A DNA stretch of 64,000 nt from Hyaloraphidium curvatum SAG 235-1 (Eukaryota; Fungi; Monoblepharomycota). Below, piece after piece: positions 1-64,000 of the stretch. The translations under genes were made by a program, and so were the position numbers. The notes under the pieces were generated by a model. The model ran no database searches, had not been told where the DNA came from, and worked only from the letters and a program-made list of their open reading frames with translations. Positions within the stretch are counted from its first letter, which is position 1. Each line of letters opens with the position of its first letter. The stretch is taken from NCBI GenBank assembly GCA_025558095.1, contig JAIVFI010000039.1, positions 421,555-485,554 of the forward strand, in the 5' to 3' direction.

Positions 1-53
1 CGGCCGCGGGCCCAAACAGATCGACGCGCTGCGAGAAAGACGACGCGTCCGCG

Positions 54-1126
54 ATGCCACCGACAGCGCCACCAGAACGATTGCCTCTGAAGCCCCCGGC
101 ATGCAGCCTCAAGATCGTCTCGGTGAAACGCGTGGAGCCTCCCCCGCCTGGGGCGGTCCCGCGCGGCCTCTTCTTCGCCTGCCGACGCGCGAGCAGGCCT
201 GACCGCTGCTTCGAGCTCTACAAGATCCCCGGGCACTTCGGTCAGCCTCCGCTTGGCTTCTTCTGCAGGTCCGAGACCGAGGCGCCGCGCTGCCTCTCGT
301 GCGGCCGCCCCGCACAGAGCACTTTTCCAAGCCAGCGAGGCGAAGGAGACGCACGCGTTCACGTCGACGCGCCGAGCTGCAACACCGGGCTTTGCAACAC
401 CGTCCTGTGGCCCGTCGTCGAGACGCTCGCTGACGCGGTTTCCCACGTGCTCGCGGTCCGCGGAGACCTCTGGCCTCCGCAGACGTTCGCCTACGCCAAC
501 GAACGCATGTCGTTCGTCTTCAAACCAAGTTTGTTTCCCAACGGACAGAAAGATGCGGATCTGTACGCCATAGATCCGCGCACGTTCGACCTCCTCGTGC
601 CCATGCACGTCGCCGATCGCCCCGCGGCTGTGGACCCCGGCGCCGCCCTTGTGGGGCGCGAGGAGCACTTCAAGGCGGCAACGCCGAGCGTGGCGATCAA
701 GAAAGCTTTTTATCATGAGCCCGAAATCAAGAAGGAGTGCCTGCTCTGCGGATCCGGACCGGTCACCAGGTTCGGCTGCGAGGTGGTCACGATCTCGGGC
801 GCCAAGCGACCGCAGGACCTGCTCTTTGCCATCCCCTGCTGCGAACGCCCCTGCTGCTTTGAAGCCGCCTCGATCCTGTGCTCCCGGCTCTGCGCCACCG
901 CCCGGTACGTCTCGTCGAACGGCAAACCCAAGGAGTTCGACGGCAGGAGCTGCGACGGCTGCGGTGGGATCTTTGACTTTCCCGCCCCCGGATCAAGAGC
1001 TGTGGCGCGTGCAAATTCGCGAGGTACTGCTCGAAGGATTGCCAGATAGAGAGCTGGGGCAAGCATAAAGGGATATGCGGGGCGCTGTCCGAGCTGCGTG
1101 GGGCATCGCCTGCTGCGGACCAGTGA
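54..1126 (+). CDS. zf-MYND finger protein, frameshifted near 985-990
   Basis: ORF 54..1049 reaches SCDGCGGIFDFPAP. The frame starting at 989 continues RIKSCGACKFARYCSKDCQIESWGKHKGIC to TGA at 1124-1126, completing a MYND finger. The shift lies in a C-run. Confidence 0.75.
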
Positions 1127-1300
1127 GGAGCATGCCCCTGATCCAAAATGGGGAGCCGTGTCGAGAAGAGCTAAGGACATATGGCATCCACCGGTAGTAA
1201 GGATAGCCGCTCGATCCGAGCCACTCTAGAAGGAGTTGGGAGTTGGTCCGGCGGCCCGCGACGCCAAGGCAAACAAAGCGATCGGGGCCACTCAACAACG

Positions 1301-3799
1301 ATGCGGGGGCCGCTGGGCCTCTGCCTGCGGTCTCCATGGACGCCATTTCTTCCCGCGTTTTTGCCGGCGGCGCTCGGGGCCCCACCTGCCGCGCTGCGGA
1401 CTCTGCGGCCGGCCGCGGGCGCGTCTCCGCGGCCCGCCCAGATTCGCGGGCTCCGCGCGCGGCGGAAGCGCGACATCCCGGCGCCGACCCGGACGAACTT
1501 ACTTGCGGCCGATGAGGTCGCGGAGGAGCGGACAGAAGACGCGGCGGAGGCCGCGGGCCCCGTCGGCATGGGCAGGCATCCCTTGGCGGAGCGGGACCGG
1601 TTCGCTGCCCCGCCACCGGAGGGCGACTACGACTCCCCTCCGCCCTCCCAATGGGACACGCGGGACAGCTTGCCGCCCCCCCCGAACGACCCGCGCGGCG
1701 AGCCCCGCCCGCTGGACCCGGATCTCGCGGACGAGGCGCTCGAGGTGCTCCGTTTGGTCTTCCGGTTCGCCTCGGGCCGCCTGTTCGACACCGGGCGCGA
1801 CATGCCGACGCTGCGGCATCGCCTGCAGCGCGCCTGGAAGGCGTACCTCTACCTGGGTCCGCAGAACCTCACGCACGACGAGCTGCTCCGGGTGGCCTTC
1901 ATGTTCGCCAAGCCGGGCCTGGTGGCGCGCTCCAACCTCCGGGAATTCTTGACGCGCGGGCTAATGGAGGAGGAGGAGGCGCGGGAGTGGACAAAGGACA
2001 TCGAGGACGCGGCCAAGCGGCTGGAGCGGATCGTGTCCCACGCCGCCGTCCTCAAAATCCAGATTTCGCCAGAGATCCTCACCTTCTACTTCACCGTCAA
2101 GCTGGACGAACTGACGTGAGTCGCACCCCGTGTTGTCGCGGAGGAACGCCCCGCCGAACCCCGATCCCCGCCCGCCCGAAGGACCTACCGCGCCGTGCAG
2201 CGCATGCTCACGGTCTTCGACCTTCTCGACATGCCCCCCGCCCCCAGCAACATCGGCACCCTTCTCTCTGGCATCGCCGGCGCCGGCAACTACACCGGCT
2301 TCCTCCACGCCCTCCACGGCGCCGCCTCGCGGTACCCGGACATCTCGACAAACCTCCCCCTCGTGCGGACGTTCCTCGGCGCCGTGCGCAACGTCGCCCG
2401 CCGCGCCTGCGAGGATCTGGAGGGGTACCACGTCGGCCCGCCGCTCGCGCGGGGGTACAGCTTCGCGGCGGACCTGGTGGTCCCCGTGGACCCTGCCAAC
2501 CGCAAGGACGGGCGGGTGAGCAGGGACAGCCCGTTCGCCAAGATCCCGTCGGGCCCGGACCTCCACGTCGGGAGGGCGGCGGATCCCGTGGCGGCGTTGA
2601 GGAGGATGGCGGCCCACCTGGCGCCGGCCGACTTTCTGGACCTGTGCCGGCCCGATGTGCCCCCGGGGAGCGTCAAGCCCGGGAACAAGGTCGTCGCGCT
2701 GCTCGGCCACGCGCTCAACCTGCACGCCGCGGGGTCGGCGGAGCTGGACGCGAGGGTGCTGACGGCCGTCGTGGAGGCGCTGGTGGCGTGGCAGCAGCCC
2801 GCGACGGCGGTGGCGGCGTACGATTTGCTGGTGGGAGAGCCGTACGGGATCCAGCCCGAGGAAACGGCGTTCATCGCGATGCTGGAGGACTGCACGAAGC
2901 GGGACGATGAGAAGCTTGGGAACGGTGTCGTGGCCCGCTGGCGGAGGGACGCGCAGGGGCGGGAGACCCGGCGGCCGCTGTACAACGCGCTCATCGCGTT
3001 CTACGCCAGGACCGGGCGACCGGAACTGGCGCGGGAGGCGTACGGGGAGCTGCGGGCTGCGGGGCACGAGCCGAACTCGGTCACGCTGATGGCGCTGCTG
3101 GACGCCGTGCCGCCGGAACCGCAGGGGTTCGCCCCGTTCCGCGCCCTCTTTGACGAGCTCGGAACTGCGGGCGTGGAAATCAGCACGCAGCACTGGACCA
3201 AGGCCCTCTCGATCATGGTGAAGCGCGGCGACCGCGACGGCATGGCGGAGCTCCTCGTAGCCATCCCCGAGCTGGACCGCACCGCAATCGGGGTGCTGGC
3301 CACGGACGCTGCCGAGCGCGCCGACGTGGAGGACTTCAAGGCCGCGCTGCGGCTGGCCCCCGGCCCCGAGGAGCTCTCGCACTACCCCACGTGGGTCGCG
3401 GCCATCAGGTGCTTCCGCAACGCCATGATCTACGTGCCCGAGCTGCGCGAGGCGGTGGTCGCCGTGGCGGCGGCGGTGCTGGACGAGGAGCCGCTGCGCG
3501 CCGAGGACCTGCCCGAGCAGCTGCAGGATGTGGCGCTGGTGGGCGTCCGGCCGCCGACGAGCGACGTCGCGGGGGTTTTCCGGTCCGCGCTGCTGGCCAC
3601 GGTCGCGGATGTTCTCCGCAAGGTCGGGGGGGTTGAGAGCGATTTGTTGAGGGAGAAGGCGCGGCAGTGCTTGCTCAGGAGGGGGTTGGACGTGCCGGCG
3701 GACAATGTGCAGGAGCTGTGCAACGCGCTGCTGGGAAGGACTGGCACCGGGTCGGTCGTTGGCGGGCCTGTAGCAAAAGGCCGCCCGCTCCCGAGCTGA
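1301..3799 (+). CDS. PPR-repeat-like protein, probably mitochondrial (2 exons)
   Basis: Arg/Ala-rich presequence from ATG 1301. Intron 2116-2181 joins ORFs 1181..2119 and 2195..3799 in frame. PPR-like motifs: LYNALIAFYARTGRPELAREAYGELRAAGHEPNSVTL and GIQPEETAFIAMLEDC. Confidence 0.7.
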
Positions 3800-3955
3800 T
3801 AGCTCCCCTCGGATGTAGAGCCGCGAATGACCATGATCAATCTGCCAGCTTGGCGGCACAATCCGTGCATGCTCGGTCGTCTGCTGATCAATGTCGTGAT
3901 TTCAGTCAAGGCCCTTGACAGAAGCTTTGCGAAGAAGCCCTCCATCCCTCGTGAA

Positions 3956-5728
3956 TTACAACCTGTTGCCCCGTTCTGGTCCGGCGAGCCGCACGTACAC
4001 GTAGTAGGCGGACACCTCCTCCCCATTGCCGTCGACAAAGATCGCCCGCACCCGGGCGTTCCCCTTCGGCAGCTGGAGCACCACCGTCGATCCGAGATCG
4101 CGGTCCCCGACAGGCACTTCCGCCACCTGTCCTCCCAGCACCTCGACCCTCGCGGTCCGCAGATCCAGGGCCTTCCCTCCCTCGTACCAGCCCCACTCGG
4201 CGGCATCCACGGCGTCCCTCCGGAACCCCACGTCCGCCCCCTCGATCCCCTCCTTGGCCGCCCGCGCCGCCTCCTCGGGCCACCTCCGCAGCTCGAACCC
4301 GTACCTCCCCGCCCGCTCGACGCACACCTCCCACCATCCCCTCGCCATCTCCCCCGCCCTCACCTGTCCCTGGTTCCACACGCCGTCCCCGCGCTCGTTC
4401 CGCAGATCGTGCGCGGTCAGCACGGCCGCCGCCGTCCCCGCGGCACCGAGCGACACCGGCACGTCCTCCCCCGCCCGCGCCGCGCAGAGCTCCCACCACT
4501 CCTCGTACGCCGCACGGAGCTCCGCGACCAGCCCCGGGTGCGCCCCGGCGATGTTGTTGCGCTGCCCCGGGTCGGCCGCGAGGTCGTACAGCTCCGTCCG
4601 GTTGACCAGGCGCCACCGGCCCTGCATCACGCAGCTCAGGCGCCACTTGACGGGGTACGGCACGCGCTGGGTGTCGGTCACCACGGTGCGCTCCAGGAAC
4701 GCGGGGTCGGGGGCGGAGCCGCGGAGGAGCGCAGCGAGGCTGCGCCCGTGGAACCCGGCGGGGGGAAAGGGGACCCCGCAGAGGTCCAGCACGGTGGGGG
4801 CAAAGTCGATGTAGGCCGTCAGCGCGCGCACGTCCAGGCCGCCCGGGCGGCCGATCCCGCCGCCGGGCCACCGCGCGAAAAGGGGGATCCGGTGGCCGCC
4901 CTCGTACATGCTGCCCTTGTACCCGCGCATGCCCGCGTTGTAGGCCCGCTCGGGCCCGGCGGCGATCCCGCACTGCCCGTTGTCGCTGGCAAAGATGAGC
5001 ACGGTGTCGTCCTCGATGCCCAGTCCGGCGAGGCGGGTCCGAAGGAGGCCAAAGTTTTCGTCGATGTTGGATATCATGCCCAGGAACCGCGCGTAGCTCT
5101 CGGTCTTTGTGCGTCCCGCGTACATGGCGCGGTACCGCTCCTCGACGTTGAAGGGGTGGTGCGGCGCGTTGGTCGAGATCATGCAGAACACGGGCCGCCG
5201 CTCGTGGTGCTCCTCGATGAACTTGAGCGCCTCCCGGAAGAAGACGTCCGTGCAGTACCCCCGGAACGCCGTCGGCACGCCGTCGACCGAGTACGTATCG
5301 TCAAAGTAATCGTTTCCCCAGCTGTCCGGCACCTGGCCGATGCCGCCGCCGCCGTGGACCACCGTGCGGCCGAACCCGCGGTCCTGGGCACGGTACGGGT
5401 ATGCGTCGCCGAGATGCCACTTGCCAAACAGCCCCGTCGCGTAGCCCGCCTCGGACAGGGCGTCGGCCAGCGTGCGCTCGCCCCTGCGCAGCAGCGAGCG
5501 GCCCCCGACGGTGTGCCAGACGCCGGTCGAGTTTGCGTGGTGGCCGGTGAGCAGGCCCGCGCGCGTCGGGGCGCACGTGGTGCCCGAGTGGAAGTCGAGC
5601 AGGCGCGCGGCGCCGCCGTGGAACGCGTCGAGGTGCGGCGTCCGCACGAGGGGATGGCCGTGCGCGCCCAGCGGCGGGTAGCCCTGGTCATCGGTCAGCA
5701 CAAACACGACGTGCGGAGGTCTGGCCAT
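3956..5728 (-). CDS. Arylsulfatase (formylglycine-dependent sulfatase), intronless
   Basis: Motifs PHVVFVLTDDQG, CAPTRAGLLTG (CxPxR), GKWHLG, SDNG, KGSMYEGGHRIP, ELYDLAADPGQ. No signal peptide. Confidence 0.93.
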   Translation of the reverse strand: MARPPHVVFVLTDDQGYPPLGAHGHPLVRTPHLDAFHGGAARLLDFHSGTTCAPTRAGLLTGHHANSTGVWHTVGGRSLLRRGERTLADALSEAGYATGLFGKWHLGDAYPYRAQDRGFGRTVVHGGGGIGQVPDSWGNDYFDDTYSVDGVPTAFRGYCTDVFFREALKFIEEHHERRPVFCMISTNAPHHPFNVEERYRAMYAGRTKTESYARFLGMISNIDENFGLLRTRLAGLGIEDDTVLIFASDNGQCGIAAGPERAYNAGMRGYKGSMYEGGHRIPLFARWPGGGIGRPGGLDVRALTAYIDFAPTVLDLCGVPFPPAGFHGRSLAALLRGSAPDPAFLERTVVTDTQRVPYPVKWRLSCVMQGRWRLVNRTELYDLAADPGQRNNIAGAHPGLVAELRAAYEEWWELCAARAGEDVPVSLGAAGTAAAVLTAHDLRNERGDGVWNQGQVRAGEMARGWWEVCVERAGRYGFELRRWPEEAARAAKEGIEGADVGFRRDAVDAAEWGWYEGGKALDLRTARVEVLGGQVAEVPVGDRDLGSTVVLQLPKGNARVRAIFVDGNGEEVSAYYVYVRLAGPERGNRL

Positions 5729-6053
5729 TGGCGGACCGCTCTCCGGGAGGGATGGGCAGTTGTTCGGGGATTGGGTCTCCGACGCAGGCCGACTGCTCTA
5801 GAGTTGCCTCGGATGTGTGGCGGCTAATGAAGATGATCCATTCAGCAGCTTGGCATCATCATCATCTGCACGATTCGGTACTATGTCCGTGATTGAAAAG
5901 TGATTTCAAGCAAGGCCGCGCGAGTGGGCGGTGCGGGAGAAGGGCCTCATTCCCGGAAGCTCCGGGCGCGCCCAACCCCGGCGCCCGCGGAGCGCTTAGC
6001 GCGCGACTTGTTTGGCGACGTTGCCGCTGCCGCCCGCAGCCCGCGCGCCCCGA

Positions 6054-8085
6054 ATGGCGTCCGCGCGCGTCGTCCCCGCGCGGGTCACCTCACTGTTGAC
6101 CCGCGTGCTCCGGCCGACCGCGGGGCCCGCGCCACCCGCGCGCCCTTCCGCACGGCTCCTGCAATGCGCGCCGGTCCGCGCCGAGGCGCCCGGCGCCCTC
6201 CCCAAGTCGCCGTGGGGCGCGCCGCGCCGCGCGTCCCACACGGCCGCGTCGCCCCCGCGTCCCCAAACAAGCGCCCGCGGCGCCGCACTCGCGGCACTGG
6301 CCGGGCTGGCCTCCGCCGCCTTCCTCTTCTCGCGGCGGCGCGTCGAGGCCGAATCCAGGCCCGCCAAGCCCGCCGCGGAGCCGGAGTACTCGCTGGCCGA
6401 CGTGGCAAAGCACAAGACCAAGGAGGACCGCGTGTGGGTCACATTCGAGGACGGCGTCTACGATATCACCGAGTGGATCGACGAGCACCCCGGTGGGCCG
6501 CCGCCCGTCGCCTTGAAAGGATCCTGGAAGCTGACTCCTTGCCGCAGGCGGGCCGAGGATCATGCAGGCGGCCGGCGGCCCTATCGACCCGTACTGGAAG
6601 CTCTACAAGGTCCACGGGTCGTCCAAGACGGCAATGGAGGAGCTCAAGAAGATGCGGATCGGGAGGCTCAAGGCCGGGGAGCGGCCCGACCTGACCATCG
6701 CGGACGAGTTTGAGAACGAGCCCGAGCGGTCGGCCGAGCTGGTCGTGCGGAGCCCTCAACCGTTGAATGCCGGTGGGTGTCACTCGGGGCCGTCAAGAGA
6801 TAGTCATATTGACATGATCCACACTTGGCATCCACAGAGACGCCCAGCTACGCCCTCTCGGACGAGTTCATCACCCCCACCGACCTCTTCTACGTCCGCG
6901 GCCACTTCCCCGTCCCCGACATCGACCCCGCCGCCTACACCCTCGAGATCACCGGCCTCGGCGTGCGCCCCCTCGTCCTGACCCTGGACGACCTCCGCAC
7001 GCGCTTCCCGCACGCGAGCATATGCTGCTCCCTGCAGTGCGCCGGCAACAGGCGCCGCGACATGTCCTCGGAGCGCGCGACGCAGGGGCTGCAGTGGGCG
7101 TCGGGGGCCATCGGGACCGCGGTGTTCACGGGGGTCAGGCTGAGGGACGTGCTGCGGTACGCGGGGCTGCTCGAGATACCCAAGGGGGAGAACGTCAAGT
7201 GCAACGTGCGCCACGTTCAGGTGAGCCGGGTGTGGCCGCTCGTCCTTCGTCGCTGACGCATTTCCCAGTTCGAGGGGTACGACGGCTACGGCGGCTCGAT
7301 CGACATCTCCAAGGCCTACGACGAGGAAGCCGACGTCATCCTCGCCTGGTCCATGAACGGCCAGCCCCTCGACCGCGACCACGGCGCGCCCGTCCGCGTG
7401 GTGGTCCCCGGCCGCGTCGCCGCGCGCAGCGTCAAGTTCCTAAAGACCGTCCGGCTCTCGGACAGGGAGAGCCCCGCGCAGTGGCAACAGCGGGACTACC
7501 GCATCCCCCCGCCCTACGCCGACCCGGCGACGTACGACCTCGCCGAGGCGCCGCCGATACAGGAGCTCCCCGTGCAGAGCGCGATCACCTCGCCGGACCC
7601 CGAGCAGGGCGCGGTGCTGGGCGCCGGGGAGGCGGAGCTGCTGCTCAAGGGCTACGCGGTCTCGGGCGCGCGCAGGCGGATCCTCCGCGTCGACGTGTCG
7701 GTGGACGGCGGGGAGACGTGGAGGGGGGCGAGGATCACGGACGGCAAAGCGTGGCTGGCCTCGGACCCCGACGCCGCGGGGCTGGGCGAGGCCGAGAGGC
7801 GCGCGGTCTGGGACGGGTCGCAGAAGGGCTGGTGCTGGGTCAAGTGGGAGCTGAGGGTGCCGAGGGAGGAGCTGCTGAGGGGGGCCAAGGACGGGGAGGT
7901 GGAGGTGGTGTGCAAGGCGGTCAATTCGGCGTTCAACGTGCAGCCCGAGAAGGTGGGTCGTCCCCGCGGCGCGGCCGGGGCGGTGCGAAAGGGGCTGACG
8001 ATGGGAGCAGCACGCGCCGGTGTACAACTACAGGGGATTCCTGGCCAACGCGTGGCACAGGCTCAAGATCAAGATCGAGGGGTGA
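6054..8085 (+). CDS. SUOX: Sulfite oxidase (cyt b5 + molybdopterin + dimerisation domains), multi-exon
   Basis: Presequence and TM segment, cyt b5 motif (VYDITEWIDEHPG-G), ETP..FYVRGH, LQCAGNRR, MNGQPLDRDHGAPVRVVVPG, KAVNSAFNVQPE, and LANAWHR before TGA 8083-8085. Confidence 0.92.
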
Positions 8086-8272
8086 GGCGCCGGGCGGTCC
8101 GGGCCGCACCGGGGGACGGGCCGCAGGACGGCCGCCCGCCCGGTTTATCTGTGTATGCTGACATTCAAATCAACGGGACCGGATTGGAAGCCGGCAAGGC
8201 TCCGTTGGAGGACCGTGCATCTGGCCGCGCGGAACGATCGACGCGTCCGCAAACAACGCGAAGGCGGCCACC

Positions 8273-9237
8273 ATGAACGAGACCGCGTTCGAGACGCTCC
8301 CCGCGTCCGTCGAGCGCGCGGGGATGGAGTAGATGCAGGCGGCCCTGGCCGCCATCGACGGGGCCGAGGGCAGCGACGCGAAATAGAAGGCCCTGTGCGA
8401 GGTCAACCCGACAACTACGCCGATGAAATCAGTTGGAAGCTGGCCAAGTTCATGAGGGTGGGATCCGGCGCGTTGAAGGGCCGAATTGTGGCTCTGAATG
8501 GTCTCCGTCTGGCAGTACTCCACCCCGACGCGCATCTCCGAAGCCACGCCCTACCTCCACCGCGTCCTCGAGCGGCACTACCGCGTCAACCCTCCAGCTT
8601 CGACACCGTCCCGGAGCTGTACCTCGCCGTGGCCCTGCACAAGGTCCCCGGCGCGGATGAGGAGGCCGAGGCGCGGTTCAAAATGGCGTTCGCGGCGTCC
8701 GACATAAAGAGCGCGTGGCACACGGCGCTCTGGGCGAGGGGGGCGTACTCGAGGCTGCTGAGGAGGGTGGGGAAGGTGGAGGAGGCGGAGAGGCAGGAGG
8801 AGGAGCTGAGGTGGGGCATCGTGCCGCCGCCGAGGCGGTCATCTGCTCACCGCAGGCACAGGAACTACGTCCGTGGGCACCCGTAAGGCATGCCCCCCTC
8901 CGAGTTCCGCGCGCTCGTGCTGGACCCCGAGCACACGGGTCGGGAGCACATCCTCGGCTGCCCCGAGGCCGCGGACCTCTGGTCCGGCGCCTCCGAGATG
9001 GCCCCGGGGATCATGATCCGCGGGTTCGGCGGCGCCGGCGCGGGGGGCACGGTGTTCGTGTCGCCCGGGGCGATGCGGAGCGGGGCCAAGGCGGCCAAGG
9101 GGAAGATCGTCGAGGTGGACGAGGAGGAGGAGATGTGGGAGGACGTGGATTCGGACGACGAGATGGACGGGGACGAGGAGGAGGAGGACGAAGATGGGGA
9201 GGACGAAGAAGGGGAGGACGAAGGAGGCGAGAAGTGA
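8273..9237 (+). pseudogene. Degenerate helical (TPR-like) protein gene with an acidic tail
   Basis: Coding-like segments are interrupted by TAG 8330, TAG 8384, TAA 8884 and two frame changes. Introns are retained near 8458-8515 and 8811-8862. Confidence 0.55.
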
Positions 9238-10135
9238 GCGATACCTGGACGTAGGTTGCGTATTGGTTCGCATCCCGTGTTTTTACCTACTATGCCGACA
9301 CGCCGAAAGAAACATGGATGCTGCACGCAGTGTCGAGTTAAGCGGCCAGCCGCGCCGTGCTGACCGGGCCTCACTCGTCGCGCGCGAGCCTGCTTGCCAC
9401 ACTCACCACACCATCGCCGGATCCAGACCGGTCCATCGGGCGCCGCACTGCCGACGCCCGACTGCGATGGCGCGCTCCGGCGCGCCGATGCGCGGGTTTG
9501 CCCGAGGGTTCGGCTCGACGTATTCGCGGGCCTTGGCGGTGCCGGTCGAGGAGCGCCGACCGGGCGGACGGGGCGGACGGGTTTGGGTTTGGGACCGCAG
9601 TCGGAGCCCGATGGTTCCGGAACCCGCCGGGCGGGATCAGACGACGCTCGAGGTAGGCGGTTGCGGGCGTCAGCTCCCCGGCCTTGGACGCCGAGACCGT
9701 CGCGGCCGGCCAAACCGGGCACGACGAGCACATCCCGCCCTGGCCGCACGTGGTCCGACCAGCCCGAGTGTTCCGATTCGAAGGACGGCGGGATCTATGG
9801 GCTTTGCTCGGGTTTGCCGGGGGGTGGTGCCCGCGGGAGACCCTTGCCGCCCGAACCCGGTCTCCGGCGCATTGGGGGACAGAGACGGCAAGGCAGAGGC
9901 TGATTCTTGAGCCCCGAAGTTGCTAGCATTTCGGCACTTCCCGTTGTATGGCACACGATGCAGTTCGTGCAGGGAAGCAGCGCGGCCGGATCTTCCGCAG
10001 GGCCTTCCGGGGTCCAGACCCCCCGCGTCGGGCGCACGGGACGCCCCCCGGCAAACGGCCGGAGCACTGATCCAAAGGTATTCAAAAGCGCCTTGCCGCG
10101 ACGCCACAGACCGCCGCCGCCACCGCCTGCCCGCC

Positions 10136-11134
10136 ATGCTCGGCGGCGACGACCTCCGCGCCGCCGCGATGTTCGCCCCGCTAGCGCACGCGGCCGGCCC
10201 CGCCCGCGCACCTCCGGCGCTCGCGCCCGCCCTCCCGACGCCGCCGAACCCGGCGCCACCGCCACACGCCTTCCCGCCGTCCGACCCGGCAACCCACGAG
10301 CGCTCGCGCTCGGCGCCGCCGCACAACGCGCCACTATGCGGCGAGCTGTCCAACCGCGGCGGCAGGGACTTCTTCCGATGCACCCTGGACGGTCGGCTCT
10401 TCGACCTCGACGCCACCCTGGACGTCAGCGAGGCAGAGGTGCGCGAGTGGGCTGTATACCCGGGCAAGCCGTCCGACGCCCCCGCCGACGCCGCGAGCAG
10501 GAAGGCCGGTAACAGGTCCGTCTTCGAGGTGCGTGCCCCTGCAGACTTACAGAGCAGCGATCGCTAACTCCTTGTGCCCTGCCGGTCGCAGCACGCCGTC
10601 AACGTGCAGGCCGCCAAGTTCGTCCTCCTCAACCCCGCCCTGCGCCGCGAGCGCAAGTTCGTCCGCTGCCGCATCCTCGAGGCCTACCGCAACTCGCACC
10701 CGGAATTCATGAGCCGCCGTGCCAAGCAGCGGATGCGGATGCGGAGCGGGGGCCGCAAGAAGGCGCCCGACCCCGGAAGCCCCGGATCGGCGTCGGACGG
10801 CACCGCCTCGCCGAGCTTCGGGTGGCTCGCCTCGCCCAGCTTCGGCTGGTCGTCCGCCTCGGGAAGCTCGAGCTTCGAGACCATGGCGGCGTTCGACAGC
10901 GCCCCTGCGCCCCAGCGCTTCCCGGCCCTCCAGGAACTCGGCATCGGCGGGGTCCACTGCTCCTACCCCGCCTCCACCGCCCGCGACATCCCCCTCTTCT
11001 TCCCGCCGGTGATCGACCTCGCGCCGATGCCCGGCCCCTCCTCGCCGGCACCCCCGCGGTTGCCAAACCTCGAGGTGCTCGCCGAGATCGCGGTGCAGCT
11101 GCTCCCGGAAGCCTGCGCCGGCTGCGGGCTCTGA
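10136..11134 (+). CDS. Hypothetical Pro/Ser-rich protein with a basic segment (possible nuclear regulator)
   Basis: Intron 10529-10591 (GTGCGT..CTAAC..CAG) joins two ORFs in phase 0. Basic stretch RRAKQRMRMRSGGRKK and C-terminal LEVLAEIA. Confidence 0.55.
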
Positions 11135-11303
11135 CTTGACCTGATTCCACTCGCGGGGCGGCTTCGGTTGCCGTCCCCCCACTCGGCCTCTAGGACTCGT
11201 TCACGCTCCTGTGGTCACAACTACCCCATGTCGGATGTACCCATTCCTGATGGCAAAAACTGTGTTGTCTTCGGATCCATTGCCCCGCGTCCGCCCGCCG
11301 CGC

Positions 11304-12361
11304 CTACATCCTCGGCCTGTACTCCTTCCCCGTCTCGTCGTCGCTGTTCCACTCCATCCTGATCCTCCGCGCCAGCGGTCCCCTCTCCTCCCTGGTGTAG
11401 ATGTGCCCCAGCTTCCCCCACCCCCCGAACCCGTATCCCAGGAGGCGCTGCAGCCTCTCCGGCATCCGCGCCGCGCGGTCCTGCGGCACCGAGACGAGGA
11501 AGCACTCCTGCGGCCGCACCCAGCCCGCGCAGTACGCGAGGGTGACCCCGTGCCGCGTCAGGGAGGTGCGGTTGGCGCCGCCGCCGTGGTAGGTGGAGCC
11601 GAGGACGAAGAGGGCCGAGCGGGGGGGCATGGAGGCGCGGAGGGTGGGGTAGGTGGCGGCGGGGTCGGGCTGTAGACGGGGGCGGGCACGAGGGACGGGA
11701 GGAGAGTGTCAATCAGGGACGGGCGCGGCACGACGGGGGAGACAAACGTAGCGGTCGAGACGGTGCGAGCCGGGGAGCACATGCGTGGCTCCATTCTCGG
11801 GGGTGAACTCGCTCAGGGAGAGAATCACGTTGACGTAAATCTCGGGATGGGGTCGGCGCTGGTTGTACAGGCCGTCGTCGGCGTGGATCGCCTGGGCCTG
11901 TGGGGCACAACCGAGGGCCTTTGGTCAGAACGGGCAAGCTCCTGACGGTACCGTTGCCTGAATCCCACCTTTTCCCCCGGGCCAATGCTCACGGTCCCCA
12001 GCGTCCCCAGCAGCATATCCTTCCCCAGCACCTTCTCCACCACCGGCAGCACCCTCGGCAGCAGCGGCACCTCGGCCCACTCGTCGTCCGCGTTGAGCAG
12101 GTCGAAGAACCGGTACGTGTTGCGCCCGTGGAAGTCCTGCGCCAGCACGCGGTGCCAGCCGCCCGCCATGTAGCGCTCGATGTGGGAGAGGAGGGAGGTG
12201 CACAAAGAGGGTGGGACGGCGTCGGGGAGGATGGCGAAGCCGTCGCGGAGGAGGGCGGAGGCGACTTCGTCGGGGGTGGCGATGGCGGCGAGGACGGGGG
12301 CGCAGCCCGGGGAGGAGGCGGAGGGCGACGCGGAAGGCGAGGCGGAGGCAGAGGCAGACAT
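11304..12361 (-). CDS. PhyH-family Fe(II)/2OG dioxygenase, multi-exon
   Basis: LLRDGFAIL, IGPGEK..Q.IHADD (HxD), GATHVLPGSH, YHGGGANRT..RHGVTLAYCAGWVRPQE. Ends ..RPRM. Confidence 0.85.
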
Positions 12362-12518
12362 TTTGCTGACCACGGATACCAGTGGAGAGAGGGGCGCAGG
12401 CTCCTTTGGCGACAGAGGCTCGAGCGATGTCTCCCGCGAAGGAGATGTGGCAAGTGGAGCTCCGTGTGGAACGCGTCCTGCGGTAGCTCTCCAACGCCTC
12501 CTAATCGGGCTCCGAACG

Positions 12519-14190
12519 ATGGCGCTCAAGCTCTCTCTAGTTGTGGACCGCGACTTTGCCGTCGCCGCGGTGCCCGACCGCCTCTTCGGGTCCTTTGCGG
12601 AGCACCTCGGTCGCAGCATCTACGGCGGCCTGTACGAGCCCGGCCACCCGACCGCCACGCCCGAGGGCTTCCGCGGGGACGTGCTGGAGCTCGTGCGCGA
12701 GCTCGGCGTGACGCTGGTGCGGTACCCGGGCGGGAATTTTGTTTCGAACTACAAGTGGGAGGATGGCGTCGGACCGCGTTCGAAGCGGCCCGTGCGGCGC
12801 GACCTCGCCTGGGTGTCCCTGGAGAGCAACCAGTTCGGCACGGACGAGTTCGTTTCCTGGTGCCGCGCTGCCGGGGTCGAGCCCATGCTGGCGGTGAACC
12901 TCGGGACGCGCGGCCCCTCCGAGGCAGGCGACCTCGCGGAATACTGCAACCACCCCTCCGGCACCCCGCTCTCCGACATGCGCATCGCCAACGTCGGTCA
13001 CGCCGAGCCGTACGGGGTGAAGCTGTGGTGCCTGGGCAACGAAATGGACGGCGATTGGCAGATGGGAAGCATGCCCGCGGCCGAGTACGGGCGCAAGGCC
13101 CGCGAGGCGGCCAAGATGATCGCCGGGCGGCCGGACTCAACCACCGGAAAGCCCGAAGGCGGGCTCGAGTTCGTCGCCTGCGGCTCGTCCAACCGCGGGA
13201 TGCCGAGCTACGCGGCTTGGGACCAGGGGGTGCTCGAGGAATGCTTCGACCACGTGGACTACATCTCCGTGCACGCGTACGTCGATCCCGCGCGGACGGA
13301 CGTGCCGGGGCTGCTCGCGTTCCCCGAGACCGTGGGCAAGATGATCAGCGAGATTTCTGCCGTCTGCGACGCCGTCGCCGCGCGGCGGCGCAGCCAAAAG
13401 CGTACACACATCTCCTTTGACGAGTGGAACGTGTGGTATCTCTCCCGCGTGGCCTCGGACGTGCGCCCCTGGGCCTCGGCGCCGCCTCTGCTCGAGGACG
13501 TGTACACGCTCGCCGACGCGCTCTGCGTGGGCGGGATGCTCATCGTGCTGCTCAATAATTGCGACCGCGTGAGGATCGCGTGCCAGGCACAGCTGGTCAA
13601 TGTCATCGGGCCCATCATGACCCGCACGGGCGGGCCGGCGTGGAGGCAGACCGTCTTCCACCCGTTCGCGCAGGCGGCGAGGTACGGGGGGGGAGGTGCT
13701 GCGGCTGGCAGCGAGGGGGAAGGTGCCGATGGTCACGGGGGCGGGGAAGGGGGAGGTGCCGGCGATCCTGGCGACCTTTGTCGCCAAGCCGGACGGCACG
13801 GCGGAGCTGTTCGCCGTCAACCGCAGCCTGGACCGGGCCGTGGACGTCGATCTCGCGCTGCGGGGCTTCGCAGGGACGTCGAAGGTCATCGAATGGACGG
13901 TGCTTTCGGACCCCGACCTCAAGGCGGTCAACACCGAGCACGAGCCGGACAGGGTGAGGCCGAGGGCACAGGGCGGGGCACGATTAGAGGGCGGCAGCCT
14001 GAAGGCGCGGTTGCCGCCTGCTTCGTGGAACGTCATTCGATTGCGGTGGGTCTGTTGGAAGCTTTGGTGGATGCTTGTGCTCACCAAGTACTCCCAGAAG
14101 ATGGGGTGTGCTTCAGACGCTATAGACGCTGACATGCATTGTGCGCATCCTGGCGTCGAATCCTTGCAGTCCTTTCATGTCACTACGTGA
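12519..14190 (+). CDS. abfA: GH51 alpha-L-arabinofuranosidase, frameshift in G8 run 13686-13693
   Basis: RLFGSFAEHLGRSIYGG, RYPGGNF, LGNEMDGDWQ, FDEWNVW, QAQLVNVIGPI. The C-terminal domain (FAVNRS..LPPASWNVIRL) is in ORF 13696..14190. The exact end is uncertain because of a possible intron after ~14046. Confidence 0.92.
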
Positions 14191-14331
14191 GCTGTGCAAA
14201 GTTCATGTCTCCCAGCGGGCGTGGAATTCTCGAACGGTCCTCAGGATCCAAGAGTTCCGAAGAATCTTCCGCATTTCACCTGATCGAAGACCAAGGGCCA
14301 ATCGTCCTCGTCTGGCACCCTTCTCAGAGCT

Positions 14332-15521
14332 ATGGCAGCGCCAGCAACTCCCACGGCTCCCTCGCCCTTTCCCGGCGTCGTCACCAACGTCTACGGGAAC
14401 TGGTTCGACCGCAGCGCCCGCGTCCCGCGCAACGCGCCGCCCGCCGTGCTCCCCCCCGCCCCCTCGTCCCGCTCCCGGCCCCGGATCCCCACCGATGCGG
14501 CGGAGCAGTACCGCCGCGATGGCGCGGTCGTGCTCCGCGGCGTGATCCCCGCGGAATGGATCGCACGCCTGCGCGGGCTCGTCGACGCGGCCATGAAGAC
14601 CGCACCGGAAGCGCCGCTGCTCAGGGGCGGCGAGGCGCAGCCGGGGTTTTACCAGGAGCAGGATACGTGGCGGAGGATGCCCGAGGTGCTCGAGTGGATC
14701 AAGGACGGGCCGATGGGGGAGATCGCGGGGAAGCTGATGGGCAGCGGCCATGCGGCGTTCCTGTACGATCAGGTGGGAGGCTGCGTGCCCTATTGTCCTG
14801 AGGAGGAGGTCACGGGTTGGTCACCAAGGTGTTTGTCAAGGAACCCGGTAGCGAGGCCAGGACGCCGTGGCATCAGGACCGGCCGTATTGGGCGGTCAAG
14901 GGCGACCAAGTCTGCTCCATCTGGATCCCTCTGGATCGCATTCCCAAAGAGATTTGCGGTACGTTGGATTTGGAGGCGCCTGATCTCCTCCCGTCTGCTG
15001 AGGCTTATTACATTCCGACACCGCGACTTTGACACCACAGTGGAATACGTTGCCGGGTCCCACCGCTGGCCCGAGCACAACCCCATGTCTTTCGCGGATC
15101 CCAAGGAGGCGATCCCGGGCTACCCGCTCCCGCTGCTCCCCGACATCGACGCAGCCAAGGCCCGCGGCGAGCACACCTTCCTGTCATGGGAAATGGAGCC
15201 CGGCGACGTGCTGGTTTTCTCGGCCATGGCGGTGCACGGGAGCCAGGGGAACGCCCAGAAGGCCAACAGGAGGAGGGCGTGGGCGTTCAGGTTCGTGGGC
15301 GAGGACCATGCGATGGCGGGGCCGGACCCGGGCAAGCTCTGGGGGTGGGTGATTCGCAAGCTCCCAGGGGACACATCTAATCGTTGGATTTGCCGCCGTC
15401 GATCAGGTGGCCGGTGTGCAGGAACTTGTGGGACGAGGGGTTGAAGGAGGGGGAACCCGTGACAAAGCACCCCGACCACCCGATCGTGTGGAAAAAGGAA
15501 GACGACCAGGCCAAGCTTTGA
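14332..15521 (+). CDS. PhyH-family dioxygenase with C-terminal PTS1 (AKL), multi-exon
   Basis: YRRDGAVVLRG, KEPGSEARTPWHQDRPYW, YVAGSHRW, MEPGDVLVF..VHGS. The last exon reads ..KKEDDQAKL, with TGA at 15519-15521. Confidence 0.88.
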
Positions 15522-16367
15522 ATGGTCGTGTGGCTCGTCGACGGAAAAAAGATCGAAATACCACCATTCTCGTGTACTTGCGTCCGATCGAGACAACGAC
15601 GTCCTGTTTGTCGATGACCATTGAAGTCCTAACACGGGCACACGCCTAACCCGCATGGTCGTCATCGGCAAACTGCGCATAGCTCGGCGGGTCCGGGTCC
15701 TGCGCCGCGCCGAAGTGCGGGCCCGCGCGCGGGAAGAGGGCCGCGTATTCTCGGCGCGTGAACCCGAGCAGGTCGGGCCCAGCTTCGCCGACGTCGGCCG
15801 CTCCCTCGACGGAGGGCGATGTTGTAGCGTCTAGGTCGTTTTCCTTGCCCATATTGCGGGCGTACCGGCGTGCCGAGGACGCGGGGCGGGGGGGAGCGGT
15901 GGAACTTTCTGACGCGGCCCAGCGCCAAACATGCGGTCGGGAGACACTTCCGGCAATCAGGCCGCGGGGCCATCCCGCTCCGCGACCCCGAGGCTCAGCG
16001 CAGATGCCGTCGAGTGGAATGATTCCTTATCTTGGCAGCCATTACGCCGAGACTCCGAGACTTACGGACGGGAACAAGAGCCCAGTCGAAGCTCTCCTAC
16101 CACAAGGGGAAGAACCGCAGAGGATGATTGTATCCTTGCAACTGATTGGCCTTTGGAACAAAGTTGATCGATGTGAATTCGCTTGCGAGTACGTAGCAGA
16201 AGCCCAACGGGCCATGGCACAGCCCTGCCATCCTCCTTCCCAGTCAACTCAGCACGGCTTCGCAAAGCTTGCGCGACTTCCGCCCCCTCCCAGCGTGTCT
16301 TTCCATTTCCTCTCACCGATAGCCGCGTCTCGCGCGCCGCCCTCCGCTCCCCCGCCCACGGCCCGCC

Positions 16368-17072
16368 ATGTCGACCCCGCCGAAACCGCCCCGGCAAACG
16401 GACCCCGGCGTCGCCGCGCACCTCGCGAAATTCAACCTCGCGCTGCAGCAGCCCGTCATTGCCGGCTTCGCGGGCACCTCCTCCTCGCGCACCACGCTCA
16501 CCTCGACGCGCGACCCCTCGAGACGCGTCGTCTTCGTCGGCATCCTCAACGTGCCGGGTGCGCAGCCCCGGCTCGCGGCCGCCAGGATGCCGGAGCCGTG
16601 GCACGATTCGAACAACATTTTCGCGGTGCTGCTGGGGTCGCCCAAGGGGGTGAGGGTGCCGGACGGGACGCCGGAGCGGGCGGGGGTGGACGCGCCCGAG
16701 GGCGTGCTGAGGGAGGCAATGGCGGCGGCCGAGTTTGGGGACGAGAGGGGAAAGGTGCCCGTTGGGGAGCTGCCGGGCGCGGGGTGGGTGGCGGCGGGGA
16801 AGAAGGCATCGGGGACGACGAGGGTGGCGCTGTTCGCCCCCACGGAGGTGTCTGAGCGCGGGTTCGGGGACTGGGAGATGGCGGTGGTCACCCTGCAACA
16901 GGTCACGGACGATCCCGAGGTGTGGACGCCCAGGGGCGCGTGGGACGCGGCGAGGGCGGCGGGGCTGCTGAGGCAGCCGGGGCAGGAGGGGTGCGAGGGC
17001 ATGATGCCGCTGCTGGTGGTCTGCAGCACGCTACGGGAGGAGAGGGAAGAAGGCGTGGTGTTTGTCGGGTGA
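16368..17072 (+). CDS. Hypothetical protein (234 aa)
   Basis: ATG-started ORF with strong G/C third positions and globular composition. No family recognised. Confidence 0.55.
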   Translation: MSTPPKPPRQTDPGVAAHLAKFNLALQQPVIAGFAGTSSSRTTLTSTRDPSRRVVFVGILNVPGAQPRLAAARMPEPWHDSNNIFAVLLGSPKGVRVPDGTPERAGVDAPEGVLREAMAAAEFGDERGKVPVGELPGAGWVAAGKKASGTTRVALFAPTEVSERGFGDWEMAVVTLQQVTDDPEVWTPRGAWDAARAAGLLRQPGQEGCEGMMPLLVVCSTLREEREEGVVFVG

Positions 17073-17319
17073 TGACATCCGGATTTGGGCGAGAGGACGT
17101 CGCGGGAGGACGGTTGACGATGCGGGGGTTGTTCGAATGACCCGGGACACATCGCCATTGACTAGACGCTGAATTGCATGCATATGCTGCTCTTTCGGCA
17201 CGCGATCGGTGCGGAGCAAACGACGACGAAGCTTGCTGTGCTCTGCGGCGGAGGTGGATAATCCCCTGAGGGCCCGCCCAGCTTCACCCACCGCAACGCA
17301 CGCCGCATCTCCCGCACCG

Positions 17320-18355
17320 ATGTTACGTCCCACCATTTTGCTCACGGGCGCCACGGGCAACACCGGCCGCGTGCTCGCGGACCTCCTGAAATCGCGCGGG
17401 ATCCCGTTCGCCGCCATGGCGCGCAGCGCGTCCCGCCGCGCGGAGCTCGAAGCGCTTGGCATCCCCGCGGTGCACGGCGACTTCGACGACCCGGCGTCGC
17501 TCCTCTGCGCGCTCGAGGGCATCGAAAAGGCGTACCTGGTCTGCACGCCGGACGAGAAGGTCGTCGAACGAGAGACCGCGTTCATCGAGGCGGCGAGAGC
17601 GGCCGGAGTGAAGCACATCGTCAAATGCTCCGCATTCTGGGCCGGGTTGGACGCGCCGACGCGGAATTTACGCTCGCACGGGGAGATCGAGCTCGCCCTG
17701 CGGGCGTCGGGGGTGCCCTGGACCATAATCCGGCCGCACGGGTTCATGCAGACGTTCACGCTCTTCCAGTGGAACATGATAGAAAAGGCCGGGGCGATGT
17801 CGATGCCTGCGGGCACCGGGGGGATCCCGCTGGTCGATGTCCGAGACGTTGCCGAGGTGGCATTCAAAGCGCTGACCGAACCCGGTCACATCGGCAACGC
17901 CTATGGTGATTGCGGCGCTCGTTTATGTGCTCATTCGTTGCATAGCTGACATTCAACCAACAGATCTTACCGGCCCGGAGGTCCTTACCGGGTACCAGCA
18001 ATGCGCCATCCTGGAAAAGGTCCTCGGCAAGCCCGTAACCTACATTCAGGGCTCGGAAACCCAACTTGAGGCCATCATGTACCTTCTTGGCGTGCCCCCC
18101 GTCCCCTCGGAGCACGTGATCAAGATCTTCAAGCTGCAGCGAGAGCACGCGATGGAAGAGACCACGGACACGCTGGCAGAGCTCGGGGTGGTGCCGACGA
18201 GGTACGAGCAGTTCGTGCGGGATTTAGTGGACGGGAAGACGAGCGGGGGGAACAGCTTCGAACCGCCCAGGACGATGATAGTGAGGTTGATGGACAATGT
18301 GATGCCGTGGCTCGTTTGGGCCTATCTCGGTGTCGTTGGAAGGGGGGAGGCATGA
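17320..18355 (+). CDS. NmrA-like atypical SDR NAD(P)-binding protein (2 exons)
   Basis: ILLTGATGNTG, AARAAGVKHIV, SGVPWTIIRPHGFMQ, VDVRDVAEVA. Intron ~17906-17963, then DLTGPEVLT. Confidence 0.88.
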
Positions 18356-18405
18356 TCCAGAGTACGGAGTGGCAAACAGATTCTCTACTTTCATTTATGT
18401 CACTT

Positions 18406-19203
18406 CTACTTGTCCTGCCCCCCCGAGACAAGGTTCGTCAGGTACTTCCTCAAGTCCGGGTACCCCGAAGTGTTCCACGCCCCATCCACGAGCAGGCTCG
18501 CGCCCGTCACGTACGCAGCGTCGTCGCTGGCCAGGAACAGGCACGGCTTGGCGATATCCTCCGGCGTCGCGGGTCGCCCGATGGGGATCCGCTCGAGGTA
18601 CGCGTCCAGCAGGGGTTTGTTGGCCATGATGAAGTCGGTCATGGGGGATGCCACGAGGCCAGGCAGTACAGCGTTGACCCTGATCCCGCGCTCGGCGAGC
18701 TCCAGCGCTGCGTTGCGCGAGAGCATCTCCACCCCGGCCTTGGCCACCGTGTAGGCCGCCATCATGCGGCCAGGAACGTGGGCATTGAGCGACGCGATGT
18801 TGACAATCGCGGACCCGGGGCCCATGGCGCGCGCCTGGTGCTTGACGGAGAACAGCGTGCCCTTGAGGCAGATGTCGACGGTGAAATCCCAGTCCTTGAT
18901 GTCGACGTCCGCAACCGAACCGCCCCGGGCGGCACCCGCCGCGTTGAACCCGAGGTGCAGCGCGCCGAACCGCTCCTTCGCCGCGCCCACAAGCGCCTCT
19001 ACATCCTTCTCCTTTGTCACGTCCGCCGTGACGGGCACGAACGACCCGCCGAGCTCCGCGGCCAGCTTCTCGTTGCCTTTCGCCGAAATGTCTCCCCCGA
19101 CCACGCGCCCGCCCTCGGCGACGAGGAGGCGCGAGATGGCGGCGCCGATGCCGGAGGAGGAGCCGGTTACGACCGCGATCTTGTTGAGGAAGCGCTTGGC
19201 CAT
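18406..19203 (-). CDS. Classical short-chain dehydrogenase/reductase, intronless
   Basis: VVTGSSSGIG, NAAG, IVNIAS, YTVAK (YxxxK), GIRVNAVLPG, VTGASLLVDG. Confidence 0.93.
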   Translation of the reverse strand: MAKRFLNKIAVVTGSSSGIGAAISRLLVAEGGRVVGGDISAKGNEKLAAELGGSFVPVTADVTKEKDVEALVGAAKERFGALHLGFNAAGAARGGSVADVDIKDWDFTVDICLKGTLFSVKHQARAMGPGSAIVNIASLNAHVPGRMMAAYTVAKAGVEMLSRNAALELAERGIRVNAVLPGLVASPMTDFIMANKPLLDAYLERIPIGRPATPEDIAKPCLFLASDDAAYVTGASLLVDGAWNTSGYPDLRKYLTNLVSGGQDK

Positions 19204-19730
19204 CGGGGGGCCGAGTGGGGTGGGAGATTCGGATGCTGAGGTGTTGGAGTCGCCACCGGCGGAGGCGGCGAGGGAGCACCGCGCATAGCCAACCCGAAAT
19301 CGTCCAGGCAGATGCTGCTACATTACAGCACACGGATGCGCTCTACCGATGTTTCCCTGGGCGGATGCGTGCCTGCGTGGCTGCTGTCGATGCACGAGCC
19401 GCGAACTGGGAGCTGTCGCTTGATCCCCGACTTCTGACGGGGTTCTTGGTCCCCTTGCAGATCTTTCGGCACGCCGTCGTACATACCCGATGGGCGCGGT
19501 GCCTCAGATGGCTTCCGACGTCCATGATCCGGACCAACCCGCGCAAAAGCATCAAAGAGGCGATCTTGACGGGAATCGATCCCACGTCCTTCGTGCCCTC
19601 AACCATCTCAAGGCTCATCCACAGGAGCAAAAGGGCAAAAGGTTATCGGGTGTCCGCGAAGGAGCCCGAGCCTTTCCCCGGACGGGGGGCGTGGTGCACG
19701 AGCACAACGGGTGTCACGAGTGACGGGGTG

Positions 19731-19814
19731 CGGCTAAGCATTGGCTTAGAGCGCCAGTACGAAAGTTCCGCGGCTAAGCATTGGCTTAGAGCGGCAGTAC
19801 GAAAGTTCCGCGGC
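19731..19814. repeat. Two-copy 40-bp tandem repeat with an internal hairpin
   Basis: CGGCTAAGCATTGGCTTAGAGCG(C/G)CAGTACGAAAGTTCCG at 19731 and 19771, one mismatch. CTAAGC and GCTTAG form an inverted pair. Confidence 0.9.
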
Positions 19815-20008
19815 GCGGATCAGTCGGGCGAGGGGGGGACCCTCTACCACTGTGCTATGGCAAGCAGCGGGGCGCTTTGAGAGTACCACGCCACGAGGTT
19901 GACCCCGCGGGACCTGCGAGCTATTCTCCATTGTAAAGTATCTCGGTAGCCGTAAAATCTAGATCCCGCATCTCATGCCCTCCCGCCGTCCGTTCGTACG
20001 CGCCTCCG

Positions 20009-22171
20009 CTACTCCGCGACCACGTTGGCCTCCACCGCCGCGTGCGGCGCCCACCTGTTCATCGCCTTGATCACCAGCACGCTCGCCACCGTCGCCACGT
20101 ACAGCGCCGCGTTGACCGCGTGCCCCGTCTTGTACAGCGGCGCGTCCTGCGGGAGGTAGATGTACGCGCCGACGATGCCGCCGATGCTGCCGGAGGAGAC
20201 GACCATGGCCGAGACCGAGGCGGCCTTGGTGGCGCCCTGGACGTTCTGCACGGCGTAGGTAAAGAGGATGGGGACGGCGGCGGTAGCGATGCAGGTGAGG
20301 TAGAGGAGGCCGTCTGGCGGGGGGCGGGAGACGAGGTGAGCGGCCGCAGAGGAACCGGAACGCGACGAGCGGGCCCACAGTTCGTGTTCGGACTCAGGTT
20401 CTGCTGGATGGTGGCCAGCAGCACCCATCCCACGATCGGCAGCACCAGCGTGCCGACGATGAGCCAGCCGCGCTCGCGCACGTTGTCCGAGACAAAGTTG
20501 ATGGCGAGGTTGTAGCACGCGCCCGTGAGCTGCAGGCCGACGTTGAGCAGCTGCGCGGTGTAGGATTTAAAGCCCATGGCGGCGATGATGGTGGGAATGA
20601 AGTAGGCCTGCCGGGCGTGGGCAGTGCGGGTCAGCTCGACGGCGACGAGGGAAGCACCGAGGCGTGGACGCACCCCGGCGTAGAGCGCCGAGATCAGGCA
20701 CAGCGACGCGAAGCAGAAGATCCACATCTGCACGTTCTTCATGCTGTCGAACAGCTGCTTCTTGTCGAACCGCAATGTGTGCTGCGTCGGCGCGTTGGGC
20801 GGCAGCCTCGCGAGCTGGATCTCGAGCTCCCGGCCCTGGAGGAACTTGCAGGTCGTCGGATAGTCGGGGATGAGCTGCGCGGGGCGGGGAGATAAGCTCG
20901 TCGGCCCTTTCCTCCGCGAACTGTGGGCGAAACCCACCCAGAACGACGCGATCCCGGCCAGCACCGTCGGCACTCCCTCCAAGATGAACAGCCACCTCCA
21001 CCCCGCGAGCCCCAGCGCGCCGTTCATGTTGGCCACGGCGTAGGCGATGATCCCCCCCAGCGACCCGGCGATCCCGGCGCCGACGTAGATGATGGCCCAG
21101 CGAGAGCCGCGCTCGTGCTTCTTGTCTGTCATCCGGTGTGAAAAAGCGGTCAGCACGATGCGAGTGACGGGCAACGGCGGAGGAGGGAGGCACGTACACC
21201 AGAATCCGAGGTAGAAGATGATGCCGGGGGCCAGGCCTCCTTCGAACAGGCCGAGGAAGAAGCGGCACGCGACGAGGGAGCCGAAGTTGAAGGTCGCAGC
21301 CATGAGCGTCGCGCACTGTCCGCCGGCGCCCGAGCAGCGTCAGCATGGCAGCGCTGGAAGCGAACACAAGGGAGACCCACGATGCCCCAGGTGACGCAGA
21401 TCCGCGCGATGTGCACCGACGGCCGCACTTTCATCAGCGTCAGGTTGGACGGCAGCTCCGCGAGCACGTATCCCTGAACGGCCACCGACGTCAGCTTCCT
21501 CTCCCCGCAGCACCGGCGAGCAAGCACCCACGATGAAGAACACCGACACCGCGACATTGTACTGGTTGCCCTCCAGGCCGAGCTGGTACTTGAGCGTGCT
21601 CTCCGGGGTCTCTGCGTACGAAGAGGCGGTCAACGGCATTGCGCAGTGGTGCGGGCGCCGGAAGCTAACCGAGGTTCATGATGGCAGCGTTGCCGAGGTT
21701 CACGCGGTCGATTTGGGAGCATACGTCTGCCGGGGGTGGGAAGAGCGGGGTGGCGTCGGCATGTGAGTCCAGGTCGAGGAGGCCGGCCCGGCAGGGGACG
21801 CACAGATGAAAGTCATCCAGGGGATCTTTCCGTTGCAAATGGCGTCATGGAGAGTAGCGCGCCGGGGTGGGAACTCGTCAGCGACCGCGGTTCCGCACGC
21901 CGCCGAACGGCCGACCCACAATGGCCAGGTCCACCCTCCGCACGACGCGCCGCTCCTCCTCCGCTGTCCAAAAGATCTCACGGGAGTCCTCCTCCGACGG
22001 CGGTGGCGAGCCGTCCCGCTTCTCTCCCTCGACGGCGAGGGCGTACGACTCCTTTGCGAGCTTGTCGTCCGCTGGCACGGCCGCGGCGTCGGGAGCCCCA
22101 TTCGGCGGCGCTGGGGGCGGCACCCCCTCGACGCCCGGGACGACGCCGCTGTGCACTTCCGCGGACGACAT
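20009..22171 (-). CDS. MFS anion:cation symporter (Dal5/Tna1-like), many exons
   Basis: EERRVVRRVDLAI-IPW, IDRVNLGNA, YNVAVSVFF, ELPSN, RFFLGLFEGG, GWRWLFILEGVPT, PQDAPLYKTG. Confidence 0.9.
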
Positions 22172-22835
22172 GGCGCGTTCCGGTGGCGAGCGGCGCGGGA
22201 TTGGCCGTTTGCGGAGGTTTTCCCGGGGCGTTTGAGGTGGCGTCGGAACCAGCCCGCAATGTCGCGAGGGATCCCGTGCCCGGCGGCCACCCCGGTTCCT
22301 TCCGGCCCCGCAGAAAACCCGGCGCGCGGTAGTGCAGTGGATGCGGACGGTGTGGGCGCGGAGGATGGCGTGGAATGGAATCCGCGGGAGGCCGATGGGA
22401 GAGGCCGAGGAGAAGCCCGTGGCTGGTCGCGAGATTATTTCGGCCGAGGCCGCCGCCGAGCACCGTCCTATCCGGGTGTTGGCCGAAGCGGCAATTTAAG
22501 CATGCCAACACATAGACGATGACGATTCTAAAGGCAGAGTCCGGCACCGCTGGCCGTGACGGCGGTGTTTGGGGTCGCCCCAGCCCGACAGGCCCGGTCG
22601 CCGGCGGCCACCGGCCCGGCCGGACGGCCGGATGATCTCGTGGCCCCGGACCCGGGTGACTGGGTGGCAAGCATCAATTACATCCCAGGGTCGTGGGATG
22701 GACTTCGGGGGCTCGCTGGTCGGGCGGGGTATCATCGTGAAGACGCACGGCGCGGTCGGGCGTACATTTCGCCACGATGACCTTTCCAATACGTCCCCGT
22801 GCCAAACACCAGCGCTCCAATGGCAATGCCGCCGG

Positions 22836-24631
22836 TCACCACCTTGCCATCTCGGCCGCCACCTCGACGAACGGTGGCCGGTCGGCCGCCTCCTGCGCCC
22901 ACATCCTCTCCATCAGCGCCCACATGGCGTCCGACGCGGCGTCAGGCCGGGAGGGCCGCTTGCGCTCGTCGCACACCTTGCGCATGATCTGTCAGGAAGT
23001 GGCAAGGTGAGCTTCGATGCTCTGCACGGTGTTAAGGAACCCACAGCCATCGCGTTCATCCCCTGGAACGGGTACATCCCCTCGCTCGTCACCTCGTAGC
23101 ACACCATCGCAAACGCGTACACGTCCGCCGGTGCCCTGAGCTTCTCCCCGTCCCAGATCTCGGGGGCCATGAAGGGCGGCGTGCCACCGCCGCCGCCAGC
23201 GCCGCCGCTGGACGAGTTGGAGAGGTGCGTGCGGACGCGCGAGAGGCCGAAGTCGGCGATCTTGGGGACGTCGTGGTCTGCGGGGAGGTGGTCAGCGGGA
23301 TGAGCGTCGGGAGGCGGCAGCGCGGACTTACCGATCATGATGTTCAGGGACTTGAGGTCGCCGTGCAGCACGCGGAACGAGTGCGGGTACGCCATGCCCT
23401 CGGCAACGCCCTTGATGTACCGTAGCCCCATGCACTGGTCCCAGTCCAGGTCCTCGAGGCGGTCGCGCAGGTTGCCGTCCGTGCAAAACTCTGATACCAT
23501 CATCGGGGGGCTCTCGCATTACGCAAGCAGGGGCAATACTGCGAAAGATGGGCTATCAGTACGCCAGAATCTGGACCGGGGAGTGAAGGCACACACCATT
23601 CCGCTGCGTGAGACCCTCCCAGACAGCGATTTCGTCGAGGAACATCTTGATGGTCCGCGGCGCCACGGTGCCCTTGATAGTCTTGACCGCCACCGCCGTC
23701 GCCCCCCGGAGCACCCCGCGGTAGACCTTGCCGAAGCCGCCCTCGCCGAGCACGTCGTCCTCGTCGTACTTGACATCGATTTTCAAGATCCGAAGCTTCG
23801 AGATGAAGGAGGAGTCCGAGGCCGCCGTCTTGGCCGATCCCATGCTCGATAACGACGAGCCCCCAGATTGCGGGATCAAGGTGACGTCCGGGTTGGGCGA
23901 TGGCACGTTTCTGCCGGGACCAATCGGCGCCGCGGCCGCAAGCTTCTCCTTCAGCGCCAGCTCCCGCTCCTTGAGCTCGAGCTCCTTCATCCGCAGCTCA
24001 AGCTCGAGCTGCCGCCCCTGCTCTGCGGCCGCAGCTCTCGCCTCGGCCTCCCGCCTCTCACGCGCTGCCGGGTCTCTTCCGCCGCGGCTTTGGCTTCGCG
24101 ACGCTGCCGCTCGATCCGCTCCGCCTCAAGACGGGCTTCCTGCTGCTTCCGCGCAGCCTCCGCCTCGTCGAGCCGAGCCCCAACAAGCAGCTCCGTATCC
24201 GGGGTCCCAACGGCAAAAGCCGTGTTACCGTCGCGGTCCTTCAGGTTCACATCGATCCTGGGATCCGCCAACAGCAGCCGGACGACGTCCACCATGTCTT
24301 CCCGACACGCGTAGAGGAAGCCCGTCCGGCCGGCGGTGTCTCTAGCGTTCACGTCGACCCTGGGATCCGCCAACAGCAGCCTGACGACGTCCGCTTTGCC
24401 CGCCCGGCAAGACCAGATGAAACCCGTCCGGCCGTCGCCGTCCCTCGAGTTCACATCGACCCTGCGGTCCCCCAGCAGCAGCCGAACGACTTCCGCGTGG
24501 CCGATGTGGCAAGCGCCGACGAGCGCCGTACCCTCCTTGTTCACGTTCAACTGGCCGTCCCGCAGTAGTTTGCGCACAGTGGCAACATCCCCAACCACGC
24601 AGGCCTGGAGGAACTCCGACTCATTGCCCAT
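22836..24631 (-). pseudogene. Ankyrin-repeat + coiled-coil + TKL protein kinase, disrupted
   Basis: About 4 ANK repeats (VVRLLLADPRVDVN), LGEGGFGKV, VAVK, HGDLKSLN, KIADFGLS, GTPPFMAPE, DVYAF. Frameshift near 24060 and in-frame TAA at 23519-23521. Confidence 0.8.
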
Positions 24632-24983
24632 GGAGGCCGAGGGAAGTGGCGGCGGGCTGGTGCCGCGGTTCCTTGACTGACTGACTGACTTTCGGAGACC
24701 GTGCTGGAGGCCAGTGGACGCACCATATGTAAGTCGAGGGCGGAGAAAACACGTCACACGTCGGTCGCGACTGGACGCCCATACGGCCATCCATCCGCGG
24801 TTTCCGGCCTCAGGGGGCGCTCCCAACATCCAATACATGATGGTTTCTTGACCATCCGGTCGTCCGTGCTTTCGACGGCCGACGCCGGTGAGCGACGCTC
24901 CGCACGAGGCTCACTGCTGCCCGGACCCCTGCCTTCCGCCACTCCACCTTCTCCCATCCTTCCCGGCCCCGCATCCCGCCGCG

Positions 24984-25646
24984 ATGGCCTCCGCCGCCCG
25001 CCCCCGCGCGGCGCACGACCACGACCACACGCATTCGCACGACGGCGACGGCGGCCACACGCACGACCACGCCCACGGCCCGCCCCCCCGCGCCGCCGCC
25101 GACCCGCCCGTCGCCCTCCGCGCGGCCGCGGTGGCCGCCGCCGGGCTCTCCGGCGTGCTCCTGCTCACTTTATTGCGCTCGCGGGAGGACATGCACCCGC
25201 TGCGCACGCCGCTGGACGCGTACTTCGACGGCCCCATGTCCTCCCTCGCCCCGCTCTCCGCCGCGCTGCTCTGCGTCGCGGCGCTCGCCGTCGCCCGCGA
25301 CCGCAAATCCAGGCCCGCGCGGCGCACCCCCGCCGAGGACGCCGGCATCTCCCTGCTCCGCCTGTTTGCCGGCTCGATAGCGCTGGCGTCCTTCTTCCGC
25401 CCCGACGGCCACGCGTGGCAGGCCTCCCTGCACACCCTGGGCGCGCACGGCGCGGCGTTCTGCGCCGTGGGCGCGATGTACCTGCTCGGCACGGGGGACG
25501 GGGACGGGCGGGTGGCGGGGTTCTCGTGGGCCTGCGCGGGGCTGGCGGCCGCGGGGGTCGCGGCGGGGTGGGGGATGGGGGAGTGGGGCGCCGCGCAGAG
25601 GGCGGTGCTGGGGACGGCGGTGTTTTGGCTGATGGCCGTGGCGTGA
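24984..25646 (+). CDS. Multi-pass membrane protein (DUF998-like) with a His-rich N-terminus
   Basis: HDHDHTHSHDGDGGHTHDHAH followed by about 5-6 hydrophobic helices. Contains FRPD..LH and G..QR motifs. Confidence 0.6.
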   Translation: MASAARPRAAHDHDHTHSHDGDGGHTHDHAHGPPPRAAADPPVALRAAAVAAAGLSGVLLLTLLRSREDMHPLRTPLDAYFDGPMSSLAPLSAALLCVAALAVARDRKSRPARRTPAEDAGISLLRLFAGSIALASFFRPDGHAWQASLHTLGAHGAAFCAVGAMYLLGTGDGDGRVAGFSWACAGLAAAGVAAGWGMGEWGAAQRAVLGTAVFWLMAVA

Positions 25647-25984
25647 TGAGCGCGGGATGGGGAGGGGAGGGGGGGGGAGACGGAGGTGGGGACCGGGGAA
25701 GCCACGGGCCGTTGGGACGGCTTTGGCTCGCCGCGTCGGCGCCTGTTCCGGGCCCGCGTCTCACGTCTCGCGTTTCACGGCGGCTGGGAACGGCCACGCC
25801 AATCTTGAACGCCGTACCCCCGTGATCGCCGTCGGCCACCACCTTCCTGTCCGCTCCCACGCGCCGCCAATCCGCCCGCCCCGCCGGCCCGCCCCGCCGT
25901 CCGGCCAGGCGCCGCCCGAAAACCCATCGGCCAACCCTATTTTGCCTCCGGGCACGGCCGCGCCCCCGCTCCCCGGGGCGGCTG

Positions 25985-26847
25985 ATGGCTCCATGCGTCC
26001 CCGAGTCGCCTGGTCCGACGATCGGGTCCGTGCCGACGGAGGCCGCCCCGTCCGAGCCCACCACATGCGCTCAGTGCGCGGCAGACGAGACGGGAGGCAA
26101 GGATTGCTCGCGCCTTGCGACCGGGGGTGCCGAATCCCGACCCCGCGGGCTTGACATGCTGGCCGCCGCAACCCCGGTCCGAAGCGCACGTGCGGCGCCA
26201 AGTACCGGCGACCCACTCCCCCGCCCCCCGTGGCATCTTCACGGCGCATTCCGCGGCGGGCGGGACGCGGCGCAGGCAACGCGATGTGAGTTTGTCGTGG
26301 CCGGCCGGCCTGGACCGCCGCCGCCGGGGACCCCCGGCCGCGGGCGGCTAACGGGGCACGCGGCCCGCGGGTGCTGACGACGGGGCAGCGCGAGTTCAAC
26401 GCGCAGCTAGCGGCGCTGGTGGCCCTGAACCCGTGGCTGGCGGAGGAAAGCAGGGAGGTGCTGGGGAAGCTGGTGACCGCGTACCGGAACGCGGATCCGG
26501 GGACGGCGAGCAGGAGGGCGAGGCGGAACATGCGCTGGGGGACGCCGCCCTCCGGGGTCGGCTCCCCCGCATCGCCGCCGCCGTTGATGGAAGTGGGCAG
26601 GCCGGTGCTCCCGCCGCTCCCGGACACGGCGGTGCCTCCGCCAAGAGGGGGGCTGATGTTCCTCCCACCGCCGCCGCCGCTGCCCTCCTTCAGGCCGCTG
26701 CCTCCGGACCTGACCTGCGCGCTGCCGGGGGGTTTCCACGCCCCGCACGGTCGATCGGTGGACGGGAGGGACGTGCGGCGCGCGCCCTCGGATCCGCTGG
26801 AGGTGCTGGCCGAGGCGGCTGCGCTCTCCGGGCCCGGGCCGGGGTAG
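25985..26847 (+). CDS. Hypothetical Pro-rich protein (2 exons)
   Basis: Probable intron 26286-26388 (GTGAGT..CTGAC..CAG). LDMLAAA and LEVLAEAA motifs and a basic RRARRNMR segment. Confidence 0.45.
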
Positions 26848-27415
26848 CCCCGCGCGAAGCCAGTGAAGTCGAGGGCCGGGCCCGGAGCATCCTTGTACAT
26901 TGCGCATGGGGATCGGCCGGGAGCGGTGCCCTCGGTTGCACGGCGGGAGCGAACTGTGAACGCGAGCGGCCGGCGATGTCAAACGGGCGGCGGCGGCCAA
27001 GCCACAGTTTACGCAGCGCCGGCGCCCGGGCTTTCGCTTCGGACAACATCTGGATCGGATCCCGCGTGAGCGCTCTTTCCGATTACACGGGGACGGTTTT
27101 CGATGCACCGAATCGCCCCGCCGGCTGCTCCGAATCTCGCTTAAACTTCGTGGAGGGTCCGTCGGGAAGGGTCCACCCTTTGAACCCCGCTCCCTTGCGA
27201 GGCAGAGCGCGGACCGGGCTTCAGGACCAATAGACGCGCTCTGTCCTAGTCAGAGAGGGGTGCCTTGGTCGTGGTCGGTGGGGTGGGGAACTCCGGAACG
27301 AGTCGTCCGTTGCTGAGTGGCCGGTCGCTTCAGCTACATTGCTCCGCCGCTCCGGCCGCGCCAGTCCGAAGGGGAATCCGGCCGATCCGTCACGGAACCG
27401 CCCGCCGCCGAAATA

Positions 27416-30400
27416 ATGCTTTCCGGATCTCCGCCCCGCCTCGCGGCATTGCTCGCCCTGCTCGCGGTCCTTTTCGTCGGCACCTCGCCTTCCCCGCCTT
27501 CCGCGGCCGCAGCGCCGTGGCCGCCCGGCGGCGAGACTGCTCCGTCGCTTGCGTTGCACCGTTCTCCCGTCGAGCGCTCCCCCGCGGACGCGTGGCGCGT
27601 TGGCCGCACATGGTGGGTGCCGCTCCCGGCCCGCCGTGTCCCGGCCGGCCGCCACGCCGCCCGCAAGGTCAACCGAATGCTGACAGACTTTCCTGCCCGC
27701 AGCTGTCCCGGTTGCACGTACGACTCGGGATGCTGCTGCCCGCCTCGCAGCAGGGCGCTGACGCGGACGAGGACGGCGGTGGTGTCTGTGACGGCCACGA
27801 GGACGCGCACGGTGTCGAGCCCGTCGAGGTGGACGACGAGGACGGTGACGCTCACCAGGGGATGCCCGCGCTTGGTTGGGCGGGATCTGCTGAAGCAGAT
27901 CTTTGACGGGGGTCCGCATGACGTCGCGAGGATCGGAGGGGGCCCGGGAACCTCGACAGTTGCCAGCTCTCCCGACCGAGAACCCGCGTCGGAGCCATCA
28001 GATCTCTCCGACAGCGACGGCAATTCATTCTCGCAAGCGCCTTCAGACACTCGCGGACCCCACGCCCTCTTTGCCAGGCACATCTGCCCCGCGTGCCCCG
28101 CCGCCGTGGGCAAGGCCAACACGGGATCCGGCGGCGGCGCCAACTTCTGCTGCCCCTTCCGCACCGTCTTCCGCACCGTCACCGCCCGCAAGACCGTCAG
28201 GACCAAGGTGATCACGCGGACCAGGACGGGCGGCAGTGGGACGAGGACGGCGACGGTGGTGGTCACCTCGCGGTGCGCTTCGGCGACGAGCACAAGGAGG
28301 GTCACGACCAAGAGGCCCGCACCGCCGACCACGACGAGGCAGCCCCCGCCTTCGGACAAGTCGCTGGGCACCACCGTGGGTGTTTCGGGGGCCGACCCCA
28401 CCGCGGAAGGCGCTAATCGAGTTCCCGCGCAGAGAACCACGCAGACCATCCCGATCGAGACCGATCAGCCCGGTTTTGTGGGTGCGGACTCGGTGTTGCC
28501 GCTGTCGGAGGCCTGATCAGACTTGATTCGCAGACAGCGACGACGCCGCCGCCTTCAGCTTCTGAGAACTCATCGACGGCCACCCGTTCAACCACCGCCA
28601 GCGCGTCCGGAACACCGAGCACGACCGCAAGTGCCGATGTTACGTCGACCTCCAGGACCTGGACGGTCTCGACCGAGGCAAGCCGTGCTGCGGTCTCCGC
28701 GGACGGCGCGATGCTAATCATCTACTCCTTCGTTTCCAGACCCCGTCCCCGACTTCGGAAACCGCGGTGCCGACCAGTAGCACGACAAACGTGCCCAGCA
28801 CCCCCTCGGAGTCGCGGAGCACTTCTTCAGAGACGGCGGGCACTACCACAACGGGCGCGACCTCGTCCCTGTCGTTGAAGGCATCGACTTCAGACGTCAG
28901 CTCGACCACCGGCGTCGCGACGAGTGGAACTTCTTCTGCCACGCCGACGGCCAAGTCCAGCTCGACCACGGCCGGCATGGTCACGGCCTCCGAGTCGCAC
29001 ACCGTGACGGAAATCAAGGACGCGACTTCCTCGGCGGTGAGCGCTGCCTAACCCGCGTTGCGCCGCTGGTTTACCAACGACGTCCTTTCTAGACGGCATC
29101 CGAGACCACGGCTGCGACTTCCACGTCCGAAGCCAGCTCGACGTCGGGTTTCACGACCTCTCGATCGCAAAGCCCGACCGCCACCGGTTCGGAGACGCAA
29201 AGCCGAACGGCCTCGACTTCGCAAACGAAAAGCGGAACGTCCACGACGAGCGAGACGGCTTCGGCGAGCCTGACTACCTCGGAGTCGCAGAGCTTGACGG
29301 GTACCACCACGGAGAACCTGAGCCGGACGGCCACGACCTCGGACTCACAGAGCTTGACAGCCACGACGACCACCGCATCGGAGTCCAGAAGCTTCACGGC
29401 GACGACCAGCGAGACTGTTTCGGCCAGCCTGACGACATCCGAGTCGCAGAGCTTGACCGCCACGACTAGGGAGACGGCTTCGGGTCCCGCGACGACTTCG
29501 GAATCGCAGAGCTTGACGGCCAGCACGTCGGAGTCGCAAAGCCGGACCGCAACGACCTCGGAAAGCCAGACGCGGACTACGACGGCTGTAGGTTCTTGTG
29601 CCCGACGATTCCTATATTCAGCTCATCTTTCTGCAGACCACTTTCGAGACCTTGACCTCCTCGGAGACCCCCAGCACGAGCTCGCCGACGGCGACCACGT
29701 CGGAGATGCCGACTACTAGTTCTTTGACTGCGACGACTTCGGACACGCCAAGCGCTTCTTCTTTGACGGCAACCGCCACGGAGGCATCGAGCAGCACCTC
29801 GCAGACTGCATCGAGTTCCGCTCTGTCCAGCACCTCGGAGACGCAGACTAGCACCTCGGAGACGGCCACGCCGAGCCCGACTTCGGTGACCGATACGCCG
29901 AGCACGTCGTCTGAGACTGCCACGCCGAGTTGGACGTCAGAGACTCAGAGCTTGACAGCAACGACGTCGGAGACTAAGAGCGTGACGCCCACGACCAGCG
30001 AAAGCCAGAGCCGGACAGCAACGACTTCAGAGCCGCAGAGCGTGACTGCAACGACCAGCGAGAGCCAGAGCCGGACAACAACGACGTCGGCGTCGCAGAG
30101 CTTGACTGCGACAACCAGCGAATCTGCTTCAGCAACGGTAACGACTTCGGAGTCACAGAGCTTGACGGCCACGATGTCGGAGACGCCCAGCGGCAGTTCT
30201 ATGACGGCTACCGCATTGGAGATACTCAGCACCAGTTCGCTTACCGCGACAACCTTGGATGCCCCCAGAACCGGCTCTTTGACGGCGACCACGTCGGAGA
30301 CTCGCAGTACCGGTTCTTCTACAGCAACATCGCAGATCCCGAGCACAAGCTCTTCGACGACCACCGCTTCAGAGACGCACACCAGCAGCTCTGGGACGGT

Positions 30401-31601
30401 CACGGCGTCGTTTTCGCAGACCTTGACGTCCACCTCCTCGGAATCGCAGAGCCAAACCGCCACGACCACCGATTCAGCTTCGGCGACGGCCACCACGTCG
30501 GCCTCCCGATCCCCGACGGCCACCACCTCGGCGACGCAAACCGCGAGCCGGACGCAGACGCGGAGCCAATCGCCGACGACAACGGCGGGCGCGGTGCCAA
30601 CCTGCGTCCCCCAGGAGTGGTGGACCGGAGGCTCGGCCGGCAACCAGGCCGGCCTGGGTTTGTGCGTGGGCTTCGCGGGCTTCCAGACCATCACGTGGGG
30701 CGACTATTCCAACCTGGTGGGATCGGCGCGCATCCGCACGGTGGTGGGATCCCTGACGTTGCTCCACCCAGGTCGAATCCGAATCCGCCGTCGCGGCGGG
30801 CGGCAGCGCGTTCCAGCCCGACGCCACCAACATCGGCAACGCCCGCTCCGGCCGGCCCCCCTGTGCGTCGCAGAACGCCAGCGACCTCGCCAACTACGCT
30901 CTCCTGGCAAAGAACATCGCCGCAGGGGCGAGCATCAAGATCGACGGCAACAACTTTGCCGGCATCTCGGGCGGGGACACGAGCAACCTCGTGTTCCAGG
31001 GCTCCGGGTGCGGGCCCGCCAAGGTGCAGACGGCGGCGTGGTTCGACAACCTGTTCGGGAGGGCCGAGGCGCAGGCCAAGGCGCTCTCGGACGCGCTGGC
31101 AACGTACACCAAGACCGCGACCTGCTCGATCACCTCGCAGGCGGCGCTCAACATCACCGCCATCTCGGGCTTCGGCTCCTCCGACATCGTCATCTGCGAC
31201 CTGCCGCTGGCCGCCGTCGACGGCTCCACCCAAAACTTCAACAACTTTGCGGTCTCGGGCTTTTCCTCCACTCCCAAGGGCTACATCTTCAACGTGCAGG
31301 CGTCGGGCACCGTCGCGCTGGGCGGCAACTCGATGGCCGTGTGGCAGAACAACTTCAAGGGCTCGGCCTTCTTCAACTTCGGCTCGACCGTGACGGCCAT
31401 CACCTGGACCTCGCAGACCCTGTTCTCCCAGGGCTTCCTGGCACCGTGGGCGGACATAAACGCCAACACGGGGACGCCGGTGGATGCGCAGATCATCGCC
31501 AAGAGCTGGAAGAACGTCCAGGCGGCGGAGCGGCACGGTTTCGACAGCGGGAACCGGCCGGGGTTCCAGGGCTGCTTCCCGCCGGTTGAGCTCTGCCCCT
31601 G
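27416..31601 (+). CDS. Secreted Ser/Thr-rich mucin-like protein with a C-terminal choice-of-anchor-A (ice-binding-like) domain
   Basis: Signal peptide, CPxC..CCP motifs and long TSESQSLTAT repeats, then FQTITWGD..VESESAVAAGG..AKALSDALA..YIFNV..FFNFG..GFLAPWA..AQIIAKSW..H..FQGCFP. Several short introns. Confidence 0.75.
29140..30580 (+). repeat. Degenerate 30-bp coding tandem repeats (TSESQSLTAT)
   Basis: Recurrent ACGACxTCGGAGTCGCAGAGCTTGACG units. Confidence 0.8.
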
Positions 31602-32794
31602 AACGGATCATGTACGGGCTGCTAGGGTCTGGAAATGCATGATGCCATCATACGCTCCTGATTCCGTGGAGGCACATCAGAGCAGGTACACGATCGCGCC
31701 TGACATCCACCGTGCATGTTCACGGCCGCCCATTTGCGAAGCGGCCGGAATGTAGGGACTCTAAACGAGGGTATTGGCTCCCGCGACCAACTTTGCATGC
31801 CCAGACCTTTTGGACCAAAAGGACGCAGTTGCCCCACAGAATCCGCCGCATCGCTCCCCGAAGTCCTCCGCCCACAATCGTCCCGTGATGTGCAGCCTCC
31901 CTGCGTCTGCTGTCGCCGCCTCTCTCACCCTCGCCGATGAAACAAAGCATCATTTCGTGTACGCATCGAAGGGGAAGCAAGCTTGACGTTAGCAAAAGGC
32001 TTCAATGTTGAGCATCGGGCAGGGCGCATCCAGCGGTCTCTCGCCGTCCTCCGAGCTGGATCGTCAGAGCGCGGGCGACCGATCAAGGAGCGGCTGGGGA
32101 CAGAGGCACCCGGGCTGGCAACGGAGCGGCGCGCGAGAGCATTTCGACCTACGACACGGACCGTACGGGAAGGAGGATAGGAGGTGGGGCAAAAGCATCT
32201 TGCATTTCCAGACCCCGGTCTATACACGCTCCGTCCGATCTCTAGTAGAGGGTGACCTGCGGGAAGCAGCCCTGGAATCCTGGCTTGTTACCGGAATCAA
32301 AGCTAAGGGAATCGTTGTCAGAGACCAGTTGCTTGTGGGGTGGGCGCACCGCGAACTCACCCGTGCCGCTCCGCCGCCTGGACGTTCTTCCAGCTCTTGG
32401 CGATGATCTGCGCATCCACCGGCGTCCCCGTGTTGGCGTTTATGTCCGCCCACGGTGCCAGGAAGCCCTGGGAGAACAGGGTCTGCGAGGTCCAGGTGAT
32501 GGCCGTCACGGTCGAGCCGAAGTTGAAGAAGGCCGAGCCCTTGAAGTTGTTCTGCCACACGGCCATCGAGTTGCCGCCCAGCGCGACGGTGCCCGACGCC
32601 TGCACGTTGAAGATGTAGCCCTTGGGAGTGGAGGAAAAGCCCGAGACCGCAAAGTTGTTGAAGTTTTGGGTGGAGCCGTCGACGGCGGCCAGCGGCAGGT
32701 CGCAGATGACGATGTCGGAGGAGCCGAAGCCCGAGATGGCGGTGATGTTGAGCGCCGCCTGCGAGGTGATCGAGCAGGTCGCGGTCTTGGTGTA
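31105..32794. repeat. 434-bp inverted repeat (31105-31538 / 32361-32794) with an 822-bp spacer
   Basis: The arms read as exact reverse complements by eye. Diverged homology extends outward to about 30595 and 33305. Confidence 0.92.
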
Positions 32795-35700
32795 AGCCGA
32801 CAGCGCGTTGGAGAGCGTCTTGGCGCGCGCCTCGGCGTTGCCGAACAGGTCGTCGAAGTAGGCCGCCGTCTTGATCTTGGCCGGACCGCACCCGGAGCCT
32901 TGGAACACGAGGTTGCTTGTGTCGCCGCCCGTGATGCCAGCGAAGTTGTTGCCGTCGATCTTGATGCTCGCGCCCGAGGCGATGGTCCTTGCGAGGAGGG
33001 CGTAGTTGTCGATGTCGTTCTGGTCCTGCGAGGAGCACTGGGGGCGGCCGGAGCGCGCGTTGCCGATGTTGGTGCTGCCGGGCTGGAAGGCGCTGCCGCC
33101 GGCGGCGATCGCCGACTCGGATTCGACCTGGTGAGGGGAAAAGGCGTCAGAGACTCCGATCCAGCGAGGGTCGCAACCGCGCTCACCGTGTTGTAGTAGT
33201 CGCCCCAAGTGATGGTCTGGAAGTTGTCGAAGCCCAGGTCGAAGTCCAGCCCGGCCTTGTTGTTGCTCGAGCCCGCGGTCCACCACGACTGCGGGACGCA
33301 GCTGGGGGTGCCGGCGGCCGCGGCGGTCGTCGTGCGGGTGAGGGTCTGCGAAGCCGTCTGCGAAGCCGTGCGGGTCTGCGAAGCCGTTTGCGTTTGGCTG
33401 GCGGTTTGCGTCTGGCTGGCCGTCTGCGTCTGCGAAGCCGTTTGCGTTTGGCTGGCGGTTTGCGTCTGGCTGGCCGTTTGCGTCTGCGAAGCCGTTTGCG
33501 TTTGACTGGCCGTCCGCGTCGGCGAAGCCGTTTGCGTTTGGCTGGCGGTTTCCGTCTGGCTGGCGGTGGCGGTCGCCGTCGCAGTTTGCGAAGCGGTCGT
33601 CGTCGGGGGAGCGACGGTGGTTGTCGGCTCGGGGTTGACGTCCGGAGCAGCGGTTTCCTGCAGGACAAGGGGGTCAGGACCGACTTACGGAGCAGCGCAG
33701 CAGATCTCACTGTCTGCGTGGCCGTCGGCTCGGGCTCCTCGGTGGTCGTGGGCTGCGGTGCGACCGTGGTGGAGGGTTCCGGCGCCTCGGTGGTAGTGGG
33801 CTCGGGCTCGGGGGCAGCCGTCGTCGTGGGCTCCAGCTCAGGGGCAGCCGTGGTCGTAGGCTCAGGGGCCTCGGTCGTAGTGGGCTCCGGCTCGGGAGCT
33901 GCGGTCGTCGACGGAGCAGGGGCCTCGGTCGTCGTGGGCTCGGGCTCGGGAGCCGCGGTCGTCGTAGGCTCCGGGGCAGCCGTCGAGGTGGGCACGGGCG
34001 CATCCGTCGTCGGCTCGGGGTCCTGCGTCGCGGTGGCCGCCATCGTCGCCGTGGTCGCCGGGGCCGGCACGTCCGGGGGCGGGGAGCAGGTGTTGCCCGT
34101 GATGCTCGCGTGTATCATGATGTAGTACCCCTCCGCGCAGACGGGGAACCCGGCGCCCGAGGAGACGGTGAAGGGCGAGGAGCCGGAGCCCGAAGAGACG
34201 ATCGGGTAGTTGCCCGGGGCACCGCGCTCGCTGGGGCGGTCGCAGCTGTAGAAGACGTGGCCGTCGGTGATGGCGTTGCCGGTGAAGGGAGCAAAGGTAA
34301 CCTCGATGCCGGTGCTGCTGAGGGAGAAGTAGGCGCTGGCCATGAGCTCGCCGCAGTTCTTGCTGTTCACCGTGCCCAGGCCCGGGGAGGAGCACGACGA
34401 GTTGTCCGCGTTGCGGAATGCCGAGGCGCCGACGGCCAGGAGCGACGAGTAGTTGCCCGGGTCGAGGGGACCGAGGATGATGGCCCAGCTGCCCGTATCG
34501 GTTGGCTGGTACGGGGACCCGGGCGACCAGGCGTAGCCGGTGCCGCCGCCGGGTTCGGCGCAGGTGTTGGTTGGGACGGGGGTGGCCGTTGTCGTCGCGT
34601 CGCCGCAGCTGTACGTGCCCGTGGGCTGGGCGTCGACGAAGCACTTGCCGAAGCCGAGCTGACAGCCGACGCCGCACCACGCTTCGCCCGAGTTGCGGCC
34701 GTCGTCTGCGGGGGAGATCGAGGTCAGAACCGGCGAACGTACGCGGATGTGCTGCGACGCACCCTGGCAGAAACCCTCGGCGCTGCAGCAGTACCCGGGC
34801 CGGCAGCGCCGGCCGTTCTTGGACCCGCAGCAGCCGTCGATCGAAATCTCCTTGTTCACGCAGGCCTGGAACACGGGGGTGCCGCGCGAGACGGTCGTGC
34901 GCACGCCGAGGTAGGTGGTCCTGCTCCAGGTGCGCGTGGTGCGGGTGCGGCGGGTGCGCGACGTCGTGGTGGTCACCTCGGGGGCGACCGAGGGGCACTC
35001 GAAGTCCTCGCGGACGGGGCCAGAGCCGACGAAGCATTTGCCGTAGCCCAGCTGGCAGCCGGTACCGCACCACGGCTCGCCCGAGTTGCCGCCGTCATCC
35101 TGCGCATCGAAGGGTCAGATGGGCGCACGGGAATGCAGGAAGTGCAGAGCAAGAGCGCACCTGGCAGACGCCCCACTGCGAGCAGCAGAGGCCGGGCGGA
35201 CACCGCTTGCCGACGTCGGAGCCGCACTTGTAGTCGTCCGCAATGGGGATCTTGGTGCAGGCGTTGTAGACGGGCGTGCCGCGGGACACGCGGGTCACGG
35301 TGTGGGTGGGGTCGGTGCCGTCGGTCTCGGCTTCGCGGGTCGGGGCCGAGGGGGGTGCGGTGGGGCAGGCGAAGTCGGTCTGGACGGGCTTGCAGCCGAC
35401 GAAGCATTTGCCGTAGCCGAGCTGGCACCCGCCTCCGCACCACGGGAGACCTGGCAAGGGAATGTCGGTGAGTCACGGCGGACCTAACCAAGAGGGTCAA
35501 ACCCGAGGGTAGAGAAAAGCGTACCAGAGTCGTCGCCGTCGTCCTCACACCATCCCCACTCCGAGCAGCACAGTCCTTTCGGGCACCTCTTGCCGCCGCC
35601 CTGCACGCCGCAGCGGCCGTCCGTGGTCGCCTCGAGCGTGGGGCAGGCCATGTAGACGGGAACCGAGTTGGAGGTCGTCGTGAGGGTATAGGTCTCGGTC

Positions 35701-36224
35701 GGCTCCGTGGGTGACGGGCAGATCGAGGAGGGGAGACGGCGGGGCCACTCGGGAATGAAGCATTTGCCGTAGCCGTACTGGCAGCCGGTGCCGCACCAGG
35801 CTTCGCCTGCGGAAGGGTGCTGTTGTTAGAGTCGCCCCGCCGACCACGACGCCAGGCCCCGAGGCCCACCGGAATCGCCTCCATTATCTTGACAAAATCC
35901 CCATTGAGAGCAGCACTTTCCGTCCGGGCAGCGGGAGCCCCCGGCGAAGCGGCCGCACCGGCCGTCCGCCGAAACAGCCAGCGTTGCGCAAGCCGCGACC
36001 ACCGGCGTCCCGGCCGACACCGTCGTTACGGGATCGGCCGGCAGAGCGCGGCCGGCGTAGGTCTCCTCCTCGGCGAGGGCGCCGAAGTCCACCGTGCCCA
36101 CGAGCTGCCGCTTGTGCCGCCGGACCTGCGGCCAGCAGCTGCTCGGCGCGGCGCCGGCCGGTGCGGCGGCGGCGAGCGCCGCGAGGGCGGCGAGTGCCGC
36201 GATCGAGATCTGTTGTCGCCTCAT
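32242..36224 (-). CDS. Secreted protein: 4x CBM18/hevein + unknown domain + EPTTT and SQTQTA repeats + choice-of-anchor-A domain
   Basis: Signal peptide MRRQQISIAALAALA and four CG..RCP.G.CCSxWGxC..WCGxGCQxGYGKC units. Final intron 32303-32360, then FDSGNKPGFQGCFPQVTLY with TAG at 32242. Confidence 0.85.
33345..34030 (-). repeat. Coding tandem repeats (SQTQTA 18-mers; EPTTTAAP units)
   Basis: GCGAAGCCGTTTGCGT-type units at 33345-33590 and Pro/Thr/Glu units at 33730-34030. Confidence 0.85.
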
Positions 36225-36991
36225 CGGGGAATGTTGGTTGTAGAGAGTTGTGGCCGCGTCGGCTTTCAGCTGACCCGGCTCCTACAGCCGACCGACGCAC
36301 CAGCCGCCGCCGCTGGTCCCTAGCAACTTCCGAACCTCCACCCGCGCCCGGCCACGATCAGAGCCATGGGGCACCGAGACTCGATTGTTTAAAATTCGAC
36401 ATGCTGGCCGGATGGTTTGCCCGGGTCTCGTCTCGCAGCAAATCGTCGCAACAAACAGATTGCTGTGCCCGCCGCTAGGGACCACCTCGTCCGATCGCCG
36501 CTCCGGAGCCTAAACCGTTTTGCCCCGATCGAACGGCGACTCAGGTATTGTTGGTGCTTCCATCCGCGGTTTGGGGAGGAGCCGAATTGAATTCTCGACG
36601 TGAGGGGGCGGAGTTGTGGCTTGGGCTGCCGCTGCCGAATGTTGCGGGTGAGGCTGAGTTGGCCGGTGCGGCGGCCGGCCGGGCGGATATTGAAACAACC
36701 TGTTTTCCCGGCGGCCCATTCCCCGCCGTCTTCCCAGCAAGCGGGATCGAGGGATGCAGCGGCCAGTGCGGGCGCCCATCCAACAGGGAAGATCGTTTCG
36801 CTTTTGGACGCCGGGCAGGTTTCGCTGCAAGAGCTGCAAGGTCGGCCGGACCGGCCGGATCCACATCAGCGTCGGCCGTCCGCTTCCGACCCCGACCATT
36901 TCGAATGTCGGCCGCCGCCCGAACCTCCGGCGAAGAACCTCTGGCATGCCATTCTAGTGTAATCGGATCCAATCAACAAACAATCCGCGGG

Positions 36992-39034
36992 TCACGCCGA
37001 CCGCACCGACCCTGCCGTCGACGCCGCGTCGTCCGGCCGCCCTCCCAACCCCGTCCCCTCCAAGATCAGGTTCCCCGACCTGTCCGACCGCACCGAAACC
37101 TTGGACAGCCTCCTTGCCAGCGTCGAATCCGGCTCCACCGGGTTCCCGTTCACGCTCACCACCTTCCCCGGGATCCCCAGGCCCGACCACGTCTCCGGGG
37201 GTTCGATCCCCGCCCTTGCGGCTTCCGCCGCCGCCTCGCGCGCCTTGGCGAGGTCCAACTCCATGCTCCGCCTGTCGATCCTGTCCCGCTCCGACCGCCC
37301 CGCGGCCACCTCAACCACGACGTCGTCGGGTTTGCCGTCGCCGTCCACGTCCACCCGCACCTTCTTGAGCTCCTTCTCCCCCGGCACGGGGATGTGCAGC
37401 GCAGTGAAGGCGCGGTCCGTGGTCCGCACCACGAGGTCGTGCGCGCGCCGCTTGAGCGAGCCGGGGGCGCCGATGTCCGCGTTGCCGGCGAGCATTTCGC
37501 CGTAGTCCTCCAACTTTGCGCGGCCGTAGACGGTCCGCTCGAGCTCCAGGCGCAGCGCGTACCTTTTCCAAACGTAGTAGAAAAACAGCCAGAGGTTTCC
37601 CACGAGCAAGATGAACATGAGCACGCCGCAGAGGACCCACAACCACGGGAAGGAGCCCGGGGGAAGCTGCACGAGGATGCCGACGTTGAATAAGATCCAA
37701 AATGGCAGGATGAAGCGGCGGCAGAAGAAGTCGAGCTCGGTGGCTGCCATGACGAGGGGAGGCAGTCAGGCGGGTCGGCCTGGCGGCGGCGCAGCCGCAA
37801 CCCACCGAGGATGTGGTTGTTCTCGCGCTTGACGAGATGGTGTATGATGGCGATCTCGAAGAGCGAGAAGAAGGAGACGATGAAGGCCATGAAGACGTAC
37901 CTGGGCGGGAGGGGGGGGTCAGCACTCGGTGGGAGCAACGAGCCACGAAAAGGACCCACCAGTCCATCGTCGTAGCGTACGACACCATCGGAAGCCCCTG
38001 GGTGACGGAGCTGTAGAAGGAGACTGGCAGCGGGACGCGTGAGCAAGGGACGCGGGCCGCGGCCCCTAAGACGCACCGATGGTGAGCACCAAGGTAATGC
38101 TCAACCCCAGCCGTTCGGGCACGGCGTCGACGGAGAACCAGTAGCTGACTGTCGTCAAGGCAACGAGGATGCACATCGGCATGAAACTCTTGATGTAGTA
38201 CGCGGCCGTCTTGCGCTGCACCGTCAGGGTAAACGTGAGCATCTCATGGAGGGGCTGGCCCATGAAGGGCTCGTAGTATAGTTCCGCGACCGAGTAGCCG
38301 ACGTAGTCCCACGAGACCTGCGTGAACTCCGAAGCCTGGATCTCGGGGTACACGGGCGGATCCCCCCACACGAGGCCGATCTGCCTGTCGTTGTACGAGT
38401 AGCTCCCGATGTCCATGGTCAGGTTCTGCCTGTCGAACGGGAAGCTCGCCAGGTCGAACAAATCGGTGAGGTCCGCGAGCATGTGCCGCGCCCAGAAGAC
38501 GGCACCTGTCTCGGGCTGCACCTTGATGATGTCGTCCAGGAGCTCGACGGTGACCTCGTTGACGAAGTAGATGTCGGGGGTCCACACGGTGTGCGAGGGG
38601 CCGATGCCGTTGCCGAGCTCCATCGAGCCCAGGAAGCGGTACTCGCTCCCGTTGGAGGGCGGGAACTCGCCCGGCGGGGCGACCAGCCGCGGGTCGGTCC
38701 ACCACAGCTTCATCGACAGGTCCATGGTGAAGGTCGACGTGAACGGGTCCACGGCGTAGAGGTTGTTTATGTCCAGGCGGACGGTGATTTCGTCGCGAGG
38801 GCCGCCGAAGCCCGGACGGGTCGACGCGTCGTAGCCCGAGCCGGGGCCCGTCAGCACATTGATCAGCTCCGCGGTGGCGTTTGTGTCCGAGTAGCCGCGG
38901 GGGGCGAGAAAGCGGCGTGCCGGCGGCCGCGAGGTCCGTCGGGAGGGCGGCGCCGCCCGCGGGGGGAGCGCCGCCGCGCCGGCAAAGAGGCACGCCGCCG
39001 CGAGGGCCGCAAAAAGGCCGCGTGGGACCCGCAT
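36992..39034 (-). CDS. Cys-less pentameric ligand-gated ion channel subunit (4 exons) with an extra C-terminal TM helix
   Basis: Signal peptide, YDASTRPG, WTDPRL, VWTPDIYFVN, DLASFPFDRQNL, SYSY, M1 YYIKSFMP, DAVPERLGLSITLVLT, LPMVSYATTMDW. Introns 38024-38076, 37901-37959 and 37744-37805 all restore the frame. Confidence 0.92.
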
Positions 39035-39303
39035 GGTGCCGCACGGCGGGGCGTCGCGAAAAGTGGGTTGTTCAGGCGATTCGGGGCTTGGGCGGTGGCT
39101 GGATCATCGACCGTCCCGCCCGCTGCCCATGGAGGATGTGCCGTCGGCTCCATAGTTCACAACATTCATTCGACCGTCCAGTGTGCATCTGACGTGTGAT
39201 CGGCGGGACCCATCTTTTCCAGCCTCGGAGAGCGTCTCCGCGTCCAATCAAACTCGGACCCTCGCGTGCCTTACGGATTAGATCGATCTGCCACCGTGGC
39301 CCA

Positions 39304-40406
39304 TCAAGACCACTGCCTGCAGACGTCCTTGTGCTCCTTCCATGCCGTCCTCTGGCACTCCTTCCCGCAGTACCGCGCCAGCCTGCACCCCGCGCACCGC
39401 TGCAGCACCTGCGCCTCCGTCGCCTCTTTTCCGCACTCGTCGCACCCGTCCGGAACGTGTGTCGCGCGCACCTGCTCCATGTCCTTGAGCCTGCGCGACA
39501 CCTGCTTGCCCCGTTTCGAGGCGAGCCTGCCGCAGACGCGGGTGGCGAAGAAACCGGCGAAGAACGCCAGGTCCTCGACGATTTCGTCCAGGGGTTCCTG
39601 CTCGCCCACGCCTGCGTGGGGTTGATTCAGGAGGGTGAGGACGTCGACGAGCACCGAAGCGGCCGATCGCCTCCCCTGGGACTCCTGCTCCCGCGAGTGC
39701 GCGGCCCACGGCTTGGGGTTCTCGACAGCGATCCTCAAGAGCGCGTCCAGAGTCCCCGAGAAGGAGGCGCGGACCTTTCGTGTCTGCTCGTCCCCGGCAT
39801 CATTCGGGGTAGCCTTGTCGCGCCCCACGAACAGGTCCCAGACCTCCTCGAACTGCAGTGCGGCGAGCGCGAGGTCGTCGAGCATGGCGGGGCAGTCGCC
39901 GAGCCTCTGCCGCACGGGACGCGAGTATGCCGCCAGCCGCTGAAAAGCCGGTTGTACGCGGCCGAGCCTTCCCGCCATCCAGACGCGGCCGGCTCTCCCA
40001 AGTAGGGCTCCCCCGCGGTCGGGTCGACCGCACCGGACGCGGTTCGCCTGGCCAACGAGCGGGGCCCGACGAACTCGGCCAGCGCGCGCCGGAGGACGGG
40101 CCACGCGCGGCGGAACACGGGCAGCGCGCAGTGCACGGCGCGGTCCGTGAACCCGCGGGATGCCGCGCGCGCCCGGTCGAACTCGTCGGGTTCGGCGACG
40201 GTGCGCAAGCAGAGCTTCATCAGCATCAGGCCGGACGATGCCGCCGTCGCCAGAGCCGCGCGGTCGTCGGCCGGCGACACGCCCCCGGATGACGTGGCGG
40301 CGATGAGGGCGTCCAGACCCGCGTCCGACTGGGCCAGATGCTCCAGCCCGGCCTCCACTATGGAAGGGATGGCCGGGAAGGTCTCGAAGGTGATTTTGGC
40401 AGCCAT
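39304..40406 (-). pseudogene. zf-MYND family protein, frameshifted near 39950
   Basis: N-part in ORF 39735..40457 (WPVLRRALAEFVGPRSLARR). C-part in ORF 39304..40416 ends CDECG..CAGCRLARYCGKECQRTAWKEHKDVC. Confidence 0.75.
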
Positions 40407-40571
40407 CCTGCGACACGGTAGCAGGCGGTGAATGCAGAAGGCAAGTAGTGCGCGCAAATAAACAAACAGGCCAGCGATACTACTCCCATCGATCTTCCCT
40501 GCCCGCGATGGCCTCCAAGGTCGTGCCCCAATTCAAACGATATTGCCGATGCGGAGAGGGCCCTCAATGCC

Positions 40572-41170
40572 ATGGCCGCCGTCGTGCGGCACGGATCCCT
40601 CGAGGGCCGCGACGAATGCAACGCCGCGACCGACGCGCTCTGCTCGGCCGTGGAGGCCCTCGGCGCGCTGCTCCCCGAGGCCGACGAGGAGGCGCCCGCG
40701 CGGCAGAGGTCGGCTGCAAGGGCGGCGCTGGCCATGTTCCGCACGGGGTGGCCGGTGCTCCGCCGCGCCGTGGGCGACCTGGCCGTGCGCCGGGCGTCGC
40801 CGCGAAGGGCCGCGTGGGGCGCGGTCGACGCGGCGCGCGGGCAGCCGTGGACGGGGGTGCCCGGCCCGGGGTGGGAACAGGCGTCCACGGCCTACGCCAT
40901 CGTCTTCTCCCCGCTCGCGTTCCCCGCCGCCGTCGCGCTGGGCCAGCTGGCGATGCTGTCCCGCCCCGTGCGGCGCAGGCTCACCGAGGCGCCGGATTTC
41001 CTGGAGGACCTGGCGCTCGCGGTGCTGCACCACCGCGACTTCTGGGTCCGCTTCGCGCTGCCCAGCCTCTCTGGCCGGCTGCGCGACGTGCCGGACGTCC
41101 GCGACCTGGGCGGGTTCGAGGTCTGGGAGTCGGCCGTGAACACGCTCATGATGTGGCGGTGCCGGTCTGC
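40572..41170 (+). pseudogene. N-terminal fragment of the same zf-MYND family
   Basis: FRTGWPVLRRAVG..RRAAWGAVDAARGQPW..RRRLTEAPDFLEDLALAVL. Homology is lost near 41160. Confidence 0.65.
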
Positions 41171-41217
41171 GAAAGAGAAGCCCTCCAATCGACCTCTTCC
41201 ACTTCTTCCCCGTCAAC

Positions 41218-41857
41218 ATGGCCGCACAGGCGAGCTCCCCGTGGTCGACCGAGTTCCTTGTGCACCTCGTGGCTTCCACGAAGGAACCATTGGCGGAAGC
41301 CGACGCCGCCCTGGACGCGCTCGTCGCCGGCACCGCCGGCGGACCCGGCGCCGCCTCCCCCGCCGCGCACGAGGCCGCCGGCAAGCGCAGCCCGCTCGGC
41401 GCGGTCCTCGTCGCCGCCCATCTGCTCGGTCAGCCCGCGGACGCGCAGCCTTGGCCCACGGCCGGGGCACCCCGCGCGGCGCTGGAACTCTTCCGCACCG
41501 CCTGGCCGGTGCTGAGGCGCGCCCTGGCCGAGTTCGTGGGTCCCAGGTCGTCGGCAAGGCGGGCGGCGTTCGGCGCCATCGATGCCGCCGCGGGGCAGCC
41601 CTTCTTCGGGACGCCCACGTCACCAGGCTGCCCGCGACCGGGAGCGCGACGTCTCCCACCTCCGCTCGCGCATCGCCGCGCTGGAATCCGAGCTGGAGGA
41701 GGAGAGGGAAAGCAGGAGGGAGGCCGAGGGCAGGGCGAGGCAGTACGAGTCGCTGGTGGGGGCCCTGGAAGGGGTTGCGGGGGACGCGGAGGCGCTGGGG
41801 AGGAGGGCGGGTGCGCTGTGGCGGCAGATCGGGGCGCTGTCGAGGGGGAGCGGATGA
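41218..41857 (+). pseudogene. Second zf-MYND-family N-terminal fragment abutting an unrelated coiled-coil segment
   Basis: FRTAWPVLRRALAEFVGPRSSARRAAFGAIDAAAGQP runs to ~41620. A different frame then gives LRSRIAALESELEEERESRREAE. Confidence 0.6.
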
Positions 41858-41882
41858 TGGGCATTGCGATGGAGATGGATCG

Positions 41883-42674
41883 TCACGGCGTGTTGAAGTT
41901 GGTGCGGTGCCGGCGGTAGTACAGCAGACCCTCCGGCACGTGGGCCACCGTCGCGTTGCGCGCCAGCAGCGCCCTGTACATGTCGTAATCCTCCTCGGCC
42001 TTTTTTGCGTCGGGTCCCTGGCCGGCCTTGCGGCTGGTGCGCATGTAGCCCCCCGCGGCGCGCAAGGCGGCGGTGCGTTGGAGCATTCCGCCCGAGTGGA
42101 TGGTCGAGATGTTCCAGTACATGCCCTCGGGGACGGGGTGCATGATGCTGCGGAAGTGGTCTACGACCGCGGACGGGCCGGGGGAGGAGTTGACGACGAT
42201 GTAGTCGTACTTGACCACGTCGGCGTCGACGGCGGCGGTGCGCTCGTGGAGGTCCCTCCTGAACCAGTTGTCCGCGCCCAAGAAGATGAGCCGCTCCGTA
42301 GCGACGCGGTCCAGGACGTCCTGCCAGTTCGCGATGGTCCCCAGCCGCTCTGGCCGCATCATGAAGGCCACCTCGGGGTAGAGTGCCGGCAGGTGGCCGC
42401 AGTCCCCGGCACCATCGTCCACGAACCAGATGAAATCGAAGGGGCGGGACTGCCCGATCGCGGTCTCGAGCGCGTGCGCGGCGAGATGGCCGTAGCGGAA
42501 CGAGGCGACGATGGCGGTGGTCGCGTTGGGCCGCAGCGGTGCGCCGGGCGGGTGGACGGGCGGCAACAGCGACGGGTCTGTGCCGGGCGGCCGGGCGGGC
42601 GGCGGGCGCGACAGCCACGCGGCGGAGAGCACGAGGCACGCGGCGGCGGCGGCGGTGAGCGCCGGACGTCCCAT
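41883..42674 (-). CDS. GT-A fold glycosyltransferase (GT2-like), type II membrane anchor, intronless
   Basis: N-terminal anchor, YGHLAAHALETAIGQ, IWFVDDGA, IFLGADN, EDYDMY, LLYYRRH. Confidence 0.85.
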   Translation of the reverse strand: MGRPALTAAAAACLVLSAAWLSRPPPARPPGTDPSLLPPVHPPGAPLRPNATTAIVASFRYGHLAAHALETAIGQSRPFDFIWFVDDGAGDCGHLPALYPEVAFMMRPERLGTIANWQDVLDRVATERLIFLGADNWFRRDLHERTAAVDADVVKYDYIVVNSSPGPSAVVDHFRSIMHPVPEGMYWNISTIHSGGMLQRTAALRAAGGYMRTSRKAGQGPDAKKAEEDYDMYRALLARNATVAHVPEGLLYYRRHRTNFNTP

Positions 42675-42814
42675 GCCTGCATGACAGCGCTCCGAAGGGT
42701 GTCCGGATGGCTGGCCGGCGTTGTGTTTGGACCCCAACTCCCGCCCAAGGATCCGGATCCGGGTGTTTACAAACAACGGGCAACTTGCGGGCGCCCTCCG
42801 GGCCGCCCGCGAAC

Positions 42815-42956
42815 CGGCTGGTGCGATCGGTGCGGCGCGCCGGAAGGAGGGGCGGTGCGGAGGTGCTCGGGGTGCAGGGTGACGAGGTACTGCGGGGCCG
42901 AGTACCTGAAGGCGGTCTGGAAGGGGCACAAGGACAGAGGTGGCCGTGATCGTTGA
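42815..42956 (+). pseudogene. Orphan degenerate MYND finger
   Basis: WCDRCGAPEGGAVRRCSGCRVTRYCGAEYLKAVWKGHK; two zinc-binding Cys appear lost. Confidence 0.7.
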
Positions 42957-43229
42957 GGCTGATGTTCGGTCCCGCGGCCCGGAGGGCGAGGATAGGGACC
43001 CGCGTCCCCAGTGTGCCGGCAGGAAGACGCCTGGGCAGGGCGCCGCATCAAGACCCTCCGACCGCGAATCCACCTCTGCTCATCGCCACTCTCCTCCTCT
43101 GACGCCCTCGCGCGACGCGCGGAACGGAATGCGCCCCGCCGCCTGCCCTTGCGCGCCGGCCGCACTCCGAATCCCCGCAAGTCCCCCGCCCTCCTGGCCT
43201 CCATCGCCCCCTCCCGCCCCCTCACCCCG

Positions 43230-44106
43230 ATGGCGGAGAAAAAGTACAAGCTCTGGGCCTACCCCAACAGCGGCAACCTCGTCGTCCAGCTCGTGGGCTC
43301 CTTTTCCGACTCGGCTCGCGCGCGGCGACTCCCGCTCACCCACCCGCGCACAAAGCTCCTCGAGCACCTCGGCCTGCCCTACGACCACATCTCCCTCCCG
43401 GACGTCGACGACGAGACGTACGCCGAGTTCACGCGGATCAGCCCGATGCGCCAGGTCTGCCCCCTTTTGTGGCGGGAGACACGCGCTGACGCGTTTCCGG
43501 ATCAGGTCCCCGTGCTCGTCTTCCCCGACGGACGGGTGATGACCGGTGCGGCGCCCCGCCCGCGCCCCGGAGCGAAAGAAGGCTGACGGAGGCGACAGAG
43601 ACCGCGGCCATCATCCTGCAGCTCGCGGACGAGAACCCCGGTGCGGGTCTGCTGCCCCCGGTGCCGAAGAGAGGGGAAGCGTACCGCTGGTTCGTTTCCC
43701 GCCACACGGGCCAAAGGGGTGGGATAGGTTGACCCCGTTCCGCGGCAGGCTCGCGTTCCTCCTCTCCAACTGCTACGAAACCACCCTCCGCGCCGAGCAC
43801 CCCGAGTCGTACGTCGATCCGGCGACGGACGACACCATTGCGGCCGTCAAGCAGGCGGCGTGCAAGCGCATCGCTCGCCTCTGGTCGGTCCTGGAGGAGA
43901 ACGCGTTCCCCGGGCCCGGGCCCTACATGCTCGGCTCGCAGGAAGTGGGGGCGCTGGATTACTACCTGTGGATGTTCACCAACTGGGCGCAGGAGAAGGT
44001 GGATGTGCTGGCGGCGTGTCCCAGGGTCGCGGGGATGTTCCAGCTGGTGAAGGGGGGCGAGGCGGTGAAGAGGGTGTGGGCGGGGCATTTCCCAGGGGAA
44101 CCGTGA
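43230..44106 (+). CDS. Glutathione S-transferase, multi-exon
   Basis: LLEHLGLPY, ISPMRQ-VPVL..DGRVMT-ETAAIILQLAD, GPYMLG..ALDYYL. Confidence 0.85.
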
Positions 44107-44239
44107 TGTCTGTATCGTTGAAGGATTGCATTCGTTTGATCCGTGCCTGTGATAGATACCCGTTTTCGGGCCGATCCCGGAGCGGGCGAAGCGTCGCGGC
44201 GGCGCTCCCTTCCCCTCGACACGTACTACCCATCCCGCG

Positions 44240-44917
44240 ATGTCCGCGCCTCCCACTCTCCTCACCCCCAACGTCCTCACCGTCGCCTCCTACCATTCGT
44301 TCCGCCCCGTCGCGTACCGGGCTCCCGACGGGCAGCCCGCCGGCCGCGACCTGGACTTCCTCTCGCGGTTCGCCTCGCGGCACGGGCTGGAACTGCGCGT
44401 CGTCTGGCGGCCGTTCGACGGGATATGGACGTTGCCTGGCAGGGAAGAATGCGATGTCGCGTGCGGGGGGATCGCGCCGCTCCCCTCGCGCCGGGCCGAG
44501 GCGAGCGGAGTGGAGTGGACGCGTCCGTACTTCAAAGTGAAGAGGGCGCTGGTGATACGTGCCGCTGACGCCGGCACGCTGCGGACGATGGACGATTTCG
44601 TCGGCGGGAGGACGGTGGCTGTTACCAAGGGCTCGACGGCCGAGGCGGATGCGATCGAGCGGCTGCCCGCGACGGGGAGGATGGTCCACACGAGCTCGCA
44701 GGGCGATGCGCTGCGCCTCCTGTCCGCCGGCGAGATCGACGCGTACGCGACGGGGGACGTGCCCTGCGACTACATCGTCGCGACGTTCCCGGGGTTCGCG
44801 GTGGCGGACAGACACGAGTTCAGGGAGGAGGAGGTGTTCTGCTTCGCGGTGAGGGGGGGGAGAGGGTTGAAAGAGGTGCTGGATGGGTGGATCGAGGAGC
44901 ATGGAGGGGAGTACTGA
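44240..44917 (+). CDS. Bacterial-type polar amino-acid solute-binding protein (SBP_bac_3 fold), intronless, no signal peptide
   Basis: LTVASYHSFRPV..GRDLDFL..PFDGIWTLP..DVACGGI..R..WTRPYF, VAVTKGSTAE, LSAGEIDA, FAVR. Confidence 0.82.
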   Translation: MSAPPTLLTPNVLTVASYHSFRPVAYRAPDGQPAGRDLDFLSRFASRHGLELRVVWRPFDGIWTLPGREECDVACGGIAPLPSRRAEASGVEWTRPYFKVKRALVIRAADAGTLRTMDDFVGGRTVAVTKGSTAEADAIERLPATGRMVHTSSQGDALRLLSAGEIDAYATGDVPCDYIVATFPGFAVADRHEFREEEVFCFAVRGGRGLKEVLDGWIEEHGGEY

Positions 44918-45174
44918 TCGCGCGGTGCGGATATGATTGGGGTGGAGGACGTCGACGGGGCCGGCGACGGGGAATCCGTTGCACCTGGGAGCCCCGAAGG
45001 CGGGAATCGCGACGGCCTGCCACGTCCGCGCTTCCTGTGGATTTCCTGTGTTCGAGCGCGTTTCCCTGGCATCTGATCGATCCCGACCGGCGGCATTTCG
45101 AAGTGGGGATCCCCGTCCCCCGTTTCCGCTTTCCCGCCACTCGATCCCCCGACGACGCCACTCAAATCATCGCG

Positions 45175-46281
45175 ATGCACTCCGACCTCGCGCCGGCGTC
45201 GTTCGTCGTCACCGCCGGGCGCGGCTCCTCGGTCGGCGACCCGCTCAACGTGCCCCTCGTACCGGCGTCCAACTTCCTGCTCGGCGGCGACCGCGCCTAC
45301 TCTCGCGACGACGGTACACCCACTTGGGAAGCGCTCGAGGCCGTCGTTGGCGGGCTGGAGGGCGGGCACGCCGTGGCATTCGCGTCGGGAATGGCGGCCA
45401 TCGCGGCGGTGTTCGAGCGGGTGCCTGTCGGGGGCCGGGTGGCGCTGCCGGCGGATTGCTACCAGGGCGTCGTCGGCCACGCGATGCGGGGCCAGGAGCG
45501 AGGAATCTGGACGGTGCAGCGAATCGCCGTCGAGGACACGGCCGCGTGGGTCGCGGCCTGTGCCGAGGCGGACCTCGTGTGGCTCGAATCGCCGTCGAAC
45601 CCGCTGCTCGCCGTGGCGGACCTCGATGCCATCTGCGCCGCACCCCGGAAGCAAGGCACCATCGTCGCCGTCGACAACACCTTTGCCACGCCGCTCAACC
45701 AGCACCCGTTGAAGCTGGGAGCCACCGTCGCCGTGCACTCGGCGACCAAGTTCATCGGCGGCCACTCGGACCTGCTCGCCGGCGTCGCCGTCTCCGCCGA
45801 CGCCGCGCTGCACGAGGCCCTCAAGATGGCCCGCGAGCTGTCGGGCGCGACGCCGGGCACCCTCGAGGCATACCTCGCCGTGCGCGGCGCCCGCACCCTG
45901 GCCATCCGGCTCGAGCGCGCTCAGGCCAACGCCGGCGTGCTCGCCGCACGCCTCGAAAAGCACCCCAAGGTCGCCCTGGTGCGCTACCCCGGCCTCCCTT
46001 CGCACCCGACCCACGCTGCAGCCGCGAGGCAGCTCGCCGGTTTCGGCACCGTCGTCTCGTTCAACCTCGCCGGGGACGCCGGGTTCGCGGACGCCGTGTG
46101 CGGCAGAGTGCGTCTGGTCCGCCACGCGACCAGCCTGGGGGCCGTCGAGTCGACGATGGAGCGCAGGCAGGCGGTGCCGGGGCAGGAGCACCTTCCGCCG
46201 TCGATGCTCAGGCTGAGCGTGGGGATCGAGGACGTGGAGGACCTGTGGAGGGACCTGAAGCAGGAGATCGAGGGCGAGTAG
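45175..46281 (+). CDS. Cystathionine gamma-synthase/lyase family PLP enzyme, intronless
   Basis: YSRDDGTPTW, FASGMAA, WLESPSNP, VDNTFATP, HSATKFIGGHSD (PLP Lys), SLGAVES, RLSVGIED. Confidence 0.93.
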   Translation: MHSDLAPASFVVTAGRGSSVGDPLNVPLVPASNFLLGGDRAYSRDDGTPTWEALEAVVGGLEGGHAVAFASGMAAIAAVFERVPVGGRVALPADCYQGVVGHAMRGQERGIWTVQRIAVEDTAAWVAACAEADLVWLESPSNPLLAVADLDAICAAPRKQGTIVAVDNTFATPLNQHPLKLGATVAVHSATKFIGGHSDLLAGVAVSADAALHEALKMARELSGATPGTLEAYLAVRGARTLAIRLERAQANAGVLAARLEKHPKVALVRYPGLPSHPTHAAAARQLAGFGTVVSFNLAGDAGFADAVCGRVRLVRHATSLGAVESTMERRQAVPGQEHLPPSMLRLSVGIEDVEDLWRDLKQEIEGE

Positions 46282-46892
46282 CGGTGGTCTGTGTGCGTGG
46301 CGGATGTCGGGCGGGGAGGTGTGCGAAAGATCGTTGCCATTGCACACTCGACAGGCAGTCCGTTCATCCTGAGCGCCACGTTACGACCACTCGCACGTCA
46401 CCCGTCGATCACTCGATGTTCGCGCCCAATGCCTATGACGCCTACAGATCTCCTTGTGCCCCGTCCACGCCGCCTTCTGCCAATCCACCCCGCAGTGTCA
46501 GCTTGCAGCCCGAGCTTGCAGCAGTGCGTCCGTGACGAGGGCGGCGGAGCCGCGGCCCGCTCCCGCGCCGGGACCGTGCCGCCCCGCGGCGTCCAGAGGG
46601 GCGCGAGCTCGCGGAGCGCCTCTTCGGCGGCTTCGGCGACGTCTCGGACCGCTTCCCGCCGGGTTACCCCGGCCATGGCCGTTGGGAACCGCGCGGCTTC
46701 TTTCGCGCGCGTGGCGACGGAGGACGACGTGGCTTCTCGCGGACGGCGGACCCGGCCCGAAAGGCAAGGCGAGACAAGCACTCCGCAGCATCTTCGGGCC
46801 AGGCGAGGCACCCGACTCCGCAATACAGCGGGCCCGAAGCGTCCCACCGCGATCCGCAGCGGTCCTCCGTTTTCCACCGCCGCCGCGTCCGA

Positions 46893-48422
46893 TCATCCCT
46901 CCTCCCCCTCCCCCCTTCCGCCGTGCACGAGCCACTCCACCCCCTCCTCGAACCCCGCCGCGTACGGGCTCGTGTCGAACACCGTCCCCGCCACCAGATC
47001 GAAGTGCCGCGCGGGGGGGAACCACGTCCGCACCTCGGCCTCGGGCACCCTGCCCTCGTCGCCGCCCTCGGGCGTCCCCGGGAGCGGGGACGGCGAGGGG
47101 GGGAGGGAGAGGTACTTTTCGAGGAGGGCGGCGAATTCCCGCGCGGGGGCGCAGGGGACCAGTGGGTCGCGGGAGCCGTGGACGAGCCACCATCGCCGGG
47201 GGAAGGTCGGGGGAGGGGGGGAGGGGAGGAGGGAGGAGAGGCGGTGCAGGGGGGATGCCTGGGGCAGCGAGGGGCCTGTTGCGACGGGAACGAACGATGG
47301 TGAGTGGGGGAAGGAGGAAGGGGGGGGGGGGGGAGTAGCTACCCATGACGCGGTTGAGGGCCGACACGTGCTCCCACCCCCTGCTCCGCTCCCACCGGTC
47401 CTGCTCCACCACGTCGTACACCCCGCCGACAAGGATGACCCCCTCGATGGGGGGCAGCCGCGGGCCGGAGCGCGCGAGCACGCTGGACCTCCTGCCGCGG
47501 CTGGCCTCGCTGCCGCTCTCGGTGCCGCTCCGCGGGGGGGATCCGGGGCCCGGGGGGGCCGACGCGGTTTCGGCGTCGAGCAGGAGCGAGAGCAGGGCGA
47601 GGTGGGCGCCGGAGTCGTGGGCGAGGAGGAAGATGCGGGAGGGGGAGCCGCCGTAGGCGCGGATCGAGTCGTGCACCGAGAGGAGGAGGGAGCGGAGCGA
47701 GTGGAGCTGCGCGTGCAGGCGTGACTGTGGGTTACGTGGAGCATGCGGTGAGATTGAATGGAAGACACCACGCCCCCACGGAGGCCCACCTTGGGGTAGA
47801 TGCCGTAGTTGCCCACGACGACGACGAACCCCTTGTCGCGCCACCACCTCGCGGCGGGCCCGTAGATGGCCTTGTCCCCCGACCGCCAGAAGCCGCCGTG
47901 CAGGATGACCAGGACGGGTGCCAGGGTCGCGTCCTCCGAGTCGCGGCGCGGGAACCTCGTGCGCTCGCGGGGCAGCGGGAAGCCGGGTGCGCACGGGTAC
48001 ACGTCGAACGAGAAGTGGGAGGAGTACGGCACGCCGCGGGACACGCGCAGCTTCTCGCGGGCGGGCGGTGCGGCGAGCGTGCGGAGCATCCAGCGCAGCG
48101 CGGCGGGCAGCGGGCCCGACAGGAAGTCGGCCACGTAGTCGGCGCCGCACCGCGCCACGCGGAGTGCGCGCAGCGGCGAGAAGAGCGGCGTCAGCGCAGA
48201 CGCGTCGGCGTACACCAAGTACACGCCGGCCGCCGCCAGCTGGAGGAGCGCAAACGCCGCGAGCGCGGCGGGGAGGGCAAAGACGGAGAGCGCCGCCAGG
48301 AACGGCAGCGAGACAAGGCCGGCGAGCAGGAACCCCGCGCGCGCCGCACCGCGGTCGGGCGCCGGCACGCCCAGTTGCCGCAGCAGCAGGAACAGCAGCG
48401 ACGGCCGCTCACCCGTCTCCAT
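46893..48422 (-). CDS. Membrane-anchored alpha/beta hydrolase (HSL/ICME-like)
   Basis: Two N-terminal TM segments, FDVYP, ILHGGFWRSGDK, NYGIYP, YGGSPSRIFLLAHDSGAHL, VHGSRDPLVP, RHFD. Introns near 47720-47789 and ~47300. Confidence 0.8.
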   Translation of the reverse strand: METGERPSLLFLLLRQLGVPAPDRGAARAGFLLAGLVSLPFLAALSVFALPAALAAFALLQLAAAGVYLVYADASALTPLFSPLRALRVARCGADYVADFLSGPLPAALRWMLRTLAAPPAREKLRVSRGVPYSSHFSFDVYPCAPGFPLPRERTRFPRRDSEDATLAPVLVILHGGFWRSGDKAIYGPAARWWRDKGFVVVVGNYGIYPKVGLRGGVVSSIQSHRMLHVTHSHACTRSSTRSAPSSSRCTTRSAPTAAPPPASSSSPTTPAPTSPCSRSCSTPKPRRPPRAPDPPRGAAPRAAARPAAAGGPACSRAPARGCPPSRGSSLSAGCTTWWSRTGGSGAGGGSTCRPSTASWVATPPPPPSSFPHSPSFVPVATGPSLPQASPLHRLSSLLPSPPPPTFPRRWWLVHGSRDPLVPCAPAREFAALLEKYLSLPPSPSPLPGTPEGGDEGRVPEAEVRTWFPPARHFDLVAGTVFDTSPYAAGFEEGVEWLVHGGRGEGEEG

Positions 48423-48441
48423 CGCGGGATGTGGCAAGCCC

Positions 48442-49395
48442 GTGAATGGGAATGGGCAAGGGGTTGCGTGCACGCGCCCCAACAAGTCAACCGCGCATTG
48501 GCCGGACTCCGAGGAGGTTCACCGCCAGCTCGAGCTTCTGGGACCCGCGACGCAGGCGTTGTGCGCCGAAGGGCAGCGGGTGCCGAAACCGGGAATGATG
48601 CTCGATTCGACCGAGCTCGTCATGGAGATCACCAGGAATATCTTCGAACAAGCACAGATTCTGTGCAACGCGGCCAACAGAGGCGCGGGCGACGATCGTC
48701 GGGACGGGGTGCCCGGTGTCGTGGCAGCGCGCGCCGCCCTCGACCTCTTGCGCGCCTCCTGGCCTGCCTTGAGGAATGCCGTCGCGGAATACGTCGGACC
48801 GCAGTCGTCGGCCCGGCGCGCGCCCCTCTTCCTCGACGACCTGGCGATCGGCGTGGTGAACGAGCCGCGGGCCTGGCAGGGCTTGCTTGCCGTGTACTAC
48901 GGACACTCTCTGGACAAAATTCCCGGCGAAACGTTCGGTACGAGCCTCATAGCCATGCAGGTGCTGCTCATGTCTGTGATGCTGCGGCTCCTGGACAACC
49001 CGAGACCGTGGAACGCCCATTGCTCCGGGAACGAGTGCGATGGCAAGCCTTCTGCCGCGTCCCTGTGCGTTCACGTCTTGTCGGCCTTTTGCTCCCACCT
49101 GCGCAGGCGGGACCCGGATCCGGGGACGCTGGAGAAGCTTGATCGCCTCGATGCCGCAACCTCCGCTCTCCCCAAGTTCCTCGAAGCAAAGGCTGCTGCG
49201 GACGATAAGGTTCGCAAGGAGTTTCTTCGATTCAGCTACGACTTTTCCAACATCGCCGACAGCTGCGATCGGTGCGGTGCAGAGTCGGATACGCTGCTCC
49301 GGTGCTCGGGTTGCAAAGTCACGCGCTATTGCGGTGCCGCTTGCCAACGGGCGGCGTGGAAAGATCACAAGGACATATGCAGGCAGTGGTCTTGA
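48442..49395 (+). CDS. zf-MYND family protein (5' end uncertain; first ATG 48595)
   Basis: WPALRNAVAEYVGPQSSARRA, DNPRPWNAHC, CDRCG..CSGCKVTRYCGAACQRAAWKDHKDIC. Confidence 0.8.
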   Translation: MNGNGQGVACTRPNKSTAHWPDSEEVHRQLELLGPATQALCAEGQRVPKPGMMLDSTELVMEITRNIFEQAQILCNAANRGAGDDRRDGVPGVVAARAALDLLRASWPALRNAVAEYVGPQSSARRAPLFLDDLAIGVVNEPRAWQGLLAVYYGHSLDKIPGETFGTSLIAMQVLLMSVMLRLLDNPRPWNAHCSGNECDGKPSAASLCVHVLSAFCSHLRRRDPDPGTLEKLDRLDAATSALPKFLEAKAAADDKVRKEFLRFSYDFSNIADSCDRCGAESDTLLRCSGCKVTRYCGAACQRAAWKDHKDICRQWS

Positions 49396-49495
49396 TTACA
49401 ACTTTTGGTTCTGTAACGGCGCGTTGTCCAAAAGCGCGAGCTGGATTGGCGGGCGTCCTTTGCCACACGCTCGAACGTCCCCCACCGCCACCAAG

Positions 49496-51685
49496 ATGGC
49501 GTCCTCTCGCGGCAGGGCGCGTCTCGAGGCCTTGAGCGCGCAGCTCGGTGCCGCTTCATTGGACCCGGCCGCGGAAATGTGCCTCCGCGGCGCGCACCAC
49601 GTCCAGAGCTGCCCCGCCCTTTCGCCCTCTCTCTCCTCCTCCGGCGCGGCGGACAACGACTCGTGGGAGGCGGAAGTCGCGGAGCTCCACCTGCGCCGCA
49701 AGCTGGCCAAAGTGGCACCCGAGGACGAAATCGGCGTGAAGCGGCAGCGCGACCAGGGGAAGCTGCTGGTCCGCGAGCGCATCGCGGCGGTGGTCGACCC
49801 GGGGAGCTTCCAGGAGATCGGGAGCGCGGCGGGGTTCGCGGTCAGGGACACGCAGGGGCGGATAGTGGGGTACCAGCGGAGCAACCTCAGTGGGTGGCGC
49901 GTACCGCGTTGCGCGGACCACCGTGGCTCACGACGCGTGCCCCCTCCAGTCGCGGGCCTGGCCCGGATCGACGGCCAGCTGGTCATGGTCGGGGGCGACG
50001 ACTTCTCGGTCCGAGGAGGCTCGGCGGAGCGGTCGATTCTGTCCAAGCTCGAGTACACCGAATCTCTCGCGCGCGAATATCGGATCCCGCTGATCCGGAT
50101 CTGCGACGGCGCCGCGGGCTCCGTCAACGCGCTCTTTGCCAAGGGCTCGACGTACATACCCAAGAACCCCAACATGGGCCAGGCCGTCAAGGTGGGATCG
50201 TGCTCCCGGCCGTGACGACTCTCCCTGACTGATTCGGCCTCGCCCAGATGCTCCACGAAATTCCCGTCGTCGCGGCCGTCGTCGGCAGCGCCGCCGGCTG
50301 GTCCGCCGCCAAGGGCGTCCTCACCCACTTCAGCGTCATGTCCGCCGACACGGGCAGCCTGTACGCCGCCGGTCCCCCCGTCGTCGAGCCCGCGACGGGC
50401 GAGAAGCTGAGCAAGGAGGCCCTGGGAGGCGTCCGCGTGCACTGCACCAACGGGGTCATGGACAACCCGGCCGAGAACGAGCTGGACGCGTTCGAGCAGT
50501 GCAAGAGGTTCCTGTCGTACCTGCCGGCCAACCGCTGGCTGATGCCGCCGCTCCGGGATCCGCCGGTGGGGGAGTGGCCGACGGCCGAGGGCAATGCGAA
50601 GCTGCTGCGGGTGATCCCCAAGCGGGACTCGAAACCGTACGACCCCAAGGAGTACCTCGACGTGCTGCTGGATCCCGAAAGCCTGTTCGAGATCGGGCCT
50701 ATTTGGGGGCGCTCGCACCGCACCTTCCTCGCGCGGGTCAACGGGAAGCCCGTTGTGGTGCTGGCGTGGGACCGCTGCCGCCGCTTTGAGCTGGACAGGT
50801 CGCTGATGACGGTCCGCCCCATGCGGTAGCTCTGACCCGCGCTTCGAAGGCGGCGCCATCACCCACGACGCCGCCATGAAGGTCTCTAGGATCATCGGCA
50901 TCGCCAACACCTTCCACCTGCCGATCGTGTCCTTTGTCGATTGCCCGGTGGGTTCCTTGTCGGGATCGCCCGCCTACTCGGCTGACGTCTCCTCTCAGGG
51001 CTTCGTCGTGGGGAGCAAAGGTTCGTCGGCCTTGCCCGCCCGTGCTCCTTCCTTTTCTCACCGACCCCCCCCCCACACACACACAGCCGAAAAGACCGGT
51101 GCCATCCGCGCGGGAACCAGGCTCGGCCTCATGGCCCAGGAATCCAAGGTCCCCTGGTTCACCATCCTCATCCGCAAGGTGCACCCTTGCCTGCCGCGGT
51201 GCGCCCGTTTCCTGACCCGCGCCCCAGGTCTACGGCGTCGCCGGCTCCATCTTCGCCACCCGCGGCCAGGGCAACACCGAGGACTCGGCCGGCATCGACC
51301 CGCGGTACTGCTGGCCTTCCCTCTCGAGCGGCTCGATCCCGATCGAGGGGGGGACGATGGCGGCGTTCAAGCGGCAGCTGGGCAACATCGCGGACGAGGG
51401 GGAGAGGAAGAAGGAGCTGGCGAGGATCGAGGGCGAGCTAAGGGAGATCGCGAACCCGTTCAGGAGTGGGTGTCATCGCAAGCAAGATCCTTTGCCGATG
51501 CTGACGGCGTTCGCCCGGCAGTGGTCGAGCGGTTCGAGGCCGAGGAGATGATCGACCCCCGCGAGACCCGCGGGCTGATGGTGCAATGGGTGGAGGAGGT
51601 GGCGTACCGGAGCAAGATCCCGCAGCTCATCGCGAGGGACAGCACGCTGCAGCCGGGCGTCATCGCGTTCTACTCCCCGTACTGA
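49496..51685 (+). CDS. Acyl-CoA carboxylase carboxyltransferase (beta subunit-like), multi-exon, N-terminal PTS2
   Basis: GKLLVRERI..VDPGSFQEIG, DDFSVRGGS, AAGPPVVE..EALGG..H..NG, ARVNGKPV, FHLPIVSFVDCP-GF, IDPRETR. The N-terminus contains RLEALSAQL. Confidence 0.88.
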
Positions 51686-51802
51686 GGGGCCGCGTTGGCC
51701 CGGGTACACGGTTTCTAGGGGCCAGAAAGGCCGTCTAACAGACATCCATGTCGGAGAGCAAATGACCAATCCGTGTCTTCTCGCCACCGTCCTTCGCAGC
51801 CC

Positions 51803-53419
51803 TCAAACCCTCTTCCAAGCCCATCCCGCTTTCTCCACGCGCAGCCATATCGCCATGGCAAGCACCACGGCCTCCGCGGCGCCGCCGTATGCGACGACCG
51901 GCGCCCAGTTGGTGTAGAGCCTTGCGCCGTCGGCCGAGAAAGTGCTCTGCGAATCGGCGATGGCGCCGAGGATGGGGCCGGTGATGAAGATCCCCGGGGC
52001 GAACCTGCGCGTTGGGCTGCCGTTCAGCTGGTCCGTCCAACATGCGGCGGGGGAGATGGAGACCCACCAGAAGAAGATCATCCCCACGGTCACCGCGAAG
52101 TTGGCCTGCCCGAAGGAGCCCGCAGCGATGTTGCTGACGAGGACCGGGAACGGCGCACCGAGGATCCCGTTGAAGATGCAGAACGCGAGCATGGCCGGCC
52201 CCGAGCGCGAGACGGCGAGGAGGTAGAAGGGGATGAAGGAGAGGAGGACGCAGAGCGTCGAGATGACGCCGACGTTGTAGATGCCGAGCCGGCCGATGGC
52301 GAAGCCCGATAGGAGCTGGCCGATGCCGGTGCAGGCGTTGAGGACAGCGAGGCAGACGGCGGCGGAAATGCCCGCCGCGAGGGGGCCAAGATCTTGGATC
52401 TGCTGCGGGAGGAATAGGAAGGTGCCTGAACGGGGAGGGAGGGATGGCCTGAGCTCGGCAGAATACTGGGCATGTATAACAGGCCCTACCCAGGTAGTTC
52501 CCCGGGAAGAAGAAGCACATGACAGCCAGGCGCCAGTATGTCTTGTTGCGCAGCAGTGCGGGGTCAAAGATTCGAATTGAGCCCTTTCGTGGAGGGAGCC
52601 TCGTCTTCATGAGCAGTCCCGCACCGAACAGAACGACTCCGCCGACGATGGAGATCCCTCTCATTGCCCATTGCCAGCCCACGGCGTCGAGCAGAGCCTG
52701 CGAGACGGGGGTGATCACCACGCCGCCGAAGCCGAGGCCCGACATCCCGATCCCGATGGCTAAGGGAAGCCGCCGGCGGAAGTACTGTCCGGGCAGGCCA
52801 ACGGCCGGCGTGATGAGGCACGAGAACCCGAGGCCCTGCACGATGCCCCCGACGAAGAGCGTCCACACGTATACGGCGAACGAGTTGATGACGCCGCCGG
52901 CGGCGAGGAGGACGGCGCCGGTGCAGGCGACGAGGCGGTACGAGACGCGGTCAGCGATGTTGCCGGTCAGCGGGCCGTACAGGTTCATGCCCGTCTGGGT
53001 CAGCGTCGCCGAGAAGGAGAGGAGGGTGTTGGCAGCGCCGGGGAAGGTCGCGTTTGCGACGAAGTAGCCCGTAAAGATGCCAACGGAGTTGGCGATACCG
53101 ATGACAAAGAACTGGATGGGTGGGCCGGGTCAGCTTCGAAGGACCGAACTGCTCTCCGCCGGCCCACCTGGATGATGAACATGATGGCCACAATAACCCA
53201 GCCGTAGCCTCCTTCCGGCGGGGGATTCTCGTCGACGTGCTCCAAAGCGACCTCCTTTTCCGCGTCCTCGATCTCGACCCCCTTGTCCGCGGCCGGCTCC
53301 TCTCCCAGCCCGCCGAGTTCTGTTTTGCCGGGCGGCCCCGCGTCGGGCGCGGCGACCGTCGCCTCCGACTGCGCATCCCGCGCCGGCGGGCCAAGGCCCG
53401 CTGCTTCCGCCTCCGCCAT
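51803..53419 (-). CDS. MFS monocarboxylate transporter (MCT/Mch-like)
   Basis: PPEGGYGWVIV, QYFRRRLPLAIGIGMSG, GWQWAMR, and multiple TM segments across exons. Confidence 0.88.
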
Positions 53420-53841
53420 GTCTCGCACGGCGGCCGGGCGGGGCCGGCGTGGGAGACTCGAGGGCGGGTTTTGCAGGCGCGGTTGGCGCGGAGGCGAGGC
53501 TCCGCAACGCCCGAGGCGGGGCTCCGCAACGCCGCAGACTGGCGCTGGACAACCCACGCGATCGGTCGGCCGCGGGGCAGGACACCGGTTCGAAAACCAA
53601 CTGGTCCTATTGCCGTGCTGCTGATTTGTCCGATGGTCCGAGGGAGAGGTGTAACGGCATATACCGGCCGGCACCGCGCTCCTATATCGCACTCCGCCAA
53701 ACCCCCCGAATACCCGATTTCGACGACTTGCAGGCAGACAATGATAATGCCCAACGTAGGAAGGTCAAGTTTGATGAATGGTCGTTTCTCCCCGCCAGGC
53801 GCCCACTCAGGCTGCGGCTGCCTTGGCCAGAGTCCCGTTCG

Positions 53842-54400
53842 TCACGTGTTGTTCTCTCGGACCGCCGGTGGCCGCTTGAGCCACACCCCCGCGGCCGCAA
53901 CGGCAGCCAGCACAGCCGCGAGGGCCGAAAGCACCACCGTCGTCACGGCCCACCACGGCACGTACGCCTTGAAGTTGGATTCCAGCGTGTCCACCCTGGC
54001 CGCCAAACCCGCGATTGCCTGCCCGGAGGGTCAGCGCGCCTCCCAGCGTAGGAGCCGCACGACGCACCGCAATCGTGAGCCGCTCCTCGGGCTCCAGGAT
54101 CAGCGACTGGTTCTCCGCCGCCTGCCTCCTCCACGAGGCCCCGCACCTCTTCGCGGCGACGGCGGCCGCCACGCCCTTGAGCCCGTCCACTAGGTCGATC
54201 TGCGGGATGCAGACGGCGGTGCAGGCGATCTGGAACGGTATGGTGCCGAGGTTGCGGATTTGAATGTCCTTGTTCCTGAAGAGCGGACACGTGGACTTCT
54301 CGTCAAAGAGGAAGTTCATGCAGTCGTCGCAGACGGTCGCGCGCGCGGGACGGGCGAGGAGGGCGGCCATGAGGCCGAGGAGGAGGGGCGCGGGCCTCAT
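53842..54400 (-). CDS. Small Cys-rich type I membrane protein
   Basis: Signal peptide and a six-Cys ectodomain (CDDC..C..C...C..C). After an intron at ~54019-54068 come a short coiled segment and TM WWAVTTVVLSALAAVLAAVAAAGVW. Confidence 0.6.
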
Positions 54401-55347
54401 GGTTGGAGCGTGGGGGTGGGATGTTGCCGGGTTGTGCGGACGAACTTTGGAAGGACGGCGGAGTTCTTGACGAGTTCCAGAAGTTGTCGCGAAGTCGGGC
54501 CCAGGTTGCCCCCCGCAGCGCCCGCGCAGAGCCGCTTGATGACGCGGACGTAGATCGCAGCTGCAGGCTCGCCGCCACCCCGGATCGTATGCTTGCAGTG
54601 CGATGCCCACGGCCGCGGGTTTTCCACGGCCGGCACCTCGAACGCGGATCACAGACGCGCGAGGTCCACCAGTGCAGCACCGAGGTAGTGGTCCGTTGCC
54701 ACCTCGTCGAGCCGCCCGTTGTCGACGAGCATCGCATAGTCCCAAAGGTCCTGCTGGTGTAGGAGGCAGAGAACGAGCTCTTCCAGAAACTCGGGCGCGT
54801 CGGCGATCCTGCGCCGGACCGGCCATGAAATCTGTGCCAGAAAACCAAATGCGCTTGCTGCGAAGCCCGCGATGTCCCCGAATCGTTCGTTGTAGGCGCG
54901 TGTCGGGTCCATCCAGGCCGAGTCGGCCGGCAGCGCGGGGATCCAGGGCTCACCGCCAGCAGGGTGGATCGCGCCCCATTCGGCACGCCGAGCAATGGAC
55001 CGGGTGCCGACGAATTCCGAGATCGCCCTCCGGAGAACCGGCCACGAATAGCGGAACACGTTGAGCGCCGCCCGGGCGAGCGCGTCGTCCGGCAGAATGG
55101 GGAGACTGCGCACCGGATAAGATTCGTGTGCCTTGAGTAGCAGTTCCAGCTGGTCCACAGTCCCGCCGAGGAGTTCGTGGGCCCGTTGCTGGGCCGCGGG
55201 AGGGTCCGCCGAGTCGGAGCAGCCCGCATATCCCTCCGCGGCCAGCGCGTCCATCGCGGGACCCAGGAGATCTAGGGAGGCGGAGACTGCCCGCGGAACC
55301 GAGGTGATGAGATCCTGCTGGTTGCCGGCGGTCTGCAGCTGGGCCAT
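54397..55347 (-). pseudogene. zf-MYND-family gene with an in-frame TGA and no finger
   Basis: WPVLRRAISEFVGTRSIARRA..DAPEFLEEL. TGA at 54649-54651, then the same frame continues VENPRPWASHC..LPKF. Confidence 0.7.
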
Positions 55348-55815
55348 CGCGCCGCTGGGAGGGTGAAGCTGGGGGCGGGGTGGTCGTCCTCGCGCGACGT
55401 GCCCGCGGGTCGGGTCTCGGAAGGCGTGATGGCGGAGGAGGAGATGTGGTTGCGGCTTGCAGGATTCAACGGGCCGTTGTTGGGTTGATGGGCGGGCCGT
55501 GCGGCGACGGCCGCCGCCGACGATGTGCTTGACTCAAACTATTCAATGCTAGGACTAGTTCCCCAAGCGACTGTGCCGCGTCCTCAATTGAGCGGATTGG
55601 ACTCGTCCCCCCTGTGATCGCTCGGTCGCGAGGCAAAGCTTGAGCTAGACGGTCGATACTCGAAAGGTTGAGCCTTATCGGGACAAGCGATCCGGGATCG
55701 TGACTGACTGACGGACTCCTGACTGACTTTCACCCGACGCTTTCCCGGCCGCCCTCTCCACTCGCCCGCCCGCCGCCCTGCAGCATCGTGCATCGTGACC
55801 CCGCACTCCGTCCCC

Positions 55816-58260
55816 ATGCACCCGACCACGCGCCAACGCGCCCCGCGCGCCCGCGGTGCGGTGGCGGCGGCGTTCGTCGCTCTCGCCGGCCTGCTCTCGG
55901 CGATCGAGGCCTCGGCCTACGGCTCCCCCGGGCGCCGATCGCGCGCGGCGGTGCCCGGACAAGGCGGTGGCCGCCAGCCGCCGGCTATTTTCGGCGGCCA
56001 CCCGGCCGCGGGACCCACGGCGTACCCGTTCGTCGGCGTGGTCGTGGATTACTTCGGCGGGCTCCCAGGTGCGTGGGCCCCTGTCCGGCGGCGGTCCGGC
56101 TCTGACGCGCCTCCAGTTCCCGCGGACGTCTTGTGCGGCGCGACCATGATCTCGCCGAGGGCCGCCCTGACGTCGGCCTCATGCATATCGAAGAACGTCT
56201 ATCCCGGGAACGCCATTGAGTTCAAGGTCGCGACCTACTTCATAAACGCTTCCAGGACCTTCGAGGAGGAGGGTTCCATCGTCTACGACGTCCTCGGCAT
56301 CGACATCCATCCGGACTACAGCTACTCGCCCGCGGGTTACCGCGTGAACGACGCCGCGATCCTGTTCCTGGACCTCCCGGTCAACTACGGTGACAATTTC
56401 CCGGCTTTCGCTACGCTGAACTCGGACGCGTATGTGCCCGCGGCGGACGCGATCGTGAGGGCGCTCGGGTGGGGCAGCTCCGACATGTTCGATGGTGAAT
56501 CCCCCGAGGCCCCGGTGATCTACGTCAACCCCGGCGTTGGTGTTTCCCCGCTTGTTTCCGCCACGATCCTGGAACTGACCCAGGAGCGCAGGTGCTCCAG
56601 GAGGTCGACCTTACCGCCAACGCCGCCTGCGACCCCCGACTCGAGTTTGACCCGGAGAGCGCGGCCCTGTGCGCCGGAACTGCGGGGAGCGGTATATGCT
56701 ACGGAGATTCGTTGGTGCTCGCGGCCTGCGGACGGCCGGGAGGGAGCTCACCGAACCCCGGTCCGCAGAGGCGGGCCCCTCCTCACGAACGCCGGCCCGG
56801 ACGGGTGGCAACAGGTCGCCATCGCCAACTACGCGCCCTTCGGGTGCCGGAACCCGCAGCTCGGCAGCACCAGCGTCTTCACGCGCGTGGCGCCCCTCCT
56901 CGGCTGGATCGACAGGGTGCTGGCGCTGCAGAACGGTTCGATGACGAGGACCACATCGGTGACGCGGACGACCGATCCCGGGTCCTGGGCAACTAGGGTG
57001 AGCGCAGCATGGTCCGGCCTCGCCCCGGCCTCGCCCCGGGCTCGGTCTCACGGTTCCGACCCCCAGGCCACGCCCACCCGCGCGCCAGGCCGCGTACGCG
57101 TTTGCGACGAAGTGCCCGTAGAAATCCACGCGGGCGAGACCGCCTACACGGTCATCTCGCCCTCGGGTCTGGGCCCCGCGGCGGACATGCAGGTCGAGCT
57201 CAGCATAAGGACCGAAGAGGCGCAGCTGCTTTCTATGGGGATTGGATCGATGCCCCTGGAAAGCGAGTACGGGACCCCGATCGACCAGGTCGCGGAGGTG
57301 TACCTCCTGAGCTCCTTCGGCGGCGGGTGCAGTGGCATCCTGGGCCAGCGACCGCTGCCGTTGGTCTTTGATGATTCCGCGGAGTATCCGCCGGGCTAGG
57401 AGAGTTGGACCGGGTACGAAAACTGCGACGGAGGCCGGTACAAGAACTCGGGAAGGAGTTTCCGGAGAATCTACCGGGACGGGGGACGCCTGGATGATCC
57501 AAACAGGTCGTGGCAACTATGGGTGAGGAACAACCATGACTCAGGAGGGGACACTTCCGATGTGGTGGCGACGCTCGTCGCCTGGTGCATCGTCTTTACC
57601 CCGCGATCGGCGGTCCCGAGCTCCACCACCTGCTCCGCGGCGACCCGCACGGCCACCGTGGTCAGCACGGTTTCGCACACGTCGACCCTGGTGTCGACGA
57701 TCACGCTGCCCGCCACCACAGCCACGGTCTCGCGCACATCGACTCTCGTGCAGCAGGGGCCGACCGTCACCTCGGTAGGTCTCGATGCCCGCGACCGTCA
57801 TCACAACGCTGCGTTTCATTGCCGGGCGCCTCCCTTCGTCTCCCAGACCCTCGTCAGCATCTCGATCTCTACGCTCACGCTGCCCGGGGCGCCTTCCTTC
57901 ATCACCTCGACGACGACCCTCACGCTGCCCGGGGCGCCTTCCTTCATCACCTCAACGACGACCCTCACGCTGCCCGGGGCGCCTTCCTTGATCACCTCGA
58001 CGACGACCTCGGTCTCCACCCTCACGCTGCCCGGGGCCCCCAGCTTCGTCACACAGACCCAGACCATCGTCAGCGTCTCCGTCTCTGTCGTACCGTTCAC
58101 GGTGGTCTCCACGTCGACGTCCCAGGTCACGGTCACGCAGCTCCGGACCTCGGTGAGCACGCGGCTGGCCACGTCCACCTTCAGCAAGTGCACCAAGACT
58201 ATCGTGCGGACCAAGACGACGACCAGGTTCAAGACGACGACCAAGGTCGTGAAGCGGTGA
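55816..58260 (+). CDS. Trypsin-like (S1) domain + P-domain-like module + Thr-rich repeats; catalytic His replaced; in-frame TAG at 57397
   Basis: IFGG, CGATMIS..LTSASC, IHPDY..NDAAIL, LGWG, CYGDS-GGPL, VFTRV. The frame continues after the TAG into SWQLWVRN..TLVAWCIVF. Confidence 0.75.
57870..58050 (+). repeat. 48-bp coding tandem repeat (TLTLPGAPSFITSTTT), about 4 copies
   Basis: CTCACGCTGCCCGGGGCGCCTTCC recurs near 57874, 57919, 57964 and 58021. Confidence 0.85.
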
Positions 58261-58455
58261 TCGTGGGGGAAGGTGACTGGGGGCCGGATACCGGGGGGCG
58301 CGCGATCCCGCGGCAGCGCGGCGACGAAGCGTCGCGCCACGCCATGTTTGCATTGGACGCTAGAATGTTTTGCGAGTTTCGCTGTCAATCAACGGCTTGC
58401 GTTTAGGAACCACGTCCTTGTCGCCGTCCCCAGAGCCTCAACCCCGCCCAGCTCC

Positions 58456-60273
58456 TCATGCGGTGTACCTAACAAAGACGGGCCCGTCCGCCTCCCGCAC
58501 CCTCCACCTCGCCGTCCCCACCGGCGCCACCCTGACCCCCAGGAAGTCCGTCACGTTGGACACCTTTTTCGGGAGCACCACGTCGAACGATCGCCATGCC
58601 GCCTCGGCCCAGACCACCAGCGTGCGCACGCGCCCGGGCCCGTCGAGCCGCAGCGCATGCAGGCCCGGCGGCAACCCCGCCAGCATCCCCGCGGGCACCG
58701 CCGGGCGCGCGGCGAGGAACAGCGTCTTGACGGCGGTGTAGGCGGGCTTGGGCCTCCCCGACGCCTCGAGCAGGCCGAAGTTGCACTCGGCGTCCGTGGC
58801 GTCCCCGCCGGCGCACCCCGTGTCGTCGAGCAGGTCATACCACACGGCCATGCGGAAACCGAGCAGCCACGAGGTGAGCAGGGTGCGGGAGGCGAGGACC
58901 GCCTGCCGTCTGCGCGCCGCGGGGGAGCGGCCGTCGCCGTACTCCTCGGCGGAAAAGTAGCCGAAGGAGGGGTAGCCCCACTCGGTGTTCCAGAGCGGGG
59001 GGAGGGGGCGGCCGTACGGGCGGAGGGAGCGGAGGAACATGGCGTCCGCGGCGGCGGACTCGGGGGCATCGCCGCGGTACGGGTGCACGCCGAACGCGGC
59101 CGAGGAGTTGGCCGCGCCGCGGTAGGCGACGTCGCCCGCGTATCCGAGACCCTCGTGCGATGCGATCCCGGTGATGCCGCCCGTGCAGACGACGGCGCCC
59201 GGCGCGGCGCGGACGACGGCGGCCGCGGCGTCGGCGGCGAGCTGGGCGAACGAGGCGGGGGAGAGGAAGAAGGGACCGCCGGGCTCGTTCCAGACCTCGT
59301 AGCGCGCACGGGTGCCGTAGCGTTTCGCGGCGGCGGCTGCGTAGCGCACGAACGCCGCGCGCTGGGCCGCAGTCTCCGGGTACCCACCGTACAGGTCGTT
59401 GCCGTAGTCGAGGATCCAGAGCGGGGACAGGCCGGCCCGGGCCAGCTTGGCGGCCCAGGCGTCGTAGGTCGAGAAGTCGAACACGCCCTTTGCGCGCTCG
59501 ACGTCTGGCCAGTACAGGTCCGTGCGCACGAACGAGAAGCCGGCAGCCTTGGCCATGTTCAGCAGGGAAGCGGGCGTGCGCGGGTTGGCGGCGACGCCCA
59601 GGATGGACTGCAGCGGGGGCGGCCTGGAGGCCGCGACCAGGCCTCCCGCAGGCAGGTTGACGGGGCCGCTCATGTCCGCGACCACGGCCACATCGTCGAT
59701 GGCGACCTCGCCCCTGCCGAACGCCCCGCCGTCGGTGGACCCGGCGTAGCGCGGCTCGACGATGACGAACAGCAGCGTGAATGCGCCCGAGAAGTTGCCC
59801 GAGCCGTCGCCGCCCCAGTGGTCCGTGAAGAGCGCGAGCGGCGCCTCGACGCGCACCCACTTTTGCACGGCGCCGGTCTCGAGCGCCACGGTCCCCAGCG
59901 CGGCGGCGGTCTGGAACGTTTGATCGCGCGAGTCCACCATCCGCAGCACCATTAAAGACATGGGGTCGGCTTTCGCCCACAGCCGGAGGCCGCCGCGCGG
60001 CGGCACGGCGACCGGCGCCGCGGGCGAGAACAGCGCGGCGACATAGTTGCCGCACACGGGCGGCGCCGCACACGTCTCGTAGCTGATGAGCAGGCCGCTG
60101 CCGGTGCGGCCCTGCCCGATGCCGATGGACCCCGCGGCGCCCGGGAACTCGGGGCCCTCGGTAAAGTCCCACCCGTCGAGCGGCGCCGCGCCGTCAAAGT
60201 CGGCGAGCGTCTGCGCAGACGCGGCGGCCGCAGAGAGGAGGATGAGGAGGGCCGCCGGCCGCCGGGGGCGCAT
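58456..60273 (-). CDS. Secreted clan GH-A glycoside hydrolase (GH5/GH39-like) with an N-terminal CBM-like domain, intronless
   Basis: Signal peptide, VRTDLYWPDVE..GVFDFSTYD, ILDYGN, YEVWNEP, VHPY, WNTEWG, NFGLL..PKPAY. Confidence 0.85.
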   Translation of the reverse strand: MRPRRPAALLILLSAAAASAQTLADFDGAAPLDGWDFTEGPEFPGAAGSIGIGQGRTGSGLLISYETCAAPPVCGNYVAALFSPAAPVAVPPRGGLRLWAKADPMSLMVLRMVDSRDQTFQTAAALGTVALETGAVQKWVRVEAPLALFTDHWGGDGSGNFSGAFTLLFVIVEPRYAGSTDGGAFGRGEVAIDDVAVVADMSGPVNLPAGGLVAASRPPPLQSILGVAANPRTPASLLNMAKAAGFSFVRTDLYWPDVERAKGVFDFSTYDAWAAKLARAGLSPLWILDYGNDLYGGYPETAAQRAAFVRYAAAAAKRYGTRARYEVWNEPGGPFFLSPASFAQLAADAAAAVVRAAPGAVVCTGGITGIASHEGLGYAGDVAYRGAANSSAAFGVHPYRGDAPESAAADAMFLRSLRPYGRPLPPLWNTEWGYPSFGYFSAEEYGDGRSPAARRRQAVLASRTLLTSWLLGFRMAVWYDLLDDTGCAGGDATDAECNFGLLEASGRPKPAYTAVKTLFLAARPAVPAGMLAGLPPGLHALRLDGPGRVRTLVVWAEAAWRSFDVVLPKKVSNVTDFLGVRVAPVGTARWRVREADGPVFVRYTA

Positions 60274-60650
60274 CGCGGGGTTGCCGCTGTGGCAGCCGCT
60301 GCGGCAGCCGGTGGTTCTGACGCACCTGCAAGGCCCGACCCGACTTTGCCACACCGCCTTCCCGACCAGTTTCTTCGCCGCGCAACAGGGAGAGCAGAGC
60401 GCCCACGCGGCGCGGAACACGAAGAGCGCTACCTTGTCCGGCGGCTCCGGGCCGGAAGCTTCCGCCGTTGTATCCACGTAGTCGACCGCCTCGGCCTCGG
60501 GACGCGGTCCAAAGCGGCCTTCCTGGCGTCCGCGCCCTCCGAGCCCGGGGCCTGCCGAACCACTCAGCTTCGAACCCTGACAATCCTGCTGACCGATGCG
60601 ACTTGCAGAGCTTTCGCGAACGTGCGGGATGCTGATCGTCCTGGCCACTT

Positions 60651-62050
60651 CTACACGTTCGACGGTACCGTGCTCCACCCGCCGTTCTCACCTCCTGACA
60701 GGTCGTCTTCCGCGCTCTCGGTGTCCCTGATCCTCGATTCCTCGTCGGTGATCGATTCCCCTCCCCGCGCTCCCGCAAGCCGGGCGACGGACCAGCCCCC
60801 GATCCGGCCGCGGTCGCCGCACCCCCCGAGATCGGCAAGCTTGAACGAGTCGTCCTCATCCGAGTTCACGATCACCAGGAACGCGATTCCGTCCAGCAGC
60901 CGGTCCCGCTCGGCGTCGTCCAGGGGCTCGTCGTTCGCTCCGCCGTCGTTCGTTCCGCCGACGGCCGCCCCGATAAGCTGCCAGCCCTCGTAGATGGTGG
61001 TGATCCCGAGCCTAGTGCTTGCATCATCGCTGTCCCGGCGGCTCAGAAACCGGGCATCGGGCATCCGGCGGCGGGCTTCGACGAGGTAGGCAACGAGGAA
61101 GCGCAGGACGTCGCCGCGGGTGCGGAAGAGCCCCCGGGCGGCGGTGTCAACCGAGAGCACCTCGCGGATGGCATCCGGGGGGAGCACGGAGCCGGAATCA
61201 TCGTACAGGAGGGCGCCGAGCATGCCGGCTCTGTCGGCCAAGGGGCATCCGCCATGCAAGGGGTACCAGACCTGCCACGAGTCGGCCTTGTCTTGGGGGG
61301 GTATGTCGTCCAGCAGGACGGAAAGGACCGCCGCGATGCCGCCTACGAACTCGGCGAGCAGGCCGCGGTCCCCCCGAGCCGCTCCACGAACGCGCCGCCA
61401 AGCCGCTTCAGCAACTCCATGTGCAGGTGTGGGATCCCGAACGACAGTTACCGCATGTACCCGAGACCGCAGGCAAAGTCCCTGGCCTCGAACCGGCTGC
61501 GCCAGTCTTCCAGCTCCGCAACCATCCTCCACCGTTGCCTGGTCGACAGGGACTCCAGCTCCAGGATCAAGTCCCGCTGCTCGGCCCTCGGGACGCCGGC
61601 CAGCTCGAGGAACCGCACGGCGTGGTGCGGCCCCTTCGAGTCCAACGTGCGGCCCAGCGACACCCCGGCGTCAAGCTGGCACCGCAATTCGGCACGGGAC
61701 AGCTGCAGGCTCGTGAAGACCTGCGCAAGGCCGGCCAGCGACAGGCGGAGGTGCCGCCCGAGCTGCGCGACGACGCAGCTCTCGCCGGGCACGCCAACCG
61801 CGCGCAGCAGGCCGCCCACGCCCGCGGCGTCCATTGGGGAGCCTTCCAAGAGCTGAGCGCGCAGCATCTCGCGCGCAAAGCGGGCGGGTGCCTTTTCCTC
61901 CACCAGCATCGTCCGGGCCGACGCGACGAACGCGGTGGTCGCCGCGGGCAGGACGCGTCGGCAGACGAAGCGGAGGGCGTGCGCCTCGGCGGGTGGCAGC
62001 AGCGAGAAAATCGCGAGCTGAAGCTCGTAGGGAATGCCGAGCAGCGACAT
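60651..62050 (-). pseudogene. F-box protein gene, disrupted
   Basis: MSLLGIPYELQLAIFSLLPPAEAHALRFVCRR. TAA at 61448-61450 and a frame change near 61370 into ORF 60651..61532. Confidence 0.65.
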
Positions 62051-62190
62051 CGGCCGCGCAGCGGAGGAGAGATGGCCGGGGGACTGCAGCAGCACCTCGT
62101 AGTCCAAACGCGCCGGGAGGCGTCGAATCCATCGATCTTGACCAGTGGACGCGTACTCACTGCCAAACGATCGCGCATCGGTCCAACACT

Positions 62191-63419
62191 TCATTCGTGG
62201 AGGCCGAACAGCACCGAGTCCGACTTCGGATCCGCCGCCGGCGGCCCGCCCGACCTCTGGGGAGCGACCGCCCCTCCCCGCGTTCCCCAAACATCGCACG
62301 CACCAGCGCAGTTGCCGTTCGAGTAGTCCGCCACCGTCTCGTCGAGCAACACGCTCCCCCGGGCGTTGAAGAACGCCCCCACGACGACCCCCGACGCGTT
62401 GCCCTGCCGCTGGGGGATAACGAGGACGCCGTACATCGTCAGAGGCATCGCGGCACGTGCGATGGTGGCGGCGAGGGCAAGGGGGCGGGCGACGGAGGCC
62501 AGCGCGGAGCCGGTCTGGGAGGGGAGGGTGACAAAGGCGCTGGCGATCAGCGCCGAGCGCTGGCCCCAGGTGAAGGTAGGGCGGGAGGGGAAGGTGCTGT
62601 GGAAGGCAAGGGCGGCGAAGCGGTCGACGACGATGTTGCTCGCCCGGCCGGTGCCGTTGGCGAGCTTGAGGGGGGCAAAGCGGAAGTGCGCCTGGTGCTG
62701 GCTGCGGCCGTTCTTGGGGTTCAGCAGAATGCCCCTGTCGCACAAGAGAAGGGCGGTGCCAGTGGAGCGAGGACGAGGTGACGGAGGAGAAGCGAGGGCA
62801 AGGTCAGGACGATACGGACGAACGCCAGGGAACGCGCGACCCACCACTTCGCGGGGTGCGCCCCGCCGGGAACACCGAACCCTCGTGCCCTGGCTTCGTC
62901 AAACGCGTATCCCCAGTACTTCTCTCCCTGCGCTCCCGCGCAAAGCGGGTCCGGCGACTCGATGCCCGTGCACGGCCGCGTGGGCACCAGCATGAAGTGG
63001 TCCCGCGTGAAGCACCCCCGGCCGGGGGAACGCGGGTCTTCCTCCCTGCTCCTCATCACCGCGTAGCCCTTGGACGGCCGCGGCTCGCACCGCTCGGCAG
63101 GGGTGCACTTCCGCGTGGCGATGAGGCGGAGGACGCAGCGCGGGCAGCCGAGGCGGGCGTCGGTGCAGGGCGCGTCGAAGTCCGGCTGGCAGTACGTCCA
63201 CGGCCGGGCGTCGCTGTCTGGGTCCGTCGTCGGCGCCAGATAGCGCGGGCAGCCGCGCGAGGCGGCGCACAGCCGGCCGGGGCAGGGCGGCGGGTCGAGG
63301 GCGCACCGCGGGTCGCACACGCCGCGGGGGTAACCCGGGTTGGTGGGGGCGTTCGTGGCCGCGGCGGAAGCGGCGAGCACGAGGGGAAGGAAGGTGAGGA
63401 CGGCCCCCCGAGCGCGCAT
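62191..63419 (-). CDS. Secreted Cys-rich protein with a CDP-diacylglycerol diphosphatase (Cdh)-like domain
   Basis: Signal peptide, GYAVMR..HFMLVPTRPCTGIESP..YWGYAFDEAR. Intron 62735-62844, then GILLNPKNGRSQHQAHF. The 3' end is uncertain. Confidence 0.65.
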
Positions 63420-63838
63420 CGCGCCATGGGACCGAGATTAGGACGTGGGGGATCGCGGAGAACCGCGGGAACTGGCGCAGCTCGGGCGATTTTTGTTTTT
63501 GATTACCTGGAGATTGAACAATCTATTAAGGAAAATAATGTTTACTGACCCGAATCCGGAGCCCGTTTCCACGCCATTTTGCGCGATTCTGGCCCGTTCC
63601 CGGCTCTCCTGGCGCGTCTCGAGACCTCCCGATTGCCTCCCTGGTGCTCGATGTGGAGTTCTGCGGCGCCGGGGTCCAGGACATGGTGCTCTTCCCGGAC
63701 CTTGCGCGGAGTCGCCTCGCGGGCTGCAGTCCTCCTGGAAACACGGTTAACCGATGATTTTATCTTTTCTATGGAGCAGTTTGCCAGTGGAACCTGAAGC
63801 AACGCGTTTCCGGACTCTTGGGGCACGGTAAACCAGGG

Positions 63839-64000
63839 TTAGGTTAGGTTAGGTTAGGTTAGGTTAGGGTTTAGTTAGGGTTTAGGTAGGTTAGGTTAGT
63901 TAGGTTAGGTTAGGTTAGGTTAGGTTAGGTTAGGTTAGGTTAGGTTAGGTTAGGTTAGGTTAGGTTAGGTTAGGTTAGGTTAGGTTAGGTTAGGGTAGGT
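63839..64000 (+). repeat. Telomeric repeat (TTAGG)n
   Basis: About 30 TTAGG units run to the end of the window, G-rich strand pointing outward. A few TTAGGG, TTTAGG, TTAG and TAGG variants. Confidence 0.97.

What the first reader, a model, noticed from the sequence alone, without database searches (positions are those of the whole stretch)
36992..39034. Spliced Cys-less pentameric ligand-gated ion channel in a fungus-like genome
Seen: a complete pLGIC subunit with signal peptide, WxPD loop A, an FPFD loop with both Cys replaced (DLFDLASFPFDRQNL), M1-M4, and a very short M3-M4 loop (HHLVKRENNHILATELD). Three native introns show it is a resident eukaryotic gene. Known: pLGICs are the animal GABA/Gly/ACh receptor family, with Cys-less relatives in bacteria (GLIC, ELIC) and some protists; they are not known from model yeasts and moulds. 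Inference: an uncharacterised chemosensory channel system in a zoosporic fungus, with GABA-A/GlyR-like sequence (YD..RPG, LP.VSY....D) on a prokaryote-like scaffold.
Basis: partly seen in the sequence, partly recalled or inferred. Interest (0 to 1): 0.85.

Follow-up and report, generated by a model that had tools for sequence, protein, structure and literature searches.

The report
Five-helix nerve-receptor channel in a fungus
A single-celled aquatic fungus expresses a gene for the five-subunit, ligand-opened ion channel family best known as animal nerve receptors and reported as absent from fungi, and its version carries an extra membrane helix and a long inner tail that no solved member of the family has.

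Summary
Confirmed. [quoted passage not shown] All three introns are spliced in a public run. Pfam and structure searches agree (LBD E 2e-23; TM about 0.9 to GABA-A).

The finding as given omits three things. First, a fifth hydrophobic helix follows M4 and leads to a 190-residue tail; it marks a supported clade (97/91) with chytrid and choanoflagellate members (43/47 inside, 0/24 outside). Second, the M2 filter is P-E-R, suggesting cation flow, whereas chytrid kin have anion-type P-A-R or P-T-R. Third, nine paralogs exist, eight in adjacent pairs.

The protein is not nested among animal GABA/glycine receptors (AU p 0.024). The host has no flagellum, so zoospore chemotaxis does not apply here. 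A 2016 survey found no fungal pLGICs; my paper searches found no report since, although GenBank carries automatic labels. Ligand and selectivity are untested. The scan already noted paralogs on other DNA of this genome, and the fifth helix and P-E-R at this locus.

The parts
38077..39034 (-). Exon 1: signal peptide, extracellular domain, M1 and first half of M2 (residues 1-319)
   Evidence: covered 38077-38914 by spliced contig
38966..39034 (-). Probable signal peptide (about residues 1-23)
   Evidence: hydropathy peak 6-24; helix 5-21 in model; cleavage site not tested
38207..38839 (-). Ligand-binding domain, Pfam PF02931 (residues 66-276)
   Evidence: E 2e-23, profile 10-216 of 216
38420..38464 (-). 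Pro-loop (Cys-less loop): D191 and L205 at the two cysteine positions, FPFD at 198-201
   Evidence: alignment to Cys-loop receptors
38138..38209 (-). M1 (276-299) with kink proline P286; pre-M1 R274 just before it
38111..38119 (-). M2 selectivity motif P306-E307-R308 (positions -2', -1', 0')
38024..38076 (-). Intron 1, 53 nt, GT..AG
   Evidence: spliced in run X1
37960..38023 (-). Exon 2: second half of M2 and M2-M3 loop with P331
37901..37959 (-). Intron 2, 59 nt, GT..AG
   Evidence: spliced in run X1
37806..37900 (-). Exon 3: M3 and the very short M3-M4 loop
37744..37805 (-). Intron 3, 62 nt, GT..AG
   Evidence: loose end at 37806 reads the start of exon 4
36992..37743 (-). Exon 4: M4, M5, C-terminal tail and stop
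37667..37720 (-). M4, hydrophobic part (about 381-398)
   Evidence: solved pLGICs align up to residue about 402
37571..37648 (-). Extra fifth hydrophobic helix M5 (about 405-430), followed by basic residues
   Evidence: highest hydropathy peak; helix 405-442, pLDDT 74-88; conserved in clade
36995..37570 (-). C-terminal tail of about 190 residues, inferred cytoplasmic; first 120 residues conserved in seven paralogs
   Evidence: no Pfam or Atlas match
37334..37351 (-). DxDxDG motif (504-509) in the tail, possible Ca2+ site
   Evidence: present in P0007, P0009, the second C1 paralog and P0008, absent from the other tails
36953..36991 (-). Short 3' untranslated stretch; transcript contig ends at 36953
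   Evidence: contigs cannot fix the true end

Best explanation
The gene encodes one subunit of a plasma-membrane pentameric channel. Five subunits (identical, or mixed with paralogs) form a ring. A small dissolved organic molecule binds between neighbouring extracellular domains; the conserved Pro-loop/pre-M1/M2-M3 coupling (F198-P199-D201, R274, P331) opens the Leu 9' gate; a ring of five -1' glutamates most likely passes cations, depolarising the cell. M4 ends outside as usual, then M5 recrosses the membrane and puts a 190-residue tail in the cytoplasm, where it probably does the trafficking and regulatory work that the large M3-M4 loop does in animal receptors; its DxDxDG motif may give Ca2+ feedback. 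The family looks like an old eukaryotic five-helix branch of Cys-less pLGICs kept in chytrids, monoblephs and choanoflagellates, expanded to nine genes in this fungus. Most clade members keep the carboxylate-binding loop D arginine and an aromatic box, pointing to amino-acid or organic-acid ligands; this subunit has a remodelled pocket (S107, K109, A182, H263), so its ligand is probably not glycine or GABA. Shown: gene structure, splicing, family, fold, paralogs, distribution of M5. Inferred: pentamer, topology of M5, cation selectivity, ligand class, vertical descent, role.
For: Pfam; PDB sequence hits to GABA-A delta and GlyR at E about 1e-23; model matches GABA-A beta3 at TM 0.92 by target, rmsd 2.1; Z 29.8 for GABA-A, 29.5 GluCl, 24.8 GLIC, 22.3 ELIC. 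All seven superfamily-conserved residues of Jaiteh 2016 Table 1 are present. M5 in 43/47 scored clade members and 0/24 Cys-loop or bacterial-type rows; the clade has 97/91 support on columns that exclude M5; a second model, of the Zopfochytrium protein, also shows helix 432-464 after M4. Acidic -1' in 12 of 12 scored Hyaloraphidium-group rows, 0 of 17 chytrid-group and 0 of 13 choanoflagellate-group rows; acidic -1' marks cation channels and PAR marks anion channels (PMC4569296). Loop D Arg binds agonist carboxyl (PMC4006026). Named relatives: Blyttiomyces, Globomyces (2), Boothiomyces (3), Podochytrium, Zopfochytrium, and choanoflagellate Mylnosiga.
Against: No functional data. P at -2', R at 0' and polar S at 13' are anion-type features. 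Fungal sequences do not form one clade in the best tree: the Hyaloraphidium group joins a long-branched group of unnamed eukaryotes (98/94), though fungal monophyly is not rejected (AU p 0.21). No intron position is shared with chytrid genes. Only a monomer was modelled (pTM 0.57), and most of the tail is low confidence. One run supports expression.
Confidence: 0.6

Rival explanations
1. Same channel, but anion-selective or non-selective: the retained -2' proline, 0' arginine and polar 13' keep the chloride preference of its PAR-bearing chytrid relatives despite the glutamate.
For: P306, R308 and S321; PMC4569296 lists Pro -2' and polar 13' as anion-type; closest solved folds are anion channels.
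Against: An acidic -1' is fixed in all nine paralogs and in their relatives from sequencing-run contigs. From my own knowledge, not checked here: the single A-1'E change makes GlyR alpha1 cation-selective.
Confidence: 0.25
2. The subunit works only in heteropentamers with paralogs. The tightly linked pairs are co-regulated partners, and diverged loop D/E/C residues reflect principal versus complementary roles, as in animal alpha/beta subunits.
For: Eight of nine paralogs lie in pairs: three head-to-head with 204, 207 and 308 bp between starts, one tandem 212 bp apart. Two head-to-head pairs join a long-tail gene to a divergent short-tail gene, and the two short-tail genes group together (92; 91/76). 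A head-to-head pair 282 bp apart recurs in Zopfochytrium; tandems in Globomyces and an unnamed eukaryote.
Against: This gene is the one unpaired copy. The C1 pair and the C6 tandem join like with like (71% and 91% identical). Local duplication alone makes clusters. Co-expression was not tested.
Confidence: 0.35
3. The Hyaloraphidium family came by lateral transfer from another microbial eukaryote (or, less likely, bacteria), separately from the chytrid PAR-type genes, then gained introns and expanded.
For: Sister group in the careful tree is a set of unnamed eukaryotic metagenome proteins (98/94); no introns shared with chytrid genes, and introns differ among paralogs; Jaiteh 2016 infers several transfers among unicells; grouping with bacteria not rejected (p 0.079).
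Against: That sister branch is long (1.32) and lacks PAR, so attraction is possible; fungal monophyly is not rejected (p 0.21); M5 is shared with chytrid and choanoflagellate proteins; no close relative among prokaryotic genomes or viral contigs (short-pattern scans of limited reach).
Confidence: 0.3
4. It is gated by pH, ions or lipids rather than by an organic ligand, or works in an inner membrane, like GLIC or sTeLIC.
For: Loop B glutamate absent (G210), loop D aromatic lost (S107), histidine at the loop C aromatic position (H263) in this three-gene subgroup; a non-motile host has little use for fast chemotaxis.
Against: Loop A and B aromatics are kept (Y156, Y212, Y214); pocket residues vary among paralogs in the way ligand-tuned families do.
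Confidence: 0.15
5. Contaminant, pseudogene or chance reading frame.
For: None beyond the family's reported absence from fungi.
Against: Intact frame, three spliced introns, transcript; 485-kb contig with uniform GC and a chitin-binding gene next door; nine paralogs on four large contigs; homologs in seven other chytrid assemblies.
Confidence: 0.01

Closest known systems
Cys-less (Pro-loop) pLGICs of unicellular eukaryotes, including Monosiga and Capsaspora (Jaiteh, Taly and Henin 2016, PMC4795631)
   Same: No loop cysteines (polar then hydrophobic replacement), F/YPxD motif, eukaryotic unicellular host, no known function. A choanoflagellate protein (Mylnosiga, P0093) falls in the same clade.
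   Different: That survey detected none in Fungi, set aside C-terminal segments that did not align, and the sections I read (conserved motifs, transmembrane domain) mention no fifth helix. I could not test whether its Monosiga proteins belong to this clade.
Animal anionic Cys-loop receptors (GlyR alpha, GABA-A, GluCl, RDL)
   Same: Best sequence and fold matches; N-terminal helix and YD..RP motif; loop A/B aromatics; loop D Arg in most clade members; Pro at -2'.
   Different: No disulfide; about 10-residue M3-M4 loop; M5 and tail; E at -1'; no loop B glutamate; only 22-25% identity; joint clade rejected (AU p 0.024).
Prokaryotic pLGICs GLIC, ELIC, sTeLIC, DeCLIC
   Same: Cys-less loop, minimal M3-M4 loop, acidic residue at the inner pore mouth, beta9 Trp.
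   Different: Lower fold scores (Z 22-25 against 29-30); they have four helices; bacterial-type rows form a separate branch (100/99).
Automatically annotated chytrid proteins in GenBank (e.g. KAJ3331454.1, KAI8896906.1, KAJ3072204.1, KAI9320274.1)
   Same: Fungal, Cys-less, short M3-M4 loop, M5; 36-39% identity over the extracellular domain to M2 for the best hits.
   Different: Mostly PAR or PTR filter, short tails, different intron positions; database labels only, some misnamed as glycine or GABA receptor subunits.

Membership tests
pLGIC (Pro-loop) superfamily | Pfam Neur_chan_LBD followed by Neur_chan_memb, over curated cut-offs | tested here: met
   83.4 bits (cut-off 26) and 67.6 bits (cut-off 28.1)
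pLGIC (Pro-loop) superfamily | F/Y-P-x-D loop, beta9 aromatic, pre-M1 Arg, M1 Pro, M2-M3 Pro (Jaiteh 2016 Table 1) | tested here: met
   F198 P199 D201, W242, R274, P286, P331
pLGIC (Pro-loop) superfamily | Beta-sandwich extracellular domain plus four-helix bundle | tested here: met
   AlphaFold model; TM up to 0.92 by target, Z 29.8
pLGIC (Pro-loop) superfamily | M2 with basic 0' and Leu 9' | tested here: met
   R308, L317
pLGIC (Pro-loop) superfamily | Pentamer that conducts ions when gated | not testable with these tools
   monomer model only; no electrophysiology
pLGIC (canonical architecture) | Four transmembrane helices, C-terminus outside just after M4 | tested here: not met
   fifth hydrophobic helix and 190-residue tail; membrane crossing is predicted, not shown
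Cys-loop receptors | C-x13-C disulfide loop | tested here: not met
   D191 and L205; no cysteine in the mature extracellular domain
Anionic GABA-A/GlyR clade | PAR motif at -2'/-1'/0' | tested here: not met
   P-E-R
Anionic GABA-A/GlyR clade | Phylogenetic placement within or beside the clade | tested here: not met
   AU p 0.024
Anionic GABA-A/GlyR clade | Agonist pocket: loop D aromatic and Arg, loop B Glu, loop C aromatic | tested here: not met
   S107, K109, G210, H263 in this subunit; loop D Arg kept in most other clade members
Prokaryotic-type pLGIC (GLIC/ELIC-like) | Placement with bacterial sequences | tested here: inconclusive
   separate in best tree but AU p 0.079; outgroup checked as bacterial-type
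Eukaryotic Cys-less clade of Jaiteh 2016 | Grouping with its named protist and invertebrate members | not tested

The most novel reading that the evidence does not exclude
An undescribed five-transmembrane branch of the pLGIC superfamily, older than the split of animals and fungi, survives in chytrids, monoblephs and choanoflagellates. In Hyaloraphidium it switched from an anion-type to a cation-type filter, gained a calcium-sensing cytoplasmic tail, and expanded into paired genes that build heteropentamers, independently repeating steps that animal neurotransmitter receptors took.
Probability: 0.3. Interest if true: 0.9.

Novelty: new variant of a known kind. Interest (0 to 1): 0.72.

Why it matters
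The standard inventory states that fungi have no pLGICs and that no biological role is known for any unicellular one (PMC4795631). Here are expressed fungal members in a culturable organism, with matched relatives in other chytrids. That makes three old questions testable: what these channels sensed before nervous systems, how anion and cation selectivity switch (natural PAR versus PER sister groups on one scaffold), and how a eukaryote folds and traffics a pLGIC with no disulfide and no M3-M4 domain. No solved pLGIC aligned beyond M4 of the model, so a five-helix subunit would be a new architecture for a major drug-target family. The limits: the proteins already carry automatic GenBank labels, Cys-less protist pLGICs are known, and nothing functional is shown.

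Tried and rejected
Spliced model: searches were run exon by exon by reference. The joined model was not sent to any search tool; whole-protein work used the stored record P0007 that the tools returned. Exons were joined only inside local scripts, to check the frame and to place one unannotated paralog (C37 plus strand) in the tree.

Pattern scans found no relative in prokaryotic genomes, JGI metagenomes or viral contigs; these need short exact motifs, so they exclude close kin only. Two scans with alignment A1 failed for lack of conserved stretches. The tail has no Pfam or Atlas match; FG-GAP at E 0.41 only reflects the DxDxDG motif. Atlas structure search returned one GABA-A cluster.

Paper searches: 'Cys-loop' + 'chytrid' 0 papers; 'pLGIC' + 'fifth transmembrane' 0; no listed paper joined pLGIC with chytrid names; other combinations gave nothing on fungal pLGICs; a survey of gene transfer in early fungi does not mention ion channels. 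Subscription journals are not covered. A paper on charge selectivity could not be fetched.

Shared introns with chytrid genes: none. IFT46/IFT57 searches gave no match over cut-off, without a positive control, so flagellar gene loss is not shown. The idea that the pLGIC in L014 is head-to-head with a glutamate-receptor gene was dropped: another gene lies between. Synteny of L014/L015 with this genome: none usable. Hosts of L014, L015, L018-L021, L024 and L051 were not identified.

Full report
1. Observation. On the minus strand, exons 39034-38077, 38023-37960, 37900-37806 and 37743-36992 give 622 codons and a stop, with GT..AG introns of 53, 59 and 62 nt. Contigs of one public run skip introns 1 and 2, and the contig that ends at 37806 runs on into exon 4, so all three are spliced; contigs over the gene are far deeper than those beside it (contig-level depth, library type guessed, but spliced joints imply RNA). 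The translation equals database protein P0007, NCBI KAI9004003.1. This is an early-diverging fungus that lacks a flagellum (PMC6899921).

2. Family. Both pLGIC Pfam domains pass cut-off. Best PDB sequence hits are GABA-A delta and GlyR alpha (E about 1e-23). The AlphaFold model (mean pLDDT 71.5) has a beta-sandwich and helices M1 276-299, M2 305-327, M3 338-365, M4 370-398. It matches GABA-A beta3 with TM up to 0.92 by target, and scores Z 29.8 for GABA-A, 29.5 GluCl, 24.8 GLIC, 22.3 ELIC. All seven residues that Jaiteh et al. list as conserved across the superfamily are present. The loop cysteines are replaced by D191 and L205, the polar-then-hydrophobic pattern described for Cys-less members.

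3. A fifth helix. After M4 and a short linker comes the most hydrophobic segment of the protein (409-427), modelled as helix 405-442 with pLDDT 74-88 and followed by basic residues. No solved pLGIC aligns beyond residue about 404. By the usual topology M4 ends outside, so M5 would return the remaining 190 residues to the cytoplasm (inference). The first 120 or so tail residues are 59-70% identical among seven paralogs, have no Pfam or Atlas match, and hold a DxDxDG motif in this gene, both C1 paralogs and one outside relative. With an M3-M4 loop of about ten residues, the tail is the only sizeable inner domain, and probably stands in for the animal M3-M4 loop (inference).

4. The clade. An exhaustive search with exon 1 and name look-ups gave relatives in Blyttiomyces, two Globomyces, three Boothiomyces, Podochytrium and Zopfochytrium, and in the choanoflagellate Mylnosiga. 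In a 45-row tree on 337 columns that stop at residue 398, so exclude M5, these form one branch (97/91) with four groups: Hyaloraphidium and kin, chytrids, a choanoflagellate-containing group, and unnamed eukaryotes (the 92-row quick tree agrees at 92). A hydrophobic segment aligned to M5 is present in 7/8, 14/15, 10/11 and 12/13 scored rows of these groups, and in 0/18 Cys-loop and 0/6 bacterial-type rows. A model of the Zopfochytrium protein also shows the extra helix. Joining the Hyaloraphidium group to animal anion channels is rejected (AU p 0.024); joining it to bacterial-type rows is disfavoured but not rejected (p 0.079); fungal monophyly is neither recovered nor rejected (p 0.21). Introns are not shared with chytrid genes. 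Vertical descent within opisthokonts is my preferred reading (about 0.6); transfer from another protist stays open.

5. Pore. M2 starts P306-E307-R308, with G 2', T 6', L 9', S 13'. All nine paralogs have an acidic -1' (eight PER, one TDR). The chytrid group has A, T or I there and the choanoflagellate group is all PAR. PAR marks anion channels and an acidic -1' marks cation channels, but Pro -2' and polar 13' are anion-type (PMC4569296; PMC8536830). I put cation preference at about 0.65.

6. Ligand site. Loop D arginine, which binds the agonist carboxyl in GlyR, GABA-A and GluCl (PMC4006026), is kept in 8/13, 13/17, 7/13 and 11/14 rows of the four groups but 1/7 bacterial-type rows; loop B and C aromatics are mostly kept; the loop B glutamate of animal anion channels is absent from the fungal and choanoflagellate groups (GlyR numbering from my own knowledge). 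A carboxylate-bearing small molecule is the most likely family ligand. This subunit differs: S107, K109, A182 and H263 at positions where kin have F, R, S and Y/F. H263 is shared only with the two C1 paralogs (66-74% identical). Its ligand is probably not glycine or GABA, or it serves as a partner subunit.

7. Genomic setting. The genome has nine loci of this type. Eight sit in pairs: head-to-head on C6, C37 and C1 (204, 207, 308 bp between starts) and tandem on C6. The C6 and C37 head-to-head pairs each join a long-tail gene to a divergent short-tail gene. Zopfochytrium has a head-to-head pair 282 bp apart. This hints at co-regulated heteromers, but this gene is unpaired, lying between a chitin-binding gene and a zf-MYND gene. 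NCBI models P0001, P0002 and P0016 read into introns or out of frame and lose M3-M5, which hides the architecture.

8. Known or new. Jaiteh 2016 states that no pLGICs were detected in Fungi and that no role is known for unicellular ones. My searches found no later report and none of a fifth helix, within an open-access library only. GenBank already labels these proteins by domain. Earlier scan notes flagged paralogs elsewhere in this genome and, at this locus, M5 with the DxDxDG motif and the PER motif; I had recorded M5 and PER before looking and tested the DxDxDG lead afterwards. It works like a pLGIC and is a member of the superfamily; it is not a Cys-loop receptor, not a GABA-A/GlyR member, and departs from the four-helix plan.

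9. Verdict. A genuine, expressed fungal pLGIC of a five-helix Cys-less branch: new variant of a known kind. Interest 0.72. Gating, selectivity, assembly and role need bench tests.

Noticed in passing
L016:1950-3100 (G000:C4:about 69950-71100, minus): A tenth, unrelated Cys-less pLGIC-like gene: 22-24% identical to the others, FPFDRQ loop, four helices, GGR at the filter, long branch beside bacterial-type rows; a possible separate acquisition.
   Followed up: partly
G000:C4:609467-610852 and G000:C5:906265-907772: Two ionotropic glutamate receptor-like genes (PF00060 over cut-off) in the same fungal genome.
   Followed up: partly
L014:6975-11983: In an unidentified relative (SRR23967301) an intronless ortholog-like pLGIC gene lies about 1.3 kb from a glutamate-receptor-like gene, with one other gene between.
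   Followed up: partly
L010-L013: NCBI models P0001, P0002 and P0016 are mis-spliced and truncated; the plus-strand gene on C37 (L013:4697-6600) matched no database protein returned here.
   Followed up: partly
L017:1411-9811: Zopfochytrium cluster of three PAR-type pLGIC genes, two of them head-to-head 282 bp apart.
   Followed up: partly
L020, L021, L051: An unnamed eukaryotic group of Cys-less, five-helix pLGICs lacking the -2' residue, with long tails and tandem genes; host not identified.
   Followed up: partly
window 33183-36224: Minus-strand gene next to the channel with several chitin-binding (CBM18-like) repeats and a Pro/Thr/Glu-rich stalk.
   Followed up: no
window 39304-42956: zf-MYND gene ending 270 bp upstream of the channel start, and a GT2-like frame antisense within a second MYND-like stretch.
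   Followed up: no
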